From Eremomyces bilateralis CBS 781.70 (lineage: Eukaryota), in the NCBI GenBank assembly GCA_010015585.1, contig ML975152.1: a stretch of DNA of 64,000 bases. One strand, given 5' to 3'. The first letter of the stretch is position 1, and each line of letters opens with the position of its first letter. Under the pieces are notes generated by a model. The model was not told the origin of the DNA. It ran no database searches and saw only the letters and a list, made by a program, of their open reading frames with translations. Both the position numbers and the translations under genes were made by a program. This document shows, piece after piece, positions 1-64,000 of the stretch.

Positions 1-2
1 TC

Positions 3-713
3 CCCAAGTCCTACGAGCAGGACCCGCGCTTCCACGAGACCTGGAGCAAACTGAGCGCCTTCTCCCTGACGCAGTTCGACCGCATCGTGCAGCTCGACAG
101 CGACATGCTCGTCCGTCGGAACATGGACGAGCTGATGGAGCTAGCGCTGGATCCGCCAGGGGAGGAGGGGGCGGGCGACCGCGTGTTTGCGGCGAGCTAT
201 GCATGCGTGTGTAATCCGTTGGGGAAACCGCATTATCCCAGCGATTGGATCAGGGAGAACTGTGCGTTCACTAGCCAGCATGACGCGCCGGATCGGGCGC
301 AGACGGAGGGGGCACCGCTGGGTGCTGGGTTGGCGATGCCGAATTCGGGGTTGCTGGTCATCAATCCGAGCCGGGCGGCATATGAGCTGATCTTAAAGGA
401 ATTGGTAGAAGCGACCTCGACGGCGGCCTATGAATTCGGGGATCAGAGTCTGATCGGGTACACGTTCCGTGGCCGTTGGGCGCCACTGCCATACGTCTAC
501 AACGCGTTGAAGACGCTGCGGTGGAAGGGCGTCCATGATCAGATTTGGCGGGATGAGCGGGTGAAGAACGTGCATTATATAATGGTCCCCAAACCGTGGG
601 ATGAACCGGACGGCGAGAGGGGCCAAGCGGACGAAACACACAAGTGGTGGTGGGACGCGAATGATGAACGGAAGAGACTGGAGAAAACAAGAGGGATTGA
701 GGATGAATTTTGA
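3..713 (+). CDS. Glycosyltransferase family 8 protein, 5'-truncated by the window edge
   Basis: Frame is open from nt 3: PRFHETWSKLSAFSLTQFDRIVQLDSDMLV (DxD motif), NSGLLVINPS, FGDQSL, LPYVYNALK, VKNVHYIMVPKPW. These are GT8 motifs. Confidence 0.85.
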   Translation, partial: PKSYEQDPRFHETWSKLSAFSLTQFDRIVQLDSDMLVRRNMDELMELALDPPGEEGAGDRVFAASYACVCNPLGKPHYPSDWIRENCAFTSQHDAPDRAQTEGAPLGAGLAMPNSGLLVINPSRAAYELILKELVEATSTAAYEFGDQSLIGYTFRGRWAPLPYVYNALKTLRWKGVHDQIWRDERVKNVHYIMVPKPWDEPDGERGQADETHKWWWDANDERKRLEKTRGIEDEF

Positions 714-838
714 TTGGCATTATTGCATAGTTACTGTTAGACTGTCTGATGTTGCTACAAGCCTACCCCGTTTTGGATGCTAATCCCAATATACCCAGGC
801 CTGTACTCCTCGCCAATGCCAATTCCAAACGCTACAGT

Positions 839-2423
839 TCAATCGTCCCGTCTCTCAGACTCGTGTCCCCAAACTTCCTCCGCTGACTTCTTTCCCTTCG
901 TCTCAGGCACGAAGGTGAGGACCAGGAGGAAGAACCCGGCCGCAAACGCCGCGAAGATGAAATACACCCGTCCCTCACCCAGCGCTTTGTTCACCACGGG
1001 AAAAAACTGAGCGACGACAAAGGTGGCGATCCAATTGGACGCGAGCGCCCAGCTTTGGGTGGCGCCGACGGCTTCGTGGACGGCCAGCTCGCTGGCAAGG
1101 ATGAACGGGACGGGACCGAGCCCGACCGCAAACGAGCAAACAAACAGGATGACGGCGACGGCGGAGAGGACTTTGATGTTATAGCCGATGGAGAAGGCTA
1201 GAGCAAGAGATGAAATGCCCATCCCGAAGATAGAGCCGAGCAGGCAGGGCTTACGACCGAGCTTGTCGACGAGCGGGGCACAGGCGGCTGTGACAATGAT
1301 ATTGAGGGCAGAAACGGCGAGGTTGAGGAGGGCAGAGGAGGAAGATAGGAGCGAGGATAAGAGGGAAACGCCGTACATGATAATCGAGTTGATACCTAAG
1401 TCCGTCAGTGAATGGATACTGTTGGTCAAGGGGTGCGGTCTTACCGCAAAGCTGTTGGGCAAGCATAACCATTATGACAGCAATCACTGCCTTCCTGGTC
1501 TGGGGGCTGGCCAAAGCTTGTAGCATCCCAAGATGCCCCTGGCCGGACTGGCTCTTGTTTGAGGGGAGGTGTTGCTGATCCGGCGAATTCAAGAGAGATT
1601 CTTGTTCCTCTAAACTTCGCGTTAGCATGTTCATATTATAGCCAAAGAACTGCTTACCATCGTCTTCACCAGCAGCAATGCCCCAGCTGTTAAATTCGCC
1701 GTCGATATCGAACCTCTCACCTCTCACTCTCCTCAAGATCTTTCGTGCTTTCGGCCCACCCCCTTCTACGTTGGCAGCAATCCATTTCGGGCTTTCGTCC
1801 GAGAACATCAGTCCGACCAGCTGCCCAACTCCAACCAGCCCAGCAGCAGCCAGTACAATCCTCCACATCTGACCAAAGGCCAGGAAATACCCAAGCAGCT
1901 GTGCAAGAAAGATGCCAACATTCACCATCACCTGGGTGAAGGCGCCGAAAAACCCCTTCTCAGCCGGCGGGGAGAGCTCGGAGATGTATATTGGCACGGA
2001 AACCATAGCAGCCCCTGAACCCAAGCCTGAAATGAAGCGTCCTATAGCCATAGTTGCGATATTCGGCGCGAGAGCCGCGAAGATGGGGCCAAGGATGGAG
2101 AAAGGGACCGCGAGTCGCATTGCATGCATCCGCCCATGGCTTGTAGAGACCGTACCGGCCACCAAAGCACCCAGAAATCCACCCAAGGTAAACATGGAGC
2201 TCACCACCCCGAGTTCCTCCGCTGTCATGGGGATACACTGGGGAAGGGTGGACGACGACACGGCATCAGGTCCGAGGAGGGACTTTCGCTTGCAGGTGAT
2301 GACATCGAGAGGGGTGTTGAGCTCGGTGAGGTGGTAGCCGAAGAGGAACGGTCCGAGGGTGCTCACGAAGATGAGGAAGAGCAAGTAGGGCGTGAGGTCA
2401 CGGAACCAGGTTCGTGGATCCAT
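839..2423 (-). CDS. MFS sugar-porter family transporter (vacuolar Vps73/YBR241C-like)
   Basis: Multiple TM segments; motifs GRFISGLG, PIYISELSP, AQQLCGINSIIMY, DKLGRK, VPETKGK. Introns at 1610-1657 (48 nt, in frame) and 1396-1444. Start taken at MDPRTW (2423). Confidence 0.85.
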
Positions 2424-3601
2424 CGTGTGCGGTCGACGAAAGAGCGGCTTCGGAAAGGGCAGATTAGCCTTGTATTCATCATCGTCAGATGCAGCGGAAA
2501 AAAACGTCTGGTACGGGGGAGACATAAGCAAAGACATACAGAAGCGGACAATAATAGTGAGCTATCGTAGGGCAATAGTGAACGACATGCCGTGGAATGG
2601 ATTGATATTGGGGCTATTAAGACATCCGGTAATACTCATACACAATCGATGCAGCCAAATCAGCCACTGAAACCCTATCTAATCGCACACGTTCATTCAC
2701 GGATCTCAGCACCGTGCCGTCATATGCAGGATAGTATTGCGTGTCGGAAGCTCAGCGCTGTGGAAGTATCAGATGGTGCCGAGTTGAATGTTTGTCGGAG
2801 GTGCCGGCTAATATGACGTCGAGCGTATTCCAAATGCAGTCCGAACGTTCTAAAGCCAACCCAAAAACGAATGGCGAACTCGAAAACGTTAGATGGAAAG
2901 GAGTATCGGCGAGTGGCAGGTGAATATGATAAACTACAGAAGGCAATTAGTCGACGTTGAGGGGTGTTGCGGTCTGCAGATGTTCAGTCCATATGTGGCC
3001 GACGATGCAAGGGTCAGTTGCTCGTTGCCAGGGATAGATGCGCTCTGCGAACGTCGGCCTCTTAACGCTCAACCAAGTAAGATTCCGTACTGCGAAATGG
3101 CCTTAGACCTGACTGACAGGAGACGCCAAAGCCCAAATGTGTGATGCAAGGCTTGGGCTCATGCAGGCCCAAAACGATGAAGACATAAAGGCATGGACTG
3201 TGAGAAGGCCTCTCAGATACTCTGGCTCCAATCCTCTCTTCTATCTAAATGTATTTTGCAAAACCGTATTGCCGCGAACGTCTTTCCAGCCGAGCTATGA
3301 CGCTGAACCTCGTTCGAATGACATGACCTGTATCTCCTCGGAATCCAGCATAGTTTGAGCCTATCTCCAATACGGGACGCATCATCACAGGACACAGGGA
3401 CAGACGCGCATGCTAATTGCTGAACGACGCGCTCTCGCTCCCAGCTAGCTCCAACCCGATCACCACACTGTCCTGGTGTCGGATTGCTCGTTCAATTGGC
3501 TGGAGTCATCGGATTACCTTGGATTACCAACCCGATGAAGCGGAGAGATCGTGGAGATGGTTGCGGGTGAAATCAAGATCGGAATGAGCCAAACCGGAAA
3601 G

Positions 3602-5412
3602 ATGATCTCCCCCAATGCGCCGCCCTCGGGCCCCAACCCCACCACCAACACTACCACCAAGACATCCACCTCCACAACATCCGCAAAGCGATCCGTTCAG
3701 CAGGCCTTCGATGGTGCGTGCATCAGTTACAATTCTTTGATTATCGTGAATTTATGGAATACATGAATACATCTCTTCTCTGGTTCTCTCAAGGACTTTT
3801 CTTAGATATGCCTAATAGAGTGCGCTTCATTTAATGTTTCAATCAGGACGGACCGGTTCCGCTTTCCATTAATTCGCTTGATATTGTGCGAAATTCCTTC
3901 GTCACTACTTCATCGTATCTGACTCTGGGACACACGACGGTAGAAAGAGGTGATCCGTTGACTCATCTGGATTATCTCATGCGGTATCTACTGTATTGCT
4001 TATTCTTATGTACCGGACACTTCTAGTCCTTGCATGCAACAGCGCTTGAAAATCTTCGTTAGTTGTTTCCTGGAACCGTGCTTGGGCGACTTCAACTAAT
4101 CAACAACCCCTCATTGCAGAACCGGGTGCCGCCATAAGTATGTTAGCAGGCTCCTATTTGAACCAAAAACGAGTGCGTGAAAGATATGATATCATCGGAT
4201 TCATCAGCAGTGGCACATATGGCCGGGTATTCAAGGCAAGAGGTCGAACCGGCCAGGTGGGAGAGTTCGCCATCAAAAAGTATCACGAGTCCTCCCTACC
4301 TCAAGCGCATGGCTAAACTGTCCAGATTCAAACCGGACAAAGAAGGGGAGCTGCAGTACACGGGCATCTCACAGTCCGCCATCCGGGAAATGGCTCTATG
4401 CACCGAGCTGTCGAACCCGAACGTAGTTCACACGGTCGAGATCATCCTCGAGGACAAATGTATATACATTATCTTTGAGTATGCCGAGCACGATCTGCTG
4501 CAGATCATCCATTATCATACCCAGACGTCGCGACCGGCCATCCCTCCCATGGTCATCAAGTCGATTCTATACCAGCTCCTGAACGGCGTCCTCTACCTCA
4601 ATCGTAACTGGGTGATGCACCGTGATCTTAAACCCGCCAACATCATGGTCACCTCCGCCGGGGCGGTCAAGATCGGCGATCTGGGACTCGCTCGTCTTTT
4701 CTATAAGCCTCAGGCGACGCTTTTCGCCGGCGATAAAGTCGTCGTGACCATCTGGTACCGCGCACCGGAGCTTCTCCTAGGGTCACGGCATTATACCACC
4801 GCCATCGATCTGTGGGCCGTCGGCTGCATCTTCGCCGAGCTCCTGTCCCTTCGACCGATCTTCAAAGGCGAAGAAGCGAAGATGGACGGCAAGAAATCGG
4901 TTCCCTTCCAGCGCAACCAGATGCAGAAGATCGTCGAGATCCTGGGGTTGCCGACGGTGGACCGGTGGCCCCTTCTGAAGCACATGCCGGAATATGGACA
5001 GCTATCCAACCTCGCGCAGGGAAATAGTCGCGTCTTGAACCCGGTCGGCTTGGAGAAATGGTATACCTCGACGGTGGCTCATAACAGATACGTCGTCCCG
5101 AACAGTTCCCCTCCAGGGACCAAGCCCGACGTGCCAGGCCGCGATGGCCTTGCCCTTCTGCAAGGGTTGCTCGAATATGACCCGATGAAACGCCTTACCG
5201 CGGAGCAGGCGCTGCAACATCCGTATTTCCCAACGAACCAGGCCGAGCGGGACGTGTTAGGGAAGAATTGCTTCGCGTGGAGCTTTACAGACTATCCGAA
5301 TCGCCGAGTGAGTAGCGATGATAATGATATCCGTACCAGCAGTTTGCCTGGCACCAAGAGAGGTGGACTACCGGACGACAGCTTGAGACCGGGCAAGAGA
5401 TTGAAAGAGTGA
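3602..5412 (+). CDS. SSN3: Mediator kinase CDK8/Srb10 (Ser/Thr kinase)
   Basis: Spliced product IGFISSGTYGRVFKA...FAIKKFKPDKEGELQYTGISQSAIREMAL, HRDLKPAN, DLGLAR, VVTIWYRAPE. Introns at 3714-4119 and about 4280-4326. Exon 1 is less certain; an alternative ATG lies at 4140. Confidence 0.93.
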
Positions 5413-6200
5413 AGAGATGGAGCATCGAAGATATCCAACCCATTTCGTCATGCGCCTACACCAAACAAGATATCATTAACATCCATCGCCTTGCTATCCC
5501 CCAGCTCTACACCCGTTCGCACAAGACGGAGATTTCTGAAGAATTGGCTTTCCTAGTCTAACACGGCAGATCTCTAGCTCACCCTCGTCGACGACCCCCT
5601 TGAGGACGTGAGGGAGTCCGAAGACAGCTTCACCAATGTTTTCAGCGACGGCTTTTTCAAGGCCGATTTTCTCCTGTCCGAGTCGTCGGGAGAAACCATG
5701 GAAATAGACGAGCCCGATTACCAACAACTAGTTACCGATCTGGACCCATCGTCCTCGCGTCAGGATACGGAATACCAACTCAAAAACTGAAACGGGGTGT
5801 TGCTTGGAGTGCTGGGGTAATTAGAATGCGGTTCGGATTCCCGGCGTGCACCGCAAGTATAAGAGGGAATTACTATAGTGTCAACAGCTTAAATTTTTGT
5901 TGATCCATCATTACTTACGGAGGTTTGAATTGATCCTCTAGGATACCTACCGAATCATTACATGGCTTGTGTGTTTCTATACATACATGCCTCATCTGAA
6001 ATGACTCAATTGCTGCTGTTCTTGTCCCCTGATACCGTAGCATCACTACCTGGAATCCTGCAACGCCCTCTATTTATGTTAGCCGTTTGTATGAGACCGC
6101 CATCAAAATGATCCAGACTATCGGTTTCCTTCTAGATGCATCGCTCCCCTGCTTGCAGAATGATTCAAGATAGTTCACAATTACTCTCCTGAGCAAAGCA

Positions 6201-7554
6201 TCACCGTAGCCCACAACCGAGCAACCCCTTGAACTTTGCCTTGATGCTCGCCCTTCTAGAATTTCCGTTTGCACGAGACCTTCCACCGTGACCCCCAGGA
6301 ACCCCCAATATATTTACCGCTCTACAGCCCATGAACTCGTCCACGTCCGTCGTCACTCTACCCACAAACCCCCCCATATCAGGCCCATCCGACGTAAAAC
6401 TGACCCTCTGCGCCCTTGCCTTCCGACCCTCCCATCCACTATCCGGCCGATCCGTGGCGTGAAACACGCAAAGCATCCCCCCGTCAGAGTCTTCGTCCGC
6501 AGTCCCCGACATCCCATGCGGCATCCGAATGAACGACCCGTGCCCCGGGCCGAACGGCCCGACATCTCGCCTGCCGCCCTCTCCGATGGACCCCAGCTTC
6601 GGCGACCACGCCTGGAGGAGCGGGCGGCGGCTCTTGACCCATGCGCGAGGGTTGAGCGGTTCGCCGCCGACGTATTGCAGCGTGGCCATCTTGTAATCGC
6701 GGGTCCAGCTTCCGGCGCAGGAAAACACGATGCCTTTCCACGAACCGTCAGATGCCTTGAGGTACTGCGGGCCTTCGTTGATCCCTGAGGACCCGGAGAA
6801 TTCCCAGCGGTGTTCTGGCGCCGATATCCGCACGGCGAAACTGTCCACGAGCTCCGGACTCGCCATATGAGCGATATATAGTTCCTGAATGGATTCGTCC
6901 TGGCTGCGGCCTCTTTCAACCATGCTCTTGATGCTTTCGCCAGGATATCCCGCCAGAAGCGGCCAGCCGGAATACACACAATACAGCTGGTCATCCAGCT
7001 CGAATACCGTCCCATCGATGGACCACTGGTGAGGCGGAAGTCCCGGTAGCGGACCGAGGAATTCCCAAGGCGCCTCGCAGGGAGATACGTCGGTCGGCGG
7101 GCCGCGAAGCACGCAGAGCCGATGACTGGCGTTACCGATGAGAGGATGATCGCACGATACATATATGTACCAGCGGCCGCAGAGGGCGTGCAGCTCGGGG
7201 GCCCAGATGTTTCCGGAGAAGGGGTACCCGTGCTCCGGTTGCCTGTGTCGTGTCAGAATCTGAGAACGCTGGGGTCTGTTTAGGATTGGGCATTGTACGA
7301 GGCTGCGACCTACCATACTACAGTCTTTCTCGGATACGTATAAAAACCGAGGAGAGTCGGGGATGACCATATTTCAACTCTGTTTCCGGAAGTGAAAGTC
7401 TATATTACAAGCACATTTTAGTTGATCGCTCGCTCAGATGCCTCTCTTCATCTGAAGCACGTACAAGGAAGAAGGTGTCGCGCAAGAAGACAACATATGG
7501 ATCAGGCGTCGGCACCGCAGTTATGGTCATACAACATGATCGAGCGGATTCCAT
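6201..7554 (-). CDS. Glycoside hydrolase family 43 (arabinofuranosidase-like), no obvious signal peptide
   Basis: Spliced N-terminus TPDPYVV, then NIWAPELH, WSIDGTVF, INEGPQ, GPGHGSF (GH43 catalytic D/D/E motifs). Two GT-AG introns at about 7400-7463 and 7243-7313. Confidence 0.85.
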
Positions 7555-8559
7555 TTCGCTTTCATTATACCGTCAATCGCAGACATCGCTAAGATATCAT
7601 TGTTCTCAAGCACAATTGCTTGCGACATTCGGACATCATGATGCAACCTCCCTTGGAAATTGCGCGAGTCAGTTTTGAGCTGATGCGGACATACCATGAC
7701 TCACGACATCACGATGATCTCGTGGACAGACCGCGTGAACACCGTCTACCGTCTACGATTCTCTCGACAAATGATATCAGATTATCGTTCGCACATGAGA
7801 CGCCATGAAAGCTTTGGATAAGCTGGTGAAAGATGTTGGGTAAAAATACCTGAACCAAGACCTTTCCGCCTTGTGTTAGACTTATCCTCAGTATCACCAG
7901 TCAGCCTCCTATGTAGAGCTATGGCACACACTGTACAATCATCAGTTGTTTTGGAACTTCCTTGCTGGAGTCATTTCGTCCCATCCTTTCGTGATTTCGT
8001 CCGATGTTTCCCCATTTATGATGTTCAAGGGATTTGTTTTTCCGTGGTTTCGAATCGTATTTGTGTGTCCACGTAATTATGTCATCCTTAATTTAAGATT
8101 TTGGATCATCTATGATCTATCTCCAACCTTCGTCCTGGGATCACTAATCGTGATACGGCCCCATGGTCTTTTGGGAAACGCCACGAGATCGTTTCCATCA
8201 TTTATATTAGGTTGCCACCAATGGGATTTCAAGAGTATCGAATAAGCAAAAAACGAACCTGTTATGCAACGATGTCCTTGCGATGAATGGGCACGCAATA
8301 CTTGCTGTCATGGTCCGTCTTGGCACCGGTCCGAATATGTCCAACGGGCGTGAACTGCCCTATCCATGGCCGGTCATTTATCTGTCATCGTACTGTGTTG
8401 AATAGATTCGGCGAGATGAATAGGTACCAATGTTATAGATCAATCATGGCAGGAGGATTCGTGCGTTCTTTAAAGAGAGGTTACCTTCACACGACCCGGG
8501 ATTCCAGTGCTTACCAGTGACACTCTTTTTGTTCTACGAAACATTCTCTTGCTAGCAAT

Positions 8560-9361
8560 ATGAAGTTCCTCACTGTCGCCGCTTTTGCCACCATCGCGCA
8601 GCTGGCGTCTGCCCACACCACGGTCGGGTGGGTCTTTGTTAATGGCAAGGAGCAGGGTCGAGGCGATGTTGTGCCGGGCGGCTACATCAGGAAGCCCAAC
8701 AATAACGACCCTGTGAAAGATGTGAAGTCAGGAGACATCACTTGCAACACGAGTAAAGGGCCGAACACCAAGAATGTGAACGTCAAGGCCGGAGACGAGG
8801 TATGGCGAGAACCCCGTCGTCCCTGGACAGTCATTAACAGCACCCAGGTCACCGTGGAATGGTTCCACGACAACCGAGGAGATGACATCATCGCGGATAG
8901 CCACAAAGGTCCCGTCCAGGTCTACATTGCCCCCGCGCAAACGAACGGCAAGGGCAATGTCTGGGTCAAGATCGCATCCGACGCCTATTCCAACGGCGTG
9001 TGGGCAACCGACAAACTCATCAAGAACAAGGGCAAGCACTCGTTCAAGGTGCCCAATGTTGCTGGTGGTGACTATATCGTCCGCGCCGAGATTATCGCCC
9101 TCCACGAGGGCAATCGCGTCGGTGGCGCGCAGTTCTATCCGAGCTGCATCCAGTTTAAGGTTGCTGGAGGGAGTGGCAAGCTTCCGGCGGGAATAGCACT
9201 GCCTGGTGCATACTCGCAGAATGACCCTGGTATGGCGCCCTTGCTGCTTTTGAGTGATATTGTTATACTCACGAGGAATCATAGGTATCTTGTACGATGT
9301 TTATCAGCAGCCGCTGAAGCCCTATACTGCACCTGGAGGCCCAGTTCTCATCAAGGGTTGA
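8560..9361 (+). CDS. AA9 (GH61) lytic polysaccharide monooxygenase, secreted
   Basis: Signal peptide followed by N-terminal His (SA/HTTV), SHKGPVQVY, RAEIIALH, AQFYPSC. Introns at 8800-8847 and about 9230-9284; last exon GILYDVY...PGGPVLIKG*. Confidence 0.93.
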
Positions 9362-10077
9362 TTGAGATTGGTAAGGACAGGCAAGATTGTTAGTCGTCCA
9401 AGATAGACGGCTCGGATGTTGCATCTACGTATTGAGGAGTATTCCGTACAGATCATGGTGTGATTGCCTTTATATATAAATCTTACGGGGCAGCTCGTTT
9501 ACTCCATCCTAGAACTTTGACATTGCAATCTTACGGCTGGTGCTCGTTTCAGGATTACCTCAAACTGTTGCACTACCATCTGATAAAATGAACACTTTTA
9601 CCACTACTTGGTTTTTAGATAATACATGGCTTCTTTCGATTGACTATCACCCGTATATATCCATGGTCTAACACCGACACACAACCCGATTGGCTGGCAC
9701 AAGACAGGAAATCCTTTCGAACCGCCACAGCTGAAATAGAATAGCTAATTACAAATATGTGAGGTGAAAAAAGGAATGGAGAAGAAGATAATGTCGAGCT
9801 AAAATAGAGTAACAAAAAAACCCGGACCATAATCGCTCGTGTCTAAACTGCATTACTCGGAAGCATAACTTAAATCCTAGGGGTATAAAGAAAACGTAGC
9901 GAATGATCTACCGCACCCATTCGGGATTTTGGTTGCGTTTCAAAGCATGAGTACTTCTTCCTTGCGCCGGTAAAATTAAATAGCAAATGGTATGCCACCC
10001 GGGCCACGCTATCGACACCTGCGTAGCGAAACAAAGGAAACCGAAGGAGACAGCAGGGAGGGAGCCCGGGAAAGCGT

Positions 10078-11581
10078 TTAGAAAAACATCCCCGCTGGCA
10101 ACACAACGAAGACAACCGTGATGACGATGGTCAGCAATAGCGCCCAGATTTGACTCTGTAGAACAATCCGATCCTGAATGATCCGAATCGCCTGCTCCTG
10201 CACCGCGGTTTTCGGCCCGAAAATCTTCTGCATCAGGCTTCGCTTCCGGAAATTCTCGATCCATGCCTCGTCCGTGTATGTGTTCGTGGTCCCGAAGGTC
10301 TCCATGCTCTTCGGCCGCTTCATGCTCCTCCCGATCGAGCCCGCCAGGGTCGCCTCTTCATCGTCCGGCGGGAGAATCCTGCCGCTCCTCCGCTTGTTCG
10401 TATTGGTCGATGAGACGAGGGAGACGGTCTCTGCATCTTCCCAGGGCTTGAGCTCCCGGCCATGGCCGCCGCTGTACATGATGACGCAGAGCCCTTTGTA
10501 GGCGGCGACGAGGGTTCCGATGCCGATGAACGTGACGAGGGCGGGGAGGATGCGCCACCAGCGGGGCGCGGCGGAGAGGGTGAGGATGGCGGTGATGAGG
10601 ATGCCGGCCAGGGTGTGTGACACGCCCATGGCGCGCACGAAGAAGACGCGCGGCTTGTTGCCGTTGCAGATGGACCAGCGGACGAAGTTGGGGTGGGCTT
10701 GGCCGCGGAGGACGGACTCGACGAGGGCGAGGGCGGGGGCGAGGGCGGAGGGGTGGGTGGTGTGCTGGAGGGCATGAAGAACCGCGGTACGTTCACGGTG
10801 AGATAGGTTCAGCTCTCGTGGAGCGGACGGAGCAAGGTACGTGGCGATGACCTTGGTGATCTCAGAGCGGAAGGGTTGGATGGAGACTGATATATGGTTA
10901 GCCCGCAATTTCGGATATAGAAAACGCTCAATTGAAACTTACAAGACTGCCACTTCAGGCCAACTTGATTGTTAGCCTCCTCGGCGATTTCCTGGAGGGA
11001 TTTCTGAGACTTGATCGACCTTGAAACGAAAGACTCGTAGTCCGTTGCGCCCGAGAGGGATGGTCCGTAGGAACCGCCAAATTCGGACCGGGTCGGCGTT
11101 GGCAGGTCATCAAGCGGGATTTCTAGCTGATCCTTCTTGTCGAAGTTGATCTCGACGGTGGTGCCATTTGGCACTTTGCTTCGACGTCCATGATCATCTT
11201 GGACGTGAGGCACAGGTTCCCATTCGGGTGAAAGTGACTGGTCCTGCAGCTTCAGTCTCTCGAATTTCTTCGTGTAGTCCCTCAACCAGAGGTAAAACTG
11301 GAGATTCTCGGCATCATGGGCAACATAGATCAGATAGTCCATGAAGTCATTCAATTGGCAGGGCTGGGACGGTGTTAGCCTAACGGACTGCTGCAGGTTG
11401 CCATGTCGAGCTGTGTTACCGGTAGGGTCTCGTTGTTCACCACCCTCTCAAACGATAGTTCTGGTGGTACGGGATTTTTGCAGCTCTTCATTCGGTCGAC
11501 ATATCTCTGACAATCCTTGGGGTTCAGTGGACCCGATGTCCGTTCGACATAAGCCGGACGGCGGTAAAACAGAACAGACAT
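10078..11581 (-). CDS. RGS-domain protein with C-terminal TM helices (Rax1-like)
   Basis: PPCQLNDFMDYLIYVAHDAENLQFYLWLRDY, QPFRSEI...SAPRELNLS, LRGQAHPNFVRWSICNGN, then 3 TM segments. Two introns at about 11364-11419 and 10887-10941. Confidence 0.85.
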
Positions 11582-14418
11582 TATCAGCGATAATGAGTGC
11601 GTGACAGAAAAAAGAGAGGATCAATGACAGTGAGAAAGTATTAGAACCTTAATTAAAGAGCAATATTTCGAAGAAATCTTCAGAAGAATGAGAGGCACCA
11701 CAACGTATCGGTGGTGGGGAGCATCCGTTTGTACAACACGGGCGGGACTGGAGCACTGCAACGCGGGAATTGGGGGAGATGCGCATACTCGCATATAAGT
11801 ACTTCATAGCATCTGCAGGGCTGCAACTAGGGAGACCCGATGGGCGATGATGCTATCTCACCATGTCCCTTAAAGCCTGTGGCAGCAATTGAACGCGCTA
11901 CGATGCTGCAGAAAGGAAAGATGGGCACGGCTAATACTACTAACATTCCATGTATTGGCCTCCAAGTTCTGAAGCGATTACCGGGTACGGTATCACCGTA
12001 CCTGACCTGGTCCTGGCATTGCCATCTGCACTGTGCTCCGTGCGATGCGAGGGATGGGATGTGCCAGTCCGCCTTTGGTCTATCCCACGCGATACTAAAA
12101 GCTAGGGAGGCCGGAAGATATTAGGTAGATCATAGGTAGATCACAGAGCAGAAGGCGAATAGAAGTGAACAATGAGAAAATGACTGAGTCTGATGTTGTG
12201 TGTGTTGTGGAGCTGGGACCTGAAGCTAACGTGGACATCGCGACGTTTAGAGGATTTTGGATGGCAAAAGGATCGTCGCAGTTTGCAGTGGTGAAGGACT
12301 GGCCTGCGTTTCTCTTATGCAGGGGAAGCCTGGGATATGCCTTTCTCCAACCTCAGTTCGAAAGTTCGAACCTCCCAAGTCCCAACTCATCACCTTTCAC
12401 TAACTAGTTAATTAGTTAACTTAGTTATTTCCATGAAAGATCAAATGGGCTGGCTGCCCTTTGTCTTTCTCATCCTCACCACCCATCCTGGTATGGTCAG
12501 CCCACGCCCGGGGTGTGAAACTCCCCTATGACCGTCCCACCTTCTCCTCCACCTCAACGACAGGCTGATAGGAAGATATGGGATACCCTGTATCGATCCG
12601 AGTTCCGACACTGACACTCCGGGTGTATCGTGGGCCGTAGCCCTCTCTTTTCCTGGGTGCTGGGATATCAATGGGCACTTAGGGCAGCAACTAGCAAGCC
12701 AGCAACCATGATTATCGCGACATCACCCAATTTTTTAGACAAGCCGGAAGCGGGTGGCTGGTCGAGTCTAACGCACCCGGTACAGGACGGATCGGGAACG
12801 ATCATCTTCAAAGTTCAAACGACCTCAGTCTGATCGGTGAGATCGGCCTGGAACTCTTGATGATTGGGCCACAAAATGACAAATACCAATGTGGAGTCGG
12901 CATCACTCAATCTGCATTCTGCTCGTCCCTATCTGGCAGAGCCTAACCGTACTGGGAATTATGCCAAAAATTCACTTATGCAGGCACCAGGTCCCTGTTT
13001 TCCACTTGCATGCGGATTGTGGATGGTTAACTTTGGCTCAAAATTGTTGGATTCAATTCCTTGACTTCCATGGAACAGTCGAGAAACTCCAGAAACTAGA
13101 CGTCGCAAACGGACAACCCATATCGCGATGCACCCAGACTTCAGAGTTCAGACACCTCCTAACCCTGTACTAACGGGACAGTTTGGCGGGTTGACCTGTC
13201 TCTGCCTCTACCTACTCAACGTCGATTACTGGTACATAATAATCAAATGCACTATTAAACCGGGCAATTGGGGGAGAGGATCGACACAGGAAGTGCGACA
13301 TCGACAAAGAAACATGAACCACCTTATATCCGCCGTTCGTATTAGCCGGAGTTTTCTTTTGATCGATCGCCCATCGTCATTTGCTTAAGCCACCAAGTTT
13401 CCACAGACCACAACTCCACCTCAGAGCAGATCTTGTCATGGAACTGCTACGACCATTCTCACAGCCCGCAAAGGATGGCAGACGGCAGTTCCTATCGGTC
13501 GACCACGTGGATTCCCCGCCCTTCTCACCGCTCCCAGAATGCCGGAGCCATAAATCGTCCAGCATCTGCATGTTTCCAAGGGCTGACTGGCGGGCGGCAT
13601 ATCCAAGTCCACGGGATCGATCGAATTCGAGCCTAGATATTGGACTCCGAACCAGCAATCCGACTATGTACATAGTACTGTTGGGCAGATGGCGCATTAT
13701 TGGGGAACGGGGCCCCATAATCGTATCAGCGGGAGCGGGAGAGGTAAGAAAAGATCCCTATTGCGAACGACGCCGAGAGATTCATGGAACTGCCTCCCTA
13801 GTCAACGACAACCATTCATGCTGCTTCACCTAACTTTTTTTCCATTTTCTTGCTTCTTCTTTAGGTCTCCATTCAGTACAAGCAGTTCCAAGTTTCCAGA
13901 ATTGTTCTTCTCATTTCCGGTTTCTGTCGAGCAGAGAACCCTCTAGGCTCTAGTCAGTCACATCGACCCATATGGAGCCCCTCTGCCATGGATAAGTCGA
14001 GGACTGGACCACCGTCCATCGCATTTTAACTGAATTATCTCGTTCGGACCATGGCCATCATTCCTTGGGAATTCATTCACACGTTTTGCGGCTGCAAGGG
14101 TTAGCCAAACTCGTAGCTCAAATTCTCCCATATTGCGAATAGTGCTGTACACCCACTGATAATGAAGGTATGATGCTCCTAGCCGTGTCTGGATGTCGTA
14201 TGCTATCCGATATTCAATGATATGGCTTGCTTGCTACGATTCTACTTGTCATGTTTGTACTGTGAACTCTACTCGTTTCGTGTTATATCAAGTTCATTGC
14301 TCCCTATAATTAGTCCACGACCACAGTGTCGCAGTTCCCCCACTTGCTTCGGCAAGACCTCTCCCAAGCATTTTCCTTGCTCATTCCTCATTATCATTAC
14401 CAAACAAATTCCTGCATC

Positions 14419-15091
14419 TCACCATGGAGCTAGCCATCGTCTCCAAAGTTTCCATACGATCCAACCGACGATCCCCATCAAGACAACCATCCCAACCACC
14501 AGCGCGACCATTACCTCTCCTCTCATTTCGAACGCCTCCGTGACCTCCATCCGCATGACCTTCCGGTGCATCTCGCGAACGTACCATCTTCCAGTTTGAA
14601 TCTTGCCAAGGCGCCTGTGCTCATGATCACGACCGGATACCTTCCCGCCTGGGCCGATATTTGGCCTGGAATGCGACGATTGCCAGGTGGAATCGCCGGG
14701 CTGCTGGTATGGCTCCGGATCCCACCGTGAATGCCATGCGTGCGGAGTTGACGGCGTAGAGTGCTCGGAGACGCGGTACTCCCGGTCACGGCGGTCGACG
14801 AGGAGAAGGGAGAGGAGGAAGGAGGTGAAGTAGAGAGGGGTTAGGATTAACTGCACATTGTTAGGATTGCAATGGGACTTGGCCGGTACTGGAGAGACGT
14901 TGGCCCATGTTTGAGATTGAACATGACGATACATTGTAGGTTTTGAGGGGAGGACTAAGCGGAGGAGTTTGGCGGTTTGGCGCGTGGGCTTAGGGAGAGA
15001 GTCATGGGCGTTTGATTGGGATACTTACATGAGTCAGGCATGAATCGGAATCGTCGTCCGGGGACGACACGCTGGGGTCTATCTGGCCCAT
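14419..15091 (-). CDS. Small fungal membrane protein of unknown function (2 hydrophobic segments)
   Basis: GTAAGT donor (about 15028) joins in phase to CTAAC...TGCAG (about 14851), giving DDDSDSCLTH-LILTPLYFTSFLLSLLLVD...; C-terminal TM. Start could be 15214. Confidence 0.6.
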
Positions 15092-15797
15092 CGACCGACC
15101 CGATTGACGGGTTGAGGGCGATACATCGGTGCCGCTCGAGGTGGTATCAACTAGTGGATTGTCGAAGAAAGGATCAGAATTCTTCTTGCGTCTAGTGCCC
15201 CGCGCCGGTGTCATGGTGGGGATATCGCATGGAGCATTCGGGAGAAGGGGAAATTGATGCAACTGAGTAAACTAGATTCATTTATTAAGCACTAAGTAGT
15301 ATCACTCCAAGTAGTATCAGAGAGGATAAGATCTGTTCAAGTGTTAGTATCATTAGTTGTTGGACAATAGTCGGAGACGGGTGGGTGTTCTGTGAGGTCA
15401 TCCCGTCATTGACTGTGAACACTGACTGCATGGTGAACAGTGAACACCCGGTGAACAGGGTCCCCCGCCCATTTCTGCCCTCTGCGGGCGCTTCCGCTCT
15501 CTACTATGTAACTACTTCCATGTTCCATAATGTACATTAGACTCTAAGAGTTGTGCCTTGCGAGCCGTGGACCGCAGCTTCATATTGAATTGGAAACAGT
15601 ATTTTTGCGTTGGTTGCCGTATGGAGTGAGAAGTCGCTTGCGGGGCATATACACCTCATCTGAAAGTCAACAGTTTGACTCGACTCTTTGACGCCGCATC
15701 AACGACTGATCGCTCCTCTGCAGTCGTATATCACCACTTTCCATTGCCATCACCTTGGTGGACTACTATGGACTTGAACTAACCGTCCTCATCCATC

Positions 15798-18435
15798 ATG
15801 GGCTTCTCTCTTGCTAACAAGCTCTTGAAGCGAGAGATCGCCGCGGAGAAGAATCGAGCTTCGACAGTTCGGGGTCTCTATGGCGATTCTTCTTGGGTGG
15901 ACGATCTAGGTATGCCCGTCCCATCATGACGAATGCCAACAGGACTGATTTTATCATAGACATCGTCAATGAGCTAAATGGACATAGTGGCTGCATCAAT
16001 GCACTAAGGTGAGTGCCATCGTGGCTACATATCTCTAACATATTCGTCTTGGAGCACACCAAACTGAACATATCTGCAGCTGGTCGAAGTCCGGGAGACT
16101 GCTTGCCTCTGGCTCAGACGACACCTATGTGAACATCCATACCTACCTCCCACACGCCTCCGACTCTCAGTTCTCATACACCACCGCAATCCTTACTGGA
16201 CATGAACAGAACATCTTCTCGGTCAAGTTCATGCCGTACACCAACGATCGCGTCATCGTCACAGCAGCTGGAGACCACGAGGTTCGTATCTTCGATGTGG
16301 AATATAACAGCACGTCGAGATCATCCACTACATTGCCCTTCGGCCCCTCGAACCCTCGGAGACGGGGTAGACCACATGTGCTTCAAAATGGGGTGTCATA
16401 TCTGAGCGCTGGAGATACCAGCGCCAAGGTCTTCAGATCACATTACGATCGTGTCAAGCGGATCGTGACCGAATCCTCGCCATATTTCTTCCTTACGTGC
16501 TCCGAAGATGGAGAGGTGCGCCAGTGGGATATCCGATCCCCTGAATCCGCTTATCCAAAACGCGACTATCGGAACGTGAACGACCCATCCATCCCGCCTC
16601 CGCTCATTTCCTATGGACGGTACCAAATCGATCTCAATACCATCTCCTGCTCGCCTTCGCAGCCTCACTACATTGCTCTCGGCGGCACGCATCCCCACTG
16701 CTTTATCCACGACCGACGAATGCTCGGACGCAACAAGTTCGATGAGCGAGGCTCCCCAGCCCCTTCGTCCAGCACCACGGGAGACAAAGACGATGAGGAT
16801 ATGGCCGAAGCAACTCAGTGCGTGCGAAGACTAGCTCGGAATAGAAAGACGTCGGTCGGGCCTCGTAACTCGGACCATATCACCGCTTGTAAAATCAGCG
16901 ACGCGCATCCCAACGAGGTCATCGCGAGTTGGTCGAATGATAACATTTACTCGTTTGACATCGTCCGCACGCCTGATGCCCGAGATGTTAAGGAGGACTC
17001 GCAGGAGGCAGAGGGTAGTCAGAGAAGCCAAGGCCGAGTCAAATCCTCACCGAGCCTGAAACGCAAGCGACCGGGAGGTGAAAACGCGTCCCAGAGTGGT
17101 AGCGATGGACGGTCTGGGTCACATCCGAGGACCGATGACGGCTCCAGCACGGATAATCAGGGACCCGCCAGCGTTGCGATCCGGCCTGACCACGGGTCTG
17201 CCTCGGCATCGGAGGGCCAGGACCACGAGCAGCAAGAGAACGGCGATTCAACTCCACAGGCACCGACTTCGGCATCTCGCAGAACACAAGGACCATCTCA
17301 GAATGTTCAAACTTCCGGCGTATCGGACTTGCTGAACGCGATCACTTCGACGAGCGTGGCAGAAGACAGCGAAGAGGAGGAGATTGAACGGTTCTTGGAG
17401 CAAAGTGTTTTGGGCGTTCATCGGTCACATCAGGGGGGGCATGGGACTGGAGGTGGTGGCGAGGATGAGGCTCAAAATGAGGAAGATGAAGACGAGGAGG
17501 AGGAGGACGAAGAAGACCATAACGATTACGAAGAGGGCGATGAGGACGACGAGGATAACAGTGGATCAGAAGAAGACTCAGAGGACACCTCGTCCGACGA
17601 ATATGGCCCGCAGATGTTGGGATTCCCCGCTCGAGTCCTGCACATGAAATCGAAGCGAAAGGTCAACCAGAACGTACCATGTTTGCCGCACATGCGAACG
17701 TATAAAGGGCATTGCAACACCCAAACCGTGAAAGATGTCAATTTCTACGGCCTCAACGACGAGTACGTGGTGAGCGGAAGCGATGACGGCAACTTCTTCA
17801 TCTGGGACCGCCAGACAGCGCGGCTCGTCAACATCCTCGAAGGCGATGGCGAGGTCGTCAACGTCGTCCAAGGTAAGTCCCGGCCCGCTTCGGCCCTGTG
17901 GAGCGCATGATTGACTCGGATCGCAGGCCACCCTTACGAGCCGATGATCGCCACCTCGGGGATCGATAACACCATTAAGATCTTCAGCGCGGACGCTCGC
18001 GCACGACATGCGGCGAGAATGGCACTGGGTGTCTCGGCGTCGGATCCCGAGGAGCATAGTTCCATCCGTCTTGGGGGACGAGCCGCAGTTCGTCTGCGAG
18101 AATCGAGCCCAGAGGAATCAACCTACGGAGGACCAAGCAGCACAGGAGCGACCGGACCTTCCAATAGGTCCCGTTCTCCCTCGACGGCCTCATTGTCAGG
18201 GAGTGACCGAGGTCCCAATTTGGAGCCGGCGGTGCTCGTGGACGACGAGCCGGAGGATATGGAGTTCACGGCGCTAGATGGGTTGTCGTCGATGCAGCGC
18301 ATGGCCGAGGAGTATCAGATCATCGCGGCGAACGAGAGCGATGGGGCTGCGCATCGGGTCTACACAGGGCATGCGGTGGCGGCGCTCCTGGCGCAGCATC
18401 TTCAGGGTGGAGATGAGCAGTGTAGGCCGATGTGA
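15798..18435 (+). CDS. WD40-repeat DDB1-CUL4 associated factor (DCAF6/DCAF8-like)
   Basis: LDIVNELNGHSGCINALSWSKSGRLLASGSDD, GHEQNIFSVKF, WDIR, HDRR, YKGHCNTQTVKDVNF, SGSDDG, HPYEPMIATSGID; acidic tract; 3 introns. Confidence 0.88.
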
Positions 18436-18705
18436 GGGGTGAGGCAGCCATTACCCAACTACCTAGCCCGTCGTCTATCCAATGAAATAAACTCATATCC
18501 AATTTATCTACAGGCCAGATGTTGACCAGATGTTTCCTCGATGTCGCTGTGAATTGAGAGGCGATTCACGTGATCTGATTGTTGTCGAGGCTACAGCTGA
18601 GGGTCCACGTGACCCCAAGTGCACAGACGATTCTATGCTTTTCCACGGCAGCGACAGGGGTCCAGCCTCCACCAGCGGCGCCGCAAGCAACGCAGCGGGT
18701 GAACT

Positions 18706-18720
18706 GGAAGCTTCTAAAAC
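18706..18720 (+). promoter_or_regulatory. Putative heat-shock element upstream of HSP90
   Basis: gGAAgcTTCtaAAAc = inverted nGAAn units with one mismatch in the third unit, about 330 nt upstream of the ATG. A 5'UTR intron is likely at 18885-19009. Confidence 0.55.
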
Positions 18721-19042
18721 TTCATCCTCTCGACCTTTTTCTATCCTCCCCGTTTCCACACAAACATTTATCTTCAACTCCCTCAACTCTCTCATTCTCA
18801 CTCTCTGCTCCTTACACATCTTTGTGACGAGATACCCCATCCTGCTTCTTCCTCTACATATTCAATAGAATCCTTCATTACCAGGTCAGTAATCATCCCT
18901 ATCCCTCTTCACTTCTTGCGATCAGCCTTTCCAGCGCCGCACAAGGTTGCTAGGCAACGATCTCTCTCACTCACAAAGTCAACTCGGACTCACACTGACA
19001 CCCATCAAGGCCACCTAGTCCCTCAAACACTCCACCGCCAAC

Positions 19043-21228
19043 ATGTCATCCGGCGAGTCGTTCGAGTTCCAGGCTGAGATCTCTCAGCTCTTGGGCCTCA
19101 TCATCAACACCGTCTACTCCAACAAGGAAATCTTTTTGCGAGAACTGATCTCCAATTGCTCCGATGCCTTGGACAAGATTCGCTACCAGTCCCTCTCCGA
19201 CCCTAGCCAACTCGACTCCGGTAAAGACCTCCGCATCGATATCATTCCAAATGCGGAGGCAAAGACCCTCACCATCCGTGATACCGGTATTGGTATGACC
19301 AAGGCTGTAAGTTTTGCCCCATCCCTATTTTCACTTTTGGTGTCCCACCTACTAACTCACTTCAGGATCTCGTCAACAACCTGGGTACCATCGCCCGCTC
19401 TGGCACCAAGCAATTCATGGAAGCCTTGAGCGCCGGTGCTGATGTGTCCATGATCGGTCAATTCGGTGTCGGTTTCTACTCCGCCTACCTTGTTGCCGAT
19501 AAGGTCACCGTCGTCTCCAAGCACAACGATGACGAGCAGTACGTCTGGGAGTCCAGCGCTGGTGGCACCTTCACCATCACCCCCGACACTGAGGGCGAGC
19601 AGATCGGCCGTGGTACTTCCATCATCCTTCACCTGAAGGATGAGCAAATGGACTACCTTGGCGAGAGCCGCATCAAGGAGGTTGTCAAGAAGCACTCCGA
19701 GTTCATCTCATACCCTATCTACCTGCACGTCCTGAAGGAGACCGAGAAGGAGGTTCCTGATGAGGATGCTGAGGAGAAAGAGGTTGAGGAAGATGAGGAG
19801 AAGAAGCCCAAGGTCGAGGAGGTTGATGAGGAGGAAGAGGGCAAGGAGAAGGCCCCGAAGACTAAGAAGATCAAGGAGTCCAAGATCGAGGAAGAGGAGC
19901 TCAACAAGACCAAGCCCATCTGGACCCGAAACCCGCAGGACATCTCTCAGGAGGAGTACGCGAGCTTCTACAAGTCGCTCTCCAACGACTGGGAGGACCA
20001 CCTCGGTGTCAAGCATTTCTCCGTTGAGGGCCAGCTTGAGTTCCGCGCCATCCTGTTCGTCCCGAAGCGCGCTCCCTTCGATCTCTTCGAGGCCAAGAAG
20101 ACGAAGACCAACATCAAGCTCTACGTTCGCCGTGTCTTCATTACCGATGATGCCACCGACCTCATCCCTGAGTGGCTCAGCTTCGTCAAGGGTGTCGTTG
20201 ACTCCGAGGATCTTCCCCTCAACCTGTCTCGTGAGACCCTTCAGCAGAACAAGATCATGAAGGTCATCCGCAAGAACATCGTCAAGAAGACCCTCGAGCT
20301 CTTCAACGAGATCGCTGAGGATCGTGAGCAGTTCGACAAGTTCTACACTGCCTTCGGCAAGAACATCAAGCTCGGAATTCACGAGGACTCTCAGAACCGC
20401 CAGGCTCTTGCTAAGCTCCTCCGATTCAACTCCACCAAGTCCGGCGAGGAGACCACATCGCTCACCGACTACGTCACCCGCATGCCGGAGCACCAGAAGC
20501 AGATGTACTACATCACCGGCGAGTCGCTCAAGGCGGTCCAGAAATCCCCCTTCCTTGACAGCCTGAGGGAGAAGGGCTTCGAAGTCCTCTTCCTTGTCGA
20601 CCCTATCGATGAGTATGCCTTCACCCAGCTCAAGGAGTTCGACGGCAAGAAGCTGGTCGACATCACCAAGGACTTCGAGCTCGAGGAGACCGAGGAGGAG
20701 AAGAAGGCCCGTGAGGAGGAAATCAAGGAGTACGAGGACACCACCAAGGCCATCAAGAACATCCTTGGTGACAAGGTCGAGAAGGTCATCGTCTCCCACA
20801 GCCTGGCCGCTTCCTCGCCGTGCGCCATCCGTACTGGCCAGTTCGGTTGGTCTGCCAACATGGAGCGTATCATGAAGGCGCAAGCTCTCCGCGACACCTC
20901 CATGAGCTCCTACATGAGCTCTAAGAAGACCTTCGAGATCTCCCCCAAGTCCCCGATCATCAAGGAGCTCAAGAACAAGATCACTTCCGATGGCGAGGAT
21001 GATCGCACCGTCAAGAGCATCACCCAGCTGCTGTTCGAGACTTCCCTCCTCGTCTCCGGATTCACCATCGAGGAGCCCGTCGGCTTCGCCCAGCGTGTCA
21101 ACAAGCTGGTCAGCCTGGGCCTGAACGTCGACGAGGATGTCGAGACTGAGGAGGAGGCGGCCGCTGAGACCGCCGAGGGTGCCACCGCCGAGGGCGCCAC
21201 CGAGAGCGCGATGGAGGAGGTTGACTAA
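19043..21228 (+). CDS. HSP90: Cytosolic heat shock protein 90
   Basis: [37 protein letters not shown]-terminal MEEVD; intron 19307-19366; strong codon bias. Confidence 0.99.
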
Positions 21229-21622
21229 GTTGGACGCGGTCCATGGCTACATACCCCCGCGCCCCTCGGATCGGACGCTTTCTGAGGATGTTCGCTTTTG
21301 CCCCTTTCACTTCTCGGTTCTGATGCCCGCGACACGACTAATCAATCCTACACACATGGCATGTTTTCTCATGGTGGATGGAACGGCAGGAGTCTAGGAT
21401 TGGTGGTAGTCGCCCTTTTCATGCTTGATGGCCGGATGAACGTAAAAAGTTTCGAGTTTCCCGAATGGCGATACATTAGATAGCGTTTCAATGGAAGATG
21501 TCATTCAAAATTGAAACATCTTTGTTTAATTTGTGATCGTGACCATTGCCCTTTCCCCGGACTCTAGAAGGTGAGAATTGGATAGCCGCAGTCATCACGA
21601 TGCGGCATCGATGCCCACGAGC

Positions 21623-22657
21623 TCAATAATCTTTAAAAGGGCATCCCTTCTCCCTACTCTCCCCCCTCGTCTTCTCCTCCACCACCTCCCTCGTCAACCT
21701 CATCAACCGCTCCGCTAACTGCAAATCATTCGCCTTCTCCCCCCCTTTCTCCACGATCGCCGGCGGACAAATATACTGCCCCGTCCCCTCCGTCACCGTC
21801 GCCGCGAACATCGTGCTCACGCACCCCTCGAACACGTCCTTCTTGAACGGCGCGATCCCCTCCTTCATCAGGTGGCCCGCGATCGGGTACGCCTCTAGGA
21901 TATGCTCCGTCGACTGCCGCGTGTCCACGAACCCGGGGTGCGTCGCGTTCACAAGGATCCGCGGATGCGTCGCGGAAAGGTGCGTCGCGAGGTATTTCGC
22001 GTCCAGAAGCGTCGCGAGCTTTGAGCGCCCGTAGAGCTTGTTCGGGTTGTAGTCCTCGTTCAGCTCGGCGACCGACGCGAACTGCGTCTCCGGCGGCGCC
22101 GACTCGTGCACGTTGGACGATAGGTTAACGACGCGCACGACGTTCCCCGCTTCCGCGGTCTTCTTCAGCAGCGGGAGGAGATGCGACGTTAGCACGGCGT
22201 GGCCGACGTGGTTCGTCGCCATGGTCAGCTCGACGCCGTTGGTCGGCGCTAGCTGCCGCGACATGACCCCGCGCCCCGCGTTGTTAATGAGGATGTCCAG
22301 CCGGTCCGTCTCCCGCGCGATCTCCAGCGCCGTCGTCCCCGTCTGCGTCCAGTCCGCCAGGTCGCACTGCTTCCACACGATCTTCTGGATGGCGGCATCG
22401 CCGAGGTCGTCGCGCAGCGCGGCAATGCCGCGGTCCTTGACGTCGGAGCTCATCGAGAGGAGGAAGAGTTTGGAGATGTCGTGCGCGAGGAGCGTGTGCG
22501 CGCAGCCGTAGCCGATGCCTTCGGAGCCGCCGGTCACGACGGCGACCTTGCCGGTTAGGTTGGGGACTTGGTCGAGGGAGAATTGGTTGGCTTCGGGGAC
22601 GAGGTGATTGCTTTCACCGCCGAAGTTTTCGGCAACTTTTCTGGCGATCGTGTCCAT
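21623..22657 (-). CDS. Short-chain dehydrogenase/reductase (retinol dehydrogenase/Bli-4-like)
   Basis: TGGSEGIG Rossmann motif, INNAG, LSS, YGRSK (YxxxK), HPG; single exon. Confidence 0.9.
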   Translation of the reverse strand: MDTIARKVAENFGGESNHLVPEANQFSLDQVPNLTGKVAVVTGGSEGIGYGCAHTLLAHDISKLFLLSMSSDVKDRGIAALRDDLGDAAIQKIVWKQCDLADWTQTGTTALEIARETDRLDILINNAGRGVMSRQLAPTNGVELTMATNHVGHAVLTSHLLPLLKKTAEAGNVVRVVNLSSNVHESAPPETQFASVAELNEDYNPNKLYGRSKLATLLDAKYLATHLSATHPRILVNATHPGFVDTRQSTEHILEAYPIAGHLMKEGIAPFKKDVFEGCVSTMFAATVTEGTGQYICPPAIVEKGGEKANDLQLAERLMRLTREVVEEKTRGESREKGCPFKDY

Positions 22658-23828
22658 GGTGGATGATGACTTGGGAACGATGCGCTGGTGGAGCGGCAGG
22701 ATGTGGACCTCGCAACGGCCATCTTATATCTCGCATGCCTTCCGGTGTGACGCTGGGAAATGGAAGTGGCCTATGACATTAGTATGACGGTGTGAGCACA
22801 GAACCGTTGGGGTGTTGATGTACAATCTTGATGACGCTCGTATTACGGGAGATCGTCATAGGGCAACTGGTAGGGCTGCTCAACTGATTGTATCATCAAA
22901 ACTGCTATTTCCTACATCTGACTGGACAACAAGCTGTATCCGCTGTGAAGGTTCATGCAAGACCTTGGTGTTGTTGGTACTGACAGTATGGAGCGTCTGT
23001 AGAGGAAGAATCAATTGTGGTGTTTCAAACCGGCCTGTATGGCTCTAAGTCTCGAAATCCCCACAGAATTATCAGCCGCGACACTACCTAAATTGAAGTA
23101 TTGGCCGTAGCAAGAGTATCTGCAACTCCTTTGAAGAGAGCGCCCAGAAAACATTGTTTTCTTGTCAAAACACCGAGCATGTTTCACGAGCAATAATCAT
23201 CAACACTTGTCTCACGCCTGAGTCTATCAGACGCCTCCACCAAGATAAAAGGAGCATGATATGAGCGACTCGATATCGGAGGGAGGCCGGGCTGAAGAGG
23301 CTATCCATTAGGAGTTTCAGGTCGCTGGAGGAACATTTTAGGATTCTCAATTTCATCCACTCCTCAGAGGAGACTTAAGAAGCTGAGGAAGAAAAGTTGG
23401 GTCGTCACCCGGGGCGGAGGAATGGCTTGAAGATGAACTCGCGGCAGATCACCCGGTGCTGGCCGAATCCGATGGGGAATATGTGGTAGCTTCGGGGATG
23501 CGAGAGCAAGGTCGGCTGGCCAGGAAGATGATAATGTCAGGCAAAGGGGGAACCCTTAAGGTGGGATAATGTGGGAGAAGGGGAGAAGGTTTAGTCACAA
23601 GCAAATGCAGTTGATACGGCAGGCCGTGGCATGCTTCAACTGAAGAGGTTGAACCCAGGTTTCCGGAGGAATGATATGATGCTCGTATGGGATGGGAGCG
23701 CAACGGGGATAACGGATTACCCGGCCACAGGGTAATTGATGAAGATGGACTCAGGAGCAGCGGATGAGTAGCTGTATTGGTACAGTTGCTAGTTCAAAAA
23801 CAACAGGGGGATGAAATCTATATACAGA

Positions 23829-24655
23829 TTACTTGAGCGCAGCTTGAAGGCTCTCCAAGACCTGCAAGAGCTGTTAGCAAGTGGGCGGTTGGTGGATCAT
23901 CGCATTCAACATACCTCAAGTTCGATTTTGGCCTCCGCGATATCCTGCTCGCTTCCACTGCCGCCGGCAACCTTCTGTGACTCGGCGATCTGGTTCCTCA
24001 CAGCCTTTGCTTTCCATTAGCATGGTTAAGGAATCTTTGTTGATCACATAGGGCATACCTCGACACTGAAATCCTCGAGGGGGAACCCTTCGACAGCATT
24101 GATGCTCAACAGCGAGCCGGGTTGAACGACAGCAAATCCACCGGAGACTAGAGGAGGTAAGATGTTAATGTCCATTAACGCCCTCTAGGGACGGATCCTA
24201 GGCAATGCAAAGGGTCCAAAGCGCTTACCGAAGAACTGCTTGCTGCCACCTTGTTCCTCGATGACTTCGACAAGGCCAGGCTTCAGTTGCTCAATTGAAG
24301 GAACGTGGCTTGCGAGGATACCCATCTCTCCAGTCTCAGCCGGCAAGTTCACTTGCACACTAGAATATATTGTCAGGGAAAGGCTCGGGTAGGGATGGGT
24401 ATGCGATCGTACACATCGGTGGATTTGTAAATGGACTACGGGAAGCATCACGTTAGTTTACAAGACCTTCACTGCAATCGCAAAATCGCATGCCCGGGAA
24501 ATCGGATCGAGAGAGAGTCATACCTGATGCGGCAATGCCAGAGAGAGTTGGATCTTGTCCGACGCAACATCCGCATAGGTCCTTCGCTGGACCATCGGGC
24601 GGAAGGCCGACGGGCGCAGCCGCAGCGCCGTTCGAGCGACTCGGAAGGAACTCAT
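23829..24655 (-). CDS. ATP16: Mitochondrial F1 ATP synthase delta subunit
   Basis: Arg-rich presequence, KIQLSLALPHQ, VQVNLPAETGEMGILASHVPSIEQLKPGLVEV, SGGFAVVQPGSLLSINAVEGFPLEDFS, AEAKIELEVLESLQAALK; 5 introns. Confidence 0.95.
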
Positions 24656-25126
24656 TCTGATGAGCGAGAATGAGAGATGGAAAAGATTGGGATGGCAATT
24701 GGTAGCTGGGTAAAGAGGGAGTGACGGCTTCGACGATTTCGAAGAACTTCCGAAGCTTCACGATGAGAGGGCTTGGCAAGTCACGTGGATATTTTGAGAC
24801 TACACAGCCACAGTAGCCACATCAACGACATATCCAAATGAACGAAACAGTTTGGATTTAGTCTGCTTTTATCATCTCGATGTACAAATTCCAGCTTCAA
24901 TATAGTAACAGACATTGAAACCCGGTTGCCCTGCGTATGATATAAGACAATAAATTCGCATATTGCTACAAATGGCACATTTTTCGTTCTGTCTGCACAA
25001 CTCCAAGTGAATCCCCGTTGCCCCCGAAAGTATCACCTCTACATATCATCCAGTTAGTCTACAGTCATGAGTTGAGACCTATCCCATCAACACCTCCGTG
25101 GTAATCTTGAACTTTTCATCGTGTGC

Positions 25127-25855
25127 TCATAATATGAAATCGCTGTCGCTGTTGACGGACGGAGCAATGTTCTTTTCCTGTGGCTGTTCTTCGTGTTGCA
25201 TTTCTTCCCGCAAGTCCCCGTGATGCATTGTTTCGGGAAGTCCTTGCGCCTTTGTCTGTTCTTCACCCTCGCCATTGCCCCCCATTGATACAGGCGTCGG
25301 AATTTCGTGCGTGGCGATATACTCTTTCACGGCACACGGCTCCCAGTCCATCGTGGGCGTCTTTGCCGCGATCATATCCGTAAGCGACAACAACCCTCCC
25401 TGGAGCGCCATGGCAGCCGACTCGATGGACGCCACCTCCCGCAAAACCGACCCGGTCGCCTCCTTCACCGCTGACGCATGCGCCAGCAGATCGCCGAGCT
25501 CCCGCCTGACGTGGAAGGCGACCCGCGCGTCGTTCACGATGCGCGCCGCTTCGGGGTCGAAGCCGGGTCGCACGTGGCGAGGCGGGCGGTGCGGGTCGCT
25601 GGGGGTTCCGCTGAGTGAGGTGCGTTTTGGTTTCTTAAGGCTATGGAGGCTGCCGACGCCGTGGTCGGACTTTGTGTTTTTGAGGGGGGAACGGAGTGGA
25701 GCGTCTGGTCGATGATGTCCGTATGGCGAGTCGGACATATGGCTGTCGATATCTGCATTGCTAGTGTCGCTCGGCCACGTGTTTCTTTGCGTCCTGTTCG
25801 GTTTTCGGGACCGGCGATTGCGGGCTCGTCGCTTTGAATTGCAGTTTCGAGGCAT
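25127..25855 (-). CDS. Hypothetical protein, 242 aa
   Basis: Single long ORF in a gene-sized gap; basic N-terminus and helical centre; no recognised motif. Confidence 0.45.
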   Translation of the reverse strand: MPRNCNSKRRARNRRSRKPNRTQRNTWPSDTSNADIDSHMSDSPYGHHRPDAPLRSPLKNTKSDHGVGSLHSLKKPKRTSLSGTPSDPHRPPRHVRPGFDPEAARIVNDARVAFHVRRELGDLLAHASAVKEATGSVLREVASIESAAMALQGGLLSLTDMIAAKTPTMDWEPCAVKEYIATHEIPTPVSMGGNGEGEEQTKAQGLPETMHHGDLREEMQHEEQPQEKNIAPSVNSDSDFIL

Positions 25856-26530
25856 GTTGTAGAAGGTATGGTGTGATGTGAAGTGTTGTTGGCGGTTACT
25901 GATTGAAGTATTTCCAATGGTGTATCCCTATCTAGAGTATATTTAGGTTGAGCTGTAACACAGTGGCAGTCTTATGGTGCGCTTTCTAGGCCGTTTCAGA
26001 CCATTCTAAGATGGTTCGGACAAGAGGATCGAATCGAGTAAGCATTGTTTAGGAAACGCCTCATATCGTTCGGATATCACACTTTAGCTTGTACTTCAGA
26101 CAAAGATCTGTGTTTAAACCAATACAATGCTTTCAGTCGGCCTTGTCTCGGTATCTATTAACTGGCATTATACTTACAATAAGAAGCCCTTTCGTAATAG
26201 CCAGCAAAAAGGTACTGGGCAGGACTAGAATCTTTTTACTGAATATCCACCATCAAATGTGTTGACGGAACCAGAATCGGAGCAGGCAATGCTACCGCCT
26301 GCCACCGACAGCACATCCTCAATCCATGGGAATGCAACTTAGCGAGTATGGCACGTAGTCTAGAGCATCTCAGATATATTGGCCCAACCCGCCAAATTGC
26401 ATGCCATGAATGGGATCCGCACTGTGTACGCTTCCACCAAAACCTCAACGGCGAAACCCCAACCGCGGTACGCAGTTCCATCTTTCCATAAGCCTCCAAC
26501 GCCAATTCAAGCAGCTGCACCATTGATATA

Positions 26531-28480
26531 TCACTTCGTCTTCGACTTCTTCTTGGGCCTCTCCTCAGCATCTGACTCCGCACCGGCCGAGGCGTCGTCC
26601 ATCTCCGCGTCACTCCCACTACTTTCATGCGCAGAGTCGTACTCCTCGGCCACGTCGGAGTCAGAATCGTCACGGAAGTCTTCGTCGATACTCTCATCGT
26701 CTTCATCGGCGCTTCCCCGGACGCCGTTCCCTGCATCATCGTCGCTGCTTTCTAGCTGATCCTTCAGTGCCGCAGCTAGGAGAGCGCCGGACTAGGTAGT
26801 GTTAGAACCGCAGGAGCCTGGGTGGTGAAAGGAACATACCTCTTCCGCCATCTCGTTGATGGTCTTCAACTTCTTCGCTCGGAAGAACTCTTCCAAGGGT
26901 CCTTGTTCCTCCCTATTGGAAGATATCAGCAGACGGGAATTTCCTATCACAGAATAGATAGCCCTTACCTATTGATGTTGCTGAACTGGTGCTCACCAGC
27001 CCCACCCTTCAATGTGACACTCATGTCAAACGTCCTACTAGCTGAGATCGCACCGCCAACTCTCGACATGGTGATGTTGGCAACATTATCGAAGGAGATG
27101 TAGGTGGCCGGCTTCGGAACAAACATGAAGCTCTTGTCGAGGCAGAAGAGGTGACCCTCGTTGGCTTTAATGGAGCACTTGACACCAGATTGCTGGTGAT
27201 GGCTTAAAAAGTCCTTCGACGGCATGGCAATCTTCTTGCCAGCCAAGCCGCGGAAGAGTTGGGCTACAACCGAGGAGATGGGAGCTTCGTAGTTGGCCCT
27301 CAGCTTTCCGTCGTATTTCGCGAGCTGTTCCTCCGTCATGTTGAGATCCAACGTCACTTCTTCGTCCCGTTTGAACTGCATGACAAGGAAAGGATACCGT
27401 GTCTGGCCTTGGCGAATCGGGGGATCCAGACCAATTGTGATGAGGGTATGGACATCGTCGGGTTTCGGGAGCATGAGGAATTTCTTAACCGACTCGTACT
27501 GAATCTTGTAATCGTACGTCTTGCCGCGTAATCTAAAGTCTTTCTCGTACATGTCGATGTCGAACCGTCCTCTGGGCTCGGTTAGACCTGTATCGCAAAC
27601 TTTTGAGTAGATAACTAACCTTGGCGTCAGATGCAAGACCTCCTTGAACGAGGCGTAATTGTCGCCCGAGATCTCCCCAATCTCCGCCTTCTCGATCAGG
27701 GTATTGTAGAAGACATTGGCAGCATTTTGCTCCTCCATCTCTTCGTCCTCGTCGCCTTTTTCTTCGTCTTCGTTCGTCTCCGCCTTCGGGGCGGTTCCAG
27801 GAATGTAAAAACGCATTTCCACCAGTTGATCTCTCGCCCCGCCAGCTTTCTGGCCTTTTGCGCGGGCCCCGGCGAGGTCACCATTCGTTTCGGCACCATC
27901 TCCAGGAAGCGAGAATTCGAGCGTGACCTCATTCTTGCCCGCGAGGTTGGTGTTCGATATTTCGGTGTATGGGATTTCGAAGGCGGGTCGACTTTGGACG
28001 TTGAACGCTAGCTCGGCCTTTCCAAATTCCGCTTTGCCCCAGTTCCAGCCTCGAACCGCGTGTTCTTTACTTTCGAGGTTGATACTGTACCATTGCTTGA
28101 ATGGCCGGCTCAGGCGATCGAAGTCCTACACAATTAGTATTTGCCTCCATCCATGTGCTGGGCTCCATACCTCTTGCTGGAATCCATCGAGCTGAATGAC
28201 GTCTCCATTCCTCGAGATCACTTTCACTTCGTGTCCGCGCGCCGCTTTGCTCCATTGAGCTTGGGTGATATCAGCGGCTTGCAATGTGAATGTATCGCCG
28301 CCGGCGGCGGGCTTCCAACCCAGACCGGAGTCAGCGAATCTGCATTTCCCTGGTTGTTTAGCGAGATCTAAGTAGATCCCGTCGAAGCTCTCCCTACATC
28401 ACAAATGTGTCAGTGTCATTGTATCCGGATGGTTTCGCTTGGAAAGGTGGGATTTGATATAGAGCCATGCAAACTTACAT
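26531..28480 (-). CDS. POB3: FACT complex subunit POB3/SSRP1
   Basis: ESFDGIYLDL...GLGWK, RGWNWGK, EMRFYIPG, TPRGRFDIDMY, RLRGKTYDYKI, PIRQGQTRYPFLV, VKCSIKANEG; acidic tail ending PKKKSKTK; 5 introns. Confidence 0.96.
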
Positions 28481-29085
28481 GCCTGCGGAGATGGAAAGCA
28501 GTAGAGCTGCTTATCGGCTATGTTACGGTCTCGGAATAGTCTGAAAATCGAAGATTCAAATAGTTCCGACTCTCGTGCAAAGATGGAAGTGAAGGAGACA
28601 CAATGGTGGGGGTTGGTAGGATTGATAGAGTGAGCTTATACGAACGCGTTCGATTCCACCATGGAGAGAAAACGCGCAGGGCGATGGAAGTGAACGTGAC
28701 AAGAGCTGATCAGATAAGATTAGATCTGAATGCCTCGTTGCCTTGGTGCCTGGGAATTTTCATGCCCCAGGCAACAAGATATTTAGCGTTATCCCGGCTC
28801 CGATGAGCCAATAAGCGAATCATGCCGATAGCGGCAGACCCTGACGTTTACGACTCCATCCTTAATGCCCCGATTATTCAGTGAGGAGTGAATACTATTT
28901 CGGGGATTCTGTCGTCTCCCATAAGCTTGCTTGCCTTTTGATTAGTATGAATTTCGTGATATAATCTGCCCCTACACTCCTTTTTGATCTTTTACTTGGC
29001 AAATGCGCTGATCAATTGATATCTTGAGCTGCTCGCACCGCATTCGCCGCTACGGTCCTGCTCCAACCCGTTCGCGATCCTTATC

Positions 29086-30226
29086 ATGTCTACGACTGCT
29101 GGGTATGGAATGCGTCGCAACATCTACGTCTTCATATGGTTAACCAGTGCATAGCGCTTTTGTAGCAGGCGGTATAGCTGCGTGCGGTGCGGTCACAGTC
29201 ACCCATGGCTTCGAAACCGTGAAGATCCGGTACGGCCCTCCGCAACATGATTCGGCGCGATGACGCTGACGTCCTCCAGACTACAGCTCCAAGGAGAATT
29301 ACAATCGAAACAAGAAGCGAAGCGATTATACAAAGGCGTGCTCCATGGCTATAGCGTTATCGTGAAGAATGAAGGCGTACGCGGACTATTGCGCGGACTC
29401 AGTTGTGCTGTGAGTACTTGACGGGGATGCGCGGAACATGAGTTGACTGGAACCAAATAGTATATTTATCAAATCGCCTTGAATGGCTGTCGTCTTGGTT
29501 TCTACGAGCCTATTCGGGCCTCGGTGGCCGGCGCCATCTACAAAGACCCGACCGTCCAGTCCATTGGAGTCAATATCTTCTCTGGCGCATCGTCTGGCAT
29601 CCTCGGAGCTATGGCAGGCTCGCCGTTCTTCCTTGTCAAGACGCGCCTGCAATCCTATTCTCCCTTTCTCCCCGTCGGAACACAACATCAATACCGAAGT
29701 CCTTGGGACGGACTGGGAAAGATCTATTCCTCGGAGGGCTTTAAAGGATTGTACAGAGGCGTGGGTCCCGCGATGATCCGGACCGGCTTTGGTTCGTCGG
29801 TGCAGTTACCGACTTATTTTCTAGCGAAGCGAACGTTGATGAAGCATTTCGGCGTTCAAGACGGAACTCCCCTGCATCTGGCGTCGTCGACCGCAAGCGG
29901 CTTCGTGGTGTGTTGCGTCATGCATCCTCCCGACACCGTGATGAGCAGGATGTACAACCAGACCGGAAACCTGTATTCGAGTGCATTCGACTGCTTATAC
30001 CGAACGGTCAAAACCGAGGGATTGCTTGCGGTGTACAAGGGATATTTCGCCCATTTGGCTCGGATTCTCCCACATACGGTGCGTTTCCTCACCCATTAGA
30101 AGTTGATGGACGGCAAAGATTGACGTGACATAGATCCTCACCCTCACTCTGGCCGAGCAGACGAACAAGTTGATGAGAAAATTCGAGGACCAAGTATTAC
30201 CGAGCAGAAGGAAGGAGAACCTGTAA
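29086..30226 (+). CDS. OAC1: Mitochondrial oxaloacetate/sulfate carrier
   Basis: AFVAGGIAACGAVTVTHGFETVKIRLQLQGEL, LNGCRLGFYEP, SPFFLVKTRLQSYS, RTGFGSSVQLPTY, ARILPHTILTL; 4 introns. Confidence 0.93.
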
Positions 30227-30917
30227 GCGACGATGTCTGGAGAATAGTGCGTTGAGTTTGATCGTGGCATTGGTTGGCCGTTTCTATTAGAAGCCTTGCT
30301 CAGCCGGAACAGCATTGCATGCGGCGAATGGTTCGGATTCTAGACCTGGGAGCATTTTGGGATCTGTTTGTATGTATCGGATGGAGAGTCACGTGAGTGG
30401 TAGATTGTTGGGTGTTGGACGATTGGGCTTCATCCGTTCAGGAGACATCCCAATTCCAATTATTCTCAACTAGGATCGCATGACCGATCCTTTCATGACT
30501 TCTGCAACAAATCTGCTTCATGGCGCAGCGGGCTGGAACGGACAGCGATTCCGATTTTCCCTGAGGCGGGCGGCTACAAACCACTGCGAGCCATTCCCAG
30601 GGAGACGTTCGTGTTCTGCTAACCGCCGAGCGATGCTGCGATCCAATTGTTTACAATCCACTGCTTCCCCCATCCAACATCCATCCCTCTCGCTAGATTT
30701 CGTTCTCGCATCCTTTTGGCTATTGCCCCTTTTGCCTGGCGCTAACCTGCAGGAACCCTTCTTGTAAGGCTGATTGGAATGGCCGTGAATGACGACAGCC
30801 AGGCTTGGTTGTCAGGTTACCTTTTGGATAACGGCGCGTGCTCTCCCCATCGCGGTACCTACCGGATTACCGCTGTGATATGGGTCTACATAACTGTGAA
30901 GGGCGCCTTCCGCGTCC

Positions 30918-33702
30918 ATGGTGAGTCTCGATGAGTTGTATGGGCGTTAGATGTAACACTTTTCATTTCCTTCCTGTCTTGTTCTCCGAGTCCAATCGTT
31001 TTATGAGCGATCGACATTTGCGTTGTATCCATGATTGTTCACGGCCTTCAGTTCGATCTGTATAACAGTTGATGCATTCATGTAAGTCGGATATCTGCCT
31101 TACTACCCGCTGGCTTGTCCCTTCGGTACGGTCATCAAGGCGGAGCTTGCATACTAACATTGCGTAGCTACACAGGATGCATCTGTCCGGGTATGGACGC
31201 ATCACCCTCCTAGCCGCCTCGATAGCATTCGCTTTGCCCCAAGAAGATCAAGAATCAACCGTTGTAGTTCCTCCGTCACTCGAGACGATTCTGCCCGACT
31301 GCGCGAGACCATGTCTGGTCGACTTTTTGCGGCGAGAATATCAAGGTGTTGGCTGCACGGGGACCGGAGACATCGATTGCTTCTGCGTACATTATAGCAA
31401 TGGCGGCTACACTCTAGGAGAAGGGGGATATGCCTGCATGACAGCGGCTTGTCCAGAGGACATGTCCAATGCCACGTTGGTATATAATATATGTACAGGA
31501 CGAGGGAACGCCGTCGTACCAGTTCACGGGACATTGACAATCACTACTCAGCCGACTCCAACACCTACCATGCCTCCACCATCGACCTCGTCGATCTCCT
31601 CACAGAATCCTTCATCGGACCCCTCAAGTACTTCCACCCTCACTCTATCGCAATCCACTCTATCCGCATCTCAAACCTCTGCTACTGAACCAGGAGCTCT
31701 GTCGACGGCCCAAATCATTGGGATCTCCTTAGCATGCGTTGGGGTCATAGTTGTGTCCATCACGATTGTTATCGCCGTTGCCTGTTGCCGCAGACGCAAA
31801 GCCGAATCCAAGGCACTCGATGAAAAATCCTCGCCGAGATATCACTCCGATGAGCGGCCAAAGCAACTAGCCGTGCAATATGTTCCTGTTGCAAGGTATG
31901 CTCGTGATCCTCGTGGAGGGCTAGGAGGAGTGGGTATCACGACGATGGCTCCCAACCAACCATCCAAGGGGGTGAGCAGCGAGAAACCCAATCAAGCTTG
32001 GCCAGCCTACTATGCGGTTCAACCCGAGGATATCGGCGTTGCCATCAGCCCGGAATCAGAAGCAGAGAAGAGGAAAATAGCAGAAAGCAAAGGCATGCAT
32101 ACTGAACCTCCCAGAGCTGCAGTCACTCCTCGAAAACCCGCAATACGTCCATCACAAGTCCCCGAAAGGAACGATAGCTTGCATTCGAGTTACCCGTATG
32201 AGACCCCACTCAACACAGACGGAGGAGTCGGGATTGGGATGTCCAGCAATAGCGAGGAGCCTATGCAAAGGCAGAGTGATGCCAATCTGATCAGGAGACC
32301 GTTCACGTACGAGCAGTCATATATGGCAGCGCCTACAGTTGCCAGTGCAGCTGTACCTGGTGCATTGAACGACATGGCTCAGCAACACGGTGCACGAAAT
32401 ATCAACGGTGTTCCGATTCTGCAAATGCCACAGCCTCCTAACCGAGCTGTGCTGTCTCAGCCGTCCTCCGAAAGTGGGCTTTATGGATTTCCACATCCTC
32501 CAGCTCTGACGCCAGTGTGCGACAATGGCCCCCAACAGCAAATTCCCCGAGAGACGGAATCTCAGAATACCTGGCCTACGCAAACTTACGTCTCATTAAT
32601 GCCGTACAAGAGCGGACAGAATCGACCGGAGAGTACTCAGACCGTGTTTGAGGAGGACAGCCCATCGTGGCGTTTCTCCCGACAATCTAGGCAGCTCCGA
32701 TCACCCAACCGATCAGTACACGGATTAGGATCGCAGCCAGAGGTAAACGAGGTGTCGCCAGTGTCATCAACTGTCTCTTCTCAATGGCGACGTCGCGACC
32801 TACGGCCTCCTCCACTTCGAATTCCACAGCAATACGAGCGGCACCCGCCACTCCGGATCCTTCTAAACCAAATCGATCCAGCGGGGGCCCGACCGGAAGA
32901 GTTCTCGGCTCCTTCAAGGTCGACACCCAAGAAGCCGACTTCAGGAGAAGTGACTCCGATCCTATTGGATGCACTGGATGCCATTCCTGAAGATGCACAG
33001 CACAGTTCCGCCAACTCGACGCTAAGCGGGCAGCCATCCATCGCATCCACCCCGAACCGGGACTTTCCAAAAACCGATCGGTACTCAACGGCCTCTGCGA
33101 CATCCATCGACACCAACGAGTCGGACGATCCGACGCCTCCAGAGGACGCGACCAAAAAGCTGTCTCCCGTGGAGGAGTCGCCGCTCAGTGCCGAGTCCCC
33201 AATTCACGGACTACGGTATCCCCGCGTCCCACGGGCATCCAACCAAGCCGTGGCGCGATCACCGCGGAGCCCCAAGGGCCAGACGGAGGGCGTGACGGGC
33301 TCTCCGACCAGCTGGGGACGACCATCACCCAAGCACGAGCCCGACTTCCAGATCGTAAATCCAGGCACGTCAAGAACCCCGCCAATTACACTCGAAATCA
33401 GACAGGAATCTTCACCACCATATCATCACCGAGCCGGCACCCTGGGCTCCCCATACCGGACTCCCCCTCGGAATGCCGACGCCAGTAATAAAACCCAGAA
33501 GCCGCAACAGGCAGCGTCCGGCCGCCGATCCAGTCGATCAGAGCCCGAACAGCAGTGGGCGGCGCCGTCGGGTCGCTCCCCAGCGGGCCCGGCACGCCCA
33601 TCGCCACGAACACCGCCCGGAATGGCGGGATTCCCAACGACTCCGATGCCTAAATTGACGCCGACGCGACGTGGGGACGAGCTCTACTTGAGCGTGACTT
33701 AG
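30918..33702 (+). CDS. CFEM-domain single-pass membrane protein with long Pro/Ser-rich cytoplasmic tail
   Basis: Signal peptide, Cys-rich LPDCARPCL...C...DIDCFC...ACMTAAC...C, S/T stalk, TM followed by CRRRK. ATG 30918 plus intron 30921-31167 adds LHR in frame to ATG 31177. Confidence 0.8.
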
Positions 33703-34463
33703 AGGTGGGGTACCGCTGCGATAGCCTTGTATAAGTACGTAGAACGCATTCATCCTTTTGCGCCTGGGCATTTTCTTTTGTTTCGCTGCCTTTCTCCGGC
33801 GGTCATTTTCTGGGGACAGGGATTGTATCACTAGCGACGCGACGGGCTTGGTCAACATTCGTTTTTAGGCGCGGAAGATACCCTAGGTCCCTAGCCTAGA
33901 GAGGATTGGATTGATTGCCGCATTATTTGGAGCATCGGGACGAAATGGAAGAATAGACAAGACAAACAACATGAAGCTCTTTTGGCATTCAGCCAGTTCC
34001 CATGACCCCAATGATCCGACTGATTTTCGATGCCGAATTGACAATTGGCGGTGGATTGACTGATTCAGAAGCTCCTAAGCAACTGCAGGTGCTTAGTGAT
34101 GTGATGTAATATTCCGACTGGATCAAGATGATCGGGGTCCATGATCAGGACCAATATGGGATGATTATCTCACCCCACGTCAGGATGAAATTGGGCTCGC
34201 CTCACCCCTCCTCCCCCCAGTGCCACCATCTGCCCCCAAAAGTCCTGTAAATACTCAACACTCAACACTCGTGAGTTTTTTCCAGGACCCTGTCGCTTTT
34301 CTGAGATATTTGCGTCACCGCTTCCCTCCCCTCATATCCCCCCCCCTTCCCCCCCTCTACCTTCTCTCTGGACCTTTCCATTTACTTCCCACCATTATCA
34401 TCCAAACCTCTTCCTCCTACTCACTCTTCCTTCACTTAAACGTACTCCATCACCACCGCAATC

Positions 34464-37115
34464 ATGGGTTACGACAAGACTGACGAGCTCTGCATCAACA
34501 CCATCCGGACCCTCGCCGTGAGTTACCCCCCATATCCCCCCACCTTCGTCACTGGTCGAAGTGATTTTTGCCCGATCTCGCTCTACACACACCGTCCACC
34601 TCGTTTGATCGTAGAGACGAACCTCAATTGCTAACCGCGATGCCTTTGTTCAGGTCGATGCCACCTTCCAGGCCAATTCAGGCCATCCGGGCGCCCCGAT
34701 GGGCATGGCTCCGGTGGCCCACGTCCTGTTCAACAAATTCATGACCTTCAACCCCAAAAATCCCGACTGGGTGAACCGCGATCGTTTCGTTCTCTCGTAC
34801 GTTGTGGCCCCATTTCCTTTTCCCCCATTTCCTATCCATCTCCGGTGCTGGGAGGACGGGTGGAGCGTGCGGGACCACCGCGGAGGAGCTGTCTCCGTCG
34901 CATTTTGAAGCTGCAGAATCTCCGCGGGCGTTCACAACGGCTCCACTTTCGCATGTCGGTTTTGCTTTTGCAATGGCGGCTTGATTGGTCGCATGCGAGC
35001 CTAGGCAGCTTCGCGACGATCATCGTGACCTCTTATCTTTGCATTTTTGGAGATGTGAGCCGCTTCGTTAACAGATATCGCACAGAAACGGTCACGGCTG
35101 CATGCTTCAGTATGCGCTGCTCCACCTGTTCGGCTATGGTGTCAGCATTAACGACTTGAAGAACTTCCGAGTAAGTTCTGGGCGCGATTAAGCGGAGAAA
35201 CCTTCCACAGAAAAGGGTCTAATGAGATTATAGCAAGTCGACAGCATCACTCCCGGCCATCCAGAGGCACATGACACCCCGGGTGTTGAAGTGACCACTG
35301 GTCCCCTTGGTCAAGGCTTCGGGAACGCCGTTGGCCTCGCCATTGCCCAACAGCATACCGCGGCCGTGTTCAACAAGCCCGGTTTCGATCTCATCACCAA
35401 CCACACCTATGTTTTCTTCGGCGATGGATGTGCTATGGAGGGTGTTTCCAGCGAGGCTGCCAGCATGGCGGGTCATTTGCAGCTGGGCAACTTGATTGCC
35501 ATCTATGACGACAACCACATCTCCATCGGTTAGTAGTCTCGTTCACAAGGATTCCAGTATGCGTACTGACCACCCTTGACAGATGGCGACACTGCTTGCG
35601 CCTTCACGGAGGACGTCCTGAAGCGATTTGAAGCCTACGGCTGGCACACACTGACGGTCGAGAAGGGTGATACTGATTACCAGGGTATCGAGGAGGCAAT
35701 CCGCCAGGCCAAGGCAGTCACGGACAAGCCTTCCGTCATCAAGCTGAGGACCACGATTGGGTTCGGCTCCAAGCTCGAGGGCACTGGTGGCGTGCACGGC
35801 AATCCCTTGAAGGCCGATGATGCTAAGCAGGTGAAGCAGAAGTTCGGGTTCAATCCGGACGAGATGTTCGTCGTTCCCCAGGAGGTCTACGACAGGTATA
35901 ACAAGCACGCTGCTGAGGGTGCTGCCGCCGAAGAGGAGTGGAAGGCGTTGTTCGCGAAGTACGGACAGGAACACAAGGATCTCCACACCGATTTCGCACG
36001 CCGCTTGACCGGAGACCTCCCGGAGGGATGGCAAACCAAGCTCCCCGTCTACAAGCCCAGCGATGCCCCCGTTGCGTCCCGAAAGCTTTCCGAGGCGGTC
36101 CTGGAAGCCATCCACGACACCGTCCCTGAGCTGCTCTCCGGTTCAGCCGATTTGACTGGATCGAACAACACACGGTGGAAGAACGCCGTCGACTTCCAGC
36201 CTCCAAGCACCAAGCTGGGCGACTGGAGCGGTCGGTATCTGCGGTACGGTGTGCGCGAGCATGCCATGGCCGCGGCGATGAATGGACTGGCGGCATACGG
36301 CACCATCATCCCTGCTGCCGGTACTTTCCTGAACTTCGTTTCGTACGCCGCCGGTGCCGTCCGTCTGTCGGCTCTTTCCCACCGCCGCGTCATCTACATC
36401 GCCACCCACGACTCGATCGGTCTGGGAGAGGACGGCCCGACCCATCAACCCATCGAGACGCTCGCTCACTTCCGAGCCCTCCCCAACATGATGGTGTGGC
36501 GTCCGGCGGACGGCAACGAGACCAGCGCCGCATACTACATGGCGTTGACCAGCAAGGGCACCCCCAGCATCATCGCCCTGACCCGCCAAAACCTGCCGCA
36601 TCTCGAGAACTCGACCATCGAAGGTGCCAGCAAGGGCGGTTACGTCCTCAAGGAGGACAAAGACGCCGCCATCACCCTGGTCTCCACTGGCTCGGAGGTG
36701 TCCATCTGCATGGAGACCGTCAAGTTCCTCGCCGAGAAGGGCGTCAAGTCCCGCGTCGTGTCCATGCCCTGCACGGAGATCTTCGACGCGCAGCCGAAGG
36801 AGTACAAGATCAGCGTCATCCGCGCCGGCATCCCGGCGTTGAGCGTCGAGGTCATGAGCACCCTGGGCTGGGAGAAGTACAGCCACGAGCAGTTCGGACT
36901 GAACCGGTTCGGCGCCAGTGGACCGTACAAGCAGGTTTACGAGGTATGTTCCAGAATAGACGACCTGAGGGACTCTTACCATGTACTGACTTGACTAGAA
37001 ATTCGAGTTCACGCCCGCGGGTATCGCGAAGCGTGCGCTTGCGACTATTGAGTTCTACAAGGATGTCAAGCCGCTCCGCTCTCCGGTCGACCGGGCTTTC
37101 CAGCAGCTGATATAA
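34464..37115 (+). CDS. TKL1: Transketolase
   Basis: [68 protein letters not shown]. Introns 34518-34653, 34797-35085, 35171-35233, 35529-35582, 36944-36998. Confidence 0.97.
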
Positions 37116-37386
37116 GATAGACGTTAGCTGGGTGCTGTGACGAAATACAGGTACTGTGCGTAGCCGCCAAGGCGAGGGGGATGAATGATATTTGTTCATC
37201 GGAAAATGCTGCAGCAGGACGTAGGGTGAAATTCCCATGCCCTCGACTAATACGCCGGTCGTTCCGGGCGATCAACATACGTGAATAGAGTTGATATGTT
37301 ACAATCAAAATGTTCGTTCTCGATCCCTCGCTCCTGTAGGCCCTCTATAAACCCGTGCACTTCGTCTCACACCCCCACCCAGCCCT

Positions 37387-37886
37387 TTATTTATCCGTCT
37401 CATCATCCCCCACCCCCAACGCCACCAAAAACCGACTCACGCAATTATATGCCGCCACCACCGCCGTCACTTCCACCACCTCCCGCTCCTCACACAGCCC
37501 CTGCAACCCCTCGAACACCTCCTGCGGCACCGCCACGCTCTTCGTCATCGCATCCGTATACCGAAACACCGCCCTCAGCTTCGCATCCGGCAGCTCGGCC
37601 TCCCCTGGCACGACGAACGCGTCTAGCCGCAGCACGGCCTCGAGCGTCTCCTTCGGGGTGTCCGGCAGCGCGTCGGTCAGGAGGGGGAAGTGGTGCCCGT
37701 ATTCGTAGTCCGCGCCGTTGAGGATCGCGATGCGGCAGATGGCGAGCTCGCGGGGGGCGGCAGCGAGCGAGGTGGTTTGCGTGCGGATGGCGCCCATGAA
37801 GGAGTTCCTGTAGTCAGGAAAGGAGGCGTCGTTAGTTGGGATTCATGTGGGGGGTGGGGGGACGTACCAGCCATCGGCGACGGGGG
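37387..37886 (-). CDS. Carboxymuconolactone decarboxylase/AhpD-like protein, 5' part lost in the N gap
   Basis: PVADGW|NSFMGAIRT...RELAICRIAILNGADYEYGHH...YTDAMT...EVTAVVAAYNCVSRFLVAL; intron at about 37809-37867. Confidence 0.8.
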
Positions 37887-38701
37887 NNNNNNNNNNNNNN
37901 NNNNNNNNNNNNNNNNNNNNNNNNNNNNNNNNNNNNNNNNNNNNNNNNNNNNNNNNNNNNNNNNNNNNNNNNNNNNNNNNNNNNNNNNNNNNNNNNNNNN
38001 NNNNNNNNNNNNNNNNNNNNNNNNNNNNNNNNNNNNNNNNNNNNNNNNNNNNNNNNNNNNNNNNNNNNNNNNNNNNNNNNNNNNNNNNNNNNNNNNNNNN
38101 NNNNNNNNNNNNNNNNNNNNNNNNNNNNNNNNNNNNNNNNNNNNNNNNNNNNNNNNNNNNNNNNNNNNNNNNNNNNNNNNNNNNNNNNNNNNNNNNNNNN
38201 NNNNNNNNNNNNNNNNNNNNNNNNNNNNNNNNNNNNNNNNNNNNNNNNNNNNNNNNNNNNNNNNNNNNNNNNNNNNNNNNNNNNNNNNNNNNNNNNNNNN
38301 NNNNNNNNNNNNNNNNNNNNNNNNNNNNNNNNNNNNNNNNNNNNNNNNNNNNNNNNNNNNNNNNNNNNNNNNNNNNNNNNNNNNNNNNNNNNNNNNNNNN
38401 NNNNNNNNNNNNNNNNNNNNNNNNNNNNNNNNNNNNNNNNNNNNNNNNNNNNNNNNNNNNNNNNNNNNNNNNNNNNNNNNNNNNNNNNNNNNNNNNNNNN
38501 NNNNNNNNNNNNNNNNNNNNNNNNNNNNNNNNNNNNNNNNNNNNNNNNNNNNNNNNNNNNNNNNNNNNNNNNNNNNNNNNNNNNNNNNNNNNNNNNNNNN
38601 NNNNNNNNNNNNNNNNNNNNNNNNNNNNNNNNNNNNNNNNNNNNNNNNNNNNNNNNNNNNNNNNNNNNNNNNNNNNNNNNNNNNNNNNNNNNNNNNNNNN
38701 N
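37887..38701. other. Assembly gap (815 N)
   Basis: Run of N. Confidence 1.
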
Positions 38702-38703
38702 TA

Positions 38704-40549
38704 ACGTAATCCACCAGCGAGTCGCCCAAACCACCGAGTCGCCCACTTCATCTCCGTAACAGCGATCATCACGATTTTTTCGCAATGTCTCAACAACAGA
38801 GCCCTCAATTACCTTCAAATGAAGCTAGAATGAACCTAGCCATCCAGACTATCGAACAAGACCAAGTTCAATCAATTCGAGAAGCTGCAAAAGCTTACAA
38901 CGTCCCGTGGAGTACCTTACGTGACCGCCGCAACGGAATGACTGCACGAAGCGATTGTGTCCCGAATTCGAAAAAGCTCTCAAATATGGAAGAAAGGGTG
39001 ATTATCGACTACTGCCTCGATGTCGACGCGCGCGGATTTCAGCTCAATTACGATATGTTGCGAGATATAGCCAACAAGCTACTCAGCGATCGCGGTCAGG
39101 CTCACGTTGGTATCAATTGGCCTTCAAGATTCGTACAACGCGTTCCAGAGCTCAAAACACGTGTTAATCGAAAGTACGACTATAAAAGAGCCCTGAACGA
39201 AGATCCAGAGATTATTGGCGCGTGGTTTCGCCTCGTACGCAACGTGAAGGCAAAATACGGTATCCTGGATGAAGATACATACAACTTTGATGAAGTTGGC
39301 TTTCAAATGGGCGTAATCGGGACGCGCATGGTCATCACGGGTACCGAACGACGTCAGACTCCAAAAACCTTGCAGCCAGGCAATACAGAATGGGTGACAT
39401 CGATCATTGCTGCCAGCGCGCAAGGTTGGATTGTCCCACCCTTCATCATCTTCAAAAGCGCTCGACATTACAATACCTGGTACGAGGCGATTGCGGATAG
39501 GCCTGATTGGGTTCTATCAGTTAGCGAGAAGGGCTGGACGTCCCTTGAGCATGGATTTGAGTGGTTAAAGCATTTTAATCGCTTCACAGAAGACCGTACG
39601 ACTGGCGCCTATCGGCTTCTGATTATGGATGGCCATAACAGCCATGACACTATCCAATTCCAGGATTTCTGCAAGGACCAGAAGATTATTACTCTCTGCA
39701 TGCCTTCGCATTCATCTCATTTGCTACAACCCCTCGACGTTGGCTGTTTTGGGCCATTAAAGCGCGCGTATAGCAAGGAGATTGAGGACTTTATCCGGTG
39801 CCGCATCAACCACATCACGAAAGAGGACTTTTTACCTGCTTTCAAGACCGCCTTCGAAAAAGCAATTGCTACGGAGAATATCCAGGGCGCCTTCAAAGGC
39901 GCAGGATTAGTGCCTTTCGATCCAGAAGCTGTTATTTCAAAGCTTGATGTCCGATTACAGACCCCGACGCCATTACCAGAGATCACTCAATGGGAGTCGC
40001 AAACACCACGCAACGTCGCTGAAATAAGGTCCCAAACAGAGTACATACGACAGCGCCTTCAAAGAGATCAAAATACCTCCCCAACACCGCTTTTAGAAAG
40101 CTTTTCAAGCCTTGAAAAGGGTGTTCAAATGGTCGCGCACGGAGCTTCAATCATGGAGGTCGAGATAGGAAAGCTTCGGAAGGCAAACGAGACGCTATCA
40201 AAGCGCAAACAACGCAAAAAAAAGGTGCTTAAGGGCGCTAATACGCGCTCAATTACTGATGGGCTTGAATTAGCTGTACAACGTCGGGATCAAGATATAA
40301 TCAGTGAAAATGGTACTTCTAATGACGTTCCCGCAAGGCGCCAGCGACGTTGCGGACGCTGTCGCGAGCCAGGACATCGCGTTGAGACCTGTACAATGCC
40401 TCAATTAGCTATACCAGAAAACGTAGATCCTAGCCTACTTCCTAATTAATAAATTGCTTCAGTAGTTGTTGAGATATTCAGGTTACGGTAGTGGGCCACG
40501 GTTGAGGTGGGCGACTCGGTGGTTTGGGCGACTCGCTGGTGGATTACGT
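38704..40549 (+). mobile_element. Fot1/Pot2-type (pogo, Tc1/mariner superfamily) DNA transposon, 1846 bp
   Basis: Perfect 43-bp TIRs (38704-38746 and 40507-40549, ACGTAATCCACCAGCGAGTCGCCC...); TA on both flanks (38702-38703, 40550-40551); single transposase ORF. Confidence 0.96.
38785..40449 (+). CDS. Pogo/Fot1 transposase, 554 aa
   Basis: psq/CENP-B-type HTH (SIREAAKAYNVPWSTLRDR), YNFDEVGF, LLIMDGHNSH, QPLDVGCF, C-terminal CGRCREPGHRVETC zinc knuckle. Confidence 0.95.
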   Translation: MSQQQSPQLPSNEARMNLAIQTIEQDQVQSIREAAKAYNVPWSTLRDRRNGMTARSDCVPNSKKLSNMEERVIIDYCLDVDARGFQLNYDMLRDIANKLLSDRGQAHVGINWPSRFVQRVPELKTRVNRKYDYKRALNEDPEIIGAWFRLVRNVKAKYGILDEDTYNFDEVGFQMGVIGTRMVITGTERRQTPKTLQPGNTEWVTSIIAASAQGWIVPPFIIFKSARHYNTWYEAIADRPDWVLSVSEKGWTSLEHGFEWLKHFNRFTEDRTTGAYRLLIMDGHNSHDTIQFQDFCKDQKIITLCMPSHSSHLLQPLDVGCFGPLKRAYSKEIEDFIRCRINHITKEDFLPAFKTAFEKAIATENIQGAFKGAGLVPFDPEAVISKLDVRLQTPTPLPEITQWESQTPRNVAEIRSQTEYIRQRLQRDQNTSPTPLLESFSSLEKGVQMVAHGASIMEVEIGKLRKANETLSKRKQRKKKVLKGANTRSITDGLELAVQRRDQDIISENGTSNDVPARRQRRCGRCREPGHRVETCTMPQLAIPENVDPSLLPN

Positions 40550-41042
40550 TAGTTAAGTTAAGTTAAGTTAGTGCTGGTTCAGTTTGTTTCTTCCACAGCA
40601 GATGCCTATAGTTCTCATCAGCATAACCCCAAAATTGTTGGTATGTGCCATCATTGCGATTGCTTAGTGATGCTGGCAGTTAATGACATGGGCTTGCATT
40701 CATACAGCGTGGTTCAAGAAGAATGTTTGGACTGAACCGCGCTGGAGATGCATGCACAGCAAATCCGGTCAGACTTCATCTGCATCATGGATGGTGCCTT
40801 GGTATACCAAATATCTGGATATACACCATGGCGGTTGCTATTGTTGCGGTAATTCCTTCATGAAATTCCTTCATGGTTAGCCGCATGAAGCAGGTACAAC
40901 GCCGGAGCATTACGTTCGTGTCTATTTTCCCAACTCGTCTCGGTCCCTCAAGGAAAGTTTCGATCGTTTTCATTCATTGCTTTCCTTCGTTAGTCTCGAG
41001 TCGATTATACTTAGTCTTATCAATCCACAGCCTTCATCTACC

Positions 41043-42805
41043 ATGTCCGTCAAAGGAACCGTCCATATGTCAATGGTGCAGCCATTGAAGCCCCATATTC
41101 CAACCCCAGTTCGATGCATTATCGAGAACACGGTGGTTTCCGTCAGTCGAATCTTCGTGGATGAATCCTCCCTCATCGGAAAGATACGCGGATATGGCTT
41201 GTTTACTACGGACAAGATCGCTGCGTACACCGATGTCTTCCGCACGTCCAATCCGGCAACATGGTGTGTCATGCCCCAAGTCTTCAAACAAGCCTGCGAC
41301 AACTGCTTCGCCGATAGAGCGAGAGACGTCGGGCAACTGGACTACCAACTGGATCCGACTAATAAAATGCAACCACTTATCCCGTGCGATGGCTGCAAGA
41401 GGGTATATTACTGCGATGATGTGAGTCGGTGCTCCCATATTTGAAGGAATCCAACTGAGAGTTCCGGCCACAGTTCTGCCGGAGGGCGGCTTGGGACAAC
41501 CATCACAAGCGAGAGTGTCAGTACTTCCAAGAGGAGAGATGGAAATGGATTTGCGTCAACCAGTTCGCGAAGCTCGCACGATTGGTGATGCGCTTATACT
41601 CCTCCGAGGCATCAGAAGAACAAATATTTGCGCTAAGGGGCCAGCTGCCAATGCACCCGAGCCGCTTGCAACGTTACTTAAAGAATCCTATTTTCACCCA
41701 AACCATACGCATTTTGACTGAGACGATGGCTCACCTTTGCCGAGCTGAGGGGCGGCTTCCACTTTCTTGGCAAGACTGCACAAGATTGGCCATCAGAGTG
41801 AGATCAAGTTTGCGTTTCGACCGAAAACCGAAGCTGATCATTGTGAAGCTGGACAGCTTGGTCCGCCTCTACAGGCTATCGCCGTGCCACCAATTCCATA
41901 TGACTTATCGGATTGACCTCACCATGATTTATGTCTGTCACTCATGCGATCCGAACTGCCACTACTTCGTCAATGGGAAGGAGTTGGTTCTTCGAACTCT
42001 AAAACCCATCCAGCCTGGAGAACAGTTGACAGCTTCACTCATCGTGAGGGCAGAGTTGTCGGCGGTCGACCGAACCGGTTTCTTGGCCAGTGAAGTAAAC
42101 CAACCTTGCGAATGTGAGTCATCGGGTGATTATCTCTCAACCCTTCCGTTAACCTTCACAGGTTCAAAATGCATTGAGGAGTACTTCTCTTCGCTTTCGC
42201 CGGCATCCACGGCCTTACAAACCCTCAGTAATATCCTCCGCAATCCTGCCCTCGATGGTCCAACTACGTTGGCAGCCGACGCATGGCGACCACTGAGGGG
42301 CCGTGTATGGGACTTTGCCCTTGGAACATATCATTTCCAAGAAGCGTTTGAACTGGTTGCGCGGATCACCACGTGGGCCTACTTTTGTGCCCCGCCATTC
42401 GAAGAGCACCCTCATCGAGTGTATCCTCTTATCGTCGTCTGTTTAGCACTGAATGGGGCACTGCGCTATGCCCTCTCTCCAGCGAGCCCCAGAGGGTCAT
42501 TTGGATTGAAGGAAGCCGTCGGGGAAGACGATTTGGGGTGTGCGCTCTCGGATTGTTGCACTCAAGCGATCAACGACGGAAAAAATATTTTCGGTCCGGA
42601 TTGCTACCCATTCAGGAAGCTGGAAGACATGTTCGGGCTGTTTTACGTCCGAAATGCGAAACAGACGACCTACGAAGAGTTCCTCTTCGAGTTTCGTGCC
42701 AAATACCCGGCTCTGATCAAGTGGTGTAGCGATGCCGCTGTGGATAATGCGGAGCGCTTTGAGCAGTGGTTGACGATGGTTCCGCTCCTTTTTGAAAATC
42801 ACTAA
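41043..42805 (+). CDS. MYND-finger/SET-domain protein (SMYD-like, divergent)
   Basis: RGYGLFT, CDNC...CDGCKRVYYC..|FC...W..HHKREC (MYND), CHSCDPNC, LRTLKPIQPGEQLT, post-SET CxCxxC after splicing. Introns at about 41421-41473, 41798-41848 and 42114-42162. Confidence 0.75.
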
Positions 42806-43936
42806 TCCCGCAAGGCCAAAGCCGTTGGTTGACACTCATGTACTGCCCATCATTCGCTAAGATCCACCTCAAGAAAGCAGACAGCGAATTTCACATGCAG
42901 TTCCCATTCATCTCAGAGAGACTCGGTCAGACGAGTGTACGTACTGGTAACCGGTCTGTTCAGATACGTTTCGAGTCAGTGATCCAACTGGTGCAGCCGG
43001 GCAACGAACTGCCAACGCATGCTCCGTTATCACAACTAATCCGTTAATCTCCAAAAAGTGCCAAGTTTCGACGAGCCAACGGTGGATTGGATCCCGGCTG
43101 GTGAGTGGTGCCCGTGATTGCGTGTGTGGGCGTCTGTGTCCTTCTCCACAAAGTCTTTGCTTCTTCCCCGCATTCCCCTTTCGCGCATCGGCGGCCATCG
43201 ACCTGGTTTTGTCCTGTCATCCAACGCCTCGCTCGACTGTGGGGCGCAACAAGAAATGATGGGATGAAACCTCAGTCATTTTCTACCGAATTTGCTCATT
43301 CATTATTAATGCGTGTCCAATGGTTTCCTATGAACGACTCTCCCATTGGACGGCACCATTTCCAAACGTTAAACCTCCAGGGTGACACCTGGAATCCCTC
43401 ATCTATCACGCTCTGTATAATGAAACTCGGAGGGCTCGGTAGTCGGTAGCCTTCTATGCGCTTCCTATGCCCTATTCTATAGGCATACTTCGCCAACAGA
43501 CTATTGCGATATTTATCCGTTTCATATCGACTTCTTGGCCTGGAGTTTGTTCCATTTCCGCCTGTCAGCGTGTCAGATCGCTGGTTGGCTCCCGTTGCGT
43601 CCCACCTGTATTGGCCTGTGCCTCTCGCGGGCTATATCTGAAACTTGGCGAAGTCTATTCACGCTTGGAACACTAGAAGCCTCGTTAGAATCCCATTGCT
43701 ACTAGGTTTACACATGCTTTCCAAGATTCCTTTATTGCTCTACCGTTCTGAGCGGCCCTACTTCCCGTTTTGACTTATGTTCATTTATCTATGTTATCTA
43801 TGAATCGACCCCGCCACGCATGTTCTTTGGGACCCGTCGTATATCGTAATCGTTTGTTCCTGCACGGTTGATCCGCAATAAAGCCAGCCGGTAACTTCAC
43901 CTGAAAAGTGGTTTCTTCTGCAGAAGTTCGTGGGCC

Positions 43937-45441
43937 ATGTCGTCGAAACGATCGCATAAGAAGTCAAAGAATGGTTGCAAGACGTGTAGGCAGAGGAAGA
44001 TCAAGGTGAGCCATTTTACATCTGCCCTGTCGAATATCCGTTCGGATGAATTGGGAGCAGAGAATATGTTGTCATTGGCTTCTTACGAGCTCCAATCGAG
44101 TTCAACGTATAGCGGCAGTCTGAGCGGCATGGCTTACCAACGACAACACAGTGCGATGAGACGAGACCAGTATGCCTACCATGTAGAAAACATCGAGTCC
44201 TGTGCCACTGGAATGGCCCAGATCAGTCACAAAACGACGCCTTAAGCCAACTTGAGCAGCAGGCCACATTATCATTCCAGTTCAACGACCCGGGGTCACC
44301 ACCATGGTTTGGGTATCCGGACCGGCCGATTCTAGAGCTGGAGCTGATAAACATCCATACCTATATTCACGCGACGGCTTCATCATCCTTTGAACCGCAA
44401 ATCCGCCGTCTCTGGGCATACGAGGTGCCCCAACGGGCTCTTCACTGTGATTATTTGATGAGCAGCATCCTCGGCTATGCCGCCTTCCACACGCATATTC
44501 ACAATCCCGGAAATATTCGCATGAAGCTGGCGGCGCATAACTACTTCGGCGATGCCGTGCGGAAGCTGAGCAAGGAGCTAGCGAACATCACGGAAAAGAA
44601 CGCCGGCCTGGTGTTCGCGGCGTCGACGATCATCGCGTTCCATTCCAGTATCCTGTGGCTTGATCCGTGTACTCGGAATGATCGATCCGGGTACGAGTTG
44701 CCCTTGCAATGGTTCCAGACAGGGCAGGGGGTGGGTGCTGTGGTCCGATCCGCGGGGAAATACATCGCGGGAACCCCGATTGGGCTACTGGTCGAGGGGC
44801 TCCCGCACAAGCAGCCGGAGTGCGAGCCAGTCGAGATGCTCGCGCCGCTGAAAGCAGTCTTTTTCCCGGAAACAACTCCAAAGAGTCCGGCGGAGGTCAA
44901 TCCGGACGATATGTGTCTTAACATGGTGTTTCGGTATATCGAATCGATGTACCGTGGGCTTCTGAAGGGCGAAGCGATCCGAATCACCCGGCGACGAATT
45001 CTGGTGTTTCCGACGATCCTGAGCCGGAGATACATCGATCTGCTGCGTGCGCATGATCCTCGCGCCCTAACCCTCCTGGCGTACTACTTCGCCGGCATGA
45101 AGGTCGTCGAGCAGCACTGGTGGATCAAAGGTCGCGCCGACCATGAGATCCTCGGCATCATCGATCTGTTGCCGCAGGAATGGCGGATGCAGTGTGTCTG
45201 GCCGTGCATTGTCGATCCACTGGAGTGGTTCGAAGCCGGGATACCCCTGTGCATCATCCGAATGGATGACGGGCAAGATGTCGGCGTGGTGTTTCTCCCC
45301 TTCGAAGCTGGCGGTGCGCAGGCGCAATTGGAGCAGTTCACCAAGCCGGACGTACCCGGCGTGGATGGCCCGGAGACGGTGGAGTCGGTGCGCGAAAGTC
45401 CAGAGGCACCGCGCCTGGGGCCGTTGACCACGTTCGCGTGA
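43937..45441 (+). CDS. Zn(II)2Cys6 transcription factor (Upc2-like)
   Basis: KRSHKKSKNGCKTCRQRKIK|CDETRPVCLPCRKHRVLC across intron 44006-44151; DPRALTLLAYY and WWIKG in the fungal TF C-terminal domain. Confidence 0.9.
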
Positions 45442-47248
45442 ACATGGGGACAGCGAACTGGATTGGTGCACGAGTGGCGGTCCGGAGTTGGGCTGGATCA
45501 GTTGGGATCAGCCATCGGCGTGGGATCATTTCGGCAAGGTGAGCATCGCACTGCGCGATTGCTTTGATCCAGGTGCTTCCATTTATGCCTGAAATGCTTT
45601 CTTATCTATAAATCATATTAGCTCGGCGTGTTGCTAGTGTGTATAGGATTACCCCGGAGACTGCGATGGTGTCTCGAAACCGCGATGGTATGTTTGGCAT
45701 GTCATGAGGAGACGGTCCATTTATAAAGCTCCCTTGAAGGGATCTGTATATCGAAATCGAAGTCATGTCAACGATATAAAATCGAACAAATTGATGAAAG
45801 AAATCCCGTCCACAAAGAAACTGAAGACTGCGGTTCGTCGCACGGACAAAAGAAAGGACGACTCGTCTGGCGTCCACCGTCCTTTTGTATGCATGTTTCT
45901 CAGCCGAATCTTTCACAAATTCGGAGGGTTCACTATTTCACGACAGAATGTATCTGCCGACGAGGCTCACATGTAATGCAAGGCGCTTATAGGAGTCGAA
46001 ACCCGGTCCAGTTACTGTTTCAGGCACCCTCCTGCTCGCTCTCGGGTTCTGATAAGCACCAGGTTCAATTGGTGACCAATCAGCAGCATGATTGAACAAC
46101 GCCAGATGCACTGCACAAATGCACAAGTGGGTTCAATCCGAGATATTCGGCTATCTTGGTGGGCATCCAATAGTAGCAACTGGTTTTAAAGACGTGTGTC
46201 GGTTCCCCTGGTGTGAAGAGCATCTGATTCCGAGTTGAAGTGGGTGTGATGTCTTTTAGTTATGGAGTAGGGTGGTCGCATCGAATGTGACTTTTCAATG
46301 AGTTTCAATGCCGAGTCGCATAGTGTCCGATCGGCCATCGATTACCCCTGTACAGAATATGGTTACTCGCCCTATGCGAGAGATGTAAGTTTCATCAAAG
46401 GCAATATACACCTTCCAGCGCATGTCAAATTCCCGGCCTGTTGCTCATTCCAGGTTGAAAGTAGAGAAAGATACGGTACGTTTGCGATACTACTGATTAA
46501 CTCACGATCACTGTGAAGGGATTGTCCAACCATCATTCTAAAGGCCGGTTGACGAGAGCGTGTCGACGTTATGCAAGCTAAGAGCGAGTGCGAATATGAT
46601 CTTTTGTCGAGACACTTCACATGCTTTGAAGAACACTTGCAGTGTCGTAGAATCAACCACGGCCCCGAACGGTATTATGGTCAGGATGGCTGCACGGATA
46701 TAGTAGCTCTCGCACTGGGGATATCGCTGAATATGATACCCAAAGACCAGGATACTGACACTTTGCGCTTAGAAGACATATCAACCTAGATCGATACATC
46801 AGTCACAAGTTCTATGATATTGGGAGGACCAGCATAAACACAGTCCCGTCGAAGGCATGGACATTGAATCCAACCGGTTGACTATTTGTTACTGCCAGTG
46901 GCAGAGCAACGGATGTGAAGTCACATAAATTATATGACCCCTTATCAACAAAATGACGACATGCATACATCCAGGCATGCTAGCTACTGTATACGACTGC
47001 AGCGCACGTCCACTGGGAATTTGCAATCATTCTCTGCAACATGCACCGCAGAGGCAGATGTAACGATGAGAGTTCGCATGACACCTTTTGTGGTTCCCAT
47101 GCTCTTTTGATATCGATGTGCCTCATGGCTTCCCCGTTGTGCGCCACGCAAATGCGATATCCGACTCCGTATTCGACACTCATGCGACATGCCTGGTATG
47201 ACCGTTGCTAATGCTGTGAAAGGAAGCCTCAATCACGAGATCGAACAC

Positions 47249-47948
47249 TCATGTTTTGGGTACCTGGGACTCGAGGTTGCCAATCTGCTTTCGGAGTTGC
47301 ACCCAGAAGTCCTGGCCGGATGCCATGGCATTCGCTGCAAACCATGTTAACCTTCTTTCATTCGCGAAGACACGGTTGGTTTGATGGGGACGTACGCCTA
47401 CTACCCCAAGCCGCTGCTTTTCCAGCGCTTGCACTGCCATCCGATGGCTTCCAATGTCGCACGTCGGCCCCACCCACTGCCCGCGTGTAGCATTGCTTCA
47501 GGAATTCCTTGGTTTCCGCGGAATTGAATCCGTTCACGGGGACATGCTTCTCGTCCGCCGGAGACACCGCCGCCTTTCCGCTCGCATAAGATTGGCTCGC
47601 GGCTCCGGGGGACTGTGGCGCGGACGACTTCTGAGACGCTCCGCGGGTCCAGACGTTCGTTCCCGGAGATTGCAGGTTCCCCGTCTGTTTGTCCCGCGAC
47701 GGGGTGTTGGATCGATCGCGGGAACTGCCAGACGATGGCTGCCGGGGGTTCTGCGGCGCAGCGAGGTTGGCCGGTGGCGGTCGGCGCCAGCTAGAATGGA
47801 AGGTTAATATCCGTACGTGGCTTCTGAAATCGGCAAAGGACCAAGATCATGAACAGCTAGTGGGATACACGACTGGACCGTGGTGTGATGGACTCGAGCA
47901 TGCGTTGGCATCAACATGAACTTACCGGTTCTCGCTTGCGGCGCTCAT
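47249..47948 (-). CDS. Fungal hypothetical protein
   Basis: ATG 47948 and two GT-AG introns (about 47791-47925 and 47336-47395) give MSAASENRWRR...HVPVNGFNSAETKEFLK...MASGQDFWVQLRKQI; divergent from RPL22. Confidence 0.65.
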
Positions 47949-48307
47949 GGTGAACCAGGACGAGGGAATGACGCCAAGGAAAGATTCGACAACCGCCTCC
48001 GCAATTCCTCGACGCAAAGGAGGACAAGTTGCGAGAAGCTCGATTAGGCTGATAGCCCTTGACGGCGGATGGAGGAAATGACAACACCATGAGCTGATTG
48101 TCAGTTGTCACATTGCCTACGCGAACGGCGTGAACCGTCCGCCGGATTTAAAGTGGGGCCACACCAGTCGAACTTTCGGACCACATCACTAAAATATTCC
48201 ACAGCACCACCATCGACGCCATCGATTTTACATCTCCAGCACTACTCTCAAATCCCATTGTTGGCGCAGGATAACCACTTCTTTGCGTCCATTCTCAACT
48301 TTTCAAA

Positions 48308-48815
48308 ATGGCTCCAGCAACCGTATGACCGCCCCCCTCGTTCCCGTGCCTCGAACTTCAGCTGATCATGTCACAGAAACGTACTGGTGGCGCCAAGGGC
48401 GGAGCGAAGAAGGGCCAGAAGATCACGAAGAAGGTATAGAGAGTTGCCTTCGCGATGGATGGAGAGAGAAGGCGGCTAACATCCCCCCCAGTTCGTCATC
48501 AACGCCGCACAGCCCGCCAACGACAAGATCTTCGACGTCTCTGCCTTCGAGAAGTTCCTCCACGACCGCATCAAGGTGGACGGCCGCACCGGCAACCTCG
48601 GCGACACGATCCAGATCTCGCAGGTTGGCGAGGGCAAGATCGAGGTCGTCGCCCACCAGGAGTTCTCCGGCCGCTACCTCAAGTACCTCACCAAGAAGTT
48701 CTTGAAGAAGCAGCAGCTCCGCGACTGGCTGCGCGTCGTGTCCACCTCCAAGGGCGTCTATGAACTGCGATTCTTCAATGTCATGGACGATGCTGAGGAA
48801 GAGGACGAGGATTAG
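48308..48815 (+). CDS. RPL22: 60S ribosomal protein eL22
   Basis: KITKKFVINAAQPANDKIFDVSAFEKFLHDRIKVDGRTGNLG...FSGRYLKYLTKKFLKKQQLRDWLRVVST; 2 introns. Confidence 0.97.
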
Positions 48816-49111
48816 ACTTGCGCGCCAACATGGGACCTGTCAAGTGCCTACACTGGTCATTGGCGTCATAGCTAGTCCAGCATGTATCCTAGAATCACCG
48901 GGAAAGCATGAGAATCAATAATGGTGTTGACAGAGACTTTCTATGGCCCCTCGTTTTAATGCGTCATTGTTCGTGTCTATCATCGTTATCCATCGTCCAT
49001 GCCCAACTCGTGCAACCGGTCGTTTTAGCCGGCACGTGAGGTCTGAATATTACACCTCTCGCACGGTTCCAATATTTCGGAGACAGCGTCCGCATTCGAA
49101 GCGTGTAGCAA

Positions 49112-50762
49112 CTAGTAATCCATGAGATCACCATATGACCCATTTGAACCCGCCACGTCCTCCATCGTCATGGCCTGGCCGCCCCTCAGTGCCTCCATGT
49201 GAGGTCCGCGACCTTTGCCAGAGGCGACCACTAGGTTGGCATGCAACATATTCATGCGCATTAACCGCAGCCGCAACGTCCGCTCGTACGACTGAGCCAT
49301 GTCAAGCGCTTGGGCTTGCAGGGCCGATCGGGGATGTGGAGTGGGGGAGATGAGTAGCTGAGGAGCTGTTAGTGTCTCCGTTGGAAAAGTATCGTAGAGA
49401 GGCTTACTCGATCCACCAGGTCTAGCCGTGCCTCCAGAGACCCCCTTTTGATCATGTCCACTAATTCCTCCTCGATTGGTCGCCCATCGGTGGACGGGAA
49501 CCGTGTCTGCATCTCGTCCAGCGTGACCTTATTGAACGGTTTAAAGTACTGCACGATGCTCTTCCGCCGCACCAGTTCGTAGAGCTGGAGCAGATGCGGC
49601 TGCAGGTAGACGTCTAGCAAGTAGTCGTTGCGGTGCGAGTCTAGGATTTCGAGGCAGGCGGAGTAGTTGCAGGAGCAGAAGAGGGAGATGGCCCGACGAA
49701 TGTGCGGTTCCAGTTCCAGGAAATGTCGGAACGTCGCGCTGTCGAGGACCCTCTCTTTGAGCTCTTGGGGGCTCATGGATGCCAGCGCACAGAGACCGCC
49801 GTAGACGGCAATGTCGTTGCCTGTTATCAGCTCTTTCTGAAAGTCGATCCCCGCACGTGGTTCTAGGGCCGTATAAGATTGCGGGGTTGCAATGAAACTC
49901 CTCGCCGCGTCGGCATAGTTCTTCGCGGCGAGTGAGACGAGACCGTTCAAGGGCGGCAGGAGGGCGTCGATAATGTCTTTGTCCTCGGTCGGAAGGGGTT
50001 GAGCGAGGACGCGCTGGATGGCGTTCCCGAGGTGGTGGAGCTGCTTGGTGGCAAGGTGGACCATGGCCAGCTTGAGGAATAGTTCGATTTCATGACGGGC
50101 GGTTTGTCGGAATTCCCGGGCGCGGGCGTATGCTTTCAAGGCACTGCCGAAGTCCCCGATCTGGTACGCGTGGAAGGCGATGTCTTCATTTGCCATCTAC
50201 GCTGCTGTCAGCTGCCTGGCTTTCGAAGCCGCCTGAAATGCCCAGGCCGGAGTGAGTTTCTGAACGCTTACACGAATGCTCTCTCGGATCATGTTGTTCT
50301 TGTACCCTTTCAGCTCCTGATCCAACCGGTCCGATTCCGCCTTCTCCACCAGCTTCGTCCGGGCGACCCAGTCCAGGTCTGTCTCGCTCAGCGGATCTCC
50401 CGGCACGATCTTCTGCAAGATCTCCATGACCTGCATGTAGGCATCCACATCTTTGCCGCGTCGGGCCTCTTCCATCGCCAGTCGGAGCGCATCCAGACAC
50501 AGGCACGTCGACGTGGCGCCGATGGACTTTAACCGGTCGAGTTTTGTTCTTCCTGTGGCGGGATCAGCAACGGCGTCATGTCTGCGTGGAACGGGGTAGC
50601 CGGACCTTGGTAGTTGGAGATGTATGATTCGAGGTCGAATTTGGGAGGTTCTGCGGAGTCTTAGTCAGCGGACGAGCTATTCTATAGCATAGGAGACGTA
50701 CCATGGACAACAACGAGCCCATTTTGGGCGCGGTTATTGAAGAATTCGGAATTGGCAGCCAT
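49112..50762 (-). CDS. CSN1: COP9 signalosome subunit 1 (PCI domain)
   Basis: PKFDLESYISNY.GRT, ELKGYKNNMIRESIRMANED, NDIAVYGGLCALAS, FLELEP, YLLDVYL, ARLD; 4 introns. Confidence 0.92.
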
Positions 50763-51597
50763 GGTGAGTTTGCGGCGATGTCGTGCGGCGGTTGGTAGGT
50801 GCCCGTTCGGACGGCTTAGTCCATAGCTGGTGAGGAATGGTTTGGATTACGAGCTAGGAGGGTTGATCATTCGTAAACTGGTTCCGTTTGGTCCTTCAAA
50901 TTTTCATGCGTTTCCAGCGTGTGTATCAGTGTACAATATGTTCAAGGTACGAGCAAGTGAAGTTATCGTAGTGAAGTTATCATATGGCTGGAGCTCCAGG
51001 TTAAGCAGGAGCTCGGGGTGAGCTTACAGTGTCATGGATGCCTTACCGACTATCGGCTTGATGCCTGAGGCACCAAGGCACCAATAGAGTATAGCACGTG
51101 ATATGACGCAAGTATGGAATTGTTCCATGCGTTCTGGGCTCAGGCACTCTTCACCATCGACAGGCGATATGATTGAAAAGCATGTTTATGGGTTACTGAT
51201 ACAAACTCTATCAATGACTGAGCAGGCCAGTGACCTGCACAAGCCCAACTTTTCCAGTCCTATGGTCATGTCATCGGCATTAGCCATGTAGCCGTCGTCA
51301 AGTCCCCATGTCCCGTAGGCCGTTAATACACCAGACATCCCGTATCGTCAAAGTGGGTGGCCCTTCGTGTTCCTGCCGACCCATATTAAGACCTTCCAAA
51401 CGCCGCAAATGATTCGAATCGACAAATGACACGGGCCGAATGGGCGTGCAATAAAAGCCACCAACCATCCGGCGTTGAATGAAAGTAGACGCGTGACCCA
51501 AGTGGGGTCCGCGTCGTCCCCAAACCCCTTCCCATAAAAGTACAGAACTCATAGCATACAACTGGACCACTTTTCAGAGCATCGGGGATGCATCATC

Positions 51598-52059
51598 TCA
51601 GATCAAGAACGGCGTCGATTCAACGTTGACCAGGTTATCGGGCACCCACGGACCTTTCTCCTCCTCAGTCGCGCCCAGCAGAGCCGATGCACGCTCCAAG
51701 GTTCGGATATCCAGGTCCGTCACGTAGTTCTTGGTATCGAGGTTGACGCGGACCTCGAACTCGCGATCCAACATCATGTCGTCCTTCCATAGTCGACGAG
51801 GGCCGTCGTACACGCAGATGACCCGCTTCTTCATGTTCATACGGTCGACTGGACAACCCCAAGACGTGGGATAGTTCTTTCGCCTCTTGCGGCCGGACGT
51901 CTGCCCCGTGAAGGGTACGCCGCCCTTGCTGAACGTGAGACCGGCGCGGGTTCCAACGTGACCAGTTCCTCTCCCACCAGTGGTCTTGGCGATGCGGTTG
52001 TGAGGGTTGCCACCCCCGACGTGCTGCGAAGGGCCGACACCTCGGGGATGTGCTAATTG
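51598..52059 (-). CDS. Putative readthrough C-terminal extension (153 aa) of the C2H2 TF
   Basis: In frame and stop-free directly after TGA 52062-52060: QLAHPRG...GLTFSKGGVP...RKRRKNYPTSWGCP..RMNMKKRVICVYDGPRRLWKDDMMLD.EFEVRV...YVTDLD; C/G-ending codon bias. Confidence 0.75.
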   Translation of the reverse strand, partial: QLAHPRGVGPSQHVGGGNPHNRIAKTTGGRGTGHVGTRAGLTFSKGGVPFTGQTSGRKRRKNYPTSWGCPVDRMNMKKRVICVYDGPRRLWKDDMMLDREFEVRVNLDTKNYVTDLDIRTLERASALLGATEEEKGPWVPDNLVNVESTPFLI

Positions 52060-54139
52060 TCACATTGGATCTTCTTTCCGGGACCGGATGCCGCCCTTGC
52101 CGGAGCGTGGATCGCTGCTGTTGCCGTCCCCGCTCTCCTCATTGTCCGCATCGTCGTCGTCCTCATCTTCGTACGGGGGAAGGCTGAAGTCCATGCCGTC
52201 TGAAAGTTTATGGCGTGTGAGGGACTCCTTGACATTCTCGTCGTTCTGGACCGACTCGAGGTTCTTCTGGTTGATGGCCTCGCTCGGCTCAATCTGCTGC
52301 ACGACGCGAAGGACACAGTCGTCGAGATGCTCGTAAAACTCCTGGGCGGTCGGGAAGACGATGCTACATGTGGAGCAGGTGCCCGATGTATTGTTTTGAG
52401 GGTTTTGTCCTTTCCTGCCTGGGCTCCTCTTCCGGCTATTGGGTGGGGTTTGTTCCACTCCATGGACCGAAGTCAGATGTCGCTTGAAGACATCGGCGCG
52501 GTTGAAACTCTTCTCCGCTGCGGAACCCGAGCCCGGGCAGAAGCCGCACACCATGGTACCCTTGTAATGGGTCAACGTATGACGGTTCTTGTCATACTTC
52601 CGTGCGAATCCTTTCACGTGGTATTCGCAGGTTTGGATCGGGCACTTCTCGGGCCGCTCGGTTTGGTGGGTCAACATATGGGCCTTGAGGTCCTTGAAGA
52701 CACGACCACAGTCCCCGATCGGGCAAAGCCCCTTGGGGTCCTCCTCGAGATCGGAACGACTTGATCGCGAATGCCTTGACGCCTGTGAGCCAATAGACTG
52801 TCGTCGTGATTCGTTGAAGGTAGGATAGGGCTCGTATCGGTTTCGTGGCGATTGGCTGCCATGGGTAATGTTTCTCGAACTGACCCGAGGGTGGCTATGG
52901 CCCGAATTTTGAGAATAGGCCGGGGAAGGGGGGTGTTCGACGTTGGTGAGATGGGGCGATGCGGTCCCGCCATTGAATCCGGTTGGGTATAAGTAGGGAG
53001 CAGCGAAATGATTGGCGATAAGAGAAGGATCTAAAAGCACGGTCGGAGTTAGCTGCTGCTAAGAGGGTTTGCAAAGCTTCTTCAAGATATATGAAGATCG
53101 ATAAAGCAAGGATAAGGAAAAACCAACAAGAAGACTCCAACGGAGGAACGAAAATGCCGCTGCTTTGATGAAAGAATGGAGATGAAAGAGATTCAGAAGA
53201 CGCAGGAAAGTTGCCCTGGACGGGCTCTACTGCCGCGGATGGGGGCCAAATTTGATGCGAGAGGAGCGAATTTCTTCGAGGAGCCACCGGTGACCCCGCC
53301 ACCGACCTTGGGCCCCCATGTGGTTCCTGCTGTGGCACTTGAGAGCATCGAAGATATGGAGACGCCATCCTGGAGGCTGGGAGGCTTGGAGACTTGAACA
53401 TCCCGCCATCCTGCGATTCGATGGGGGTGACGGTCGACCCGTTTGACCTAGGGATCTCGGTCGGGGTGGTGGCGGTCGGCGACGATGTGTTCTCCAGGAA
53501 AGGGCGGGCAATTGAAGATCTTCTCGGATATCGCAACACAGGCGACTTGAAAGACTCGGAAGAAGAAGGAAAGGCAGAAGACACGCTAAAATGAGACAAC
53601 GAAGGAACTTCAGATGACTCACCCACGCAGCCCGGATCCTTCGGAGCTGCAGCCAGAATGGGACCAGCATCGTAAGAGGAGCTGCTGATGAATGCCTGCG
53701 ACATTGGGAATCCCTCCGCTTGGCTCAAGCCCAGTCCGGCGTATGACCAAGCCTCGAAGGCCGCAGGAAGGGCGGGCGACGGGATCGTCGAGCTGCTAGT
53801 GCTTGAGAGGGACCCGGTCGAGTCGGATGCGGTCGAGAGCCGTGGTGCATTCATGTCCAGCGGCTGGAGAGGAGATTCCGGCGGGCTATACGGATTCTCG
53901 AAGGTCCCGCCCGTTTGCGATGGATCCAGTGGGAAGCGAGCATCGGGGAGTTCGGCCGGGGTGAAGAAAGGCGCCTGCAGGGATTGGAGACTTTCCATGC
54001 TGCTGATGGGGGTGCTGGTAGAAACGGTGTCCAAGTATTGGGCATACGCCGTGTGGGCCGCCGACTGCTCATCGTACAACTGCGCAGTGAAGAAGTCTTG
54101 GTCCGACATGTTTTGAGGGTACATGTAGGATGAGGGCAT
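52060..54139 (-). CDS. C2H2 zinc-finger transcription factor (form ending at the first TGA)
   Basis: Fingers CPIGDC..H..H, CPIQTC...HTLTH, CGFC...HLTSVH, CSTC...HLDDC. Intron acceptor at 53031 with donor 53127 or 53622. Start at 54139, possibly 54588 via intron 54162-54469. Confidence 0.9.
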
Positions 54140-54188
54140 GTTAGGATTCGTGGATGTGGGACTATCGGTCCGCTTGTCAGCATGGGGA

Positions 54189-54287
54189 TCTTGATCAATA
54201 TCCTGATCGATATCTTGATCGATATCTTGATCGATATCTTGATCGATATCTTGATCGATATCTTGATCGGTATTTTGATCGGTATCC
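54189..54287. repeat. 12-bp tandem repeat (TCTTGATCGATA) x about 8
   Basis: Direct reading; gives (DQDI)n on the minus strand but probably lies in an intron. Confidence 0.9.
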
Positions 54288-54850
54288 TTATTTGAGTCTG
54301 ACATGATTGGGATCATAGATAGGGTCGTATGAGGGGAATAGAAATGGCGCGAAAAGAATGGGCGTGCTTTGTCTGAACTACAAAGTGGAAGGATAAAAAT
54401 GCTTTGTGACAGAGTGAAGATGCTCCTCATCGCGAGGCCAGAAAGATTTATAAGAAACAGGAAACTCACTCTTTCACAACGAAAGGGGGCGCTGGGGGGG
54501 GAGGAGCGAACTGATCAGCGGCGGGATCCAAACGAGGGACTCGCCTTGCACGCCGTCGTCGAGACGATGACCGGGATCGCCCGCCCATTACTTCCCATTC
54601 AGGGTCTCCGGGAGGAGCAAGTGTGGAACAGATGAACAGTGGAAGTCAGGATGCAACTTCGGTAGAATGCAGGACACCAATCACTGGAACGGACAATTGC
54701 ACTCAACCACAACTGTTCTTCTCAGTTCTCCTCAGTGGTACTCGGATTCTTGGGAATTGACACAAACGTGGAAGTGGATAGAAAACCAGGTGCACGTGTT
54801 GCGGAGGTAGAAATTAGTAATAAGGCAGGGACTGTAGCTGGTGCAGCGAC

Positions 54851-54894
54851 GGGTGCAGTGAAGGGTGCAGTGAAGGGTGCAGTGAAGGGTGCAG
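54851..54894. repeat. 12-bp tandem repeat (GGGTGCAGTGAA) x about 3.7
   Basis: Direct reading. Confidence 0.85.
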
Positions 54895-57800
54895 CGACTG
54901 ATAAGGCTGATGCCCCACAGCAGAATGTGTGTCGTTCTGAATTGCAGTTGCCTTGTTGGCCACGGCAGTTTATCCTGACACTAGAACAAGGTGAAGGGTG
55001 GATGAAGTATCAACAATTATAATCATCAACAATAGCAACAACAATAGGATGGAAGTGTGGAAGCATATGAGAGGGATGGAGTTCCTGGAAATGAAGAATT
55101 AGACTTGAATAGAAATGGCACAGTGAGGAAGGATATGTAGGGTGTTAGCAATCTGGAACTGAATTTAGAAAGGCTTCGAACCCGTCCGGAGAAGGGGGGG
55201 CGCAGTCGATATAAGAAGATCTTTTTTGGTTTTCGGGGGGATTGGGGGGATGGGGGGAGGCATAGTCACCACCACGAAAATGCGCAGCACCATGACACAC
55301 CATCCGCCGACGTTCCCCCCGATCTAGGACAACACCACGACATAATTAGGTAGTATGCTGCACCGCACGATTTCCAAGCCCTCCTCCAAATCCAGAAAAG
55401 AGCGGAGCCGTCCAACCGTTCGCTTTTGATTGACGCGAACAACACCGACTGCTCTCCACCACGATGCCCACCGCGTCCAGAGATCAGACACCGACCCGAA
55501 CCATGCAGGGCTCCAAGCCGCCGAATGCTGCCAATCTAGCCAGTGCGCCCAATGGAACCTCTCTCCCTTGTCGAGCCTTACGGCGCCCGCGACCATGGGT
55601 GAGTGATGGGTATGCATGTCCGCTCGTCTGTACTCCCGAACTTCCCTGTCCCTGCAGAGCATCATCAAAGAGTCGACTCAGTCAAGGACCCACGGCTACC
55701 GGGGATCTTTCCATCTGGCTGTTTTCGGTTTGGGGGCATGCTGGGCTGGGCCGAGTGGGGATGGACGCGGTCCCTTTTGGCAGGGAATAGAAGGGGAGTC
55801 CCCCGGTGATCCATAACTAGTGACGGCGAGCATCTTGCACAGCAAATCCCCTGTTCCTCCGCCTCGCCGCCTCTTCGCGCAGCCCGAAGGTGTCTGCGCC
55901 ATAAATCCTCTGCACCACGAGTCGGTCTGCCATTCTACTTCTGTGACCACCCCTTTCGTCCTGTGTGCTCCAGTAGCCCTCCCTAGTGTAGGGTAATTGC
56001 CCACTAAATCAATAATTATCAATGATTTTCTCGCGTCTTCGTTTGATAAGTCGGCAGCATGCCAATCTCATCTCGTCTAGGATCGTAAGACAATAATGTC
56101 AAGAAAATAATACTGGTATTTGAGTCAAGGTCGAAACCAAACTCATTCCAATTCTCAATCGCGGCCCGCTTCCTTATCCACTTTCCACAGTGCTGTGGCC
56201 GAAACTCGGACCTCTTAGAAGTCATTGCGACAGTGCTGATCTCGTTCCTGAATCCTGAATTCCTATTTCTCCATTTGGCGGGGTAATCATGATCCGTCAA
56301 TGGGCCGTCATACTACGTATTTTTTAGGGAGGACACTGAGCTTCTCCAGTCGTAACGCGGATGTGTACCAACGGTGAAGACTCATGGTTATCAAGACCAA
56401 CCATGGTTCACGGCAGAAAATCTCGCATGATTGACGAATCGGGCAGTGGAAATGCCGTTTGGAAATGCCGTTGTTTACTTTTCTCGACCATCATGGTCAC
56501 TCTGATGTAATAGAAGTCAACAAATCTCGTTGTGGGGAGGAACGGTGGTCCCTGAGCCACGGCTCTCCTGGAGTAGGGTACCAACCGGAAGTTTCCTTGA
56601 CGAAGTGGTTCAGAATTCAAGATTTATAATCATCGAATTAATTAGTTCTGTATCGCGGGAACGTAGAATTTAGAAACCCGTCAAAGGGCCTGGGCGGACC
56701 GGTCCAGATATGTATCGTCCTCCCCCTTTGACGTGTCAATCACGCAATAATGATCCAACTTTCAAGAGGCATGCGCGTCTTTGGAGGGAAGGGAGGGGAC
56801 CAGTCATTGGCCTGCCAAAGAAAAAGAGGCTCGAATGGTGGCCTTCTCAAAATAATCCCGAAAATGCCACTATGATGCCAAACTACGACCACGTTTAAGT
56901 GTCACAAACCAGTGAACCACCGGGTCAGGAATGCTCGTTAGTATGACCAGCGACGGTAAGTACCTTGATAAATCGATGAGAATTGAGAAGTTTTGATTTC
57001 GAAGGGTCCACACCGATTAGGAAGAAAGAGGCGAGCCGAAGGCTTGTTCTGGACGCGCCGACGGGGATAGATGTTGGATGGGCAGGGGAGCTTGTCTGTT
57101 TGTTTGACAGATCAGCAAATCTGCAGGATGTGAATGTCTTATGTCACCGGGCGACGTGGTCCTGTATCGCCGATCGTTGGATCATTTGGACTTCTCGAGT
57201 TATTGAGAAGGCAGGGTTCGAAGACAGTGAAGATGCCCAGGAGAACTGCTGTTCAGACTTCAGAGGCAAAGTGTTAGCAGAAAGATTCTGTCATGCGATG
57301 CTTCGTGACGTTGGTGACATGGTGGCTGGGCGGGCTCGTCCACAAGGGCGGAACGGGCGCTGGTGAGTCCGTCAGAGATGGCTGCAAAGCGAGTCTGGGA
57401 TCTCGGTTTGGCCGAAGTGGCACTGGCGCCGTCTGGCGGCGTGCCCCCCCATCCTCAAAAGTATCCGATCCTCTACTACCATTACGATAACAGAATCAGA
57501 TTAGATGTTCGTATGTGTGGCATTATTAACAGTGAATGATTTGCTGGGTGGCTAATTCCGCCGTTTTGAGAAGACGGTATCACGGCATCTTGCAAGGTCA
57601 TCCGAAGCGGTGCGACGATTCCACTTCGTCAGTACATGTGACGCTCCAATGAGACCAACCCCATGTGACGACAGAAATCGGATGGTTGCATGATGCGTAC
57701 GATAGATTGGATGTCGTGGTAAGAAGAAATGTCGCCGACGAGAAAATCTGCAGAGCGGACATGGAGTTGAGGCTTGGAGAAACGGAGAGGCGGTGGAAAT

Positions 57801-58134
57801 AGCGGCGGGAGACGCAAGAGAAGGAGCAGTCGAAAGTTCCATTGCGGGAAACACCCCTACTAGTTCCTATATTTGGCAGCCGCTAGGCCTATTTAGGATT
57901 AAAATGAGCCTCAACTGGGGCTTGTGACGCCATCAGGCGATTCTCGACACCGCCTCCTCCATTCTTGGCTCCAATGAACCTAGAGAGAAGCGAAGTTTGA
58001 GACAAAACCATGAATGCAGATTTATATTGGTTACTACTTGGATCAGTACAGGTTAACGGTAGTTCCGTAGGTATCCCTACCAGGCGGAGGGTCCAGAAAT
58101 CTCTTGTTGAAGTCTTGTAGCCAGTTCAGACCTA

Positions 58135-58206
58135 TGGGTATTGGTTTCATGGTGCATTCCTTGGTATATTGGCTTTCATGATACATTCCCTGGGATATTG
58201 GGTTCA
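58135..58206. repeat. Degenerate tandem repeat, unit about 28 bp, x about 2.5
   Basis: tattggtttcatggtgcattcc / tattggctttcatgatacattcc / tattgggttca. Confidence 0.55.
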
Positions 58207-61200
58207 CCACTCAAGGTGCAAGATGCTATATATCGGTACGTAGTATTGATATTATGAGATGTTGCAGTGGCGAGTGGTGAGGCACCGAACGCCACCATGC
58301 ACCTAGCCCAGCCATGGTCAGAGTAGAACCTCACAGGGCTGACTGGATTCTGCGATCTGGCCCCTCTCTACCCAGTCTACCAGAGTGCCAGTATTACTAT
58401 CTATGCTCATTTGCCCCAAAGGCGTAAAGTTAACGTATCCGTCGAAATATCGGCGGTTGCAACCTTGTCCATCATCGATGCCAATGATCACTGCAATGAC
58501 TTCTCCACCGTACGTTCACGGAGCTATCACTAATGGTCCGCCTATCTCCCCGAATTGACGACCGTTACACGTACGGAGCAGATGGATAGTTGTTAGTTGG
58601 ACCCCAGGATTCCATGCTTGCTAGCCGAAAATAAATCCACCGGAAACAGATTCGCCGGGTACAGGGGTTGAATACCTATATCAGGAGAACCGTTCATGGT
58701 TAGAGAAGCGACGGAGACGATTCAAGGTTGTAAAATGCAACGCCTTGATGCTGCAATGGACCCAAATCGGAAGGCCGGGTCACTATGTCATCCCTATCAT
58801 GTTTGCGGTTCCAAAAGGCAACCTCATCATCGGTTGGAGCGGCGACTTATGGGAAGAGTTGCCATTTTTTGAACTCTAGTCGAGTTACACACGGTTGTCC
58901 GCTACTCGAAGTCCCGACCCCGCATTATGACATCCAACTGAAACCATTCCGAACGTGCAGACCATGTGAAATGGAAAAGATGCATATATTCAAAGGTCGC
59001 GATGCAGCAGGATCTCACCACACCTAGGTTCGATAAAGTACCTCGGTGCCATATTGCTTATTAGGTGGTACTCACGAACGACGGCCAAATGACCCGAAGA
59101 GATGGTCCTCAATCTGCAATGAATGCAGTTGACGATTCCAATGGGCGGGTACACGTAGGACGAGTTCCTGAAACCACACCGGTGGAAAAATTGACATCTG
59201 CTTTCGTCCTTCGACGCTCTTTGCGTCCCAGCAATTGCAATCCCGATCACTAGTTCGTATCACGTCATTTGGTTGGGTGGCAGTTGCACGACCGCAAAAC
59301 TACTGTCCTGGATGCCGTATTGATCCTGTGCACACAATCTCGGGCAGTACAGGGAGATCCAGGCCCAGTTAAAATAGCAACAATGATTTGGCTCGGTCGT
59401 CGGTACATGACAGTCGACAGAGGACTTGAATTCTTCTCCTATTTTCTAATCACCGTCAGAAACCGGGTGAACGAAGTCACTCACTTCGTGCCGGCTGCCC
59501 GCCTGCCGTTGGGGGAGCATTGCTAAACTTCACAAAACCCGGAAATAAGTCTATCCCCTGAGTCTTGAGGCGATGGGCCTGTTTCAGATGGCCGGCTATG
59601 AATCCAAACGTCAGAAGTCAATTGGCAGCGTATAAATATGGAGTGCGGACAGTTTGGGTATTTTGGGGCTATTCAGGGGATGGCGAATAAGGCGATGCTC
59701 TGCCGGGTCTGCCCTGCCCGTGCAGCATCAATTTCCAGCGTAAGCGCGGGATCACGATTTCTCCGATCCCCAATTTCGTTTCTGCCATCGGCCATGGGAA
59801 CAATACACTCGACTCTCGGCATCAGCAATTGAATCATGAATCATGATCGCTCTATCTAAAGTTAATCCATTATCACTCCCGAGTCTTGAGTTCTGAACCA
59901 TTTCACAGGGTATGTCTGACGACATGCGACCTGGATTCATGGTATGGAAATTGCAATAATGCCCATTGTCATCGAAACCGGGCACCAGGCATATGGAGTC
60001 CGACAGAAGGGAAAGATCCTTCCGGCATCACCACTGCGGTCTACACCAACCACTCGCAGACTCGGACACTTTCCTGTTGTCCCCTGGAGCGGCACTTCCG
60101 ACGTGCGACCCCTAAACTTGTGATCCCCTGCTCACATAATCGGAGTCTATTGATGGCATACAATGTAAGTCATCGATAAGGGTGGATGTTGTGGGACGGG
60201 AATGGGAACCCTTCCTCCTGCATTGTCACCGTCCGTGGTCCATCACAAGGCCCATAGATGTGGTCGATAGGTATCAGCGGCATGGGAGGAATTAGGATGC
60301 GTTGTCGTCAGTCGTCTTTGTCGACAGGGTCACAGCCCAGACCCGGCAGCCTTGCGCCCTGCTCATCGACCATGCGACCATCAACCAGTGGTTTGTTTCT
60401 GGTGTCCAAGACATCGTGAAAGCCCTTTTGGCTGCATCCAGATTCGCGATTCCGGTGGCACACGTCCACGAACCTCCTTTAGGGCCTCCGCTTCCAGGCA
60501 TGACAACCGACCAGGCGGCAAGACAAGAAACACCACGCGACAGACCCTAGTCAGTCCGGACTGTCGGTTGCAGGATTCGGCTGGGGACGCCGATCGCAGG
60601 CGAAATGCGTAGTGTGTGGCTGACTGAGGAGTCAGAAGTGTGGACTAGGATCTGACTTGAGAGGCAGGGGAAGCTTCGACTTAACGGATTCGGACAAGCG
60701 CGTGAGCGAGACTGCAGCCAAGAGAAATAAGGATGAGTTAGTACTCCGTACATGTTTCCAATTTCCATTCATCCATTTAGTTCCAACCTCAACTGGATCT
60801 CTCCGATATCGAATGCCACGCAAGTGGAATTTGGAAAAGTGGCCGAACAATCATCGTTGCAGAATGCCGAGTCGAGAGTCTAGAACGCGCTCATATCATC
60901 CACCCGTCTAGCACCTCGACACTTTCGGCTCAACCTTCAGTCGGGCTCAGCCTTATTTCGGCAGTTCTACTTGACGAACAGGGAAACCAAACTTTCACGC
61001 TTCGTGACCCCTGTATCGTCATCTCGTCACCACACATGCCCGATATCAAGGTTGCCAGGCTCAGTTGTGAGGTTCAGAGTAACTCCCCAACGTCCATTAC
61101 CTTCACTTCAGAGTCGCTGCCGAGGGATAGTTCAGATTCTCAGGATTTCGATCCCAGTCTTGCTTTAGAGTGTCATCAAGCATAAAGCTTCGAAAAGCCC

Positions 61201-62404
61201 CCAATGCGGGTCCGAGGGCAGTTGAGCCGCCATATGTGGATTTCAACGGTCTTCTACTGGATCGACATCGTAGCGCCACGGCGTTGGCGGTTGGCTGCTC
61301 GTGCGATTCGATACTTCACCAGGTTCACCTTTGTCACCGTGTGTAGTACTCCACCGCGGTTGGTAAGCTCCGTTCAAAACGAAGTAGAAACATTGACTGA
61401 ACGATTATATCGGTCTCAAATTGGTCAGCAGAGAGTCCCCTCAACTCAATTCCTTCCTCGGACGTTGGGAAGTTCATGGGAATGGAACATTTGAGCATGC
61501 TGTGTACTTTGAGGACTGAGGTACATCCAAATAAACTTTGCCTATTGAATCCCTCGAACCAATAGATATTAGCCAGAAAATCCCTGGATCGGAAAGTCCC
61601 GCCGGATGCTACTGAAGTTCGGTCCCATGGAGCAGTTGGTTAACCGGTTTCATTGGGTTTCGACTTCATTTCAAGCATCTCGACCGTTGACACCAGCGTG
61701 CCCGCCTCACTGCCGTATACTGGTCACATCTAGTATCCTTTAATGCTGGAAGGATTCGGTGTTCACACCACGGCCAGAATTATGAGAGGAAGCCGTCAAT
61801 GATGCATTCAACAACGTCCCAATGGAAGTTTCTGAGTCTGACGCACCCTCTTGGAGCAAATTCTAAAATCTTTTCGGCGGACAGGAACATGTTGCACCCA
61901 AAACATATCTCTGGCTCTCGCCTGATATAATCCTACCGTTTGAGGGAGTCTAGAAGCTTCTTTCGAACGACTCATTATCGGGGAGATGGGTAGGTGGGTA
62001 TCTTGGGAGGTAGTTATTATGGGGCCAGTACCGAACAATCGCGAAGTCGACGATAACACGTTTGTATACTGTTTAGACTTCACCGGTTCACCTTCATCGA
62101 TGATGGTCAACCCCTGGGCTCGATACAGAGCAGAACATCATGATGAGGTGCGTAACCAGACTCCGGAGCATCAATTTTTGACACCCACCCGCCAGTCCAC
62201 CATGGTTCGGAGCTTTGGGTCCATCTACAGATCATTATTCAATCCCTTGGGACTGTCCCTAGCCTTTCGGAAGTAGGACATGAATGACGATCCGTATGTG
62301 ATCCAATGTGGCATGTGACCCCAACCAAGATGACAGAGTACATGTATTCAGAGGGGCTTTGGACTTTGGTACAGAGTACACGGACGGGATCCGAAATGAG
62401 AATC

Positions 62405-62460
62405 GCCAATTCGACGGTGCCAATTCGACGGTAACAATTCTATGGCACCAATTCTATGGC
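62405..62460. repeat. 14-bp tandem repeat (CCAATTCGACGGTG-like) x4
   Basis: gccaattcgacggt x2 then caattctatggc x2. Confidence 0.75.
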
Positions 62461-62629
62461 GTTGTTGATACTTGGCATTGTTGATATTCATCGCAGCGCG
62501 GCGCGAGGCCTGGATCGGTCCCTACCAAGCTTTGCTTCTCCGATATGACGAGCTCTGTTGGCATAATTCAACCTTGGCTCCACATTTTCGATATCCAATA
62601 CCACATCGACACATTTCATACTGGGAAAT

Positions 62630-63775
62630 TTAGGAACTAGTCGAAGGGACCCCGATGGAATAAAGAATGTCATCCATCTGGGTAGGGTTCCGTTTGAGAG
62701 CATCCCATTCTTCCTGATTTTTTACCATCAACGTGCCTGCTAATAGGGTACCATTGAAACATGCGGTTCCGGCCACTGTGCCGTTCGCATCTAGGGTCGG
62801 AGCGCCTTCATTCGAGCGAGGACAAATGACCATTCCTCCCTCAACCATTCCAAGGTTGTAACTAAATGGGACGGGCCCGTCGAATGAGGATGGAGAATTT
62901 GTCGTCTCTGGGGACTGTACTTGATCACCACAGTGGTTGATCAATCTGCGATAGACATGGTAGATGTTACCGAAGGAACAGTCCTCCGAAATCGGCAGCC
63001 CGAAATGCGAACAGGGTAGCGAAGGCAGCACTTTGAACCCTTCGAATTGTTAGCTAAGCATCGTATTTATCGTCGGATGATATAATTCTCTGAAGTATTC
63101 TGGTGAAGATCGACGTGCAGCGTGGGCCAACTTGCCTGCTTTCTCCACGGGTGACGCGATGATAGAATCAATCAAAGGGGCCCATGCGAGCTGAGAATCG
63201 TCCCCATCCATCGACTCGACGGGGAGGAACTGAAGGTGTCGGTGTGGTTGACTGGCGCCACTGAACGGCCCCGAGTTGAAGAACGCATACAATCGCCGGC
63301 CCTCCGATGACCACGACCTCAGCAGCTTGTATGTTTGCAGTAGATCATCCAGTTCAAGCAAATAAGTTTGGGGTTTGTCTATGACTGTAGCGAGAATGAA
63401 ATGGTTCTTGATGATGGGATACTTGTTAAGCACCAGGAAATGGCTCGGAGCCCCTCGTGGGATTTTGTCAATCAACAGGTCCGGATCTGGATCTGCGAAC
63501 GGGTCGACTTTCTTCTCGACTGGTTCGTTTGAAGCAGCACGCTTCTGGACCGGCTTCTTGTTTAAAGAAGGACAATATCGTAGTTGAAACTATAAAATGT
63601 TATCTATGTGTGTCGTTGAAACACAAGGGATGTTTGATGGACTAACCGGTAAACTTGATGCTGTATGAATGATGGCTAGCTCGGTTGGGGAAAATGATAG
63701 CTTCTGTGCGGCGATTCCGGCTTCATATTTCCTAGAAACTAAATCGTGCAATGGCACATCATGTTCCTGCATCAT
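62630..63775 (-). CDS. APA2: Ap4A phosphorylase / ATP adenylyltransferase
   Basis: FQLRYCPSL, DPF, LVLNKYPII, FFNSGPFSGASQPHRHLQF (HxHxQ), SYNL, CPR, NGTLLAGTLMVK. Introns at about 63591-63647 and a GC-AG intron at 63040-63135. Confidence 0.9.
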
Positions 63776-64000
63776 TGTATCGGCGAATTTGTTAAGATGA
63801 TCTGGTAGTGCTAAACATTTATGAAGAGTCCTGAGCCAGAACCATGATGACGATGAACTTCTAGTCTCTAGTTGGCAGTTCATGCCCGAGGCAGCCATTT
63901 CCTAGCAGAACATGAACCAGGCACTCTGTGCTGTACCTATGTGACGAAGTCTATATCTTCAGATTCGCCGGCTTGACTTCGCTTATGAGACTAAAAGCAT

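Follow-up and report, generated by a model that had tools for sequence, protein, structure and literature searches.

What becomes of ribosomes that reach the UGA in the middle of an otherwise open reading frame is the question raised by a C2H2 gene of Eremomyces bilateralis, a Dothideomycete. In the window (the whole stretch of 64 kb that was analysed), the gene ends on the minus strand with ...GAA GAT CCA ATG TGA CAA TTA GCA CAT CCC.... The zinc-finger ORF (52060..53058, minus strand) stops at this TGA, and a 153-aa stop-to-stop ORF (51598..52059, minus strand) continues in the same frame. The first-pass annotation had counted 153 open codons between TGA 52062-52060 and TGA 51600-51598, a count with which both the letters and the ORF list agree, and had read the site as programmed readthrough. 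This reading is now strongly supported by an RNA contig, by TGA-CAA-YYA in the orthologues, and by selection on both sides of the stop, and we regard programmed UGA readthrough in this zinc-finger transcription factor gene as very probable.

By its sequence, the gene is a C2H2 zinc-finger transcription factor gene with predicted DNA binding. Pfam PF00096 (zf-C2H2) matches residues 112-131 of the exon-2 translation with 25.8 bits (cut-off, 25.2 bits), and the zinc-finger block is nearly invariant across 23 aligned orthologues. Translation probably begins at the ATG listed for exon 1 (Table 1); the N terminus encoded there can be aligned with the orthologues (MVDYxYPQ..DFELY). Two RNA joints were found in the gene, one at 53030/53623 with GT..AG ends on the minus strand and a further one toward the 5' end at 54161/54470. 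The joint that skips 592 nt exists alongside an unspliced contig over 53003-53652 in the same run (X1), and removal of this intron preserves the frame, as checked by frame arithmetic against the letters and ORFs. There is a weak hint that the 3' end of the transcript lies near 51527. A tRNA scan of the 64-kb window found none.

Table 1. Features of the C2H2 gene and its extension, with positions in the window
Feature	Position	Strand	Remark
Coding exon 1	53623..54139	-	likely start ATG 54139-54137 (MPSSYMYPQNMSDQDFF...)
592-nt intron, alternatively spliced, GTGAGT...TAG	53031..53622	-	skipping joint and unspliced contig, both in RNA
Coding exon 2, to the leaky stop	52063..53030	-	C2H2 zinc fingers, acidic stretch, end ...SGKGGIRSRKEDPM
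UGA stop, proposed recoding site	52060..52062	-	homologous TGA in orthologues, unchanged in RNA contig
CAATTA hexamer, CARYYA match	52054..52059	-	conserved across 47 distinct sequences
Conserved RNA stem-loop, 9-bp stem	52011..52050	-	starts 9 nt past the stop
Stem-loop arms	5' 52050-52042; 3' 52019-52011	-	inner helix of 3-4 bp
114-nt model "intron", GTCCCG...GGGAG	51971..52084	-	probably spurious
Readthrough extension, 153 codons	51601..52059	-	linker, RKRRK, folded domain
RKRRK cluster, extension residues 57-61	51891-51877	-	in disordered linker
Folded domain, residues ~62-140	51876-51640	-	predicted, AlphaFold2 model
Second stop TGA, end of long isoform	51598..51600	-	letters and ORF list
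3' UTR of long isoform, short	51527..51597	-	RNA contig ends at 51527 against adapter

The state of the message at the stop was read from X1, the sole sequencing run used, which consists of assembled contigs labelled "RNA?" with no RNA record and an unspecified stage. We treated it as RNA derived because spliced joints were found: its GT..AG joints fall at two introns of the C2H2 gene and at four small ones in the gene next to it. A 675-nt contig of this run spans 51527-52201; it has 0 differing letters and 0 gaps, no joint is listed for it, and the last part of the zinc-finger ORF and the complete extension both lie within it. Since it is unbroken and unchanged over the TGA, neither splicing nor editing has removed the stop there; contigs lose rare variants, and a minor spliced or edited form is compatible with X1, which is one run. 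Unspliced and unedited RNA over 52062, proposed earlier as a check, is hence at hand from the same organism, and the in-frame intron option that had been named as speaking against readthrough (donor 52174 to 51929) lies in a region that the contig covers with no joint.

For comparison across species we used the best 80 of 375 metagenome loci, ranked by likeness to a query spanning the stop region. Many of these loci are near-copies, and they contain 47 distinct stop-bearing sequences at ≤97% identity. Between the zinc-finger and C-terminal-domain anchors, or within 700 nt past the first anchor, 69 of the 80 loci have a single in-frame stop, a share that is not an unbiased frequency because the loci were picked by likeness to the query including the surroundings of the stop; the remaining 11 have an open frame with no stop. 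In all 69 stop-bearing loci the stop is TGA, and it is followed by CAATCA (33 loci), CAATTA (25), CAACTA (9), or CAACCA (2). A search of the orthologues for an in-frame TGA-CARYYA, as suggested in the first-pass annotation, therefore ended with TGA-CAA-YYA in every one of these 69.

The constraint on this context is seen best in the 47 distinct sequences. All 47 have TGA, CAA, and an A at +8, and positions +6 and +7 are always Y, although the second codon after TGA encodes L, S, or P despite the fixed YYA pattern. As background, CAA makes up 40% of the Gln codons and A-ending codons 15% of YYN elsewhere in these ORFs, and in the gene of the window none of the 20 other Leu codons that were counted is TTA. 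The stop and its context are constrained at the nucleotide level beyond the needs of the protein code. The nine-base motif alone is no rarer than chance in the window, where TGACAAYYA was observed 4 times versus 1.95 expected (4 was reached in 10 of 100 shuffles), and its significance thus rests on the conservation in the orthologues.

Downstream of the stop, the frame is under purifying selection as protein. The coding-type composition that had been claimed for the extension is real, with a GC3 of 0.719 beside exon values of 0.709 and 0.671; the intron and the sequence past the second stop have values of 0.50-0.52. The peptide features quoted with it (RKRRK, YPTSWGCP, KKRVICVYDGPRRLWKDDMML, and YVTDLD) were all found. 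A dN/dS below 1 on both sides of the stop, the signature asked of a readthrough gene, was obtained with medians of 0.07 upstream and 0.20 downstream (409 pairs, maximum of 0.71, for the latter). The downstream part has a median pN of 0.223 versus a median pS of 0.672, and its mismatches are distributed as 0.27, 0.19, and 0.51 over the three codon positions. In 75/75 loci in which both the zinc-finger and the C-terminal-domain anchors were found, the two lie in the same frame. For each of the 66 stop-bearing loci in which a second stop lies within range, the extension measures 129-178 codons, and its lengths take many distinct values, every one of them in frame. Furthermore, 46 of the 47 sequences have no stop over 130 codons of the readthrough frame; in the remaining two frames this holds for 0 and 3 of the sequences.

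The extension is also a real domain that is found at the C terminus of long proteins. A search with it returned 190 matches at E ≤ 1e-3, mostly C termini of proteins of 400-1300 aa, and in the matches that were fetched and aligned the same C2H2 block is present. In the AlphaFold2 model, residues 61-140 have block-mean pLDDT values of 74-94. Neither the extension nor the C-terminal portion of three orthologues matches a family in the local copy of Pfam; PF28332.1 is a precomputed Pfam entry that is absent from this local copy. With the AlphaFold2 model as query, Foldseek against the PDB (best E of 2.0) and a wide VIA-align search (best Z of 3.4) gave nothing meaningful, and a new fold is not shown thereby. 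Matches in the ESM Atlas to PYNP_C-like bacterial clusters had scores of ≤0.81 and were treated as chance. The RKRRK cluster may be a nuclear localisation signal, judging from its basic residues.

A covarying stem-loop 9 nt past the stop is a new observation that goes beyond the first-pass annotation. In the helix test, 93% of cells are paired, compared to 43-56% with the partners slid, and compensatory changes occur in 25 cells, a number matched by 0 of 500 shuffles; the pair 21-50, for example, is found as GC (17), AU (12), GU (5), and UA (4). Because the helix was proposed by eye from the same alignment, the slid-partner controls are biased toward it, and the compensatory changes are the more reliable evidence. 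The RNA of the window folds into the same helix (−29.2 kcal/mol, z of −3.47), and the stem is at the same offset in 44/47 single-sequence folds. RNAalifold, run on all 40 aligned sequences, did not predict a consensus structure. A GC-rich hairpin at this fixed spacing of 9 nt could well be a stimulator of readthrough.

Public gene models give a different picture, and the first-pass annotation had expected them to hide the stop behind an annotated intron. Indeed, the public model P0152 (E. bilateralis) is identical to the translation of the window save for a gap of 38 codons around the stop, and the models of named relatives jump over the region as well. Taken literally, these models place the stop inside a genuine spliceosomal intron that is removed constitutively or alternatively, and let the long protein arise from spliced mRNA. 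The 114 nt cut from the model of this gene do have GT..AG ends, many relatives likewise omit the region, a YAG acceptor is available in CAATTAG, and the gene has one alternatively spliced intron elsewhere. In addition, CAACTAAC in some loci can presumably be likened to a branch site. However, the RNA contig runs through 51971..52084 and has no joint anywhere across 51527-52201. An in-frame GTRNGY..YAG candidate of 40-400 nt that spans the stop exists in only 11 of the 47 sequences, where it sits at differing, non-homologous positions, and is absent in the window. The annotated jumps also begin and finish at points that are non-homologous between species, and the frame is kept over the stop in all 75 loci with both anchors, for which an intron has no need. 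We therefore consider a real intron at this site very unlikely. In deposited proteins, the linker is lacking or garbled because the models invent different introns past the stop. This exposes a systematic annotation error in this species and in named relatives from several plant-pathogen genera.

No better supported is a conversion of UGA to UGG by stage-specific A-to-I editing of the mRNA, as in the sexual stages of Fusarium and Neurospora. Such editing would fit the W at the stop position of P0156, P0160, P0166, and P0176 (the last three are metagenome ORF calls, none of which matches a fetched locus) and the hairpin close by, and some filamentous ascomycetes show widespread stop-loss editing according to the accessible part of PMC13123824. 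The bias in fungi described there is, however, toward UAG, whereas the codon here is TGA in 69/69 stop-bearing loci and never TAG. Moreover, the RNA contig has no other letter at the stop (one run), G is likewise found at the stop position, the stop precedes the hairpin and is not within its loop, and the invariant CAA-YYA would be left unexplained. Editing is, hence, as improbable to us as splicing.

Slightly less probable again is that the UGA is a true terminator and that the downstream ORF is decaying or is translated by reinitiation or from a separate transcript. Public short ORF calls start just past the junction (P0003, P0005, and P0006), and the open loci, 11 of 80, indicate that forms with and without the stop interchange. 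Nevertheless, 47 distinct sequences retain the stop together with its context, and the named proteins closest to them belong to two fungal classes. Downstream of the stop the dN/dS is 0.20, and the two anchors share one frame in 75/75 loci. No conserved start codon is present ahead of the GLTFSKGG/RKKRK part in the 47 sequences; the first Met of the extension is usually at residue 50-73, within or just ahead of the conserved domain. A separate transcript is opposed by the RNA contig that carries the end of the zinc-finger ORF together with the entire extension. Selenocysteine as the meaning of the codon, suggested by the invariable UGA and the RNA hairpin after it, is extremely improbable, since Rfam including SECIS gave 0 matches at E ≤ 1 over 51400-52300, the residues found in place of the stop are W and G but never C, and to our knowledge Dikarya are without selenocysteine machinery. 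This machinery is described as missing from most fungi in the accessible text of PMC10778597.

The relatives without the stop are nested among the stop-bearing ones, with 5 changes on the tree, of which at least 4 are forced by starred branches. In one sister pair, a deletion of ~8 codons takes out the 5' arm of the stem along with the stop and hexamer; in some other relatives the stop position is W or G. Where relatives have no stop, the protein always includes the RKRRK cluster and the C-terminal domain. As the stop is missing in 11/80 loci, some lineages manage without the truncated isoform.

In our model of programmed readthrough, most ribosomes probably terminate at UGA 52062-52060 and release a short form of ~495 aa (with the 592-nt intron spliced) that would contain the acidic stretch as well as the zinc fingers. 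Some ribosomes would instead accept a near-cognate tRNA at the UGA and translate the 153 further codons to give a protein of ~649 aa. By analogy with yeast, the residue inserted at the UGA would be Trp, Cys, or Arg. Leakiness may derive from three elements of the mRNA, namely, the UGA itself, the CAA-UUA (a CARYYA hexamer with C at +4), and the GC-rich stem-loop, and the long form would gain the basic cluster and a small conserved domain with a predicted fold. That readthrough takes place, its rate, the amino acid inserted, and differences between the isoforms in localisation or activity are all what we infer within this model. A wider proposal, to which we give somewhat less than an even chance, is that the UGA, the CAA-YYA, the 9-nt spacer, and the hairpin form an ancient cassette that existed before the split of Dothideomycetes and Lecanoromycetes, that sets and perhaps regulates the ratio of truncated to full-length protein, and that is mis-annotated in all public genomes examined. 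If so, only the full-length form has the basic cluster and the C-terminal domain, and termination efficiency (stress, eRF1 levels, tRNA modification) would be read out as a change in transcription. It would also be a cellular fungal case in which a virus-type hexamer is joined with a structured enhancer. Should the isoforms differ in localisation or activity, the site may be a post-transcriptional switch on a conserved regulator.

The leaky stop of tobacco mosaic virus is UAG, in a type I context. The window has the same hexamer, CAA UUA, with C at +4, and the orthologues have CAA YYA; the differences are the UGA, the added conserved hairpin, and the host, which is a cellular fungal gene and not a plant virus. 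In murine leukaemia virus gag-pol, readthrough is stimulated by a 3' RNA structure ~8 nt past the stop. The locus described here shares with it a stable structure at a short fixed spacing (9 nt), but the structure is a simple hairpin and is joined to a type I hexamer. Both the CARYYA consensus and the importance of a C at +4 are set out in the available text of PMC5397192, which deals with plant eRF1-1. Both that mRNA and ours are cellular with stop-CARYYA, and a long sequence follows the first stop in both, NMD-prone in the plant case; readthrough of eRF1-1 serves the autoregulation of a termination factor, whereas here a transcription factor gains a conserved domain.

Within fungi, the closest parallel is the UGA CUA(G) readthrough that yields peroxisomal isoforms in fungi and animals (PMC4207609, as far as its accessible text goes), where UGA readthrough gives a C-terminally extended fungal isoform with a new targeting property, as proposed here. 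Those cases have a CUA context and a short extension that ends in a peroxisomal signal, in contrast to the CAA YYA context and the 153-residue extension with a predicted folded domain of this gene; "zinc finger," "transcription factor," and "CAA" do not occur in that text. Readthrough that alters the C terminus of a transcription factor is described in the accessible parts of PMC8417969 for the Drosophila POU/Oct protein Drifter and of PMC5868278 for the human vitamin D receptor, animal proteins whose families and lineages are unrelated to this fungal gene. Stop-loss editing in Fusarium graminearum (PMC13123824, accessible part) likewise extends the C terminus past the annotated stop, but there UAG is changed to UIG in sexual stages, whereas the codon here is always UGA and the RNA is unedited. 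In the literature searched, with subscription journals outside its scope, we found no case of readthrough in a fungal transcription factor and no report of it in this gene family or in Dothideomycetes. Conserved and well-supported readthrough sites are scarce in fungal cellular genes.

The lineages in which the stop is deleted or replaced by W or G are natural controls. Together with the leakiest stop, the classical hexamer, and the covarying hairpin, they make this gene well suited to studies of the tuning of readthrough. The record of P0152 bears the name "metallothionein expression activator," which we take to be the database name of yeast Ace2. The same name is carried by the Trichoderma C2H2 gene thmea1, with C2H2 domains common to yeast Swi5 and Ace2 (PMC6076916, accessible part).

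The first-pass annotation had proposed that a candidate leaky TGA-CAA-TTA extends a C2H2 transcription factor by 153 amino acids, and the sequence and ORF listing confirm this layout: the minus strand reads ...GAA GAT CCA ATG TGA CAA TTA GCA CAT CCC..., with the TGA at 52062-52060, and the downstream frame stays open for 153 codons until a second TGA (51600-51598). This frame continues the zinc-finger-bearing, stop-to-stop ORF 52060..53058, in which a C2H2 finger upstream of the stop scores 25.8 bits (Pfam cut-off, 25.2). The coding-type composition ascribed to the extension also holds; its GC content at third positions (0.719) is near that of the exons (0.709 and 0.671) and above the 0.50 to 0.52 of the intron and of the sequence beyond the second stop. 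By itself, the nine-base motif is not significant (4 matches in the window, 1.95 expected).

Metagenome contigs were scanned for relatives, and the best 80 of 375 loci, ranked by likeness to the query, were compared. All 80 have the zinc-finger anchor and 75 the C-terminal anchor, in the same frame in 75/75; a single in-frame stop, always TGA, lies at the homologous place in 69 of these best 80, and in 11 the frame is open, with a short segment of the stop region missing. The hexamer after the TGA is CAATCA (33), CAATTA (25), CAACTA (9), or CAACCA (2), and the proposed conservation of TGA-CARYYA was thus borne out, as TGA-CAA-YYA, in all 69 stop-bearing loci. After removal of near-copies, 47 distinct sequences remained, the window counted in; throughout, TGA, CAA, and A at +8 are invariant, +6 and +7 are pyrimidines, and the second codon after the stop encodes L, S, or P. 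In the same ORFs, CAA makes up 40% of Gln codons and A 15% of YYN third bases, and TTA is used at 0/20 other Leu codons counted in the window gene. Past the TGA, the frame is open for 129 to 178 codons in all 66 stop-bearing loci whose range includes a second stop, and stop-less loci reach the same overall length as stop-bearing ones. Of the 47 distinct sequences, 46 keep the readthrough frame open over 130 codons; for the other two frames, the counts are 0 and 3. Since the first Met of the extension is mostly at residue 50 to 73, there is no conserved separate start. As the earlier reading had anticipated, dN/dS is below 1 on both sides of the stop, at a median of 0.07 upstream and 0.20 downstream (the latter over 409 pairs; median pN, 0.223, and pS, 0.672), with downstream mismatches of 0.27, 0.19, and 0.51 by codon position.

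Sequence comparison marks the extension as a genuine protein domain. Against 1.84 billion representatives, the 153-residue query gave 190 matches at E ≤ 1e-3, with 22 at E ≤ 1e-30; the majority are the C-terminus of 400- to 1300-aa proteins, and all matching proteins that were fetched and aligned have the same C2H2 block. A search of a Pfam version without PF28332.1 matched no family in the 153 residues. That precomputed Pfam accession is carried, somewhere along the protein, by all of the relatives listed. AlphaFold2 (49 sequences) predicts that the first 60 residues, RKRRK among them, are disordered and that residues ~62 to 140 form a confident small domain with a beta-hairpin, short strands, and a helix (block-mean pLDDT, 74 to 94), for which Foldseek and VIA-align returned no meaningful structural match. 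The basic RKRRK cluster may have a nuclear-targeting role.

Alternatively, the stop could be inside a spliceosomal intron that spans it. An in-frame GTRNGY..YAG candidate across the stop is present in 11 of the 47 sequences, at differing places, but is absent from 36/47, the window included. Furthermore, a public run was aligned to 49000-57000 (contigs only, from which minor forms could escape); its minus-strand joints have GT..AG ends, and because four fall at small introns of a neighbouring gene and two in the transcription factor gene, the run derives from RNA. A 675-nt contig of this run spans 51527-52201 with no differences, no gaps, and no joint listed, and therefore, the stop was neither spliced out nor edited in the material sampled. 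In this one run of contigs, the unspliced, unedited RNA to be sought across 52062 is present, and the in-frame intron from 52174 to 51929 that had been raised against readthrough is unused. The probable readthrough is hidden by annotation, as had been expected: the closest library protein, P0152 (named for Eremomyces bilateralis CBS 781.70), agrees with the translated window at all 374 of its residues, with 38 codons missing around the stop, a gap corresponding to a 114-nt "intron" (52084-51971) contradicted by the RNA contig. Models of named species, in genera including Alternaria, Pyrenophora, Didymella, Stemphylium, Massarina, Lophium, Pleopsidium, and Alectoria, jump the stop region at non-homologous points, and some public models restart exactly after the hexamer. 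Several relatives in the protein library, seen as protein only, have a sense residue at the stop's position, followed by Q and L/P/S (W in P0156, P0160, P0166, and P0176; G in P0159, P0175, and P0185). The short ORF call of P0006 (ENA, 22.8-kb contig) begins MTTHPGGGNS..., which would fit either a different frame across TGACAA or loss of the hairpin segment.

Not noted in the first-pass annotation is a conserved hairpin 3' of the stop. The aligned 3' flanks read RCACATCCCCGRGGTGTCG ... CACGYCGGGGGTGG, and the helix proposed from this same alignment links columns 13-21 to columns 50-58 and includes an inner helix of 3 bp. Pairing holds in 93% of cells, compared to 43 to 56% with slid partners; both-side changes occur in 25 cells, a number reached by 0/500 shuffles, and one pair is GC in 17, AU in 12, GU in 5, and UA in 4. 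RNAalifold over all 40 sequences gave no consensus structure. The window RNA alone folds to the proposed helix (−29.2 kcal/mol; z, −3.47), and a stem begins at the same offset in 44/47 single-sequence folds, among them a subgroup with another hairpin sequence. No Rfam family matches the hairpin region. In this subgroup (metagenome loci L017, L018, L021, L027, and L033), the ACACATCCCCGRGG arm is missing, and ~12 to 40 nt past the TGA, each sequence still folds into a hairpin, unlike the others in sequence but equally spaced from the stop.

The signal found here is the stop-CARYYA context described in PMC5397192, and PMC4207609 describes fungal UGA readthrough, in a UGA CUA context, that yields peroxisomal isoforms. 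Fungal stop-loss editing favours UAG, according to PMC13123824, and with TGA in 69/69 loci, such editing fits poorly. A literature search found no report of readthrough in this case. In sum, programmed UGA readthrough, as the first-pass annotation had read it, is very probable, now with a conserved hairpin added.

The distribution of the cassette is wide and probably old. Stop-bearing loci are nearest to proteins of Pleosporales (up to 93% identity), Mycosphaerellales (82 to 83%), and Lecanoromycetes (72 to 83%). In a tree from which the linker was excluded, the stop-less loci fall within stop-bearing groups, with five changes, at least four of them forced by starred branches, and in one sister pair a deletion of ~8 codons removes the 5' arm along with the stop and hexamer. 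The tree does not tell gain from loss; from the shared composite signal, we infer that the cassette arose once, long ago, and was lost several times.

Features of the transcription factor gene
Feature	Coordinates	Strand	Remark
5' intron	54469-54162	−	RNA joint
First coding exon	start ATG 54139	−	likely start
592-nt intron	53622-53031	−	spliced and retained forms both in RNA contigs
Last exon	53030-51527	−	up to end of RNA contig
Hairpin arms	52050-42 and 52019-11	−	9-nt spacer after stop

With the 592-nt intron removed, the protein has ~495 aa to the UGA and ~649 aa with readthrough, the latter in agreement with orthologues of 612 to 643 aa. The retained stretch prolongs the upstream reading frame and matches segments (FVGE.., FKSP.., FFxQSSGxFVxPLESS) that are present in 800- to 850-aa orthologues and absent from 610- to 640-aa ones, and therefore, through alternative 5' splice sites, the gene probably yields isoforms with a long or a short N-terminal region as well. 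The likely start codon follows splicing of the 5' intron. Within this intron, a 308-nt stretch spliced out in the RNA contig, are an upstream ATG (54316) and a 12-nt tandem repeat, GATCAAGATATC (~7 copies, about 54190-54280, reading DQDI...). At the other end, 51527 abuts adapter sequence 71 nt past the second stop, a weak hint of the transcript 3' end. The downstream neighbour gene (49000-51472, minus strand) has four small introns of 50 to 75 nt with joints in RNA, and the contig covering it stops at 51472, which leaves 55 nt to the end of the transcription factor contig.
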